Shown here: in pieces, positions 1-64,000 of the stretch
How the letters are laid out: each line of letters begins with the position of its first letter
Numbering within the stretch: position 1 is the first letter of the stretch
Source: Vezdaea acicularis
Lineage: Eukaryota
Direction of reading: 5' to 3'
DNA length: 64,000 nucleotides
NCBI GenBank assembly: GCA_026025075.1
Contig: JAPEUI010000024.1
Coordinates: 124,001-188,000, forward strand
Position numbers and translations under genes: made by a program
The notes under the pieces: generated by a model
What the model was told of the DNA's origin: nothing
Seen by the model: only the letters and a program-made list of their open reading frames with translations
Databases searched by the model: none

Positions 1-1126
1 CGTCGCTTCAGCAGGCTTAAGTGACTTAGACACGAGCTCATCGAGAGTTGAAGGTTCGTCGCCCGACTCTTCTGCAGCACGCTTATTCTTCCCCTTCTTG
101 TCTACCTTTTCCTCTTTTGCCTTGGTGATCTTAGGAACGATTTTTTCTTCATCGGTGTCTAGCTCCATAATCCTTGGATCTGCAATATCGTCCAGCTCAT
201 CACTTTCTTCCGAGTCAATACCTAGCTCTAGCTCATCTTCATCCGGCGAGAGGTCGTACTCATCGGTCTCGTCAGAGTCGTACATGCCATGTCCCTCTCC
301 AGCTGTGTCTACATAATTCCCCGTAAGATAAATCGTGTAGGCACCTGAAACTTGGAAGAACACTCGCTCCTTAGGTCCAATCGTGATATCTAGTGGTTGC
401 TGGTAAGCCTTGACGGGCGGTGGCATTAGCAAGGGTCATACAGTTATGATTCGAATGCGTACCTTTTCCGGATCCAACGTGCAGAGCACGTACTTTTCGA
501 GGTCTAGATCCATTTCATCGGAAGATTCTGATGAGGCCCTCTCTTTGCCTTTCATATCCTTCAGTTTCGTCCCGTTCACACCATTCGTCTCCAAGTCCAA
601 GGCCTCCTCTTTCTCTTCATCTTTCTCCGACTTGACAAGAGCAGCCTGACGTGCCGTTTGCGCTTTCTTCGGATCGCTGGGTCCACCATTCACCTTCTCA
701 CCCGCGTCAGAATCCGATTCAGAATCACTCCCCATACCAGAGCCACCCATAATGGCCTTGAGATATTCGTCCTCGTCCATATCTTCATCATCACTGTCTT
801 CGTCGAACTCCTGATCCTGACGAAGAAGTTTCAGAGTAGCTCGGGGCGGTGCAGCCATCCCATCAGAGTCACCTAGGACGGGTGGTGCGCTAGGATCAAT
901 TGCAGCCATTGTGATGCGAAACTGTAGGAGCGGTGTGAGCGAACAAATGACAGTTGACGTGGGAACAGAGCAAGTTGACGAGAAAGGCCACTGAAACTGC
1001 CCGGAAGACGGCACCGACAAACAGATAAGATTTTAGACTTACTCCAGCTCCAGTAAACTCCTCAGCAGCTTCGACGATGACATCGCCTGCTGGTACCTCG
1101 AGGGCATAAACAGCGAGGGCCGACAT
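1..1126 (-). CDS. FPR4: Nucleolar FKBP-type prolyl isomerase / histone chaperone (Fpr3/Fpr4 family), 5' part; runs off the left edge
   Basis: Exons 1126-1043, 921-463, 408-<1 (donors GTAAGT, GTACGC). The spliced protein MSALAVYALEVPAG..FRITMAAIDP..PPRATLKL..acidic tract..VLCTLDPEK|AYQQPLDITIG..VFFQVSGAYTIYLTGNY is the nucleoplasmin-like N-terminal domain of fungal Fpr3/4. The FKBP domain lies outside the window. Confidence 0.9.
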
Positions 1127-1664
1127 GGTGACAGAATTGCTTCAGGCAGGGAAGTAGCAGCTTCTCGTGTAGATTTGTTGGGTAAGACAAGGAGACAGAG
1201 GTTCAAGCCTACTTAGCCTTTGTTAGACATAAGATTTCTAACTCTAAGCATTAACTTGAGGGTAAAAGATTGTTTGAACGATCGTGGGTTAAGAGAGATT
1301 TGCTTCGGTCGAAACTTTTTTAGCGAGAGAAGTTTATCTGCGTGTATCGCTGCCGCCAAGACGTGTGGCTCGCGTGGAGGTGCGCGTGGCTTTAACGACC
1401 TCGGGATGACCTGACCTTGGGACGTTTTTCCTCGCGCGAGGCACCTAGGTAATCTACGGTTTGATGTCAGAATGAAGTCGATAGTATCGACGCAAAACCT
1501 CGGAGCTCACCGCCAGCTATAAAAGCTGAGAAAAGGGAATTCACGTGTGATCGACGAGAACAGTGGTCAGGTATAGACTAATATTATTTGTTTCTAAGAT
1601 AGTTTGAGCACATGCGTGCCTCTCGCCTTTTGATTTTCCTCCGCTACGATCCATCTCGAAGCGT

Positions 1665-2531
1665 TCAGATGTCATTGTTCTTTAGGAAGCCCAAGATAAG
1701 GTGCCCAATCTCTTCGGTGTTAGTATCCTCAACGAAGTGCCCTGCATCCAATAAATGTACCTGCGCCTTGGGCAGGTCCCTCTTGTATGCCTCTGCACCA
1801 GGTGGAACGAAGATGACATCGTGCTTTCCCCAAGCCACTAGTATGGGCACCTGACTATGCCTGAGATACTCTTGGAATTTCGGATACAGATCTACGTTAT
1901 ATTGATAATCATAGAACAGGTCGAGTTGGATCTCTTTGTTTCCCGGACGGCCTAACAGCGCATAGTCTAAGGTGTATGACTCGGGGGCAACGCTATCGGC
2001 GTTTGCGGTCCCATGCGTATATTGAGTTTTTGTTGCATCAAAGGTGAGCATAGCCTGACGCACAATTTCGCGGTCCGCCTCGCTGTGAGACTTCCAGTAC
2101 TTCTTAATCGGGTCCCAGGCACTACCAAGTCCCTCTTCGTAGGCATTTCCGTTCTGGCTTATGATTGCGCGTATGGCATTTGGTCGTTGTAGAGCAAGGC
2201 GCAGAACGATAGGCGCGCCGTAATCGAACATATAAGCTATGAAGCTCTTGATCCTGAGCGCGTCGAGGAACTCGCCAATGGTTGTTGTGAAATTTTCGAA
2301 GGTGTATTTGTAGTCTGCTTTAGTGGTTGTGAAACCGAAAGCGGGGATATCAGGGGCTACTACGTGGTAGCGCTGGGCGAGCAGAGGGATCAAGTTTCGG
2401 AACATAAAAGATGAGGTCGGGAATCCATGAAGAAGAAGAATAGTAGGATTGCTGGGAGAGCCTGCGGTGCGGTAGAAGATGGTGGCATTCGAAAGGGAAA
2501 GGTAATGAAAGGTTGTCTTAGGGAAGCTCAT
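1665..2531 (-). CDS. Alpha/beta-fold hydrolase (epoxide hydrolase / haloalkane dehalogenase-like), intronless
   Basis: 288-aa ORF with HGFP oxyanion motif, APDIPAFG, nucleophile elbow FDYGAP, WGKHD, and catalytic His in DAGHF. Confidence 0.93.
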   Translation of the reverse strand: MSFPKTTFHYLSLSNATIFYRTAGSPSNPTILLLHGFPTSSFMFRNLIPLLAQRYHVVAPDIPAFGFTTTKADYKYTFENFTTTIGEFLDALRIKSFIAYMFDYGAPIVLRLALQRPNAIRAIISQNGNAYEEGLGSAWDPIKKYWKSHSEADREIVRQAMLTFDATKTQYTHGTANADSVAPESYTLDYALLGRPGNKEIQLDLFYDYQYNVDLYPKFQEYLRHSQVPILVAWGKHDVIFVPPGAEAYKRDLPKAQVHLLDAGHFVEDTNTEEIGHLILGFLKNNDI

Positions 2532-4510
2532 GGCTAGGACTGGGTTCTAGAACTCGTTTTAAAGACAATTGAAGATGCTTCGACTAGGTTGACAATTAAG
2601 CCAAGTGGAATTAATGTTTTTGAAGCCTCTTTCTTGACGCAGGAAGATCTGTGAAAAGATGGGAGAGTGGAAACGACCAAGGTCATATATAGTCCATGGC
2701 CTTGACCTTTCGATGCTTGATAGGGCTATTTGGGCAATTTCCACATAAAAGCCTTACGCGTGATGTGTAAGCACATCCTGCATTTACAAATTATGACGAT
2801 GTAGCAATAAGGAAGCAATAAAGAGAGCCTTAACATCTAACCAGTCAGCTGGCCATTCAGAGCTGGCTCGCCATGAGCTGCATGATTGAGTTTGATTAGC
2901 CCAGGAGCGTCAAGAACTCTTGGCTATCCTTAGCAAGGAAGAGATCTCTCGGCGTCGAATTCTCATTAGCAGTAGGTTTTGGTCTAGATAGACAATTGCT
3001 CCTTCGTCCCTCGCGGGAGTGCGGGAAGCTGCACCTAGGCGAGCGTTGAATGTAACGTCAATTGTGCAATAATAGTTATTTTCTGCTCATAAGGCGGAAA
3101 GCTCCCCGCGGAAGGCATGCTAAGGCGTCATCCTAGAATGAATTACTGCGGGGAAGCATTTTAGGATGGTGTGGCTTTAAGTTTCCATGCAATCTCTGTA
3201 GCACAGAGAATTCGGCATCGTTGGAGGCCATTTAGGCGATGAATGCGGCTGGCCGGATAATCAGGCGAGTTTGCTGGTGCTCTAGTGAAGAGCTTCGTGA
3301 TATGGAATTACTGGTCGCGGGACACCTTTGTTGTGACAAATAATACAAAAGTTTCTCTCAATTGTCCAGTCCCCAATTGAATTGCGCCAGTTGCTCTAAC
3401 AGTAGGGAGGTCTATGTGTGAGTCCCAACCTATGCTCTCAAACTTACACACCCTAAGCGATGCGCTAACTCTTTCACTACATCTCTAAACTGGAGTTTTA
3501 CTCAGTCCCCTTGATGGTGTCCGATTTTGTAGCTTTGATGATTGCTTTCCCCTGACAATGATGCCTCCGGAAGTATCCTTGGAAACGAATGCCTTGATTC
3601 TCGAAGAGAGCCAAGAAGGCAGCGGACCCAAGGCCGCGGATAAGCACCGGAACTTGGCGGCATCGCTTCTAATTGGAGCAAGACTAGACAGGTCTGCACC
3701 ATGTGCTTACGTGCACGCCTCTAAGGGAGTAACTGGGATGAAAAGCTGGTTTAGCGCCCCATTCTGGAGGCTATTTAGCACAAGTGCCTCGTCGGCAGGG
3801 CCGGAATCTATTGTCTTGAAGACGAGCCCAGCACTTTTCGTGACAGCCTTTCGTAGAATAATGAGGTGCAGACACTCTACACTTTGATTGAAAGCGTGTA
3901 CCACAGGGTAAGGCTATCTCGATTTGTCAAAGGAGAATCGAAAGGCCGGGGGGCTATCCAGTGGAGGAAGAGATCTTTGAGACATCTGAGCGGCAGCCAA
4001 TGATCTGAGCACATGTCTAACCTGGCTCATCTTTAGAACCTTGCTTCTAGACACCCGTTACCTACTATTAGGCTTTGGTCCAGATTTACGTCTGCATCGC
4101 ACCTAGTCCAGCCAACTGGCGTAGGCTACTGTAGCATCGCACACTCTACCATAAACACTGATGGTTTTGGGGTTCATGCCGCAGGGAGCCGGGGCAGGGC
4201 GCGGCCGGCGAATAATCGTATTCATACAACGCCATCACAGAGCATACAGGGACGATGCTGCCATTTGATACTTGGCTCGCGTGCTTCCTTCGTTCTGGAC
4301 GAAGCTGGGATCCGTCACGTCAGGGGCGGTATTGATGTGAACTATCCTCTGGCACATCGTCCAGTTGCAATCGGGAAGAACGTTCAAAGGTCATTCGATG
4401 TCCCTGCCGTACCCTAAAGCAAGTATCATTGTCTAAGATATTGACTTCAATCGTTCTGACGTGTTGATACGCATTCAGGAGTTCCCGGCTTTTGATGACT
4501 TGAGAGGTCT

Positions 4511-4552
4511 GAACCGTGCCGAGGAAAGTACGAACCGTGCCTAGGAAAGTGA
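4511..4552. repeat. 21-bp tandem duplication
   Basis: GAACCGTGCCGAGGAAAGTAC followed directly by GAACCGTGCCTAGGAAAGTGA. Confidence 0.85.
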
Positions 4553-4970
4553 TGTGATAGAATGAAAACATCGCATTGCTCCTTAGCTAAAGGAGTGGCC
4601 GACTTTGAAATACTTCTCCGCTTTCGTACGAAGATGCATATTAAGAATTGAAGAAGATTGCGAGAGGTTTGTTCTCTATTTACAAAGATAAAGGTGGAGA
4701 ATATATTCCTACCCTCATTTTGATATGACGTGAACGTAGGGTTGCCTGGCAATAAATTGCACAGTGCAACCGCGATATTCACGGACAGTCTTAGCATCAC
4801 GATTATATGATGATGCCTCACAAGCGCCATATAATATAGAATTCCTATTGTTTGAAATTCAATGAAGCTATCCTTACTCTTCATCATTTTGTCACGCTCC
4901 CGGAATATGCCTCTCTCAAGAGGAATTGCTCACGGGCTGTTATCTCATCGTGATAAAGAATCCTAGAAAC

Positions 4971-6159
4971 CTAGCACTCAGTCAAGTGAAGATGGGGTAG
5001 TCTGGTAATCAAACATTGCAGTTGGTATATGGAAACACACAGCCTCCCGCAGGTCCGACCCAAGTGCCGCACGGACCAATCCCGGATGAGTCACTAGCTG
5101 TATTCGAGGTGCCATAGTATGCAGCGATGCCATACGGGCATACATCTATAGACGATGCATCCGCGAATGTTGTAACCTCGATGGCGCAGCCAAAGCTGCC
5201 ATCAAGCGAATAATCAATCTGCAGACGTAGAAAGTGTTAGTCAATTTCGATTGAGCACGACCTGGGGAATTAGGATCTGGTACGCAGCTAGATGTGGCAA
5301 AGCAGAGTCTGCAGCAATCTACCTGCGTGGTGATGGATGCGTGTCTGAGAAACCGTGTCATAAGCTCTCCCCCTTGACCGACGCCTGGAGTGCTCTCGCT
5401 GTCGTCATATATTAAACTATAATTATTACTAGCTTGGCAGGCAGGAACGGTTGTATATGTTACGCTCGTATAGGCCGTAGAGATTGTCGATGGTATGGTT
5501 AGGGTAGTGGTTGCAGTCTGGACGTAGGCCAATTTAGATATCACGCTTACAATCTTTGGGGCACTTGCATCGACTGACTGTTGTGGAAGCCGTTAGGGTA
5601 GATCCAACAACCCCTAAACAAGAGCAAGCACTGGAGAATCTAGCGGCCTCTGAGCAGGGTGAAGCGTAGGCAGGGATTGAGGATGGAACGATCGTCTCCT
5701 GGCGGGCTTTGAGTCTCAACGGTGCATTTTTAGAGCCTTCAGTCTCGGTCGCAGCCTCCAGACCTACGCTTCTCTTTGTTGGAGGAGGTGTGGTGCCGAA
5801 CCCAACAACTGAATAGTGGGTGGCTAGAATGGTGGTATTTTCCAACACATAACTCGTTGTCGTCGCTGTTGATGTGACTGTGCTGAACGAATATAGCAAG
5901 TTAACTTAATTTAATAACACTGGGTAAGCTACAACAATGGGCAACTTGAACTGAAAACAAAATCATACATCAGATTGTCAGGGATGATTGTGGTCAGAAG
6001 AAAGCTACTACAATCGGTAATAGCCAGAGATCTCCGGGTGCTTGGATTGGCGCCCGTGACAGCGCGGGCACAGTTGTCAGCATTGCATGCTCTTCTTTCG
6101 AGCACACTACAAAGTACATTCGGAACGATGCAAAGAGTGAGGACGGCTGACAGCCTCAT
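4971..6159 (-). CDS. Secreted Cys- and Ser/Thr-rich protein (cell-wall / effector-like)
   Basis: Exons about 6159-5969, 5882-5579, 5517-5284, 5217-4971 splice in frame. Signal peptide MRLSAVLTLCIVPNVLC, then RR, ACNADNCARAV, IPAYASPCSEAARFSSACSC, Thr-rich tracts, DCCRLCFATSSC and a Cys-rich C-terminus. Confidence 0.75.
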
Positions 6160-7515
6160 TTCTTGACCTTAAAAGTTGTGATGAATGAAAAGATTGTGTA
6201 ACGGGAAGTAAGTAAAAGCTATAGCGGAATCAGAACAATAGTTCAAAGCAAAAAGTAGGGAGCTTAAGTCTACTTGAATAGACTGGTGTGAATCATTGAC
6301 TAGCTTATTGAACTTCTGTGAGGTACGCAGCTCTTAGGGTGAGCTTTTGACGTTTGTAGGCATGTATCCCTGCATATGCGATCATATGCCCTGATTCCGG
6401 GGACTAACTGCATAGCAGAGACTCCATCACTGGAAATGCCTAGTAAAGGCTTGCCAACGCGAAAAGGACCCTGGAAAAATGCGGTACGACCCAATGCAGA
6501 CGGCCTTGGTTGCATAAATCAATATCGATCCTTTGCGAGCAAATGGAAATGTGGGACGTGATGGCCTAATAAGAGTAAAGTCCGAAGCATTCGGGCAACT
6601 TGTAGCTGAGGCTGACCCTTGTCTCGGGGACCTCAGGCTTCTTAATTTACCTTCCTGGCGCGAAGAAGCAGCCACGCTAAGAATTTTGGACCGACCGCGG
6701 TCAGAGTGCAGAGTTCATTCTAATCTCGGTTTGAGGGTGCCGCAACGTGAAGGATCTCATGTCTAGCTCCTGACTACCCGTAGGTTGACATCCCGTTCAA
6801 GGGAGAAACGTTGAGGTACTTCCATTCAACGGGGAGCCGTTCATAGAATGAAAGGGTGCTCGTAGCATTGGGGTCGCTCTTATATCTAGAGGTAGTCGAG
6901 GAAGGGTAGACTCCGTTTTTGCAGAATGTGCAGCCCCAGTGATGATCGGCGATTTCTACAAGGAGTAGAGCTAGGACGTTTTGGGCGAACATTAGTAACG
7001 TCAGCTATAAGATCTTTTGTAACATGCTCTCCGACCTACCCGCCTACGTTATCGGTATTCGTATTATCTTGGGAAAAGAACATTGAATTCGGGGTCATAA
7101 ATGACTTCTATCATCTATCTGACGGCCACACGCTGAGGAAGGCTTTGTCGTGGTAGCTAGATCTGGAAGTCCCTTGTAGAACATGAGTTACCTTGAGGAA
7201 ACCGAGCTCATGAGCCCTGCTCAATCCGCATAGAAAACTGCTATGATGAATCTCTAGCTAAGAAATTACAATATTCGCGAACGCTTGTAGCGAAAATCGC
7301 TGTAGGAAGCCCTGCTTCATCATATGCTATTTGCGACCCAGCAATGTTCTGATCCGAAGACTCATTGTTTCTTTCTTTACTTGCACTTTCCATGTTCTAT
7401 GTTACCACTATTTGTCTGACTTGACTGCGCTGGTTTGTTCGATTCAACCATGCTAAAGCGTCTATCGAAAGAATGACGCGCCACCCTTCCCCAGATCTTG
7501 CGCGCGCCAACCCAA

Positions 7516-10500
7516 ATGAGTTCCAAACTTCATGTCTCTGACGCTAATTCGAGCGCCGTACGGAAGAGGATCGAGAAGCGTAGGCTAATGAGGGGACCTT
7601 CGTGAAGCCGCCCGTGCTGACTATTGGATGTAGATACTTTCGATAATGAGGAAGGCGAAGAATATGAAGCTTCAGGCTTCGGCGGCTTCAATGACTACTT
7701 TCGGCGCAAGAAGATCAAGCTACAAAATCTGGATGTAGAACTGCGGGCGAGATCGACAGACAATACCTCAATTTTTCGTGGCGTGGTAGCCCACGTTAAT
7801 GGCTATACCCAACCGTCGTTGAATGACCTCCATCATATGATCGTCTCTAATGGTGGAGGCTTCATGCAATATCTAGATGGCAAGACTACCGTCACTCACA
7901 TAATTGCCAGCAATCTCACACCGAAGAAAAAAGTCGAGTTTCGGAGATATAGGATCGTGAAGCCTGCGTGGGTCGTTGAAAGCATTCGAGCTGGAAAGCT
8001 GTTGCCCTGGAATGACTTTCGAGTCGTGGATGAGGGCAGGGGCCAAAAGGTACTTGCCCTCAAGAACGGTAGTGTATCCAGCGAAGTCAATACCCAACAG
8101 AGAGGTTATCGGGATCAAACAAGCCAGAGTTGGTATACCGCCCAATTAAAGGAAGCTGGTAATGATAGACCCTCTCTAAGCTCGCACCAGCGTTCAATGC
8201 AGCCAGAGGACAGCGACGACGATAGGATGCAATACGATACAACCAAACTGAAATCTGACACCATTATACGCTTACCGCCCCATGAACTTGCTGCCGAACG
8301 CGTGTCTGCCTCGCCAGAACTTTTACCACCGGCAGCATCACCGTCTCCTTCAGATAGCTTTCTATCTGAGCACGAAGATGACCAGGCAGTGTCAAGCCCG
8401 GATGACGTGGATTCTCTCTCTAAAGCTGAAAACAAAAAAGCCGGTACATCGCCCGGAAAGGAGCATTTAACTGCTGAAGAACACAATTCGATCCTACTTT
8501 CAGACCCTCGAATATGGAAATCTTCTGTTTTAAACCCTGGCTTCCTGAAGCAATATTACCAGGAGTCTCGCCTTCATCATCTATCCGCTTGGAAAGCCGA
8601 GCTTAAGGCGCAACTTCAGAAGTTGACAGCGGAGACATCATCTCAACCAGCTAAGCAGAAACGAGTGCCAGGCGCTCGAAGATATGTACTGCATGTAGAC
8701 TTTGACAGCTTTTTCGCAGCGATATCATTGAAGAGCGCCCCCGAGCTTGTTGACAAGCCGGCCGTTGTTGCTCATGGCAGTGGCCTGGGCTCAGAGATTG
8801 CAAGTTGCAATTACCCCGCGAGAAAGTTTGGGGTTAAGAATGGCATGTGGATGAAACGCGCAATACAGCTCTGTCCAGAACTTAAGGTGTTACCTTACGA
8901 CTTCAAGGCGTATGAAGAAGCTAGCAAGACTTTCTACCAGTGTATTCTTGGCGTTGGTGGGATTGTCCAGAGTGTCAGCGTTGATGAAGCTCTAATCGAC
9001 GTGAGCGTAACGTGCATCGCCGCTGGTGGGACAGATGGTAGAAGAGTTGGGGAAGGAAGCGTTCGCAGGGAGCAAGATAAAGCGGAAGAGATCGCACTGT
9101 CTCTCCGTGAACAGATTAAAGATCGGACTGGCTGTGCAGTATCGATAGGTATAGGCGGCAGCATCCTGCTCGCCAAAGTCGCATTAAGGAAAGCAAAGCC
9201 AGCCGGACAGTATCACCTGAAGCCTGAAGATGTCCTCGACTTCATTGGGAGTTTGCCGGTTCAGGATTTGCCTGGAGTTGCTCATAGTATTGGAGGCAAA
9301 CTGGAAGATGTTGGCGTGAAGCTCGTCAAAGATATTCGGGACCTGTCAAAAGAAAGGCTAATTTCAGTGCTTGGGCCAAAAACGGGGGAAAAGATCTGGG
9401 ACTATTCACGAGGCATCGATCGGACCGAGGTTGGAGAGCAAGTCGTCCGCAAGTCGGTCTCAGCAGAGGTGAACTGGGGCGTTAGGTTTGAGACGCAGGA
9501 ACAAGTTGAGGAGTTCATTACGAATCTTTGTGAAGAGCTTCACCAACGGCTAGTCAAAGAGGGGGTAAGGGGTCGTCAGCTAACGATGAAAATAATGAGG
9601 CGGGCTGCAGACGCCCCCTTAGATCCTCCAAAGCATCTTGGGCACGGAAAGTGCGATACATACAACAAGAGCATTGCTATTGGAGTTCTCACAAACCAGG
9701 CTGAGGTACTAGGGCGAGAAGCCCTTTCTATCCTCAATGGCTTCAAATTCTCCCCCGGAGAATTAAGGGGTATTGGTGTCCAGATGACGAAACTCGAACC
9801 TTTGAAGAACACTGGAGATGCGCCTGAAGTGAGCAGCCAGAAAAGACTGCAATTCAAAACGCCAGGTTTTGGAAAGCCGATGAAGAAAGCCGACCCGGCG
9901 CCCGAGGACCCTATCGTAGATGATATCGAAAGCCCGCATAAGCAAACCGTGTCAAGAATACATCCAGCTGCGGCCCTGACGGACCGATTTGACGACAACT
10001 CGAAGCCGTTGAATACGCTCGGTACTCAATTTATCGTTCCGTCTCAAATTGATCTCGAAGTTCTAGCAGAACTACCGGATGATATCCGTTCAATGATTCA
10101 AGCAGCCTCGAAGGCTACAACCCACGCGAACACAGGGGCAGTGGACGTATCATCGAACTACGACTCCGCTTCAAACTCCAGGTCTGCTTCGCCAGGGACA
10201 CACTACTCTGCCGACTCCCCCCCGCGACAGTCTCAACTAGACCCTGAAGTCCTTGCGTCGCTCCCGGAAGACGTAAGAAGGGAAGTCGTCGCGTCTTACG
10301 CCTCGAACCCAGTATCGAAACCACGCGGAGCGCAGACGCTCCTCCCGCAATCGCCCAGAAAAGTCAGAGCCCTGAAGACATATAAGAAGCCATCTCACCC
10401 CACCAAGAAACGAGGCGGCGGTCTCTTCAGCAAGCGCAGCAAAGCGGCCCCCAACCTCGACGGGCACGACTCGATGACCCTCACGCAATCCAACTTCATC

Positions 10501-11049
10501 GCCACCCGGTCCACCACCCGGAAAGCCCCCACTTCCGCAGATACTGCGCCCGAACCGATCTCAGAAGACTTCCTGCAAGCGCTCCCCGAAGAGCTCCGCG
10601 CCGAGGTGCTCACCGAACACCGCCGCTCCCTCCTCTCCACGCGCGCCGGCCTGAACATCCCCAAGAACCGCAAAGGGCCTTCAAAGCCCCCCACGACGTA
10701 TCCCCCGCGGCTGCTGCGGCTACCACCGCGCCCGCCACGGCCCTTGTTCACCACGCGCAAGCTCTCCGCGCTGCCGGATCTGCGAGAGGCGGTCCGGACG
10801 TGGGTCGAGGAGTTTGCGGAGGAGGGCCCGTTTATCGATGACGTGGAGGCGCTGGCGCGGTATCTGGGGCGCGTCGTCGTCGAGGAGAGGGATCTGGGCA
10901 AGGCCGTGGCGGTTGTCCGGTGGTTGGAGTGGGTGATTGGGCAGGTGGGCGCGGGGGGGTTGGAGGCGTGGCAGGAGGGCTTGGGCACGGTAACGGAGGC
11001 CGTGCAGACTGCGGTTCGGGAACGGGGGCTGGGGCCTGTCCAGTTTTAG
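7516..11049 (+). CDS. REV1: DNA repair protein Rev1 (Y-family deoxycytidyl transferase)
   Basis: Exon 7516-7579, intron GTAGGC..TAG, exon 7634-11049. BRCT (IFRGVVAHVNGYTQP..VKPAWVVESI), Y-family motifs HVDFDSFFA, IASCNYPAR and SVDEA, three UBM-like repeats (LAELPDDIR, LASLPEDVRREV, LQALPEELRAEV), and a Rev1 C-terminal domain. Confidence 0.97.
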
Positions 11050-11443
11050 TGTTTGGGAGTTTGGGAACGGGTCGATTTCTTGTACGGCCTTCGTCGATAT
11101 AATTTCGAAAACGTCTATGTAGCTTGTCGTGATGCCATTTCCGCGGTATTGAAAAGTCCGACCAATCGCCGATCGGCGGCCGATGACGGACGGACGGACA
11201 AAACTTCGTCCGGCTCGCTTGGGAGGGCCCCACCCACGGCTACGGCAACGGGATGCCCGCCGCCATGGACGGCCACGGGGATTAGCCCTTCGCTAAAGGG
11301 TGTTCGGCTACAAAACAGCAGGAGCGCATTAGTCAATACGAGGTTGTTTTGATATTGTCATGATGATGGTCGATTGCGGCTGTTGTTAGGACTGCTAGAG
11401 GACAAGCTCGAGGAGACGTGGCAGAACAGCCATTCCGGCTCTT

Positions 11444-11480
11444 CCCCTCCTCCTCCTCCACCTCCACCTCCTCCTCTTCC
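11444..11480. repeat. (CCT/CCA)n trinucleotide microsatellite
   Basis: cccctcctcctcctccacctccacctcctcctcttcc. Confidence 0.7.
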
Positions 11481-12449
11481 CTCCGCCAGCAGCGTCCTTC
11501 CTCCCACGGTGAAGGGTCCGACGGGCACGTTGTGGGCGACTAAGGCCGACGCCGGCTCTACGCCCCCAGCACGGATCCCAGTCCGATAGACGAGCCATCT
11601 TTGTGCAGTGCTTCTCCTGCACCACGGAAAGCTCGGCAGCCGGGGCGCTGGCGTCGCTGGGGCCGGATCCTCAATCGCGGGGCCCTGTACGTCGATGATC
11701 CTGCGAGTGAGTGGGGAATCCGGCGAGGGTTGCGGGATTCTCTTGCTGACTCTTCCTCCTCGCAAACAGCAGACGCAGCAGCAGCATCGGCGGCAGCACC
11801 GAGCGGGCCTGTCGGCGGGTCCAGCCTGCTCGAGGCGAGGATCGGGCGTTATCAGCGTCTTGCGGTGGTGCATGCGCCGGCCAGGCAAAGGCGGCTGTGG
11901 CGGGCGCTGATTGGCCAGCCCACGCCCGCGACCCGCATCCCCGACGGAGTGGTGAGGGCTAACGCGCCGGCTACGGGGGCGCTACGGGCTAAGTGGACGG
12001 CTACCGAGCAAACGAGCAGGAGGTGGAGGCGGACGGACAAGCTCGCACGCTGTTGCTCTCGGATCGCACGCGCTGCTTCCTGCATCTTTCGAGAAGAGAA
12101 GACCCTGGACACGCTCGCCCACTCGGCCTCCCCACGGCGCCTCGTTATCTCCGGATCTAACGTGCTTGGGGGAAGGGATGGGGAGGAGGGGGAGAGCGGG
12201 CGCTGGTATGCGCGGCGCCAGGAGCGCCGCAGCTTGCTTCTCGTGCCTTAGCCAGGTCCACGGCTCGGGGTCGGTCGAGGATGAGGCCTCTTCCAATGGA
12301 CTCGATGACGGATGGAGAGGCGCTAATTGATGTCGGACGGCCCGAAACGTACGGCGATGGGTAATGGGAGATGGGGGAATGGCGGGTGTGTTCACTTGGC
12401 TGGCCTGGACGTCGAGTGAACGGCGCTTCTTACCCCACGTCCTGCCTTC

Positions 12450-12710
12450 CCTTCTTATATCTCCCCCCCCTCCCAATCCCGTGCTCTTTTGCTCCTCACC
12501 TCCGCATCTCTCTACCAGGACTCGACTCTCGAGCTGTTAACCCCCTTCCTCTCTCTCGCTCTCCTCGACTGTCACCATATCTGCCCTCCCGTTGCTTTCG
12601 TTTCAGCCTTCGCAACCTCCGCCCTCTTTCATTTGCTTCTCGTACCACGGTGTTCTTTGCCCCAACTTACTTAACTTGGATTTCGACAGGCGTGCGTAGT
12701 GGCGTCGATC
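12450..12710 (+). promoter_or_regulatory. Putative core promoter / 5' UTR of the P450 gene (TATA-like element + CT-rich box, possible 5'-UTR intron 12642-12689)
   Basis: TTATAT at 12455-12460, then a long pyrimidine (CT) tract as in filamentous-fungal TSS regions. GTACCA..TTAAC..GACAG lies just before the ATG. Confidence 0.45.
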
Positions 12711-14454
12711 ATGCAGTTCGTCTCCGATCATGTGTCAATCGCACAACTCGCTGCTTTCTCGGGCATTTCCCTCGTCCTCTTTCTGGCGGGCGGGGCGATC
12801 TACAGGCTGTACTTTAGCCCTCTAGCCAAGTTCCCTGGACCGAAGATCGCAGCGTTGACTTTGTGGTATGAGTGGTATTACGAAGTAATACATCGCGGTC
12901 GGTACTACAAGAAGATCGACGAAATGCACGACAGATATGGTATGTGGCGGCGGTGGACATTCTTCATGCTATGATCAAGATGCTAACATTTTGGTATGCA
13001 AGGCCCCATCGTGCGTATCAATCCATTTGAAGTGCATATTAAAGACAGCCACTACTATGACTATCTGTACAACCTCAAGCTGGAGAAGTACCCGTGGTCC
13101 GTGCGAGTGTTTGGGAACCCGGAGGCCGTCTTTGGTAGCCCCACCGTTGAAGCGCACCGAAGACGCCGTGCGGCCCTCAGCCCGTTTTTCTCCAAGAAAT
13201 CCGTCTTGAAGCTCGAGGATGTGATTGGGGCCGTCATTGAAAACTTTTCAAATCGCCTCGTGCAGTTCCAAAAGGCTCATGAACCGGTCCCGTTGACCTA
13301 TGGCTATGTCGCCGTCACGACCGATATCATCACCGAGTACTGCTTTGCTCGTTCTTACAATTTTGTCGACAAGCCGGACTTTGAACCGGAATGGCTTAAT
13401 ACGATGGTCGGCATCTCCGAGCTCGGGCACGTCATCAAGCAGTCCTATTGGATCTACAATTTCATGAACTCCTTGCCCGATAATGTTGTCGCCAAGATGA
13501 ACCCCGCAATGACCATGCTCATCAACCTCCGCAGGGTAAGTCAAACGTCAATGGGTTCGTCAGTTGCTCAGAGCTGATTTTTGCAGGATATAATAGACCA
13601 GATCAAGAGGGTCATGTCTGGTCACGACGATCTCTCATACAAGAAACATCCTACTGTCTTTCAGGAGGTGCTCGATTCGAACCTACCCGCATATGACAAG
13701 ACACTAGATCGCCTTGGACAGGAAGGCCAGCTCGTCATCGGCGCCGGCACTACAACGACCGCACACAGCCTCACGGTATCCACCTACCATCTCGCCAGCA
13801 ATCCCGCCATGTTCGCCAAACTCCGCACCGAGCTCGAAGAAGCCATCCCCAACCCCTCCGTCGTCCCCAAACTCTCCGACATCGAGCGCCTCCCGTACCT
13901 GACCGCCGTCGTGCAGGAAGGCCTGCGTCTCAGCTACGGGCTCGCAGGGCGCATGTCCCGCGTCTCGCCCAAAGAACCGATCGTGTATAAAGACTGGGTG
14001 ATCCCTGCCGGCGTTCCCGTCAGCCAGTCAATCCCCGATATCCACCACGACCCGGAGATCTTCCCCGACCCGCTCGCATTCAAGCCCGAGCGCTGGCTGC
14101 AACCGACGCTCAAGTCGGGCGAGAGGCTAGATAAGTACCTCTGCAGCTTCTCCAAAGGGCCACGCGCTTGTCTAGGAATCAAGTAAGTCCCCATCCCTCG
14201 CTGTTTTTGCAGCTACCCCACTCACATATCTTCGACGTAAACGTGCACGTATGCTAATTTCTCACCCCTTCTCCTTCTCTAGCCTCGCATACGCTGAGTT
14301 GTACATGGTCACCGCGACCATCTTCCGCCGCTTCGAGTTTGAGCTCTACGAGACCTCCATCGAGAACGTGTCCCTCGTGCACGACTTCATGATCCCGGCC
14401 CCCATCCAGGGAACCAAAGGCGTGCGCGTGCTTGTCAAGGACTCTATCCTCTGA
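12711..14454 (+). CDS. Cytochrome P450 monooxygenase (trichodiene oxygenase/CYP58-like appearance)
   Basis: Exons 12711-12939, 13003-13535, 13587-14182, 14283-14454. N-terminal [24 protein letters not shown]-helix AGTTTT, EGLR (ExxR), FKPERW, and heme loop [10 protein letters not shown]. Confidence 0.95.
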
Positions 14455-15059
14455 ATCTCTTCGCTAGGAAGGGGTCAACATATGGATTCGTGGGAAATAT
14501 ACATATACACTGAGACGCAGATCACGAGGTGATGCCCCTTGAACGACTCGACTGCAAGTTAAGATTTGTTAGCGTTGGGCGGCGTGGATCTTTTTTTTTC
14601 TTTTTTGGTTGAAGCATTTGGCGGGAGTGTGTGTGGATCGCTCTTGCTCCTTTTTGGGATTGCTGACACGGGGACGATTTTGGGGCTTGGGCAAGATTTG
14701 GAGAAGGATTGGGGCTAATGGAATAGATCCGCGGATACGTACCTCTCCCTTTGGAGACTCCGCGTTCGACGACGGCTTTCTTGGCAGGAGGAGATGCAGG
14801 TGCAGATGATGTCGAAATCAAATCAAACCAACGAAATAATATTTCTCGACTCGGTCTACACGCTCAAACTATACCGCCCTGTGAACTGAACTTCGCTAAC
14901 TGACAAAGATATATCCGCCACGGTGAAGTGAATCGCACGCTCAAGAAAATTGATACAGGGTGGCCCCCTTTCTCTTTCCGTCTTTGCCTCCTTGCCTCCC
15001 CCTCTCTCCTCTCTGGAGACGCCAGCTGACTGGCTGATTTGATAATTTGATAAACAAAC

Positions 15060-16475
15060 TCACTCCTGACTCCGCATCATCTCCTCCAGCGCCTCTTCCT
15101 CCTCCGCATCCGGCTCGAATTCATCCCCTTGTTTTCTGTCCACCGCCTTGTTCTTTCCTGCCGCCGAGTCATCTCCCTTTTCGAGCGGCTTCTCCTCTGC
15201 CTCTCCTTCTTTCGCGGTAGCGGCGGCGGCAGTGGCGGCGGAGGGCGTCTCCCCGGCTGCTTCCAAGACCCGCGTAACGGCTTTTACTTCGTTTGTGGTT
15301 GCGGGGGCGGCGGTGAGGGCCGGGACGGGGCTGGTTTTGTTGGTGGTGGTTTTGTCGGTGGAGGTGGACCGCGTGGGCGGACTATTCCCCAGACTCCAAT
15401 CGATCTCGGCCTCCTCGCCGTAGCGGCTCTTCAACCACTCATTCGTCTTGCGGAAATGTGCGCAATCGAACTGTGTAGCCCCGAACGCGAGTTAGTCAAC
15501 CACCCCTTAAAATAGCCAAAGGAAAGACGAAACAGCTACTCACAAAGCCCCTCGCAGCACTCAACGGACTCGGATGCGCCGACGCCAACACACAATGCCT
15601 CTTCTTATCCACCCTAGCGACCCTCTTCTGCGCCGGCGCTCCCCAAGCCAAAAAGACCACGCCGCCCCTCCGCTCCTTCTCCACCACCTCAATAACTCTT
15701 CCCGTAAACCTTTCCCAGCCGCGGCCCGCATGCGAATTCGCTTCGTGCGCGCGTACGGTTAGACAGGTGTTTAGCAGGAGGACGCCTTGCTCGGCCCAGG
15801 GGGTTAGGAGACCGCTGTTCTGTGGGGGAGGCCGGAAGGTGGGGTAGTCCCGTTGTAGACATTTGTACATGTTTTGCAGAGAGGGCGGGGCGCGGGTGGG
15901 GGGCAGGACGGAGAAGCAGAGGCCGTGGGCTTGGTTGACGTTGTGGTAGGGGTCTTGGCCTAGGATCACCGCTTTGGTGGTTGGGAGGGGGGTGTACCGG
16001 GACCTGAGGCGTTGGGGGGGGAGAGGTTAGTCTTTTGTGGTTGCTGTAGCTAGGGAGGGCGGAAGAGAGAAGAAAGGAGATAGACAAGCACATACCAAGA
16101 ATAAACATCCTCCTCCTTCGGAAACACCGTCTTCCCCTGTTCCTTCTCACGCTTCAAAAACCGCTTCAGTTCCAAAAACTCCCGATGGAGCAAATCCTCC
16201 TTCAAATGCGCCAACCAAGACGGATGCAGCGTCTCGATCTCCAAGGCCAGCAAATCCCTCTGCTCCGGCGAGAGACTCTTCACCCAGCTCTCTTTATCGA
16301 ACTTCTTCGCGGCCGCCGCGCCGCTGCCCGTACTACCAGCTGCTTTGCCGGTGGAAGACGATGTGATCTTGGGCGCCCCGAAGAACGAGGTGATGCTCCC
16401 GTCCGCTTTTGGCTTTTTCTCCGCACGCCCGCCGGGGCCGCCGGAGGGCAGTTTCCGTTTGAGCTCGGACGACAT
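15060..16475 (-). CDS. UNG1: Uracil-DNA glycosylase (family 1)
   Basis: Exons 16475-16096, 16003-15544, 15470-15060. Catalytic [25 protein letters not shown] and HPSPLS motifs. An in-frame upstream ATG exists at 16604. Confidence 0.96.
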
Positions 16476-16652
16476 GATCAAAGGTCCGCGTTGTCGTTGG
16501 GCAACTCCACCAGTGTTTCCCAGAGCGTTGGATCTCGTCAGAGGAAAGCAGATGCGGCCAGGAAAAATGAAGGAGGAGGTGCAAAGCAGTGGGCACTTCA
16601 GCATGCGTGCGGGCTATGGGGGAGGAAAGGAGATTCGGAGGCCTCGGGGCAG

Positions 16653-16696
16653 ACGCGTGCTTGCTTGCCTGGCGCGTCGATTACGTCGTTACGCGA
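16653..16696. promoter_or_regulatory. MCB-like (MBF) elements upstream of UNG1
   Basis: ACGCGT 16653-16658, GCGCGT 16672-16677, ACGCGA 16691-16696. Confidence 0.5.
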
Positions 16697-17290
16697 AGGC
16701 AAACTTTTTTGGATGGGCGGGCCGGGCAGGCGGGAAGAGTCTCCGGACGTCGGTGATAGGCTTGGCTCGGCTGGGAAGGCTGCCTGGTAGCTTGGTCGGA
16801 AGCCGGATAGGCCACGCGCAGGCCCGGCTTCGGAAGAGGAGAGGTTGGTGATATGTAGCTGTGCATATGATGCGGAGGGATTTCTCAGTGCGCCGGCATT
16901 TAGGGATGGGTAAATTGTTTAAGTATCATTGAAGTTTAACGTGCATGGTTCAAGTGAAGATCTCCTACTAGTGCCAAGATGTTACTCGTAAACGAGTCGT
17001 TTGGCCTCGATGGAGCCTTGATCGAATAGTCCATCTCCTCGCCCCTGATGCCATACCGTATGCGATGCTAGAGGCACATGCTCGTTCTAAACGCCAATGA
17101 TCCCGCCAACGATCTCGTCAGTGAGCCCACTAATTATCCCACGCCTCCCTAATGCAAGTAAGGGTATCTCCAGGATATTCCTCCAACGCCAAATATGCTT
17201 TGCCGATCTGTGATGAAGAAAAGACTGATACTGTCTGTACAAAAGGAAGGATAGAGCGATTCTGCTCCGCGGCGGACTGTTATACAAATT

Positions 17291-20200
17291 CTATAATGGT
17301 GGCGGCATGGCCCCAAAGCCTGGTTCTTGAGTGTCTGGTTTCATTGTGCCATTGAGCATAGGGCATAACCTAATAGTTGGCAACGACATGTTAGACTTTG
17401 TTTGGGAAGCTGAGGTACGATTGAAGATAGAACATAGAAAATGGGTTTAAACGCACTTTTTATTGGTTTTAATATGACCAACTTGGCCACAGTTGGCACA
17501 TTTTCTTGTAGTGCCGACGGCCTTCTGGTTGGACGCAGCTGGGGAGCCGTCTGACGCAGGAGACCCGGCATCACCGACCCCACTGATGAGGCCCTTTTGC
17601 TTATCTCGCGCAAGACGTCGGTCCTTGTTTCGAGACAGACGTTCGAGCTCTTTCTGAAGACTACGGCGGAGGGAAAGATAGTTAGCAAGTGTCGCACAAG
17701 AGATGACGTGCAGTGCATCACATACGCTTTCTGATTACGCTTGTCCTTCTCGGCGTCTCCTGTCAGAGTGATCTTAGAATAGCTAGAAGAGGAAAAGTTA
17801 GCATCGCTCTGAGGATTGCGGACTGACGAGATCGTTAATCGGGACGTACTCAAGGTTGTTCATCTCCATCGCTTCGCGTCGCCTTATATATTCTCTGATG
17901 ACCTTGGGATTTCGTACAATCTCCTCCATTGGCTCCGTCTTGCCATGGCTCGTCTTCTGCATACGCTTGATCCGCAAGACCTTGCCACGTTGACTGCCTT
18001 GGCTGAAGCTTGAGAACTGCGTGCCCGTCTCATCATCACCGTGGTGCGGAGTGGGGCCAGGAGTAGCAGCTTGGGAACGGGATCGGCTATGGCCAGCTTC
18101 GTTACCTTCCGCATGAATGTCGTCCATATCAAGACCCTCAAGCTCAACGTCGGCGGAAAGGCTTGCTTTCTGGGCACCCCAGATCCGCTGAATTGTATCT
18201 TCGTAAGCTTTGTTCTGGGCTGCAACGTTGTAGTTATGTCCGTTGTTCTTAGCATTAAGCCTGTCTTCTACCGATTCTCCAAGAGGTTTGAAACCGCCCT
18301 TCATGGAAACCTTTAAGAAGCTGAAACCTAAACCACTTCCGGTTGGATCACCTTCGCCGTGCAGCTGCAGCATGGTCTTCCCTTGGGTCGCGCCGATGAA
18401 ATTCTTGGTAGTGTTCCAAGGTGCTAGTTGCTCCTCAAGACTATCGCCCTCTTTGGCTTCGTCATCTTCAATGTCGTTGTCTTTTGCATAGCCTGCATCT
18501 TGAAGATGGCGCAATCCAACCTGCATCGAATCGATAAGGCACACGTCTTCAGGCTTGATCATATTGCGTATAGCATCCCCCGGAGGGGGTAGATCTTTTG
18601 GATCCGCGGACCACCACTTGTTATCCTTGTCATAAGTTAAGAATTCTTTCAGCTTTTGGCGGTTTTGCATATCTGTGCTGTCTCGGATATGTCGTGTAAT
18701 GTCTTCTATCCGCACACCCTGCATGTTGTTCTTGTAGATCTGGCGATATGCAATCATCTTCATACGGTTCTTCTGCGCTGTCGTCACTTTTCGTGAATGC
18801 GTCCCAGGAACTTCGGTAAAGGGAAACTCCTGCCCAGCAATGTAAAGGTGATCTATGTTACGCATTGTGTATTGCTTGCCGTGTACGCCGGTCGAACTTC
18901 GGATTACCAAAAAATCTGTCGACTTGGGGGTATGCTTATATAGTGGAGCCCGATACATACTGTTGTAGAGCGTGGGGACAATTTCACCAGGATCGACTGT
19001 ACCAAAATTGTCAAACGGACTCTTGTCATGCGGAAATAATATCTTTGTCTCGCCGAGCTCATACTTCGGTGTCTCTGTATCTGTGGCATTCTTCTTACGG
19101 TAGTAATTGATCAAGCGGTTGCCCATACCAACGTTCGAAATTACCGTAGGATGCTCTTCTGAATATTCCAGAAGAACCACGTGCGAGTTGTCACCAAGGG
19201 TGAGGCTATGAGAATCGTCGAATACCTCTTGAATGTCCTTGCCTTTCCGGTGCTTGTTTTTGATCCTCTTTGGAGGCTGGAAGAAGACCTTTCCATGCGC
19301 CGCAAACTCCATCGAGGGTCTGTGAAACGACCGTGCCTCTTTAGTGTTTAGTTCCACCTTATAGAACGGATACTGCAGCTTGAGTGCTGGCAAGCTGTGT
19401 TTTACAGTAAGAGTACCTAGATCGCTCCGGACTTTGCTCTGGTGGCTTTTTGTAAGAGTGTCATAGGCAGAGTCGTTGGACAAGTTGTACCGCGAAGAAA
19501 TGTCCTTAACGACATTGGGCGCCATGGCTTGTCGCAAATTGTCGAAAGGCCGCTTCCTGTTATTTACCTGACTAGGCTCAATAGTCTCAAAGAGGAGATC
19601 AGGATCGCTTGGATCGAGAATCACTCTTCGTGCGAGCTTGGCAGTTGCAGCGAGGGGGTCGTCAAAAGATGGAACTTCTCGAGCTGGACGCAGGTAGAAG
19701 CTGGCATCAGGATGCGCCACTTTCCTCCGCTTTGGAGCGGAATCTTCAAGGGTCTTGTCCCAATCGTCTCCAAAGAGGTCGTCACTGGGAGAGCTTACAT
19801 CCTTGGATAATTCAGGCGGCGAATCCAAAGGTTCCAATGTCTCGAATTCCCAGTCTTGGCAAATGAGCTGCATTTCCTCCCAACTAACTCCTCCAACTTC
19901 CTCGTACATTTTATCCTCGAGTTCCATATCATCTTCGTCGCTGTCTTGCCCCGAATCTTCCTCAATGAACGCCACCAAGCCTTTTTGCTCTGCTTCAATA
20001 CTACGTTCAAGCGCCGTTAATTTGGCGAAGCTTGGAGCTCTAAAAGCTTTGGCTTGATCCGGGGCAAGGTCAAGATGTATCTTCGTTGGCTGAAAAGGCT
20101 TCGGGGGCTTTAGAGGTGTTTTACCGATATAATATGCTGGCCTCGTTGGGAAGAGGCTTTGAAACTTTGGTACCATGTCAGGTCGAAATGTAGGCCACAT

Positions 20201-20761
20201 TGCTTTGAAAACCTCTTCTTCGTTTTCAGGTGGTGCGGGCGGGTTATCTGGATCAAGCAGCAAGTGGAGACCGTTGAGAACTCGAGCCTGTTCGTAATCG
20301 AAGGCATCAGGATTGGTGGCGCCAGAGGTCGGGAACCCTGCGCCATGAACTTCTCTGTCTGGGACGGTGTCTGAAGAGTGAGGGCGTGTCTCCTCATCTT
20401 CGAAGTCAAATGACATGTCCACGCCAGCCGGTCCCCCAGGTGCATCATCTCCAAATAAGTCGTCTAAGTCTTGCTCATTGGTACCGCCCACCCCTAATAT
20501 CGCGTCAAGGTCGTTATCCGTGGGCAAACCTCCATTTGTCGCCTTGTTTGCGCTCTGGACTGGCGCGTCCTCATCATCAGCGAGATCATCGTCGTCGATA
20601 TCTTCATAGTCGACTGCATCGGCTGCTTTAACAGTGTTGTTTGCATTTTCTTTGCTCAAGAGGTCGTTGAGTGCTTCTGGATCGTTAAGCAGAGTATTAA
20701 TGAGATCATCGTCTTGCGCGTTCCCGCTCGCCTTGCTAGCCTTGTCCGTTTGGCCGGCCAT
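17291..20761 (-). CDS. TAF1: Transcription initiation factor TFIID subunit 1 (Taf1)
   Basis: Exons about 20761-17850, 17782-17726, 17660-17457, 17368-17291. TAND-like DAVDYEDIDDDDLADDE, DUF3591 core (LEYSEEHP..GMGNRLINYYRK; LAPWNTTKNF..LHGEGDPTGSGLGFSFLK), and C-terminal Zn knuckle RKCANCGQVGHIKTNKK|LCP. Confidence 0.96.
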
Positions 20762-22716
20762 CGTAAGTGGCTGTTGCTAGACTGTTTGTAAGTTTTGTGC
20801 CTGTATAGGTGTCGAGGCGGCCGAGGAGGCTCGTGCTGTTGAAGGGCTCTGCGCGCAAGTGAGGGCACACTCTTCGAATCCTCACAGCGCGCAGCTTGTC
20901 TTGAATGCTCATCTGAAGCATTCACTGTCGCCGTGCCACGTGAGAAGTGATTTGATATGGCTCGGTGCAAGATAAAGGGTGCCCTACTCTCTTTGTGGAG
21001 GTGAAGCTGGTTGAAGGAGGATGATGTATGAACACAAAGGCGTTGCCAAGCCTTTTTCTGACCAGGGACCTTACGCTAAGAACGCGCTAGCCGGTCTCTG
21101 TCTTATATGAAAGGACAATGACTTTCTGCGTGGCTTGTCCAGAAGCAAGACGCCTTCTGAATGGTGATACACTACTGGCTTCTTGAGGCCTTCTCGAGCA
21201 CGCTCATCCATTACATGCCTTTCCAACCTTGAAAAGGGTCATGACGAAACCTTCGTACATATTTAAAGTCGGTGCTTTATACTATTTTTGATGTTTCATT
21301 TCGTCACTCACTTATCTCAATATTCTGGGCTTTGAGCTTCGACTCTTGAAGTCTGGAACTGTTTGTTGGACAGAAAGGCTCTCTGCACTCTAGTGCTGGA
21401 GAGTCGATTGGCGCTATCTTTTCCAACTTTAAGAAACATCCTGAAAAGTGTTGACAACAGAATTTCGAAGCCTTCGTACAATCTTCGTGAATTTCCCCTC
21501 GAACTAAGACCTTCCTTGTAGACTACTTCTTGCTACAGTATAGCTATATGCTACAAGGTTTAGACGTCAATACGATGCCAACGACATTAGATTGCATCTG
21601 GGTTGAGGCATGTCGCTGATATTCTTCTTTGCCCCGGAACCTATGCACAATCAAAAGACATGAATAGAGACGTGTGCACGTCTATCTTGTCGATTGTATT
21701 GTCATACCGAGACAACTATCATTCTCCAAATTACTATGTTAAAGCTGCACGTAATGCTAGAACTATCAGTTCATTTGTTCTTCTATGACCTAGGATATCT
21801 CCTGTCTGATCCTGAAGATCTCTGAGTCCAACTTGTCTCTTGGTCGGACTCACGAGTCCACTCGGACGCTTCACGAACCCTCCCGATACATATGATTATC
21901 AGCTCATAGCTGTGATCTCCCGTCCGAGTCGATTCCTGTTCAAGAACCCTCCTTGGACCCTCTCGTCCAACAGCTTAAGTAGACTGCGACTGTCACTATC
22001 CTAGGCTCCGAGCACTTAGGATACCGTCCAGGCGCCTCTAGCTACTCTCTTCTTCCATCGGACCTTCGAATACTCAGGAGCTCTCCAGTCTCCCCCCAGG
22101 CAAAACTGCTCAACCCGCCACTAAAACCCTCCCTTAACCGGGCCTAGACCAGCTCTATCCCCCTTTCCCCCTTTCAGCCAACTAGTCGACTCAATTCAGC
22201 TCTTTCCAATATAAAGCTTCCATGACACAATCATGACTTCCTGGTTGAACGACGAAAAAACTCAACGTCACCTGATATCGCCCTGATACCACCTGATGTA
22301 GCACTTTTCTCGTCCCACTTATCAAGAAACAGGAGGTCCCCCGAGGAATACTTCAGTCTAGAGAACGGATCTTGCTCGGATGCGAAAAGGCTCGGTTCAC
22401 GGGATCACACAAGGTGTGTAAGTTCTGCTGTCCGAGTGTTCGATTGTGTCACAGCTCCTGCTTGAGCTTTAGAAGGTCTCCTATTTGGATGCGGTTCTTG
22501 CTTGTGGTTTCGTTGGTGGTTGGACTGTCCGTGAATGGCGATCAGAGGATGTTTTTTCAAGCTCTAGAGCTACGTTTGAACACCAGACGACCCGCGCGAT
22601 ATAACAGTAGTATACATCCTAGACGCCCTGAGTGCTCCTCTCCATGATGCGAAACTCCCTGAGATGCCTAGCTGGAAAAACCCGCCTTCACAACATGACA
22701 CTGACACTCTACTCCA

Positions 22717-23916
22717 CTACCCATTCTCCTGAACGTCCTCCCCGAAATAGGCACAGATGGCCTTGCTCGCCCCGTCTACACAGTAATGCACGACATCTAC
22801 GCTGCCCTGATCCCCCACCAAGTGCGCCAGCTGTCTCAAATCGCTTGTCCGAGGGAGGTACAAGCTCACACTCCTGCCTTCCCCCCTAAAAGCATCCCAT
22901 AACGTGCTCAGCCCGTACGGTTGCATGCCCTCGAGATCAAACACCTCCTCATCGCGGTATCCTGGGCCTCCCCACGGCGGACTGCCGAAAATAGCTGTGC
23001 CCTTACCATCCGTACCCACACCGTCCCCATCTCCGTCTCCGGCCCCCTCTCCATCTTCCACCTCACCACTCCTCTTAAGCAAATTCCCCAAGATCCTGAA
23101 ACAGTCGCCCTCAATCCACACGATCTTGTCCTTTACGCCGTAGATGGCGGCGTTGTGCATGGCGCAGGCGAGCACGGCGGGGTCGCGCTCGATGGCGAGG
23201 ATTTTGGCCCAGCGCCCGGAGAGCGCAAAGGCGATTGTGTTGCCGCCGGCGCCGCAGAAGGCGTCGATTAGTGTTGTAGTTGTGGCGGGGGTGGAGTCGG
23301 CGAGATGGGCGGCGATTTTGCTGGAGGGAGTGTTAGAGGAGTCGGTGAGGTTGATGGTAAGGGGAGGGATGGGAGATGGGGGGCATACACCGCTACAGGC
23401 TCAGGCGTGATACCAAACCAGGCGTCGTCTGTCATCATGATGCCCTCGTCGTATTTGGAGAAGATGCGGTAGCGCTGTTCCCAGTATCTAGAAACAAGGG
23501 TAGCGGGTGAGCAACTATTTTAGAGGAAAATCTGACGTGTTGAGCCAGGTGGGTTAAACGTACTTCCTGACCGCAAAAGGCATGTCGCCGTCAAACCGAT
23601 CATGGGCGGTATAGTGGCGGCATTCCGGCGGCAGCATAACTTCATCCTCGTCGGACACTTTGACTTGGAGCTGAGGCGTTCCATCTTCTATGGCCTGTGC
23701 CGCTACATCGAATTGCTGGGGCTCGCCCTGATGGGGCTGGTCGTCGTCGTGGGCGGCTTGGGTGAACCCATTGGTCCCGTTATGCTCGGATTCGGCATTC
23801 ACGCTTGGCTTGTTCTCCTCATAGGGCGCGTTGATCGTGGCATTGGCTCCTGCCCTGGTCTTTCCTTCTGCTCTGAGGGCTGCTTTGAGTTTCTGCCGTC
23901 GTCTCTTCTTGGTCAT
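22717..23916 (-). CDS. TGS1: Trimethylguanosine synthase
   Basis: Exons 23916-23564, 23487-23389, 23320-22717. KYWEQRYRIFSKYDEGI..DAWFGITPEPVA, IDAFCGAGGNTIAFA, FGSPPWGGPGY and YLPRTSDLRQL. Confidence 0.95.
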
Positions 23917-24345
23917 GGTTGGGTTCAAGATTGAAGGCTGGATTGGGCATGGTATAAAGACTCGGATGCAGTTGCCGAACTCAGAACCATGAAAAACGGG
24001 CATCATAGCAACCATTCAATGCAGTTCTTCGACTTTATTATTGACAGCAGTTCAATTTGCATTTAATTATTACTTGCATGATTTGGGAAAGATTAACTTA
24101 ATACGGTTGATTTTCTTACTGACGTTCTTGTATCAAATACACACGGCCGTCACATTTCCTTCGTCATTCATCGAACGAAAGCTATGGAAAGCGTGGAACT
24201 CCCCTTGAGCAAAGCCCCTTGACGGCAAAGCTCGTCAATAGCAAAGCCCTAAACCGTCCATTGCTCCAATCGCTATGCCAGACAATATCAAACACCCCAA
24301 GTTGGAAGGAAAGGAACATGATAGCTCTGCTCCGAAGTAGACACT

Positions 24346-25371
24346 TTAGGGAAGGCTCAATTCTTGCCCCACATCGAGAGTCACGACGTCCGTCCCAGTG
24401 CCTTTTCGAGGATCGCGAGTCAGTGACTTGATCTCCTCTGCTGTATATTTTAGGACTCGCTCTTTCCCCGCTATTACCCCCCCAAGCTCTTTATCCTCGT
24501 CATGAGCACTAATCCACGTCTGTGCCATCAAGTTCTGCGCAATCTCCGTTCCACCTGGTGACCCAGCACTGACGGTTCCACCGAGATACCAAGGGTTCTC
24601 AACTCGGTCGAATGGGTGAAGGAGCACATTCAAGGGCAATGCCGCTTCACTGACGAGATGAGATGAGGCGTAAGACTTTATGTGGGGGTAGGAGACGCCA
24701 TGAGGCGAGTATATCACAGATATAGAGCGGTCCATCCTGCTTGAAATCGAAGAAGTGGAAGCCTTGGACGAAGCCGCTGACTGCGGTCGCCTTAGTCCAT
24801 ACTGGCTCATGAACTGTGGTGTCGCGCGCGGTGGCCGGTAGGTTATGCCGACAGCAGAGTGTAAGCCAGTCAAGTCTCGCTTTGCGGGAATGAATGAGAT
24901 CGTGACCTCTCCCGCAACCCCAGTGGGACCGAATGGGGGTATTCTAAAACGGCGCACACACTTCCCATTGCGCTCATCCCATTTCTCGAAAGGCTGCACT
25001 TGCTCAGGACTGAAATATTTCCAGCTCCGGATTCTCTTAGCTGCCGATGGCTCTGCTAAGATTATCGTGGACATTCGATCGGGTTGTAATTGGCGTAATG
25101 TCAGTTCATGACAGTGATCAGGCTTGTCCTGGCTGACAATGACCACATCCGGCTCTGGAATGTCTTGGAGGGATTCGACGCATGAAGGGACGCTATGCTT
25201 TTGGATGGAGAACTTGGATGAGTAAACGGTGGATGCCCCGGACAGCCAGGGATCTAGAAGGATGGAGAATGATCCTGGGGTACTGCCGGGAGAGGGGGGA
25301 AAGTCGAAGGCTGGTCGGAAAGTGAGAAGGAAAGTCGAGTCTGCATTGAGGTGCTTCACGACCAAGGACAT
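24346..25371 (-). CDS. Metallo-beta-lactamase-fold protein, conserved fungal type
   Basis: Intronless ORF from MSLVVKHLNADSTFLL, with ILLDPWL, PDVVIVSQDKPDHCHELTL (degenerate HxHxDH), YSPHG and WISAHDE. Confidence 0.8.
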   Translation of the reverse strand: MSLVVKHLNADSTFLLTFRPAFDFPPSPGSTPGSFSILLDPWLSGASTVYSSKFSIQKHSVPSCVESLQDIPEPDVVIVSQDKPDHCHELTLRQLQPDRMSTIILAEPSAAKRIRSWKYFSPEQVQPFEKWDERNGKCVRRFRIPPFGPTGVAGEVTISFIPAKRDLTGLHSAVGITYRPPRATPQFMSQYGLRRPQSAASSKASTSSISSRMDRSISVIYSPHGVSYPHIKSYASSHLVSEAALPLNVLLHPFDRVENPWYLGGTVSAGSPGGTEIAQNLMAQTWISAHDEDKELGGVIAGKERVLKYTAEEIKSLTRDPRKGTGTDVVTLDVGQELSLP

Positions 25372-27242
25372 GATGAATGGCGGGCTTCGCACGGCGTAAT
25401 TTGTAAGGCGTGTAATTGTCAGGATTGATCTCTTTCACTTCATTTCTTGGCTGACGTAGTAGGCGGACAGCCAATGCAGGGCATGTCGCGCGAAGTCTAT
25501 GACATGATAAGTTCAAGGGGGTTAGGAGAGGTCGTAGGATGAACAAGAAGGTGAAGCCAGAGATGCTGTTGCACAGGAGGGCGAATGTGGGGGGTTTATA
25601 GTCTCTCGAATATCAGGCATGGTCGAAGTCTCGAGCTGCAAAAGGACCCGCTCGTGGCAGGTTGGGCGCAACAGTCGGGGGTTGCAGTGCGACTCCTCTT
25701 TAAAGACTGCCCGAATAAAGCCCGTAGCGACGCTCGCTGCAGCTTTATCCATGCACGCTGGGAGCATGAGCGCTGGGTTGTCAGCGACACACCGAGCCCT
25801 AATGCGCGTGACGGGCATTCGGTCGCGAGCGAGGAAGGCCGAGCCAGTCGAGGATTCCCCCATTGTGCTTCCGTTACAGACGCAAGGAGACACGCTGGGC
25901 AAGTTGTTGCGGTGCTTCTGGGTCAGAAATTGCCTCCAGCTGCATGATTCGAGATGGCGGTGGCGGACGGCGATCCAGTCACTGCCATTTGCACCCGACT
26001 CTCTCGTCATGCTTGTCTATCGTTACTCGACCTCTTGACGATCTATACCGCTTTCGCGCTGCTTCCCACGAGATCAACCTGGAGTTGATCAACGATGCCC
26101 TGGAATCGGCATCCCGTTGACCATTACTTCCAAGATTGTCATCAATCACCAACCCGGGGAACTCGCCGGTTCAGCATTGCGCGGTCCGCGGGTAGGTTAG
26201 GGTTTCAATGTCAAGCCTTCTCTCTAAATCTTCAACTAAGTTTAAGAAAGGGAGGCAAATCGAGGGTACAGTTGATGGCCGAGAGGATGAATCACTTTAA
26301 GAGCACTTACATCGACCGATTGGGCTTGATGCGCGAGTTCGGGGACTTCGTCTCATCTGTTGCCAGTAAGAAGAGCAAACACAACCTTCCGGACCATTCA
26401 CGCCGCATCGCTCGCGGGATACTGACCATCGCATGGCTCGACCACGATGGGAGCTATGATGGTCCAATCTGTCTGCGGCGGTTGTCATGACGGAGCACGG
26501 ATACATGCACGGGCCATCGCTCATGTTCTCGTCTGCGATAGCTTGTTGGGTGGAGGGAATGGAAGCACAATCTAGCGCAAAGGGTCGCAGACGGTCACAG
26601 AGTCGTCCGAAGGATTCATCAACCGCACGATGCGAAACCGCAAGCTCGACTCGTCGATGCAAGGCAAAGGACCGTGGAATGCTCCGCCGGCTCTGAATCC
26701 GGTACCTACCTCGAACGCATCGGCTCCCCTCTTTGTTGGCTGGCTTCGAGCCATGTGCGCAGACACACGTCGTCCAGTACCCGCATATCTGCTCCCTTGC
26801 AGGAGCTTGCTGCATCGTCTCCAGTTCCGTCCACCTGTCCGCACTGTCATCCGCTTTGCTTGACTCGAGATGCGCACTATCGCATAGCTCCAAGAGCTTC
26901 GAGTCGAGCTTCGACGAATCAGCCGCGCTCGCCTGCGCAGAGGGTGGTCGCCGCTGGACCAAGCTGGACCAAGCTTGCCCAAGCAGCCCCTCCCCCACCA
27001 AAGGGAAAAGCCACACAACCATTGCGAAGCTAATCAGTCACCATCTTGTCTTCGCACAATCACCTCTCAAGCTTCCAGCCTGGATCAGAAAGCTCGAGCG
27101 GCTCATCTTCATCTCCGCTGAAGCTGTCTGCCACCATTGAGACCATTGACGAGCTCGTTGATCGATCAATTGGCCTTTGCTTCCGTCCCGTTTCGCCCTT
27201 GCGGTCGCTCCATATGCTCGTTTGCCCCGCTTGGCGGGATAC

Positions 27243-28832
27243 ATGCTTCAAACCATGCCACCTCGATCTTCGCTCACCTCGTCATTTCCCACCGCAGACG
27301 GCAGCAATGAAGTCGTCTGTCCTCTTAGGAACAATGATGGATCGAGCTGCCGAAAGCGCTGTCTTGGAGTGAGTCTCCCAATCGTGAAAGCGACGATCTA
27401 TAGCTTCGCTGTGCGAGCTGCGAAAGCATCCGGAGAGCCTTCTACTGACAAGCGAATGTGCGCCATGCAGGAAAAGCGATATCGCTCGATGCAAGAGCAT
27501 ATTCGGCGAGCGCATCCTGAGCATTACATATCGAAGCTACCGGCGACCGAAGAGAGCTTCTTTTTAATGGTGAACAGTACCCCGTCGGTGCGACCGCCCC
27601 AACCTCCAGTCCAGTCTGGACCTCAACAGAGTGTGTTAACCTCCCAATTGGCTGCTGCGAAGATGTTGCTAATAGCGTTCAGTGTATGGACACGACAGAC
27701 CGACTTATTATGGGGACAACTCGAGCTCCCCGGCGACACCCAGACACTCAGACGAGTATCACCCTCACTCATTACTACCTGCTGCTACAGCAGCAGCAGC
27801 GCTCGCATCGCTCTATAACCATAACCGGGAATCCGACTGGGAATCTGAAGCAGTTAGTATATCGTCCATGTTGCTATGTGCGAGATGCTGATGCAGTAAC
27901 GATCGTAGGAAGCATACTCCGACACCGAAGCCCATCATCGTCGCATAGCGTCTTCAATTGAGCTGCCCCCTCTTCGCAACCATCTGAACGAAGGCCACGG
28001 ATTTCCCGGTCAGTCATTCGACCCCACCAGACCGCGACAGCTCCTCCCCTCCATCATGTCAAGGTCCCCTCCAGGCAGATCCTCAACCCTCCCTCCCATC
28101 CAAAGACGAGACAAGCAGAACCGCCCCCGGAAGCCGTCGATATCCCAAAACGCGCGTAAACCAAAGCACGAGAAAAAGACATCGAAAGACCACATCCGCC
28201 GAATAAGCCATGACCGAAAAGCCTACTCCGCAGAGCCAACGAGTGGCGCCTCGGCGTTAGGCAAGAGGTGGGAAGACCTCATCGACGCCGCCGCGAGCGC
28301 AACGGAAGAACCCACGACCGATGAAGACCGCACACCCGTATGAGCCCCCCAAATCCAACCCCCACCCTGACCCGGCCCGCGCAACTCATACTGACAAGCT
28401 CAACAGGTCCCGCCATCCCCACCTCTGAACCCGCACCGCGCCTCCCTCCCTCCACTAGCCTCCACTACGCTATTCCAATCGTACCAAGCGTCGCCGCTGC
28501 AAAACGCCCTCACGCCGCCCTCATACGATACCGGGCCCGAACCCTTCCCCTCCGTCGAGTCCGGCGAGAACTTCCACATCGACACCCACGGCCTGGATGA
28601 CTCGTCACCAACGAACACCACCTCCAGCCAGAACGTGCAGATCTACTGCGCCGCCTGCCGCCGCACGAGTCTGCTCCGCAATAGCTACGCCTGTACCGAG
28701 TGTATCTGCGGCGTCTGCCGCGATTGCGTCGAGGTCCTCACTGCTGTCGCCATCGTGGGCCGTAGCCGCCCCTGCCCGAAGTGCGGGACTGTCGGCGGGA
28801 AGTGGCGCCCCTTTCAGCTTGATATTCGGTGA
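27243..28832 (+). CDS. Fungal Zn-finger protein: N-terminal C2H2-like finger and C-terminal RING-like finger
   Basis: Exons 27243-27368, 27471-27630, 27683-27852, 27909-28337, 28407-28832 splice in frame. CPL..C..C..EKRYRSMQEHIRRAH, low-complexity S/P middle, GKRWEDLIDAA, and CAAC..CTEC.CGVCRDC..CPKC. Confidence 0.85.
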
Positions 28833-29435
28833 TGCCCGGAGCAGGCTGTGAGGCCGCGCTCTGGGGAGGAGACAGAGATGGGGACTGGGGACGTGCTTAA
28901 TTCCTTCCTTTCCCTCATCTCTGGATCGACTCAAAATGGGGTAATGCACCAAAAAGGAAGGATGTGGTTATGAACCAACGACTTAGATGGCGCAAATGAC
29001 GGGGTGGACGGCGTTTTCGGTTTCTGGGTGGTTTGCTTTTTCTTCCTCTCCATCATGACTATATTCCACGCACTTACCCGTTTGTTGTTTTCCAGTTTTT
29101 CTCTCTTCTCCTTTTGCTCGCGGCGAGGCCTAGATGATTCATCCTCCTTCTTGCTTCCCCTTCGTCTGGAAAAATCATGGCGCTCTCGCGCGCGTGCGGG
29201 AGCGTGTAGATCTTCGTGTTATGGAACGGATATGGAACGGGTATGGGATGGGATATTATGGATATAGCCGCGTTTACACAATATACACTTATTTCACCTA
29301 GAACCTTACGAACGGGGCTACATTTCCTGCCGCACGATACAACCGAATCTCTACCAGCAAATCAATTTCTCCCCCCTCTCCCCTCTTCCCCATCTGACCC
29401 AACATTCCCCCCCTTCAGTAAAAGCACACCCCCCC

Positions 29436-30323
29436 TCACCGCGCACTAACCTCCAACAACGCCCCCCCATCCACCACAACCACCTCCCCATTAACATACG
29501 CACACCGTCCCAAAAACAGGACCGCCATCCCCATCTCCTCTTCCCTGCCGGGCCGTCCCGCCGGAACATGACCCTTCTCCCTCACCTTCTCATCCGGCAA
29601 CTGACTCTTATTCCGCTCATCACTCTCCTTAACCGTCATCTCGCTCGGAAAATAGCCCGGGGCGATCGAGTTGACGCGGATGTTAAGTTTGGTGAGTTCC
29701 CCGCTGAGGAGCTTGGTCAAATGTACGGTTGCGCCTTTGGCGGCGTTGTAGGAGAAGTGCCCCTGGGAGGAGGTCATGAGGCCGCTCATGCTGGAGATTA
29801 TGAGGACGGAGGCGTCGGCGTTTGGGCTGGAGGAGGAGGAGGTGGAGGCGCGTTGGAGCAGGGGGAGGAAGGCGAGAGTGGTGAAGTACACGGCGGTGAC
29901 GTTCGTGGTGTACACGTCTGCCCACGCCTCCACGGACTCACTACCCCAGAGTTTCTCCTTCAATTTCCGCGCATCAGTCTCATCCGGCTCAGCTTTCGGC
30001 CCGGACGTCCCCGCGTTATTAACAAGCAGATGAATACACTCTTCCTTCTCCTCAATCTCCTTAACCAGGCGTTCCAGATCCTCTTTTTTCGTCACGTCGC
30101 AGGGAGCGGTGGGGATGATCTGCCCCCCGTTGGAGGGATGGTGGGATTCGGCGGCGGCGGAGAGGACGTCGGGGCGGCGCCCGGTGATGTAGACTTTTGC
30201 GCCGTTGGCGGCGAGGGCTTGCGTCGCCATTAGCCCGATGCCGGTGCCGCCGCCGGTGACGACGCAGACCATGCCGCGGGTGGAGAAGAGGGAGGGGGCG
30301 GTGAAGGAGGAGGTTGATGCCAT
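29436..30323 (-). CDS. Short-chain dehydrogenase/reductase (classical SDR)
   Basis: Intronless from MASTSS, with TGGGTGIG, LVNNAG, catalytic S..YNAAK and IRVNSIAPGYFPS. Confidence 0.95.
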   Translation of the reverse strand: MASTSSFTAPSLFSTRGMVCVVTGGGTGIGLMATQALAANGAKVYITGRRPDVLSAAAESHHPSNGGQIIPTAPCDVTKKEDLERLVKEIEEKEECIHLLVNNAGTSGPKAEPDETDARKLKEKLWGSESVEAWADVYTTNVTAVYFTTLAFLPLLQRASTSSSSSPNADASVLIISSMSGLMTSSQGHFSYNAAKGATVHLTKLLSGELTKLNIRVNSIAPGYFPSEMTVKESDERNKSQLPDEKVREKGHVPAGRPGREEEMGMAVLFLGRCAYVNGEVVVVDGGALLEVSAR

Positions 30324-30747
30324 GGTTTGGGAGGTTGGGGAAGAGGGGAGTTGAGAAGGTTGATGTGGCGGGTAGGGTTTGATAGCGTCGATGGGACTGC
30401 GAACCTCAAGGTAAGAAGAAGAAGAAAATCGGTGATTCAGTCGTGAAAGCTGAATGCTAGAAAACACAATTGAGGCACTGGGTGGTCAATTGCGCAAGGA
30501 AAAATCGAATCAAAGAATTTATAGAGGACGGAAATTCCATGCGCGCATGTTGACATAAACCTCAACCCCACCAATTACATCATCGTGCCGTCGGTTAGGG
30601 ATCTGCACCCCTGTGGCGGAGCCTCGACCTTAGACAGCATGGGTAACACGAATTCTCACCCCAAAGCCCGCTGGCAAAAGGAGCTTGTACTCAACTTGCG
30701 TTTTTGATTTAGAGGTTGGATAGGAAGTTGTGGTACGCTGTATGCGT

Positions 30748-33700
30748 CTAGAGTTCCTCCGCCTCGACCGCAACGATCGCTTCCTCAAGCGTGGCCTGCT
30801 CTTCATTTCTTTCGACTTCATGGTCCTTGCCGATGGCTTCCAGGCCCACTCTCATTGCCCTTGATCGCTCCTCCATTACTTCCGATGTCTTGAGCGTAGC
30901 TTTGAGTTCCTCCTCCATCATTTTCACCTTCGCTTCCATTTCTTCCAGTGTCATCCCTTCCAGATCTTCTTTTGTTTCGCTTGTGCCCTCTTCGGATGCA
31001 TCTTTTTCCAGCCCAACGATCTCGGCTTTCCTCTCCTTCTCGAGAACACCCATGGGCTCTTTGGGCCCATTTTGCTTCGGATTCAGATGGTTTGTAATTG
31101 TGATTTCCTCACCATAGAGGCGAAGAATCAGAGCTCTGCGATAGTGCTCAGTCAGCAAAGGCAGCACCGCGATGAGCATATGGAGTAAGAGTCATACTTG
31201 CGATCTTCCTTCGGCAGCATGAGATTCAAGCTCTGCAGGCTCCTCCAGATGGGCAAAACCATCCCCTCCTCAAAGCCCTCGTCATCTCCCTCAAGTTCCA
31301 CCGTTCGCGCATGCTTCGGGATTACCCTGAGGACGCAACAGCCTGTGCTGATATCTCTCGCCCATTCGCCGACTTCGCCCATCTCCTGCCACCCGCCCCC
31401 TCCCACTTTAGGGAACATCTCTCCTACCAGCTTCCTGAACGTGCTCTTCCGCCATAATCGCACCGTCCTCTTCTCTCCAACCCACGGCTCCAGAATGCCC
31501 AAGCCTTGCGACTGAATCCGCCATTCACACGTATCTGCAGACTGAACATCTTGTTTCATAAACATGTTGACGCCTGCATGAACAAACTTCATTCCTGTCC
31601 CTGCATTTACCGTCAAGATCTCGCGCGCAAGTTTCGAGGTATAGTATATTCCCTTAACGGGAATGCCAGATGCATTTCGGATCAGATAGCGGTCGGAAGG
31701 AAATCGTGGAGAGATGTCGTAGAATTTCCGAACGCTTTCAAGGACAGGGTGACTAGGGTCGAGATACACGAATGCTTCTTCGAAAGGGATGCCTGTTGTT
31801 TTGAGCGTGTTAGGTATGAAGGAAGCTCTCCCCGGGATGGTGGACGGGGGTGCTGGAGAATTGGTAGTGGCGTCCGCAGCCAAAGCGGAGACTGGAGTAG
31901 GAGGCTCGTCAAGTTCTGCGTCAACGTCCGCGAAAGAGATGTGTCCGGGGCGATGGAGAGGAGAATGCGAATGTGTATGGTGAACATTTGATGGTGGGAG
32001 TGGATAATGAATCTGCCGTTCCTCCAGTCCTGACTCAATAAGCTCATCTGGTGAATCGCGTATCTTAGGACGTTTAGTCACGCCCGGAGCCTCATCCAGG
32101 TCTACTGGGCGTTTTGTGCCAGATGGAGATGCAGGAGACGACAAATTAGAAGCGGATGTTTCGCCTTCTCCGACATTATTCGAGTTATCCATGTTTCCCT
32201 GATTCTGCCTAGCAGCAGCGGGAACGTCCGTCTCGTTTTGGACAACAGCAGGGAGTATTTCATCAAGGGTGTCAAGCTTGGTCGTAGGATCAAGATCGTC
32301 CACTTTCTCAATCGCGTCAATAGTGTCCATCAAGGGCGCACTGGGGTGATTGGTTGTTAAAGTAGGGCCCGACTTCATCGCTTTATTCTTTGGCTCGCTT
32401 TCAGGTAGAGCCCTGATCTCTGAAATTTTCTCGAGAGCGGCGATGAAGAAACCACCAGTGTCCTGCTGATGTGGATACACCCTCATACATCTTTCAAGCG
32501 GAATGTTGGCTTCGTCTTGATGCGGGGGGAACATGGTCTCTTCGAGTTTGCCTACCCCGTCAGTGTTCCCTTGCTCCTCAATCACCTGTTCGACCTCTGC
32601 CCACGAACTCCACACCCTCCCATCTTTGCCCATCACAGACCATTTCCTCAAGCCGGGTCTCCTCTTCAGTAGCGGAAGCTCATGGCTACAATCGACAATC
32701 CTGACCTTTGATGTGCCCCCGCAACGTTTGATAGCCGCAACGACGACAGCCTCGTTCTCCACGGGATTCATGCTGCATGTTGAATAGACAACGCGTCCGC
32801 CGACTTTGAGCAACTGTAAAGCTCGTACAAGGATACGACGCTGTTGGATCTGGAGTCCAATTGCATTGCCCGGCTTCCAGTCTTTCCAGATACTCTGATT
32901 CTTCCGCGGCGTGCCATCACCAGAGCAAGGGACGTCGGCGAGAATACGGTCAAATTTGAGATATGACTTTCCTGGAAGACGACCGTCCTTGGCTGGACGA
33001 TCTGGTAAGCGGATGGACGGATACATCGTAGCATCATGATTTGTAACAATAAGATTTGGGGAGTTGAGTCGCTTGATTTGGTGTACAAGCATCTGGGCTC
33101 TTTTGTAATCTACATCATTAGCAACCAAAAGCCCTGTTGCGCGTCCATCGTCTTCCCAGACATTTCCTACACCTTGGTCGTTCAGATCATCGTCGACGTC
33201 CATGAAGTCGTGGTCTATAGTTTTGCCTTCCTCATATGCAATTTTGCGCAACATCTTCCTCACTCTTGCCTCCTCCCCTCGATGAATCATCTCAATGAGC
33301 TGGCAGGTTTTGCTACCCGGCGAAGCACACATGTCTAGGACCACCATGCCCGGCCTGACGTCCATAAGCAGGGGCGGTATCATACTGACGACTTCCTGAC
33401 GACTGATATTCCCCACACTAGTCTCTGAGACCAAGAACTTCTGGAAACCCGCGAAGACTTCATTCTTGCGAATGACGGTCTTGGAAGTGTTCATGGACCA
33501 GCCCAAGTTGTCCGGATACCATGGTATTGGTTTGGGGGGCTCGACCATGACGCCGTCAAAGAAGCCAATCTTCTCTATTTCTGGGATATACTTGTCGACC
33601 AAGCTGCGCTGCACCGCCAAGGCATGGCTAGGTTCAATGTCAGCGCGGTACAGTCCAGCAACACGTCGGGTAGATCAGGCATACCCTTTGGATCCGCAGA

Positions 33701-34008
33701 ATCGGAAGCTGTTTGGCAGGTCTCTCTTCAATGTGGCCCAGAACTCTTCCCTCTCACTTTCGTCAATTATGGCGTTATAGTAACTCTCATAGAGCTGATT
33801 GTTCTTGGGAACTTGGACATAGTCCCCTCGAGTCCCGGACCGATGAGAATCTCGACCGTCGCGGCCACCACCCCGCTTGCCACGACCGCCGCCGCCGCCA
33901 CGGCCACCCCCTCGGCCGGCCTTCCAATTCTAAAGTCTCTCTTAGCTTCGGACCTCTGTCAGACAGGCCCACTCGTGATCTTACATTCTTCCAACCACGT
34001 TTGCCCAT
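30748..34008 (-). CDS. NCL1: tRNA (cytosine-5)-methyltransferase Ncl1/Trm4 (NSUN2)
   Basis: Exons about 34008-33985, 33929(or 33920)-33685, 33627-31198, 31135-30748. RGG-rich N-terminus, LPNSFRFCGSK, ISRQEVVSMIPP, VLDMCASPGSKT, FDRILADVPCSGDG, YSTCSMNPVENE and HQQDTGGFF. Confidence 0.96.
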
Positions 34009-34190
34009 CGTGTGTGCGAGTGATATCTATCGCATATTTTCGGGGAAGCGCTCGAGAAATATCGAAGTTTGTGGTGTCATAAGCGAGGGGTCGGCGGGGC
34101 AGTACCTCCGTGCTCCGGACAACGCGGAAGAAAGGACGCGTTACCGACCTCCAATTGAGCGTATGATCTCGATAATTCGATCAGAGAATG

Positions 34191-34278
34191 CACGTGATTG
34201 AGACAAGGCGGCTATGTACGGATTTGGAGTTTGCTTGGCATTCACGTGTAGGGCTACACCGATCGAACCCCTCACGTG
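34191..34278. promoter_or_regulatory. Three TCACGTG E-boxes upstream of NCL1
   Basis: CACGTG at 34191, 34243 and 34273, each with the flanking T (on one strand) of the Cbf1-type TCACGTG. Confidence 0.55.
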
Positions 34279-35318
34279 CCCCACTGCCTTGGCTTGGCTC
34301 AATCTAGCGCTTTAGCGGGGCCTTGGGGGCCAGGGGAGGCCTGTCCATTCCTCCAATCTCCTGCACACCCCCCAAGTCGCAGTCCCATGAATAGCTCCCG
34401 CGCTCAGCCCTCTCTCAGCTTGAGGTCAGAGTTTCGCTATACGAGCACCTATCGGCCACGAACACTGTTCCCCGCTCCCTTGTTCCACTTCTCCGAGGGG
34501 TCTTGCTTGGTCTCCAGCCAGAATCGAGACGAGGCCCCCAACTTTCGTGGCTGGCTCCCTGCCCCTCGCGCCTGCTGGGCGAGAGTCGGTGATCGGCACG
34601 GCTCGGGAATGCACTGGACCCCTTTTCTCCAGAGGGAGTCGAGGAAGAGAGCACGGGCGTCGAATGAGAGGGTGAGAGCCGCGCCTCTATCGGCTTTTCC
34701 CACATCTTGCTCTGGTCCACGAAAGCTTGTCACGAAGGACCCTTGCTCTCAACCTTCTGACGGCGGCGAGACGAGATTGCACGTCTGGTGTTCGAGGCAG
34801 GGTCAGTCAGGTCAGCCTTGCTGACTGCCAAGTGGGGACGTGTTTGCCGGCTGCTTTGCTTGGCGAGGGGTGCGGGTCTGGGGCGGCATCAAATTAAAGC
34901 CCTGGGGCACTAACGTTAGCCGACCCCCTTGGCATCCGCGCGCCCTCACCTCCGCCCGCTTCGTCCACTCGCCTGCTGGAAATGAGCAGTCGCGCTAGAG
35001 CGGCCGGGGTGTGCGGCGCTAGTACCTCCTTGGCGAGAGAGGGGGCTCATGTCTGCGGACGGCCAACCGTGTCAGCGCGGAGGAAGATCCCAACGGCTGT
35101 CGCAGATCGAGAGAGAGGAAGATGCCGTGACGACTCATAAAGAGGGAGCTGCCTCCTTCTCCGGGGCGTGCGGCTGAGCTCGAGAAATCCGTGAATCTCT
35201 ACCAGAAACCGCCCAGACTTCCTTTCTCAATACAAACTAACTCACTCTTTTGCACCTCCCCTTCTTTGTTTACCCTTCAACAACCAAACCTCCCTCAACT
35301 TCCAGACACATCATCACA

Positions 35319-35793
35319 ATGGCCGCCCAACAATCATGGACCAGCGGCTTCTGGGACTGTTTCTCGCCCGGTAGCACCTGCGCCCTAGCCTACTGCTGTC
35401 CCGTAACTCCCCCCTCCCCATCCTCCCTCCCCCCTTCAACAAGCACTAACCCTCTGTCCGCAGTGCATCATCTTCGGGCGCACGCAAGAACTCCGCAAAA
35501 ACCCCTCTGCCTTCCCCCCAACCGTGAACACCGACTGCCTGATCTTCTGCGGGTTGATGTACCTGGGGGTGCCCTGCATCTACCAGGCGCTCAAGCGCGA
35601 GGAGCTGCGCAACCAGTATAACCTCGAGGGCACCACCGCCAAGGACTGGCTGCTCTCCTGCTGCTGCGGCTGCTGCGTGCTGGTCCAGGAGAACAAGGAG
35701 GTCGTCCATCGGAATGCCATCGCGGCGGGCACGGCGCCTACAGCGGGCTATCAGGCCCCGCCGGAGAAGATGAATTATCAGCCTCAGCCGTAG
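35319..35793 (+). CDS. PLAC8-family Cys-rich membrane protein
   Basis: Exons 35319-35402 and 35464-35793. WTSGFWDCF..CALAYCCP|CIIFGRT..REELRNQYNLEG..DWLLSCCCGCCVLVQENKEV. Confidence 0.92.
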
Positions 35794-36398
35794 AGGGGGG
35801 GAGGGGTTTCGTTTTTGTGGTGACGAGGGGGATGGTGGAGATGCTTCAGTTGTTTGGGAGGGAAGAGGGTTGGTGGTGATATTAGAGGTGATTGAGCTGT
35901 TCGACGGGGAAAGAGGGCTTTGAGAGTCGCTAAGGGGTTGAGATATCCAAACAAATTGCCTTCATACCGCTTTATTAATCTCATTCGAGCCTACATCCAT
36001 CATTTTCACCAGTCTGAATTAATAGTACTGCTGCAACAACACCAGGAGCGGGTGGTGGTGGTGGTCATGATGAGGTGGGATTCTAGTCATCGCAACCCAT
36101 TCGCTATAGACTGTCGCCCATGTCCTATTCCCCTATGCCTAAGTTCCCCAGCCTGGCCGCGGTTCCAACAAAAAAGTGACTAAAATACGATAGAAGAAGA
36201 ACGAATGGGTATACGATGGAGAAGCACCGATGCAGCCCCGGCATAGCTTTCGGTCCATCATGCTCGATCTAACTGCAAGCCCTGAGGTACCTGAGTTCCG
36301 CAGGAAAATGATCGCAATGAAGCGGGGGTTGAATGAGGAAGATGTCGCCCGAATATGAAACCCCTCCAAGCTAGTAAGTCCTTTCCCACGGCCCTTTC

Positions 36399-39300
36399 CT
36401 ACAGCTTTCCGGCCCGGACATCCTTCCTGAAGATCCGGATGCCGTCTGCGTGGTAAAAGCGCATGTCCTTGACGCCGATCTTTAGGGCAGGGCGGTAATC
36501 GTCATCGGAGTCGCTCTCAGAGTCCGTTTCCTTCTCCACGTCTGCCGCAGAACTCCCAATTCCGTTTGCGAGGATGCCATTAGTCGCCTCCACAACGCTG
36601 CCTTCTTTGCCTCCGCCATTCGCCACACCTGACTTTGCGGCCAAGGCTTTACTCTTCTTTCGCTCCTGGACAACTCGGTCGACTTCCCGCTGATTGGCTT
36701 TTGCCTCCTTCCGCCGTTTCTTCTCCTGTTCCTCGCGCCGTTCGAGTCGCTCGATGATGCTCTCGTAGGCAATATACTCAAGTTTCATGTGCGGATTATG
36801 GGCGATGGTGTCTCCGACGACTTGGCGCAGTTCAGCGACGACGGAAGGGCAAGTGTCACGCAGGCGGATGCGGAGAAGGTGCAGAGCGCGGAGAGAAGTA
36901 AGCGTAGAGATGTTCTGTAGGAGAAGATGCTGTTGCAAAAGTGTTAAAACAGAAAGTCTTAGGGTAAAATGTACTCAGAGGGTACTTACGTAGCTTCGCA
37001 GATCGATGCCAGCAGACAATTCCACCAATCTCTTCCCCCGCCTCGTAATCAGCTGCACCGCCTTTCCATTCAGGTCCCAGCTATATTCATGCTCATGCTC
37101 GTTCTTTATCATCAGCCTCGTGAGCGTCTTCATATGTTTCTTCAGCACCATCTTCCGAATATCCTCAATCACAACTGTCGTCTTAGGTGCTAAGCTTTCG
37201 ACGTCAGGTTTCTCGCTATTGCGTTCGAGCATGAATATTTCTGTGACTTTGTCCAAGGAGTTGACAAAGGAGAGAAACGTGTTTGTGACATTGTCTGTAA
37301 AGATGCAGCGTAGCCTCAACGGCTGGTTCGATTGCTCCTTGCGCATTAGTGCCCAGAAGGCCTCCTGTGGGCCAACATTCAGTAAAGTAATGCGTTCGAG
37401 GTTGGCCAGATCAATTGCTTTTGATAGTATGGAAGCTTTGACGGGGATGAGATAGAGAGAAAGCTCATCAAGAGCTAATTTGCGTGTCGAGCGAACATAG
37501 TCCCGGATGGCGTCTTCTGTCGACAGAGGCCTCTTTGAGGTCTTGCCTTTTGATAATACAGATGGAGTCCGTTCTTTAACAACATCGTCCTCAGACACTG
37601 ACGGGTCATCAATGACCCCATCTTTGAGGTGGAGTCCACCACTCATGACAAATTCATCAGGCGGAGCTTTGACTAGATCCTTTTTGATAGTTTCGGTGAG
37701 CTCTTCTGCCATCTTAGCAACCTCAGTTGTTCGCTTCTCTAGTTGCTCATCAATTTCTTGATCTTCCACGTCATCAGCATCGTCAATATCGGGATGGTCG
37801 ATATCAATATCCTCCGGAGCTACGTCATCTGGATCGAGCTTCGTATTATCTTTCTTGCTTTTAGGCTCAGGTTGGTCGAAGAGTCCCGGTTCGTCTGGTG
37901 CCTCATCATTTTGAGCATCAGTACCATTGACTGTAGGCTCTACGACCTTACTCTTGCCTTTTTCACTTTGCGTAGGCGACGGGACGGAATCCGTGTCCGG
38001 AGTCTTAAAACCACTACCTTCGGATTTCACTTCGTCGTCTTTCTTCGAGATATCTCCATTTGGTAAAAGCGCGAGAGCCTTCTTAGCTGTTTTCTTAGAA
38101 CCAGAGGGCCCACCAAGTACCGACTCCTTACTCTGAGTTCCGATGTACTTTGCCGCTGCTTTTTCGATATTCATCAACGCTTCTTTTTGAGATCGAAGCT
38201 TGTCCTTTGGGGGGTGCGTGCCCTGAGTCGCTTCCAACAATTTTTCTGTGATGGCCTTGAGGTTTTTGATGAACATCTTACTGAGTTCGTCGTCGGTCTT
38301 CAAGCTCACAACATTGACTTTGACATCATCGGGGTCTTCATCAGGTAGCTTCTCTAGGCCGAAGACCTTTCCCAAGACTGTCTCTTGAGCGGATAGTTCC
38401 TTCTTCGCATTATTCTCTTTCTCTTGCGACCACCCTTCCTGCGTCGGCGGTAATGGAGCAACGCCAAACTCGTCCAGCTCTTGATCAGAATCATCCGAAT
38501 CAGCCAGAGGTGGCTTGCGGGCCTTGAGCGCCAATTCCTCGGAAAGAGATAGCTTCAACTTTCTCAAGGTCGTTGATGAACCTTTGACACATTCCGCAAG
38601 CTCCTGTATATATTCCAACGCATCAATATCAAGGACAGCTAGATGCCTTAAATTCTTGAAGGCAGAGAATGTTGGCGGCTCTTTCCCAGCGCCTTCCTTC
38701 GGTAATGGAGTAAACCTAGGCGGCGGCGGAGAATATTTGGACGAGTATTGATATGGCGGAGGTGGTGGAGGAGGCGAGAGTTTCACAGCTGGGAAGGAAT
38801 ATATTTCAACAGGTGGGGGCGATGTCGATGACGGGATAGGCCTAAGTGGCTTATACAAAGAAGGGCCTCGTTGCATTCGTATGTGGAGATTCTTCAGTTT
38901 TGGAAGTCTATGTAACGCAGCAAACATTGGTCGATTAAGTTCCACACGAACATTCCAGCTAGGCTATAGTCAGCTTCTAGATGATCCAGTAGTCTCTTCT
39001 AGAAAAACTTACTGAAACGTTTCTAAGGCCTCAGCCTGTCGTATGGCTAATAGCAACAAGGTATTCATGAACTTGCCACAGCTTGTCGAGTAGAGAAAAT
39101 GTCGATACTCTCTCTCTCCTTTCTTGCCTCCATTGGGCGAATCGAAATTCAAGTCTTTGAGATGTCGTGCATACCTCCGCTCACTGGTGACCATGGAGTC
39201 AAGAGCAAATGCCAGTGCATCATCATAAGGCTCGGGTTCCGGGCCATCTTCATCATCGAAGTAGATGTGAAATTGGCGATATAACTGTGCACTTGCCAAT

Positions 39301-39542
39301 TCATTGAAGTCACGAGAGACTAACGCCAAGGAGACGAGATCGTTTATAGATACCTAAGATAACCAAGCTTATAAGCGATGTTCACGGATAACAGCTGGGG
39401 CAATCAAAGTGCGTGAAGTAGGAGGACTTACGAGCTTGACGATTTGTTCCTGGACCTCGCGCGGAAGATGGACAAAGTCCTTCTTCGTGTGTGGCGAGGC
39501 TGGTGCCGCGGGCGCAGAGCCATTTGGCAGGTTGGAGCCCAT
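36399..39542 (-). CDS. F-box protein with LRR-like repeats and an acidic insertion
   Basis: Exons 39542-39432, 39353-39013, 38958-36990, 36929-36399. F-box FVHLPREVQEQIVKL|VSINDLVSLALVSRDFNELASAQLYR, and LxxLxL repeats (LKNLHI, LRHLAV, LRKLKL, LERITL). Confidence 0.88.
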
Positions 39543-40393
39543 GTCTGCAGGCCTTGAAGGCGAGAAGAGAAGGAATTGATGAGAAGATAACGTCACATCC
39601 AAGCCAGGCTTAGCCGCGCACACAGGCGACTCTCTGGATTCCGATGATAGAGCAGAGCTGAAGTCCACTGCGTCGTGATTATATAGGCGAAGCGATTCTG
39701 ATTTAGGGATCGATGAAACGTCTGAAGGCGTACTATCCCCAAGCAAAAGGTATAAGGCACAGTAGTGGTGGACGGAAGATATAGGGTCGAGCGAATCGAG
39801 AGAAGCAGGAGTTTTGGAGATTCAAAGAATGTCTGCCCTCATACTGCGAGAGGAGTAGGTAGCTGGGGTGGAGTGTTGGTCTGGTTTCGGCGTTCTCGTG
39901 CAGACCATTCAGGCTTCGGACCGTCTCAAATGCCGCTAGCAGCCGACCGCAAGCTTTCCCCCCCCATGCCTTACTTTGCCCACGGTCTTCAGCCTTATAA
40001 CTACATACAGTGGGGAGAGGTCAAAGAACGCTGTAGCCTAACGAGTTCTCCAGGACACCAACACCCTTGATTAAGCCTATCGAAACCCCACACTAAGTGC
40101 GATTTTGGTTATATACTTTCTAGTTGAAGGCGCTTGGTTTGGAGAAGCATTGACGCAACCATCTCCCTTTGCTACATGAACGAAATGCTGACCTATACCT
40201 GTCGCCTCTTCCTGGATTCTCAGAGCGAAGCTGTTGCTACTGAACATCATGGTCACTATGCATTTCGTCTTGCGAATGTGAAAGCGCGGTGGTGTTCAGG
40301 CTGATGCCGAAAGACGTCAGATTGGCGCTGTGGCCCGGCCTCCCGCCCCGAATACGCTAAGCCGCAAAAGGAACTTCGGTGCCCTCGGCAAAT

Positions 40394-40657
40394 TCGCGTT
40401 GTCGACATCCAAGGCGCGTATCAACGCATGAACGCTGATATCAAGTATACTACGGCCATTATGTTCACACGTCATTCACGCATTCCGCAAGCTCGAAGTT
40501 GGGCGAGCTGGCCATAACGGAAACTTCAAGTTAGCCTCAGCATTCCGACAGACAGGCATTGTACCGAGAACGGAGCTCAATTATTGCTCCGCGAGACCTC
40601 GCGGTCTTTGAACGGCGCGTTTAAGGCGGTCTGTTACCTGGGGACTTCTCAACGCGC
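40394..40657. promoter_or_regulatory. MCB-like CGCG elements upstream of CDC45
   Basis: TCGCGT 40394, GCGCGT 40414, GCGCGT 40615, ACGCGC 40652. Confidence 0.45.
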
Positions 40658-40738
40658 AGCGTCGCAAGCTCCGCTGGGCCAGTCCTCGATACTGTTCAGG
40701 ACCATTTGCGGCTCTTAGGAAAGGATCCTGCGGGCGTC

Positions 40739-43475
40739 ATGTATCTGCCTCGCTCCCTCATCTCGCATTTATACCTACAACTCGTCAAGACGCACCATTC
40801 GCTTTCACCACCAGTGCTCCTGCTGGTATCACTTGAGCCAGACGCCCTCTGTGCATGTCGAATTCTTACAGCATTGTTGAAACGTGACTACATACCTCAT
40901 AAAATTCAACCTGTGTCTGGCTACAGCGACTTGAGCCGGATTGGACGAGATGTCGTCCGGCCAATGCGGAAAGACCAGGGTGGGAGTGGAGGGGTAGTTG
41001 TGTGCCTAGGAGTCGGTGGGCTCATAGATCTTTCTAGCCAGCTCGGACTAGAGGCTGAGGAAACGGCACAAGACGCAATGGGCGGGGTTGAAGTATGGCT
41101 AATCGATGCGAGAAGACCGTGGAACTTGGGAAACGTCTTTGGGGGGCGGCCCACACCGATGGTGATCTTGGAGGATGGACAGGCGGTACACGTAGAAGAG
41201 GGTATGGAACGGGCGCGGATACAACAGTCATACAAGCCTGGCCTAGGCGGCGTCATCGTCTTCGACGACGGCGATATTGACGAGGAGCTGCAGGCAGAAC
41301 GCGACGCGTATATTGGGCTCGAGCTCATGCCGGAATATGAAGATGATGGGGCTGAATCAGAAGACTCTGAAGATGAGGCCTTGACGAGTGGGGTGGCGCA
41401 AGGAGGTCGTTCAAGCAAGAAACGAAGACCTATGTCCAGTGATGAAGACAGCGACGGATATAGTGATGGAGAGCGACCTACGCGTAGGCGTAGGAGCAAT
41501 TCGGTTTGCGCAAGATTTCTCAAACTTCGTCCTTAGGCTAACATTTGGGACAGTCGCAGTCAATAGGAGTGGATAGAGAGAAGCGCTCGGGTAAAAAGCG
41601 GAAATCAGTGTCTGATGACGAAGATAGCGACGAGTATGGTGATGAGGAACGATCAAGTCGCAGGCGTCGAAGCAACTCGGTATGAAGAGGAGAGCTGTCG
41701 TTACATGCATATACTAACAAATGCAATAGTCGAATTCGATTTCTGTATCTCCGAAACCTCGAGGACGTATGTCTTTTTCTACCCCTCCACCCCGGCCTTC
41801 GTCGTCGTCGAACCCCACTTCTCCTTTTTCTCCAAAAGAACCATCTCCTCGGACTCTCCGGCGAAAATTTCTACGGCTACGACAACAGCACAAAGAGGTT
41901 CTACAAAAGTATTACTCCCTTGGTAGCAGCTACTCTGAGCCCGTATCATCCCTCATGTACTCTCTTGCGTCTGATCTTGGTCGAGAAGACAACGATATGC
42001 TGTGGCAGGCTATTGTTGGCGTTACGAGTCTAGAAATCTACGGCCGTACACTCAGTGGTGTAGGAATAGACGCAACCGCTCCTCACACTTCCAGCAATGG
42101 CTGGCAAGGCAACCGCGGCGAAAGAATACGACAGGTACTACGGGACGAAGTCCGGCGCCTGAATCCACCAGAGTTGGGGGATAATGGACGCGAAACACAT
42201 CGGAATGACACATCTGGTGTGATACCTACAACAGCCCGCTCCCCTACCGATAAAGCTATTCGCCTTTCGCCTGAACCTCGCTTCCTACTTATCCGGCACT
42301 GGTCTCTATATGACAGCATGTTACACTCCCCCTATCTAAGCGCAAAGCTGCATATCTGGAGTGATGCCGGGTTGAAGCGTCTTCACAAACTTCTCGCGAA
42401 AATGGGTGTCTCATTGGCCCAATGCAAGCAGAGTTATACGCATATGGACATGGACCTGAAAAAGGGGCTAAGGGAGAGCCTATTGAAGTATGCCCCTCTA
42501 TACGGGCTAGAAGGACTTGTCCCGCCACCACCAAGTAGAGCAGTAGGGAAAGAGGGCTGGGGCTTTGTTCGCAGCTGGGGCTGGAAAGCATGCCTCAGTG
42601 CGAACGACGTTGGTGTTATCATTGGCGCAATCCTGGAAGTTGGGAAAGCAGCCTTCTCGAAGCATGCGGATGCCAATTCATGGGCACAGAGCCAGGCAAC
42701 TGAGCTTCGAGATGAAGAAGGCATTGAGGAGAGCGAGATGTGGGTCAGCCGCTTCTTTGAGGCATATGATGCGCTAGAGAACATCGAGGCATTGAAAGCC
42801 TCTCTCCCTCTCGCACAATCACTGCATCGTGCCATCCTACGGACGGGCAGTACACTCATTACAAAGAAGCAGATCAAGGATCTTCGTGCCTTCAGATTAG
42901 CCGTCCTGAAAGACGGCCCTGACGTCGGTCTCTTCACTCACCCAGCCGCGCTCACAAAGTTAGCGCTATGGCTCGGCGAAGCGCTTGCTGAGCAAGAAAA
43001 GACGAAAAGAGGAAAGTTGGGCAAAGGCGGTCGGGCAACACCACTCGTCGTCGCCGGGCTGAACGAGAGTAGAGGCGTTTACGTTGTCGTGGGAACGGGT
43101 GGGGGTGGGGGTGTCATGGACATCGCCGCGAGGGAAGAACGTAGAAAGGAAAGGGAAGAGAAGCGAAAGAAGCGCGAGCAGAAGAAGCAAGAAAAGGAGC
43201 AACGGCGGAAAGAGCGTGAAGAGAACGGAGAAGACGAGGAGACGGAAAGCGAGGGCGAGTCCTCGGATGACGACTCCTCGGATGACGAGGAGGACGAGGC
43301 AAGACAACGAAGAGGTTACGGGAGGAATAACTTTGGTCACGCTTTTGAGGCAGTGGCGGATGAGACGAATGCTAGAATCAAGTTCGATGGCTTTGAGCAG
43401 TGTGTCATCGAGGTCAAGAAGGAGGATCTGGGTGGTTTCTTGGAGAACTTGAGCATGAAAGCTGTCATCGGGTAG
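40739..43475 (+). CDS. CDC45: DNA replication initiation factor Cdc45
   Basis: Exons 40739-41503, 41554-41679, 41730-43475. LEPDALCACRIL..IPHKIQPVSGY, IDARRPWNLGN, FLLIRHWSLYDSM, LAKMGVSL..YTHMD and RNNFGHAFE..FLENL. Confidence 0.97.
41387..41732 (+). repeat. Diverged 176-bp tandem duplication spanning a CDC45 exon end and intron
   Basis: Two 39-codon segments are 24/39 identical in amino acids without gaps. Each is followed by a 50-nt intron with CTAAC at the same offset and then TCG. Confidence 0.85.
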
Positions 43476-44449
43476 GGGCAAAGCGAGGACAATAGGCGTT
43501 TGCGTTGCGTGGTATATATGATTAATGACATGATCACATAAGGTAGTTGGGGAGACGGGAGCATAGCGTAAATAGGCTTATAGCTGAACGGACCTGCCAG
43601 ATCTTGGAATGCATACATTCATGGCTCAACATCGTAGATGGCACTTACAATCTGGTGAACAACTCTGATCTGTTCAATTCCGTTTTTTTGCAATTCAATC
43701 TCGCCCATCCTTTGCCAAAAGCTTGTATATGCTGGTTGCCTCTGTGAGCAGGCGTTGCGAACTTCTTTGAACCAAAAACATCACGTCAGCGTGGAAATGA
43801 TCGTGAACACGTTTCCTGTCTTGATATAGTGTTGAGAACACGTTCCAGCCTTGGAGTGACGGAATATCTGCCGTTCATGAATGGGGCATTCGGACAGGCT
43901 ATATAGATCTTGATGTAACACGTGATACAATCTCATGTTTCTACTCTCAAACCATCCGACTAGACCTGTTCAACTCTAGCTGAAGCGACTATACACTGTC
44001 TTTCTACGCTGCAGGTGGGGCTAAAAAATTTTGAATGTATAAAGCTTTAGAAGGAAAGAATCATAACGTCCAGTAGTCAAATTTGCCTCTTTCCGGGGGT
44101 CCCAGAAAGATTATCTCAAGACAATTCACAAAGCAAGATCAAGATTATGGACAACCCAGGTGAGCTATGAACGCTGTCCAATTAGGACTTAACGGCTCTA
44201 CTAATGCCCTAGGACAGGACTATAGTTGACGCTGAACCCGAAGGAATGCCTAATGAACGTTCAAGTTCAAGTTCGCAGAGAAGCGAAGAAGCAAGCAAGA
44301 AACGAACCCGGCAGAATGCCACGCTGACGATGTGACCTATTCTTGACATCAAGCGATGAACCATGTCCAAGGGAAATCCAAGTACCCGGCTATTGACTAA
44401 AATCCCTTCCTGAACGGGTCCAACGCTTCCTAGACAGTCCTTCAACAGA

Positions 44450-45087
44450 TCATTCGATTTGCATTCTGAACCGCTCTCTTGCCACCTTAACCCACTCGTC
44501 CCACTTTTGGGCCGCCTGGTCAGCCTACTCCCATCAGTATTTTCTTTGCCCTCTTTAAATTTCACGAATTCTCACTCACCGACTCCTTCGCATTGTGCGT
44601 ACTCAGGTTGAGAAAATTGTACGACTCCATCTTGGACATGAAATCCCCTCTATGCCAATTAAAAGCGTCGAAGAGCGCCACTCTCTTTCTGGTGTCCTCC
44701 TCATCCTTGTCTTGCTTGCGCATCACAGACATCATCTCCCCTTGCATATCCCGTAGCACCCTATTTGCGTCCATAAGGCACGCCAGTGCAACGTTCGATT
44801 CTTGTTGACGCTGCTTGAACGCGTCCGAGGTGTTGACCATGTTGCGTTTGTAAATGCGGCCTAGTGCAATGTGATTTTGCATGCCATAGTAATCAATATG
44901 TGGTGAATTACGTAGACGGACGAGCTGGCGTGAGAAGCTTTCTGGGAGGGGAGTAAGCAGCGAAAAGGCGAAGGATAGGAAGACAGCATGGGGACAGACC
45001 CAACGTGGGGTATCGATTGACAATCCCTGCCGCCAGTCTAGCCTGTGCGCGACGGCTTGACCGCGTGTTTCTCTTTGCGGGATTCAT
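44450..45087 (-). CDS. Hypothetical (orphan-like) helical protein, 3 exons
   Basis: MNPAKRNTRSSRRAQARLAAGIVNRYPTL|ESFSRQLVRLRNSPHIDYYG..NAKES|AAQKWDEWVKVARERFRMQIE*. Introns GTCTGT..CCCAG and GTGAGT..CTGAC.CAG join three ORF pieces in frame. No recognisable domain. Confidence 0.6.
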
Positions 45088-45404
45088 GATTGCAATCTGC
45101 CGTAGGTAGGTGTTTGGATACGGTGACTCGAGCGTCGGTATGATTTGTGTTCGTGTGTTGTGGGAAAGAGACATCACGGGATGCGTTACGATCACGCGGT
45201 GAACCACTTGATGTTAGTCTATCCCCCTTGGCAACAAAGGGGGGAAGGGGGGTTCGTGAACCTCACGTTGGCCAGGATGTCCTGGTATAAATGAAGTTTC
45301 ACAATACCCGCATAGGTATTGTATGTACCTAAAGCTTAATAAGAGATCAAGAAAAGCGCTGCTTTCCCTAGGAACCTTCATTTGCTATTGGTTCTCGCTA
45401 CAAT

Positions 45405-45720
45405 GTCTCTTCGAATGGGGAGAGAAGAGAAGAGGAAGTGCGATACGAAGCAGCAGAACTTGCTGCTACCTTTATCATTCCAGACGACCCGAGCGCAGAC
45501 GAGGAGATCTCTTCATATTGAGAGGGAAAAGAGGAGAGAGTATGATAAGAAGCAGCAAGGCATGCTTCTACTTCTATCATTCCAGATGGTCTGAACGCAG
45601 ACGGGAAGGGTCTTCTCAAATGGATAGAGAAGAGAAGAGAAAGTACGATACGAAGCAGCAGGACCTGCTTCGTTCTTTATCATTTCAGATGGTCTGAGCG
45701 CAGACGGAAAGACAGTCTCA
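45405..45720. repeat. Three degenerate ~102-bp tandem repeats
   Basis: Core AGAGAAGAGAAGAG.AAGT.CGATACGAAGCAGCAG..TTTATCATT.CAGA.G..C.GAGCGCAGACG recurs at about 45405, 45508 and 45611. Confidence 0.85.
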
Positions 45721-45893
45721 TAGCCATACTTACAGAAGAATGATAAGCCTAAAGTTTAAATGGGGTGCACACTGTAATGTAAGCTTTGCTCACTTCTGGC
45801 TTGGGCTCTTTACCGTGTTCGAACGCTCCAGCATTGCGCTTTGAGTCGCTCGTAACGTCGGGCACTCAATTGTATTCCGCGTACGTTTCTATA

Positions 45894-47745
45894 CTAACCT
45901 TTACGGCGGACCGCAACATAGTCATTAGCCCTGTCCGGGTGCAGCAGAGAATGCACTACGTCCCACGCACTCCGAACGCAGTCATTGACGCCCGGCCCGC
46001 TGTAACTGGTCCCAGCTACTCGCAGCCGACCCTTATATACTTTGGCGAGCTCATCTGCCAGCGTCTTCAGCTGCCACCACCCGCCAACTTCAGGTTGGGG
46101 GATACAATCTCTTTGGATCGTGACCCTTGAATGTGTGGGAACATCGGTAATATTTAGGTGTCGAGCCAAAGTTCTCCGAGCCATCAAGACAGCCTCCTCT
46201 TCATCTGGAAACGAGGTCCATTCATTCCACCAGTGCCCACCCATCATGATCGTCATCTTAGTACCCTTTTGCGCTGCCCCAATGTCTTGATCAGGTAGAG
46301 CATCAGAAGAGAAGAGAACTCCAAGCGCCCTTTCCGGGTTAAGTTCGAATGGAACCGTCCGAGGAAGAAGATACCCAAACCCTTCATAGGGATGTAAAGG
46401 CAAGCCAGAGGGTGAAGGTGGGAAGTAGAGATTGATGACGGCAACTGTGACTGAAGGTGCTAATTCGAAGTATGAAGCAAGTGATTCCAGAATGAGGCTC
46501 TTTGATGGCTCTGATGGCTCTACGAGCATCTTCACAAGTTGGCGGGATGATACAGTACAGATTGCCGAGCTGTGATGGTTGCTCTCCACGCCGTGTTCTC
46601 CCTTTGCTTCAATCTGGCACTCGGTCAGAAAAGAAAGTTTCAAAGTGAAGAGGAGCAACACACAATTATACCCTTCCCGTCCCCACTAGGAACTATGCTG
46701 AAAACTCCCGTACCCTTCCTAATCTTGACATTTGGCATAGCTTTGAGCTTCTTCTCCAACTGAAGGGGAAGTGCCTGAATTCCTCGTCGAAAACCATAAA
46801 TACTCGACTTCTGTAAGCCTTCGGCGGGGGGGGGGCTGCTGAGATATGAGTCTCGTAAGTCAAGCTCGGACATTGGGATGAGTGAAGGTTCGCGTCGGTT
46901 TATGATCTTTTCCAGAAACGCTTCGGCCAGGGACCCCCTCCGGCCCTCAAGCTCGTAAAGCTGCTTCAGAACGGTCTTTGCTGACAAGGAATAGATATCC
47001 CCAGCATAGATACCGTGAAAAACAGCAGACACAATATTATCAGCAATCTGGGGTGAAAAACGTCTGGAAATGAAGGATCCGACAGATTCATCGAGCACGG
47101 AATCATGGCGTTTTGGCTTGAAATATTCTAGTGCAAGGGAGGAGAGAACGCCTGAGAGTAGCGGCTTAGTCAACAGGTCCTGTAATATCGAGTATATACC
47201 ATCTGTAGGGCTTGGTAGCCGGACTATACTGTCTGGGTAAAAGATATATCGATTTCTCGCAGCTGGTGCGTCTTTGGGTGTGAAAACAACCTCACTACTA
47301 AGACCTAGCTCCTGTATCTTGATTCAAAGTTAGCAGGGCCAACACTTGCAGTAGGAGTATATAGAATTACGAGATCTAACGTAGCTCGACCGTTCACGCC
47401 TGCAGGTCTTAAGGTACGCGGTCCATACTCAAAAAGAGCTTTCCCCCTACCATCTTCCACGTCTACGTACTCTGAACGAATCCACCCTCCTAAAGAGCCA
47501 GATTCATAGAGAACAACTTGCGTAGATGGAGAAGCTTTCGCAAGATACCATGCACTAGCCAGACCAGTGATCCCGCCACCTATGATTGCTACATCCTGGG
47601 CACCGGGTGATACAGCACCAGCATCAGGGAGCACAGGTAAGTGCGCTGTCACGTAATATCGTCTGTAACTCAAGAGCTGGCAGAATTTGGTCGTATACAG
47701 GCCCCCTAAGAGTTTCTCAAAGGGCCGTTTGGGAGATACAAACAT
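45894..47745 (-). CDS. HEM14: Protoporphyrinogen oxidase
   Basis: Exons about 47745-47371, 47317-46664, 46613-45894. FAD motif VAIIGGGITGL, LGGWIRS, FEYGPRTLRP, RNRYIFYPD, VFHGIYAGD, GFGYLLP, CIPQPEVG and GPGVNDC. Confidence 0.93.
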
Positions 47746-48068
47746 TGCTCGAAATTGAGTGACTTGAAGTTGCAGCCATTGGCGAGTCTACAGACGATCG
47801 AATATGCAGCTGTCAGAGCGTGGATTCAATAGCATTTTCTACATTTATAGTGTTTCTCTATGACAAATGGACAATGGCTCAGTATTCAGTACATAGGCAA
47901 TAAAAAAAGTACATGAACTCCATCGTTTGCTCAGTTCGAAGCTCCTCGTAGCAGTAAGGCATATCTCACTATTCCAAATACAGCTTAGCGCCAACCTTTT
48001 TGAACCAGGGTCAAGTCGCGAAAACCCCCATCGAACCAAATTTAACGCCACAACGCCAATAACAGCGG

Positions 48069-48086
48069 CGGATAAATCTTTATCCG
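48069..48086. promoter_or_regulatory. Perfect inverted repeat CGG-N12-CCG in the HEM14/haspin divergent promoter
   Basis: CGGATAAA-TC-TTTATCCG. Flanked by SCB-like CGCGAAA (48017) and MCB ACGCGT (48098). Confidence 0.5.
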
Positions 48087-48201
48087 TGGAACAGCATACG
48101 CGTTACCTAATTCAGCATTGTGTTGATCTCGTCGCTAGAGTGACGACCCGTAGGAGATGGATATCCAGAACCGTCACGTCCGGAAGGCACTTGATATTGT
48201 A

Positions 48202-50026
48202 ATGGCAGCTAACAGAAAGATCAAGACGTATGGGTGGAAGCAAGGAAAAAAATTCGGAGAATTCCTCGGGAACGATAACAATGCTACTCCCTCAATCAGA
48301 TCCGAGATTGAGCTCGATGTGGTCGTTCGCAAAGATGGTCCACTGCCAGCGATTACTGCACCTAAGCCAATCTACACCAGGGAACGTGGAGAAATGAATG
48401 GTTTCGATATGGTCGCACGCCGGAATGCCCTGCTACCGCCACTTCCAATAGGTGATACGGATGAAACTGAAGAAGATGGCGATATCGACAATCTCACAGA
48501 AGATCTAGCGGCTAAAATCCATCTGGGAGGCTTTTCGAAGGCTATAAGTACACCGAAGAAGAAAACTCTAGGTCCCTTGCAAGAGAGAAGCCTTAACTCC
48601 GGAGTCAACCCAAGGCTTAGTACAGCTATCCCGCAGAGCTGCTCAACAAAAAACAATGACTCTCCACAACCCAGTATATTGGAAGAATACTTGGGTGAAC
48701 TCTTACGGCTTGCTGGCTCTGCTTCAGTCATACAGTTCGAAGAGTTCTCAAACTATTTTTCTACCAGAAGCGGAGAACTACGGAAGATTGCTGATGGCTC
48801 GTATGGTGATGTCTTTGGATTATTCGAAGCAGCCGAGACGACAGAAACGTCAGGATACTTTGAAGATCCTCAAGCACCAACGGCAGTCTTTAAACTTCTC
48901 CCTCTGGCGCCGTGCAACTATGGTCAGAATCCTTCTAAGAGAAAAGCGAAGAAAGCAGCAAAGCTTAGCTATAATACGACTCCAGTACTGAACATGGTCG
49001 CAGAGCTGTCCATATTAAAAGTAATGGCAAACATCCCAGGCTTTGTCGGATATCGAAAATCTATTATGCTACATGGACCCCCTACCGGAATAGTTATGGA
49101 TGCACTCAAGGAATTTGAAAAGTCGAGGAAATCGCCAGAACCCCGAAAGCGTGCGACCAAATACGATCCTCAGCAGCTCTGGGCCTTTATCGAAATGGAT
49201 TACGCAGGAACCGAGTTAGAAGAATATCCTATCAACAATCCCTTGGAAGCGCGTGACGTGTTCTGGGGTGTTTGTGGGCCATTGGCCAAAGCAGAGGAGC
49301 GTGCTCACTTCGAGGTACTTTGGCCTTATCTTAGATCTTAGATACTCCACTTGCTTTGGTTGCTGACTATGAGCTATAGCATCGCGACCTGCATGTCAGC
49401 AATATCTGCGTTCAGAAAACCTCACCTGCCAATGCAGTAAACTCCGCTCCGCTCAATAAAGGTCGGCTGAAGCTTCATTGTCCAATCGGTCTATCAGGGC
49501 TAGAAATCACCCTCATTGATTACACGCTGTCGAGGTGTACCATTGCGAGAACTCGTAGAACAACCGAGCGAGTATTCTACAACGATCTCGATCAAGACCT
49601 CGCATTATTCCAAAATGAGGATCCAGAAACACCGGGAAACCGCCATCTTGCCGTATATTCAAAGTGAGTTATTCGAGGCAAAATTCACATTATGGCACTA
49701 AAATCTGATATAGAATGCGCGATTCTATCTTCTTCGAGGGCGAAGAACGCACTATCCAATCGAAGCCTGCTCCGCCTGGAAGGTCTTGGAGAAATTACCA
49801 TCCTCACACAAACGTGTTGTGGCTCCGCTACCTAATAGAGGTCCTATTTGAGAAACTGCAATGGGACAGAACTCAAAGGAAATATGAGGATTTCTGTCCA
49901 CAGCAGATGATTCTTACCCATAAAGCATACTACTGGCTCGAGCGGATTCACGAGTTTACCTTTGACGAGAAGTGTAGAAGCGCCGGAGACATACTCAGAA
50001 TGTCGCTCAGGATGCATTGGGTGTGA
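48202..50026 (+). CDS. HASPIN: Haspin-family atypical Ser/Thr kinase
   Basis: Exons 48202-49314, 49380-49663, 49714-50026. KIADGSYGDVF, FE|HRDLHVSNICV, haspin-specific IDYTLSR, W..YHPHTNVLWLRYL and an N-terminal KTYG motif. Confidence 0.92.
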
Positions 50027-50384
50027 ACGAAAGGCATCAGCATGGAGTTGGGGACCCGCTCTAGGATATGCAAATGGCAGCAAACAGCATTTTTGAGGTG
50101 GCAGAGACTAGTGAGCCGTCTATTAAGCTGCAAAACATACTTGCACCGCATGCAATTGCGATCATGTTACGCGGTCGCGGCTTCTCTCATTAAATTGGGT
50201 GAAGTTGGCGGCCTCCCTTCTAGGGTGGTTGATTGGCGCAGCTTTGCTTTTTGGCGTGGCTTTAGCGGCCCGCAAGCTGCGGCATAATCCTTGTAAACTT
50301 CAGTACCCGCGCATGTTACATGACAGATGGAAATGCAGCAAACCTTCATCATCTCAACTATAGTTCTGAATGTGATCGAGTGAA

Positions 50385-51865
50385 ATGGAGCGCCTACTGA
50401 GCTTCTTCAGGCCAAGTGAGCCGCAACAGTTCTACGAGCCTCTGGAAGGAGGCTCTATTAATGAGGATGGGGAAGTGATCAAGGAGGATGCGAAGCCCCC
50501 ATTCTCGTGGCTTGAATACGGTATATTCTTCCTACTTGGCATATCTATGCTCTGGGCATGGTGAGTTTAAGTGCTATAGGAAAGGCGTATGATTATAGAT
50601 ATCCTGCTTATCGAAAATACCTGTATAGGAACATGTTTATGGCGGCTGGCCCATACTTTCAACGACGCTTTAGACATAATGATTGGATCCTAGCACACTT
50701 CCAATCATCCATACTCTCTGTGTCAACTAGCGCCAATCTTGCAGCGGTCTTGATCTTTGCGAAGCTTAACGCCAAAGCCTCTTATCCAAAGCGGATAATC
50801 TGCTCTTTCGTTTTCAACATCGTCACCTTTACATTACTAGCACTCTCAGCCGTCTCCTTTGAGGGTATCTCTAGCGGTGGATATTTTGGCTTCGTCCTAC
50901 TCATGGTTCTTTCCACGAGCTTTGCAACAGGCATAAACCAGAATGGAGTGTTTTCATTCGTTTCCAACTTTGAAAGGGGGGAGTACATGCAAGCTATCAT
51001 GACCGGGCAAGCCATCGCCGGAGTGTTACCGTGCATTGCTCGTAAGGCTCTCTGAAACGAAGAACTAAAGGAGCTCGACTCTAAAATTTGAACAGAAATA
51101 GTGACCGTTCTCTCAATCGGGCCAGAGAATGACACAGAACACAAGACTCCTGGAGAAGGGGAGTCCTCGAAGTCAGCCTTTTCGTACTTCTTGACAGCTA
51201 CAGTTATTGCCGCTGTCGCTCTGCTCGCATTCTTCTATCTACTCCGCCAGCATTACCGGCGAAATGTAGCTAAAAGAGTCACGACTGGGACCGGAAGCGC
51301 TCAGGATGCTGCTGATTCCCATAAGAAAGCAGTAGGACTATGGACACTACTTAAGAAGCTGCGCTGGCTTGCCGCTTCAGTTTTCCTATGCTTCGGAATT
51401 ACGATGTTCTTTCCTGTCTTCACCCAAGAGATATTGAGCGTCCAGCCCGACGCTGATAAAGCAGCTCTATTCCAACCTGCAGCTTTCATACCATTAGCTC
51501 TCTTGTTTTGGAATGCTGGTGACCTTATCGGCCGACTTCTCACTATCGTACCCCAACTGGTGATGATTACTCGACCCAAGTTCCTCTTCGCCGTCTCTGT
51601 TGCGCGAATTCTGTTCATTCCCTTATATCTGCTGTGTAACAGAGGCGGTAGAGGAGCTACAGTCAATAGCGACTTTTTCTATCTAATTATCGTGCAACTA
51701 GGATTTGGCGTCACAAACGGATGGCTTGGGAGTAATTGCATGATGGGCTCCTCCCTTTACGTGGACGACGATGAGCGAGAGGCTGCAGGTGGGTTCATGG
51801 GTCTCGCACTGTGTTCCGGCCTGGCTGCCGGAAGTCTTTTGAGCTTTTTAGCTGCATCTTCATGA
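50385..51865 (+). CDS. FUN26: Equilibrative nucleoside transporter (ENT/Fun26 family)
   Basis: Exons 50385-50560, 50629-51041, 51096-51865. FFLLGISMLWAW|NMFMAA, QAIMTGQAIAGVLP, WNAGDLIGR, FGVTNGW and EREAAGGFMGL, with multiple TM segments. Confidence 0.92.
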
Positions 51866-52270
51866 GGATGAATCACACAGGCAAGGCCATATGAGGGGCG
51901 TTCGGAGTGGGCTTATAAACGAAATCTCGTCCAGGGAACTAGAAGAGCAGGATGTCTGCCATATCGCATTTCCGAAGGTCTGGGGAATTTAGTAGACTTT
52001 CTGATTGCAGGGCTCACTGGCATGCGTGGATTTGATAGTGACTATCGCTACTGAAGAGAATTATTTTTCTGGCTGCAGAGTAAGGGTAACTACAGTTAAA
52101 GCAATTGCAGACTCGTGGTTTGAAGCAATTCCATCCACGGTACCCATCATTTATCCCGACATGCTGAGAGCCGATCGACGTGGCTCTGGGAAAATTTAAT
52201 CTCTGCACGAACGCCTCAATGCAAGAGAAGAGGCCTGCCTCCTGAAGAACTCAGATGAAACGAGCGGCGC

Positions 52271-53180
52271 TCACTTCTGCATCATTAGCTGTACAAACTC
52301 GTTGTCTGTGGGTGTCATTAGCAAATTAGCAGCCCGAGTCGAGTTATCATCTTCTCACAATCGATTCTCCCGTCACCATCCTGATCGGCTTCCCGAATCA
52401 TCTCCGCAACTTCGTCGTCGGTTAGCTTCTCGCCGATAGAAGTCATGACGTGGCGCAATTCAGCCGCAGAGATAAACCCGTTATTGTCGCGATCGAACAC
52501 CTTGAAGGCTTCACGAATCTCCTCTTCGGAATCAGTATCCTTCATCTTACGCGCCATCATCGTCAAGAATTCTGGAAAGTCAATAGTCCCATTGTTATCG
52601 GCATCGACCTCGTTGATCATGTCTTGGAGCTCCGACTCGCTAGGATTTTGGCCAAGGGAGCGCATTACGGTACCTAGCTCCTTCGTTGTGATTTGACCTA
52701 CGTAGCGGAGGCTGTCAGTTGGGACCCTTGTATTCTAGCGCAAATCTAGCCAAGATATGTTCGTGGTATTCTTAGAAGATGACTGGCATCAGAAGCAATT
52801 TCGCAGTGATGGTCTTGATTGCTGATACTCCAAGGACGAGTGCCTAAGATTGGAAGAGAAGAGTCCGCTAGAGCCACTTGATGCGAAGAGAAGCAAATAT
52901 AAATACTGACCGTCGCCATCTTTGTCCTGAGCGAAGAAAGATATCAGCGGTTCTGCGTGAAGGCGTGGGGATCCGCAAAGGCTAGGTTTGTTCGAGGGTC
53001 GAATCACTTACGAAGAGGGAGAAAGCCTCTTTGAACTCGGACACTTGCTCCTCAGTCAGGGTATCCTACAAAAATACAAATAGCAAATAGGTTAGCTGTG
53101 CTGTCTTGTGTCTACTACAAGGTTTCGCAGGCGACAAGAGGTATGAAGTGGGGGAGGTTTGCGGGGTTCCAGCTAACCAT
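52271..53180 (-). CDS. CMD1: Calmodulin
   Basis: Exons ATG (53180-53178), 53065-53012, 52926-52911, 52697-52359, 52305-52271. Four EF-hands: [48 protein letters not shown]. Confidence 0.98.
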
Positions 53181-53595
53181 AGTAGACTCAATCGTGCCGG
53201 TAAAGTTGAGACTCAGGTTAGATCAACAGTACGATTTCTCTACAGGAGACGAGATGGTGTGGAGATAATAGGGAGAAAAGTGTAGGGTTGATTGTGTGCT
53301 GTGTGCGAATGGGAAGGGAGCTGAGAAAGCTTGATGAGGCAGACTAGGTGGGCAGCTCGTCTGCGCTGACAACATCCCCGTCTTCCCCATTCGGCTTATT
53401 TAGTTAGCTATTAAAAATGCTCGCTAATTACCTGATGTGGCAATCGGTAATTAATTCGCGGCCCGACGGTCGTCTTCCGAGCTTTGTACAAATGTAGCTC
53501 GAATCAACAGCTTGCAAATGGTTTCCAGGTAGCACTCCAGTCGCAACAGTAGGAGTACAGTGCGTGAATCTCGGGACCGCTCCGGGTTTCAAGGC

Positions 53596-54960
53596 ATGTG
53601 GCGCGATCGTACGAATCTGTAAATGCGCCGTTGACCCTATGTCCCAGCATGTCACTAACTTCTCGATAGCTACATCTCCTACCGTCAGTCTTATGCGCAT
53701 CATCCAGCCAAAAGAGCTCGTATCGGAGGAAACAGTTCAAATGGCTTCGCAGCTAGCGGGTCGTTGTCGGAGGAGCGACAAGGGCTTATGTCTGCGGGTG
53801 CCTTTGAAGACGACGGAGATGCAGTCATCGAGATGGACCTCCTGCCACCCCGATGGGTAGACGTCAGTGAAGAGGTTACCGAGCTCCTTACACAAATTAC
53901 AAGAAAGTCCGCCAAGCTTGACAAACTACATTCAAAACATGTTCTCCCTGGATTTGACGATGAGGACGTGCGTAGGGAAGAGGAGGGAGAGATTGAAAGG
54001 CTTACACAGGAGATCACAAGGGGCTTCCACGCCTGTCAGAAAGCTATCCAGAAAATAGAGAAGATGGTTCGCGAGTCCAGACAACAAGGAGGCGTAAGCA
54101 AAGGTGAAGAGATGATGGCTAGAAACATTCAAATATCCTTAGCTGGGCGAGTACAGGAAGCGAGTGCTAGCTTTCGGAAGAAGCAAAGCACCTATCTAAA
54201 AAGTAAGGGAAGAGGCTTCATCTATAAGGTAGACATAGCTAACTTGTATCAAAGAATTACGTGGGCTGGGAGGAATGACGCCGCCACTGGATCGGGCCGG
54301 AACTCCCCTTCAGAACCCCTACTCAGACCCGTCAATGATGGAATCTGACGCAGACAAATCATACTCTCAGTCAACAATACAGCAGACCTCACAAAAGCAG
54401 CTTACAAGCAACGATGCGGCAATCATGCAACGAGAACGAGAGATTATGGATATTGCGAAAGGTATCATAGAATTAGCAGATATCTTTAAAGATTTACAAG
54501 CAATGGTAATCGATCAGGGCACCATGTTAGATCGCATTGACTACAATGTGGAAAGGATGGCAGTAGATGTGAAGGGCGCAGAAAAGGAGCTCGTGGTGGT
54601 GAGTACTGCAGCTCCCTAGTCGACTTTTCAGCTGTAGCTAACTTTTCTAAGGCATCGGGATACCAGAGACGTACGACAAAGCGGAAGATCATGCTGTTAC
54701 TTCTCTTACTCGTGGTTGGAATGTTCATTCTCCTCCTCGTTAAGCCTAAACGTCACACATCTCCTGCACCATTACCTGCGCTTGTGGGAGGTTCAGAGGT
54801 GTCGACAGAAGCAAGTGGAGACGTGACGGGCTCATCTGGTGACTGGGATGCTGGAGAAGGCGCCCCTGGAATATTCGGAGATGGTTCAGCTACGTCAAAT
54901 AGACGTGGGTGGCATAGGAAGAGACGGAGGAGAATAGGGGTCTTCAAACGTCCTGAATGA
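53596..54960 (+). CDS. TLG2: Qa-SNARE Tlg2 / syntaxin-16
   Basis: Exons about 53596-53618, 53670-54202, 54255-54598, 54652-54960. N-peptide MWRDRTNLYISYRQS, LLPPRWVD, SNARE motif IDQGTMLDRIDYNVE and a C-terminal TM. Confidence 0.95.
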
Positions 54961-55307
54961 AGCGACGGCAAATTACAATTCTTAGAGCGACCCGGACAGA
55001 TCGTTGGAGCGTCCGGAACAATAATTGATAATTTCATGGACATATTGTGAGCAAAGTTCCTCCTGCCTTTAACTTGAACTCTAGAGTCCCGACAAACGGT
55101 GAAGGATGAAGCGTGCACGGATGAGTTCTTTTTCCTCCTGACGGGCGGAGATCCCCGCTTAACAAGCTCGTACCATTTCCACGGCATCCCATTTTATGTT
55201 AAAGCAATGCCCCTGTAATTGCACCCAAGACCCAACTCTCATGTGCAACTTCATGTTAAGGCGTCCAGGCGCGTCAAAGAGATTTTCGTGTCAACACCTC
55301 TCACGCG

Positions 55308-56003
55308 ATGGCCCTTCATCGTTATCTACCACGACCATTGGTCGTCTTAATATATGCTATGCTCACAGTGTTCACCTCTAGGGCTATAGCTCATCGTAAC
55401 TTAATTCCAGGTCCTCAAGCGGCTGTATTGGAGAATAAGAGAACCTTGGATGATGCTCCAGATAAGATCCTCAATACCCGAGTAATCGCCAACCTAGATC
55501 CCCGGGGAAGGGTGATCTGTAACGATCAAGTACCTAATTGGATCTTTACATTCCCAGAATCAAGAAGCAGGCAATACAAAAATGCACAGCAACTTTGTGC
55601 CTCTGCTGTTTGGGGTGGCCTAGCAGATGCTAACCTAGGTGCTACTTGCCAATACAATCTTCCAGAGCCAAAGGTCGTGTTTGATTGGAGGGCTGGGAAC
55701 GCACTACTTCAGATGGACTATCACCTTCAATTATTCTGTTCTGAGAATTGTCGATGCGTAGATGGACGCAAACCCAACAGACCGAAGATTCCCTCAATCC
55801 TCACGGATCATCTAATCCGCATAGGCCACTCCATTGGTCGTTTTTGTCGACCACCTTCACATTACGGAGACAAGACTTGCTTCTCAAGTACAGATGTGAG
55901 CTCTGCATTCGACGATACCCCATTTGAATATCAATCTTGCCTAGCACAGGGGCGATGTTCAGTTTTCAATTGCGGGCATAGCAGGCGTTCCAGGTGTAAT
56001 TGA
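55308..56003 (+). CDS. Secreted Cys-rich hypothetical protein (effector-like)
   Basis: 231-aa ORF with a hydrophobic signal peptide, a KR (Kex2-like) site after residue 45, and 12 Cys including CSENCRC. The 3' end could be extended by splicing. Confidence 0.7.
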   Translation: MALHRYLPRPLVVLIYAMLTVFTSRAIAHRNLIPGPQAAVLENKRTLDDAPDKILNTRVIANLDPRGRVICNDQVPNWIFTFPESRSRQYKNAQQLCASAVWGGLADANLGATCQYNLPEPKVVFDWRAGNALLQMDYHLQLFCSENCRCVDGRKPNRPKIPSILTDHLIRIGHSIGRFCRPPSHYGDKTCFSSTDVSSAFDDTPFEYQSCLAQGRCSVFNCGHSRRSRCN

Positions 56004-57568
56004 GTTGCGCGCCTCGCAGCCACTGGCAGTCGGTATATATAGTTCTATGGCCTTTGGACGGAAAGAACGACGTCCAGGCTAAGCGGAAGTGACGTCTCTG
56101 TCGAGTATTTACCTTGTCCTGGCAACGGGATGTACGTAAGTTAAGCATGCTACAGGTCAGAACAGGAGATAGTATGGGAAAGCCCGGATACCAAAGTCGG
56201 GGAACTACTGCCTAGTAACTAGTAGAGTATGTTCTGACAGAAGAGAGACCTCATCTGGTATAAGAGATGGGAATCACGAATTGTATTATCCACTTGATTT
56301 TAATTTGCTCCCTTACTGCAATCTCCTACTTCTTTAACGTCCTCAAATAGACTTTGTAAGCCTTCACTCACATTCGCAAAGCCCTAGCATACCCCTCGAC
56401 CGTCTCATACTTCTTAGTCAATGAAAATGGAACTGGTATAAACTAGTGAACGGTCTGGACATTTCAAGGTACCGGGACAAGCGAAGAGTAGACTAGATAC
56501 GTCTACAGTGGGGGGCCGTAAGTGTTGTACGAGTACAACACTTACGACACCCCCCACTGTAGTACGCTTCTCTTCCGTTACGATAAATTCTCACATACTT
56601 CGCAGAAGCCCGCTCAAGATTTTCATGATAAACAGCAATACTTGCTACATTTCTAGTTCGGATAGCTTGAGCTTGCTTATACTTCTCCAGGGCGCTGGTG
56701 CCGACTGCGAGAAGCTCCTTGGATCATGTCACTAAGCACTCAATTCGGCGTACAGGGCGTGTACCTTCTGTGCAATCCTTTCGAGATCTGGAAGCACTGG
56801 AAGTCTGCCCATCTAAGCTGTAGCGCTTGGCCGCGGAATCGAAGCAAGTTTCCTAGCTCCTTCGTCCTGGTGGCATGCACCGTGGGCCATTGTTCCATGT
56901 TGAAGTAGCTTGTTATTTGACTAGGTCACCGTGTAGTTGCCACAATTTAGCTATAATTAGACTTAGATTTAGACTGATTGCTCCATTCATTGGAGCATGA
57001 AATCTGTATTGCTGGAACATGTTAGGTGATAGCTTGAGTTTACAGATGTTTCATTCTACATGTTGGCATGGCATATGCTTCGAACTAGAAGTAATGTGAC
57101 TTGTGTTCCTTACATCAACAAGTCATCCTGAAAGTGAAGGCTGCGTACCCATTCAAGTACATCAATTGTTTTGTATACATATTACAGCGGATAGGATACA
57201 CAATGCACTGTGCCAAGCTCCCTGAAGATCGAACGAACAACGCAGCTGGTACACCTGCACATCAGGCCCAAGACGATTATTGCTTTCTTGGCATTGGTTG
57301 ACATACGAAGGAGGATGGCCTTGGCGTTTCACCCGACGATCCAAAATGTTTGTCCCCTTAAGCCATAACTTTGAAGGTCTGTGAGTCTTCAGTAATTGTG
57401 CATTTCTGTTAGAAAGGCAAGTTGCATGGAGTGACCGCGCCGCGCAAAGACCTCAGCGTCCAACTCCCTCCTCCTGTTGGAGACATGCAAGGCAGCGGCC
57501 GGTGTCTGACTGAGATCATCCAATAGAAGAGACATTTCATTGGCGTAGTTAAGTGTCTCTCTACCAGA

Positions 57569-59096
57569 CTATTCGTAACCACCACTCTCCTGTCTCAGCA
57601 GCTCTGCAACGTCGTCATCCAGCCCTTCCATTGCATTTCCTCCCGCGAAACCAGCAAATTCTTCATCTTGATTGAGTTTTCTCCTCTTAGTATTGAGACC
57701 ATTGACGGGGCTGCCAGATGTTGGGCGGACTTGAGGCAGAGAAAGGCTTGAGAGTAGATCGAACCCAGGAATTGGCATGGGTGGGTGAGAGGCGATTGAC
57801 TGGTCAGCATGCTCTGGTTGAGATGTATTCAGCCTCACTTCTTCCACATGATTAGCAGCCTCTGGTAGCGGCGAACCCGTGGGTGTCAACGCCTCGATCT
57901 CAGGGCTTAGGGGCTCTACTTTAGGCCGTTCAGGATCTGCAGAAGCCCCAGTATCCAGGCTCGATTCAGCGGCTCCGTCAACGCTAGAAGTAGTGCCACT
58001 CTCCTTGCCTCCATCACCAGTCATTTCTCGCAAGAGTTCGTCTTCAATCTTTTGTTTCTTCAATTCTATGGCAGCTTTTCGTTCCTTGAGCTGACCATGC
58101 TGCTTCTTCTCCTCCTCGACGGCTTTCTGATTTGTTTCAAGGATCTTTTCCAGGCCCTCAATGAGGAGGCTTCTCGCATTGATGCTCTCTGTCACCGCAA
58201 GTTCTGCTTGAGCAAGTGACTTGAGCAAGCCACCAAGTTGAGCAGACTGACGAGGAGCACTTGTCTCCGGCGCATTAGGGTCAGTGAGTGTATCGTAGTC
58301 AGTGTCTGCAGCCTTTATCGCGCCCTTTAGCAAAGACGTTTTCTTTGTTACTGAGCTTTGGAGGCCTATCAGAGGTTGTATCTCAGCTGGTGCGGTCTGA
58401 CCCGTGGAAGCAGACAAGAAAGATCCTCCTGTGGATGACAATTTCCCTCCTCCCTTGCTCTTATCGACATCTATATAAGATCAGCACAGAGATGTTCATG
58501 GGGCCATTCTATTGGTACCGTTTATTCGCGTTTCGACTGCTGTCTGGATTGGTGCTTCGAATATTGACCGCTGTCTCCAGACCTCCACTACGCGCCTGAG
58601 CTTCTGCTGAACTTCATGGTTTGCCCCTTTGTAAGCTATAGCAGTCGCTTCGGCTATGATCTATATTCTCATGAGCTCTGGAAAACAGATACAGCAGTAG
58701 TGTGAGTGCTGGAGCTTACAGGAGAGAAAGCAGTTGGGAAGTCCTCCTTACGACGGGCTCTAGACTGTTGCACAATGTCTACATATACTGTTAGCAGGTA
58801 GATGATATAAGCGCTCTAGAACATGGACACCAACCGTTTGCAAGATATATAAGGTTCAGCCTTTTGTTACTGCCCGAGTCCTTTAGACGTTGGAACCATA
58901 ATTGCACGGTGTGATCGGCATGTCTCCTATATTACCAACTTTATTAGTCCGACTGCCTAGGAAGGCTCTCTTCCATATGGCACCTTGGGAACCCTTACCT
59001 GTGGAACATAACCCATTGAGCCGTGGTAACGATGCTCTCTTGCGTTTCATTGAGTGCAGAGAGCTTTGCGCGAACAGAATCGTCCGTATACGCCAT
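57569..59096 (-). CDS. RTT103: RNA Pol II CTD-interacting domain protein Rtt103/RPRD1
   Basis: Five exons: MAYTDDSVRAKLSALNETQESIVTTAQWVMFHR|RHA..RLNLIYLAN|DIVQQSR..|..KLRRVVEVWRQRSIF, then a coiled-coil and low-complexity C-terminal exon ending at 57569. Confidence 0.92.
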
Positions 59097-59903
59097 TTTC
59101 TACGTGCAGATCTCTTTACGTCTTTTGGAACACCGCAGTCTCTGGCTTGAATGGTGCTATTCTGGCTCTACAAGCGGAGTGACTTGACAAACAATCTCGC
59201 TGTGGGATGTTATTGCCCCAGCACGTGCGGCCTTTTTCCTATTTTCTAAAAACCCGCTTTTACAAAAGAACACTTGACCTAGATCATCGAAGAAAGAAGC
59301 TCGAGTAGCGCAAGTCAGATCGTATGGCGTAAAGTTAGCCGAGTGAAAACGCGGGATCCTTTTGTCCTGTCAATTTTGGTGCTTCATTGAAGGCCGGCTT
59401 CCACACCCAAGACCGGACCAAGCTCACATTCGAATCAGCTACGAATGCGTCAAATTAGTTTCTGAGATTACTGTTCTTCATACGTTGTTTCTACTCTACT
59501 AATAAACTAGTTTGTTTTCCTTGCTGACATTTTCACACCTAAATTCGAACAGCTCTAAGACCACGATCAGATGAAGTAGGGATCGCGAGGGAGGTCTTCG
59601 GAGTTGCTTTAGTGTATCGTTATTGAAAATATTCTCTGAATCAATTTTCAGAATTCTCCATGAGATGCGAACTTTTGATATGTTGTAGAGATTTAGGTCA
59701 GGGATAGATTGGCGCCCATCAACCTCATACATTTTCGTTCTCGTCTCTAGAACTTAACGCCTACCTTCGCTTAGCCTTCAAACTCCATGTTTCTTGAACT
59801 TACGTCTAAACAATCAAGTATTGAGCCTCGTTCCTTCAGAGAGAGCTCAGGTCTTCATGGTTGATAGCCAACAATCATAAATTACAGTGCTTCAATTCTC
59901 AAG

Positions 59904-60878
59904 ATGGCGGACAGATTTCCCTCCATAGAGGAGTTCTCCGCTGGTACGTATCTCCACTACTGCGAATTGCACGGTTGCCCCTACTTCACCTAGCTACTAT
60001 ATGCTCACTGATCCATTTGAAAAGGCCAAACTGAGACCAAAGGCGACTCAAACCTCAGAATAGATCCGACCCCCTCGAGTAATGACGATTTCCTCAGCCG
60101 CGAGAAAGCCGCGCTGGGAGATGACGCCGATCGCTTCGCAACACCCGCGGATAACTTCAAAGCTAAAGCTACAGTGGAAGACGACGAAGATGACCTTTTA
60201 GGAGGAGACATGTCATCAAGTGGTCCGGAGGTATCTCAGTTCGAGAGTTCCTTTCCAGCAATTGACACTCGAAATGAGGTTCGTATGAGCAATAGTCACA
60301 AACACGAAAGTGGCGGTACTGAAGGCTGACCAAAGATTGGAGGAGCATAGACTGTTGCTCCCGGTGGCAGTATCACAGGTTATAGCGACGCATACGTAAA
60401 ACGCCAACCTACACCTTCCTATGCCCCCATGGTCGAGGAGGAGGAAGAGCCTGAAGTAATCAAGTAAGTATATCGAACTGGCTTGCATTTGATGGCTCTG
60501 ATATACTCTTCCAGACAATGGCGAGAGCGTCGTGATAATGCTATACAGAAGCGTGATGAGGCGTCCGAGAACAGGAAAGCAGAAACTATCAAGGCTGCCC
60601 AACAAAATATTGACGAATTCTACGAAAACTATAATGTGAAGAAAGAAAAGTCCCTCAACACAACCCGGAAGGAAGCAGAGGAGTTCTTGGCCAGTCGCGA
60701 GGACACCGCTGCCGGGGGAACGAGCTGGGAGCGTATCGCAAAGTTGGTAGATCTTAGCGGAAAGAGTGCAAAGGGCGGAGCCAGTGGGACTGGTAAGGAG
60801 AGGTTCCGTGAGCTGTTGCTTAGCTTACGAAAAGACGAGAAGGCTCCTGGTGCCTCGGGTGTGGGAGGTGGTTATTGA
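59904..60878 (+). CDS. CLC1: Clathrin light chain
   Basis: Exons 59904-59943, 60025-60278, 60351-60463, 60515-60878. MADRFPSIEEF, DFLSREKAALGDDA, EEPEVIK|QWRERR and GTSWERIAKLVD..RFRELLLSL..APGA. Confidence 0.95.
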
Positions 60879-61136
60879 GAGTTGTATAGGGCTCAATCAT
60901 AAGCATGGCAGAATTTGCAACGCGTATTGATCTGGTTTGCACCGATATGCTAGTTGATCCTGTATCAAAGGATTGGCCGCATGCTGACATAGTAAGCCAG
61001 CTGCAACATCGCTACAATACACGGGGAATTTCTGTGCGGAATGGCACCCGATGTACAATCCCACATAAATTCAATATAAGAAGAACCACAACGCCGCTGC
61101 TTCCATTATATAATGCATTTAGAACCTCACAATTCG

Positions 61137-64000: not shown

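Follow-up and report, generated by a model that had tools for sequence, protein, structure and literature searches.

An old tandem duplication in the CDC45 gene of Vezdaea acicularis copied a short intron and formed a chimeric exon

Introduction

Vezdaea acicularis is a moss-associated fungus. A stretch of 64,000 nucleotides from its genome, here called the window, contains a gene in which the end of one exon and most of the next exon look alike, and each is followed by a short intron. This locus raises the question of how the arrangement arose, how old it is, and what protein is made from it. An earlier reading of the letters alone (the sequence-only reading) had proposed that a 176-bp duplication copied an intron together with a segment resembling a bipartite nuclear localization signal (NLS), and that this created an in-frame cassette exon.

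Results

The gene and its parts

The host gene is CDC45. Both large exons match the Pfam family PF02724, the gene product shows homology to solved Cdc45 chains, and the genome has a single CDC45 locus. All parts of the gene lie on the forward strand. Exon 1 (40739..41503) runs from the ATG to the end of the first copy of a sequence module, and the translation of its 255 codons matches PF02724 with an E value of 2.9e-52. Exon 2 (41554..41679) is 126 nt or 42 codons long and has the second copy of the module (KKRKS..RRRRSNS) inside it. Exon 3 (41730..43475) extends to the stop codon and has 581 codons (PF02724 E value 8.9e-167). Two introns are predicted: intron 1 (41504..41553) with donor GTTTGC, branch motif CTAAC at 41538-41542 and acceptor CAG, and intron 2 (41680..41729) with donor GTATGA, CTAAC at 41714-41718 and acceptor TAG. 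Both run from GT to AG and are as the sequence-only reading described them, 50 nt long and in phase 0, with CTAAC 11 nt from the end and TCG after the intron. That exon 2 can be skipped without a change of frame is also borne out by its length and by phase 0 on both sides. Intron 2 is 50 nt in the window and 51 nt in the DNA runs X1 and X3.

Removal of both introns gives a predicted product of 878 amino acids. The unspliced reading meets stop codons, so splicing is needed for the full protein. A public gene model, P0391, includes exon 2 and has both copies, and 853 of 878 columns match the predicted product, but this model may derive from the same assembly and is then not independent of the gene prediction in the window. 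A read-through protein, P0121, clusters with P0391 (source label: Vezdaea acicularis (MAG)). Since 24 residues of exon 3 are absent from P0391, the model implies a third in-frame intron of 72 nt at 41767-41838 (GTATGT..AAG). No branch motif is found in this third intron, and it is probably a prediction artefact. If it is real, the loop described below shortens from 188 to 164 residues, which is near the top of the ortholog range.

The duplication

CDC45 holds a 176-nt head-to-tail tandem duplication, with copy A of the unit at about 41390..41565 and copy B at about 41566..41741. These ends are approximate to a few bases, and the best-scoring segment at offset 176 is 41390-41564. In the region 41387-41556, 104 of 170 positions match at offset 176, while offsets of 30-399 give a mean of 42.9 matches (sd 6.8) and the next best offset gives 62. 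The 39 codons at 41387-41503 align without gaps to the 39 codons at 41563-41679, and they agree at 24 of 39 amino acids and at 75 of 117 nucleotides; the amino acid identity is the one first noticed. The size proposed earlier is supported by the peak at offset 176; the proposed end at 41732 is not, since copy B ends near 41741.

The unit amounts to 42 codons, about 38 from the end of an exon and about four from the start of the next, with the whole intron between them. In copy A, the closing 38 codons of exon 1 are followed by intron 1 and the opening four codons of exon 2; in copy B, 38 codons of exon 2 are followed by intron 2 and the opening four codons of exon 3. The duplicated segment has 114 nt before the intron and about 11 nt after it. 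Exon 2 is a chimera formed at the breakpoint, with about four codons from the old downstream exon and about 38 that duplicate the end of exon 1. Its first residues, SQSI, pair with SNSI at the start of exon 3. The two introns are equal in length, phase and branch position and are identical at 26 of 50 nt (52%). When the splice signals are set aside, only 15 of 36 intron sites are identical, so the case for homology of the introns comes mainly from their being in register with the exons on either side.

The duplication escaped exact-seed and tandem repeat finders, because its copies are too diverged. A scan of 264 kb, which is a small sample (1.4% of the genome), found eight clusters of tandem similarity, and among these eight only the CDC45 duplication has branch motifs in register. 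Other repeats were seen as well. Outside the window, G000:C157:94364-94660 (within L092) is a tandem repeat with a period of about 70 nt and no branch motifs in register. Within the window, 45357-45710 is a diverged tandem repeat with units of about 102 nt in about three copies (best offset 205), and no frame is open across its whole length.

Relatives and the intron after the module

The duplicated module consists of KRKS, an acidic spacer and RRRSNS, ends at a conserved intron, and occurs in Pezizomycotina homologs. With a module profile built from 86 ortholog modules, exactly one module is found in all 104 homologs that reach the site (of 120; the other 16 are without the N-terminal part), among them a protein labelled Vezdaea aestivalis, and in all 76 metagenome loci that reach it (of 80; the other four fall short). 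Eight further loop-matched proteins have one module each (8/8). The module is present in 61 of 150 cluster representatives, none of which has two, and a homolog search with the loop only found no second two-copy protein among nine matches. The proposal of a lineage-restricted duplication agrees with these single-copy orthologs. Copy number in orthologs had been named beforehand as one point on which the proposal could fail, and two copies across the class were not seen.

Of 61 distinct loci, 49 have an intron called directly behind the module and seven have none; in the other five the call was not clear. The ortholog introns are 44-83 nt long with a median of 49 nt. Among 119 unspliced read-through proteins, 106 have Val next after the module, as a GT donor gives. 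The intron site is thus ancestral and 50 nt its ordinary length, with only the doubling new. The seven loci without an intron at this place (L003, L013, L037, L053, L061, L062 and L064, out of 61) have either lost the ancestral intron independently or represent spliced transcripts in the data. Of the two donors in the window, donor 1 is the less typical: its T at position +3 is found in only one of 49 ortholog donors at this site, whereas the intron 2 donor GTATGA is found in 7 of 49 ortholog introns. A pattern-based tally of donors in the 264 kb of genome is too noisy to rank donor 1.

One intron more than in the relatives, caused by a tandem duplication, is also what would be seen if a new intron had been created from exon sequence, as in the model of Rogers. 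Such an origin is highly improbable. The two introns resemble each other in 26 of 50 nt and in branch position and do not resemble the flanking exon, orthologs already carry an intron at this codon, and coding sequence was added and not left unchanged. The ancestral intron in 49 of the 61 loci refutes the creation of a new one. The earlier description of the event as intron gain by tandem duplication is right in that one intron was added, but the second intron is a copy of the ancestral one.

Haplotypes and the age of the duplication

Contigs from four of the five listed DNA runs (X1, X2, X3 and X5) were aligned to the gene. A contig from run X1 (study P1) covers 41209-42205 and differs from the window by 22 letters and one gap. 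A contig from run X5 (study P2) spans 40500-43651 at about 92% identity, and among its differences listed there is no indel in the coding part. It is only about 92% identical and yet spans both copies, so the duplication is common to a clearly diverged relative. The two-copy state is present in every haplotype whose contigs span the site.

These contigs bear on the possibility that the repeat is an assembly artefact or, failing that, an old feature common to the class. In its favor, the genome is probably a metagenome bin, as the matching protein is labelled MAG. An artefact does not fit the exonic parts of the copies, which are only 64% identical in DNA, or the contigs from two studies, which independently span both copies. 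An old feature does not fit the homologs, since two modules were found in none of those examined. The probability of either is negligible, and for an assembly artefact the spanning contigs from two studies settle the matter.

A Cdc45 tree of 39 chosen rows, made by a quick method, has a long branch of 0.68, compared to a median end branch of 0.22. P0090 and P0391, which are both labelled Vezdaea, have long branches and are not grouped with support in this tree. The quick tree does not single out a sister lineage, so the event can be dated only between two splits. It predates the divergence of the X5 relative and postdates that of homologs that are about 65% identical.

The window haplotype differs from the others at the start of exon 2. 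The sequence-only reading had pointed to tandem in-frame acceptors there, with CAG ending at 41553 and at 41559. The second in-frame CAG (41557..41559) is present in the window haplotype only. Position 41559 is G in the window and A in runs X1, X2, X3 and X5, which have the codon CAA at 41557-41559; P0121 agrees. As the outgroup, X5 reads A at this position, which makes the G of the window, and with it the tandem acceptor, a derived allele of the window haplotype. The same haplotype has two derived amino acid changes in copy 2. Alleles private to the window cluster at 41381-41755, where 10 of 19 listed sites fall in 13% of the gene (binomial p 4e-5), although introns and disordered loops evolve fast. 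At six of the 10 private-allele sites, among the sites listed, the other haplotypes share the base of the paralogous copy.

Selection on the two copies

Both copies are under protein-level constraint. Comparison of the copies over 42 codons gives a pS of 0.80, a pN of 0.21 and a ratio of 0.26 (bootstrap 0.14-0.43). This pS is beyond the limit of correction, so pN/pS and a simulation were used in place of the dN/dS that had been suggested for this locus. Between the copies 27 of 42 residues are identical, an identity slightly inflated because the segment was picked by similarity; 15 of the codons for these residues have changed, and there is no indel. Ortholog pairs have a pN near 0 when they are close and a median of 0.25 when they are saturated, though they are not matched in age to the two copies. 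In simulations with a simple codon model at six divergences, a fully neutral copy has a joint P of at most 0.005 at all six. A half-relaxed copy (omega of 0.5 with 0.1) has a joint P of up to 0.048 and is only marginally disfavored, and an omega of 0.1-0.2 on both copies fits the observed pattern. The ratio of 0.26 and the rejection of a neutral copy support the earlier suggestion that amino acids were conserved despite synonymous change and that both copies are under selection. The duplication is old. Recent gene conversion would not be expected to leave synonymous sites saturated.

Constraint is uneven between the copies. Among 217 distinct ortholog modules, K follows KR in 216 and S or T comes next in 205. 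Copy 2 has KRKS and copy 1 has KRRP, from which both the K and the S or T are absent, showing that the near-invariant KRKS is kept in exon 2 and not in copy 1. Copy 1 retains RRRRSNS exactly, and its drift is in the first cluster. The two copies score 29.8 and 42.3 bits on the ortholog profile, and 1 and 6 of 104 held-out homologs, respectively, score as low.

Alternatively, the loop could be dispensable and the duplication a nearly neutral passenger in it, with one copy at work and the other held by frame and amino acid composition only. The corresponding yeast loop is described as dispensable (PMC6435160), the near-invariant KRKS was lost from copy 1, the half-relaxed model is merely marginally disfavored, and derived changes are concentrated here, with 13% of the gene holding 10 of the 19 listed sites. 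A passenger is nevertheless very unlikely, given the 27 of 42 identical residues with 15 codons changed, synonymous sites saturated and no indel, and given that the simulation rejects a fully neutral copy.

The loop and its motifs

The duplicated modules are predicted to lie in a disordered loop. In the model of P0391, pLDDT is below 50 at residues 206-229 and 231-304, and these residues cover both copies. The loop is bordered on one side by the conserved DDG segment and on the other by the helix that precedes the YY motif. It has 188 residues with two copies and 146 in the skipped form, while in 72 homologs it has 126-163 residues with a median of 150.

A monopartite NLS pattern, K[K/R]X[K/R], is matched in sequence once per copy, by KKRR at residue 227 and KKRK at residue 269. 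RRxS, presumably a site for basophilic kinases, also occurs once per copy. The bipartite consensus is [K/R][K/R]X10-12[K/R]3/5 (PMC3858281). Neither copy matches it when read from its first cluster, where the spacer is 18 residues, and no match lies within the module in 83 homologs. Under a permissive pattern the bipartite consensus is found across the intron 1 junction (RR-X10-12-REKRS) and across the intron 2 junction (RR-X11-12-KPRGR). The same junction match occurs in only 22 of 83 homologs, and a junction-spanning bipartite NLS is a weak lead.

The intrinsically disordered acidic loop of Saccharomyces cerevisiae Cdc45 is at the same position in the protein, and the loop here is predicted to be disordered. 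According to PMC6435160, the yeast loop comprises residues 169-229 with the NLS at 210-229, and residues 169-209 can be deleted with viability kept. The two loops differ in the NLS, because the later part of the yeast signal, residues 217-229, corresponds in the alignment to a helix that exon 3 encodes beyond the duplicated unit; yeast residues 205-216 are unaligned. Since neither copy by itself matches the consensus and this part of the yeast NLS aligns outside the unit, the idea that a bipartite-NLS-like segment was duplicated is weakened. The loops differ also in that the yeast loop is reported to bind Rad53 via TxxD motifs (PMC6375734), and no TxxD motif is present in residues 197-344 of the window protein. 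In the literature searched, no functional test of the Pezizomycotina Cdc45 loop module was found.

Inclusion or skipping of exon 2

Exon 2 is probably included constitutively for the most part, judging from its sequence and that of its relatives. It is exon 2 and not copy 1 that retains KRKS, and exon 2 is under constraint, both of which favor inclusion. Copy 1 is the end of exon 1, so the copies cannot be mutually exclusive, and no in-frame consensus donor that would remove copy 1 was found. Several features count against the overall reading of two retained modules with exon 2 mainly included. RRRRSNS is intact in copy 1; a redundant copy would not have to preserve it, but a skipped isoform would need it. 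The two-copy loop of 188 residues exceeds that of all 72 homologs, while the skipped loop of 146 is of usual length. Both copies are low on the ortholog profile, and the window haplotype has two derived changes in copy 2.

Exon 2 might instead be a functional cassette, so that inclusion would give two modules and skipping (41503 to 41730) would give one module in a loop of ancestral length, close to the median of 150. The 126-nt exon between phase 0 introns would permit this, RRRRSNS is kept in copy 1, and the skipped junction still matches the bipartite consensus. However, an in-frame length would be forced on any surviving duplication in an essential gene and is then no sign of skipping. The skipped form would be without KRKS, although KRK is present in 216 of 217 ortholog modules, and both introns are 50 nt long, each with its own CTAAC. 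In fungi, skipped exons are given as 3% of alternative splicing events (PMC3925392), and skipping is said to accompany longer flanking introns (PMC6142364). Skipping also needs donor 1, the less typical donor, and failure of this donor should lead to a retained intron, as the account of fungal splicing in PMC3925392 suggests. A functional cassette is therefore unlikely. A more specific form, in which exon 2 would be a regulated cassette in an essential replication factor, inclusion would supply KRKS and a new junction-spanning bipartite NLS, and skipping would give a one-module loop of ancestral length, seems decidedly unlikely. If true, it would be a clean two-copy case of a duplication creating functional exon skipping in a short-intron fungus, and a natural test of the function of the Pezizomycotina loop motif. 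Isoforms with one or two NLS modules, which the sequence-only reading had envisaged, do not appear to be the likeliest outcome.

Discussion

Taken as a whole, the locus is best explained by an old, lineage-restricted duplication after which both introns are removed independently and a mainly two-module Cdc45 is made, and this explanation is a likely one. The 176-nt head-to-tail duplication had its breakpoints in the two exons flanking the ancestral 50-nt CDC45 intron and may have arisen through slippage or unequal crossing-over. Because it copied 126 nt of coding sequence, the reading frame was preserved. CDC45 thereby acquired one more copy of the intron as well as a chimeric exon in the middle. 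The two short introns are most likely spliced out independently of each other, which would yield mainly the 878-amino-acid Cdc45 with two basic-acidic-basic modules in its predicted disordered loop. Copy 2 has kept the ancestral KRKS, while copy 1 has kept RP..RRRSNS but drifted in its first cluster. The module may have a role in nuclear import or phosphorylation.

The duplication is an old and retained multiplication of an intron within a core single-copy gene, whereas the fungal cases described so far are mostly recent. It draws attention to a strongly conserved loop motif in the Cdc45 of filamentous ascomycetes, for which the two diverged copies are a natural comparison, and it could mark relationships within the genus. 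Regulation of exon 2, if true, would be an uncommon example of functional skipping in fungi, in the replication machinery. As known from DNA, the duplication leaves general views unchanged. No prior report of it was found in the literature searched, which has most subscription journals outside it.

Duplications of this kind can be compared with three known systems. In the model of Rogers, tandem duplication of an AGGT proto-splice site yields intron gain (PMC3443670, PMC2891723). Tandem duplication raises the intron count in both cases, but in that model the added intron is made out of exon sequence and its splice sites are new, while in CDC45 an existing intron was copied and coding sequence was added. 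Simple duplications of existing introns are omitted from the table of gains in PMC3443670.

Closer to CDC45 is the repeat in the Cryptococcus gene CNN00420, which is described as exon ends plus a full-length intron (about 107 nt), with extra copies adding introns (Sharpton et al. 2008, PMC2395259). The repeat unit is of the same kind as in CDC45. The Cryptococcus repeat is reported as recent, multi-copy and polymorphic in copy number, whereas CDC45 has two diverged copies in all haplotypes that span the site.

Same-gene intron duplications (SGD) account for 82 introns in 24 fungal species according to Collemare et al. 2013 (PMC3609843), and half of these introns arose by segmental duplication. 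In these, as in CDC45, an intron was duplicated in its own gene with exon sequence on each side, and CDC45 shares with them two homologous introns, exon sequence on both sides, and single-copy relatives with a single intron. SGD introns, as defined in that report, are near-identical and were found by BlastN, and in this CDC45 departs from them, its introns being 52% identical. Near-identity bears on the age of a duplication and not on its mechanism, and an old case like that of CDC45 would probably escape a BlastN-type search. A further difference is that the host here is a core replication gene. Overall, the architecture is already known in fungi, and what sets the CDC45 duplication apart is mainly the gene that hosts it and how old it is.
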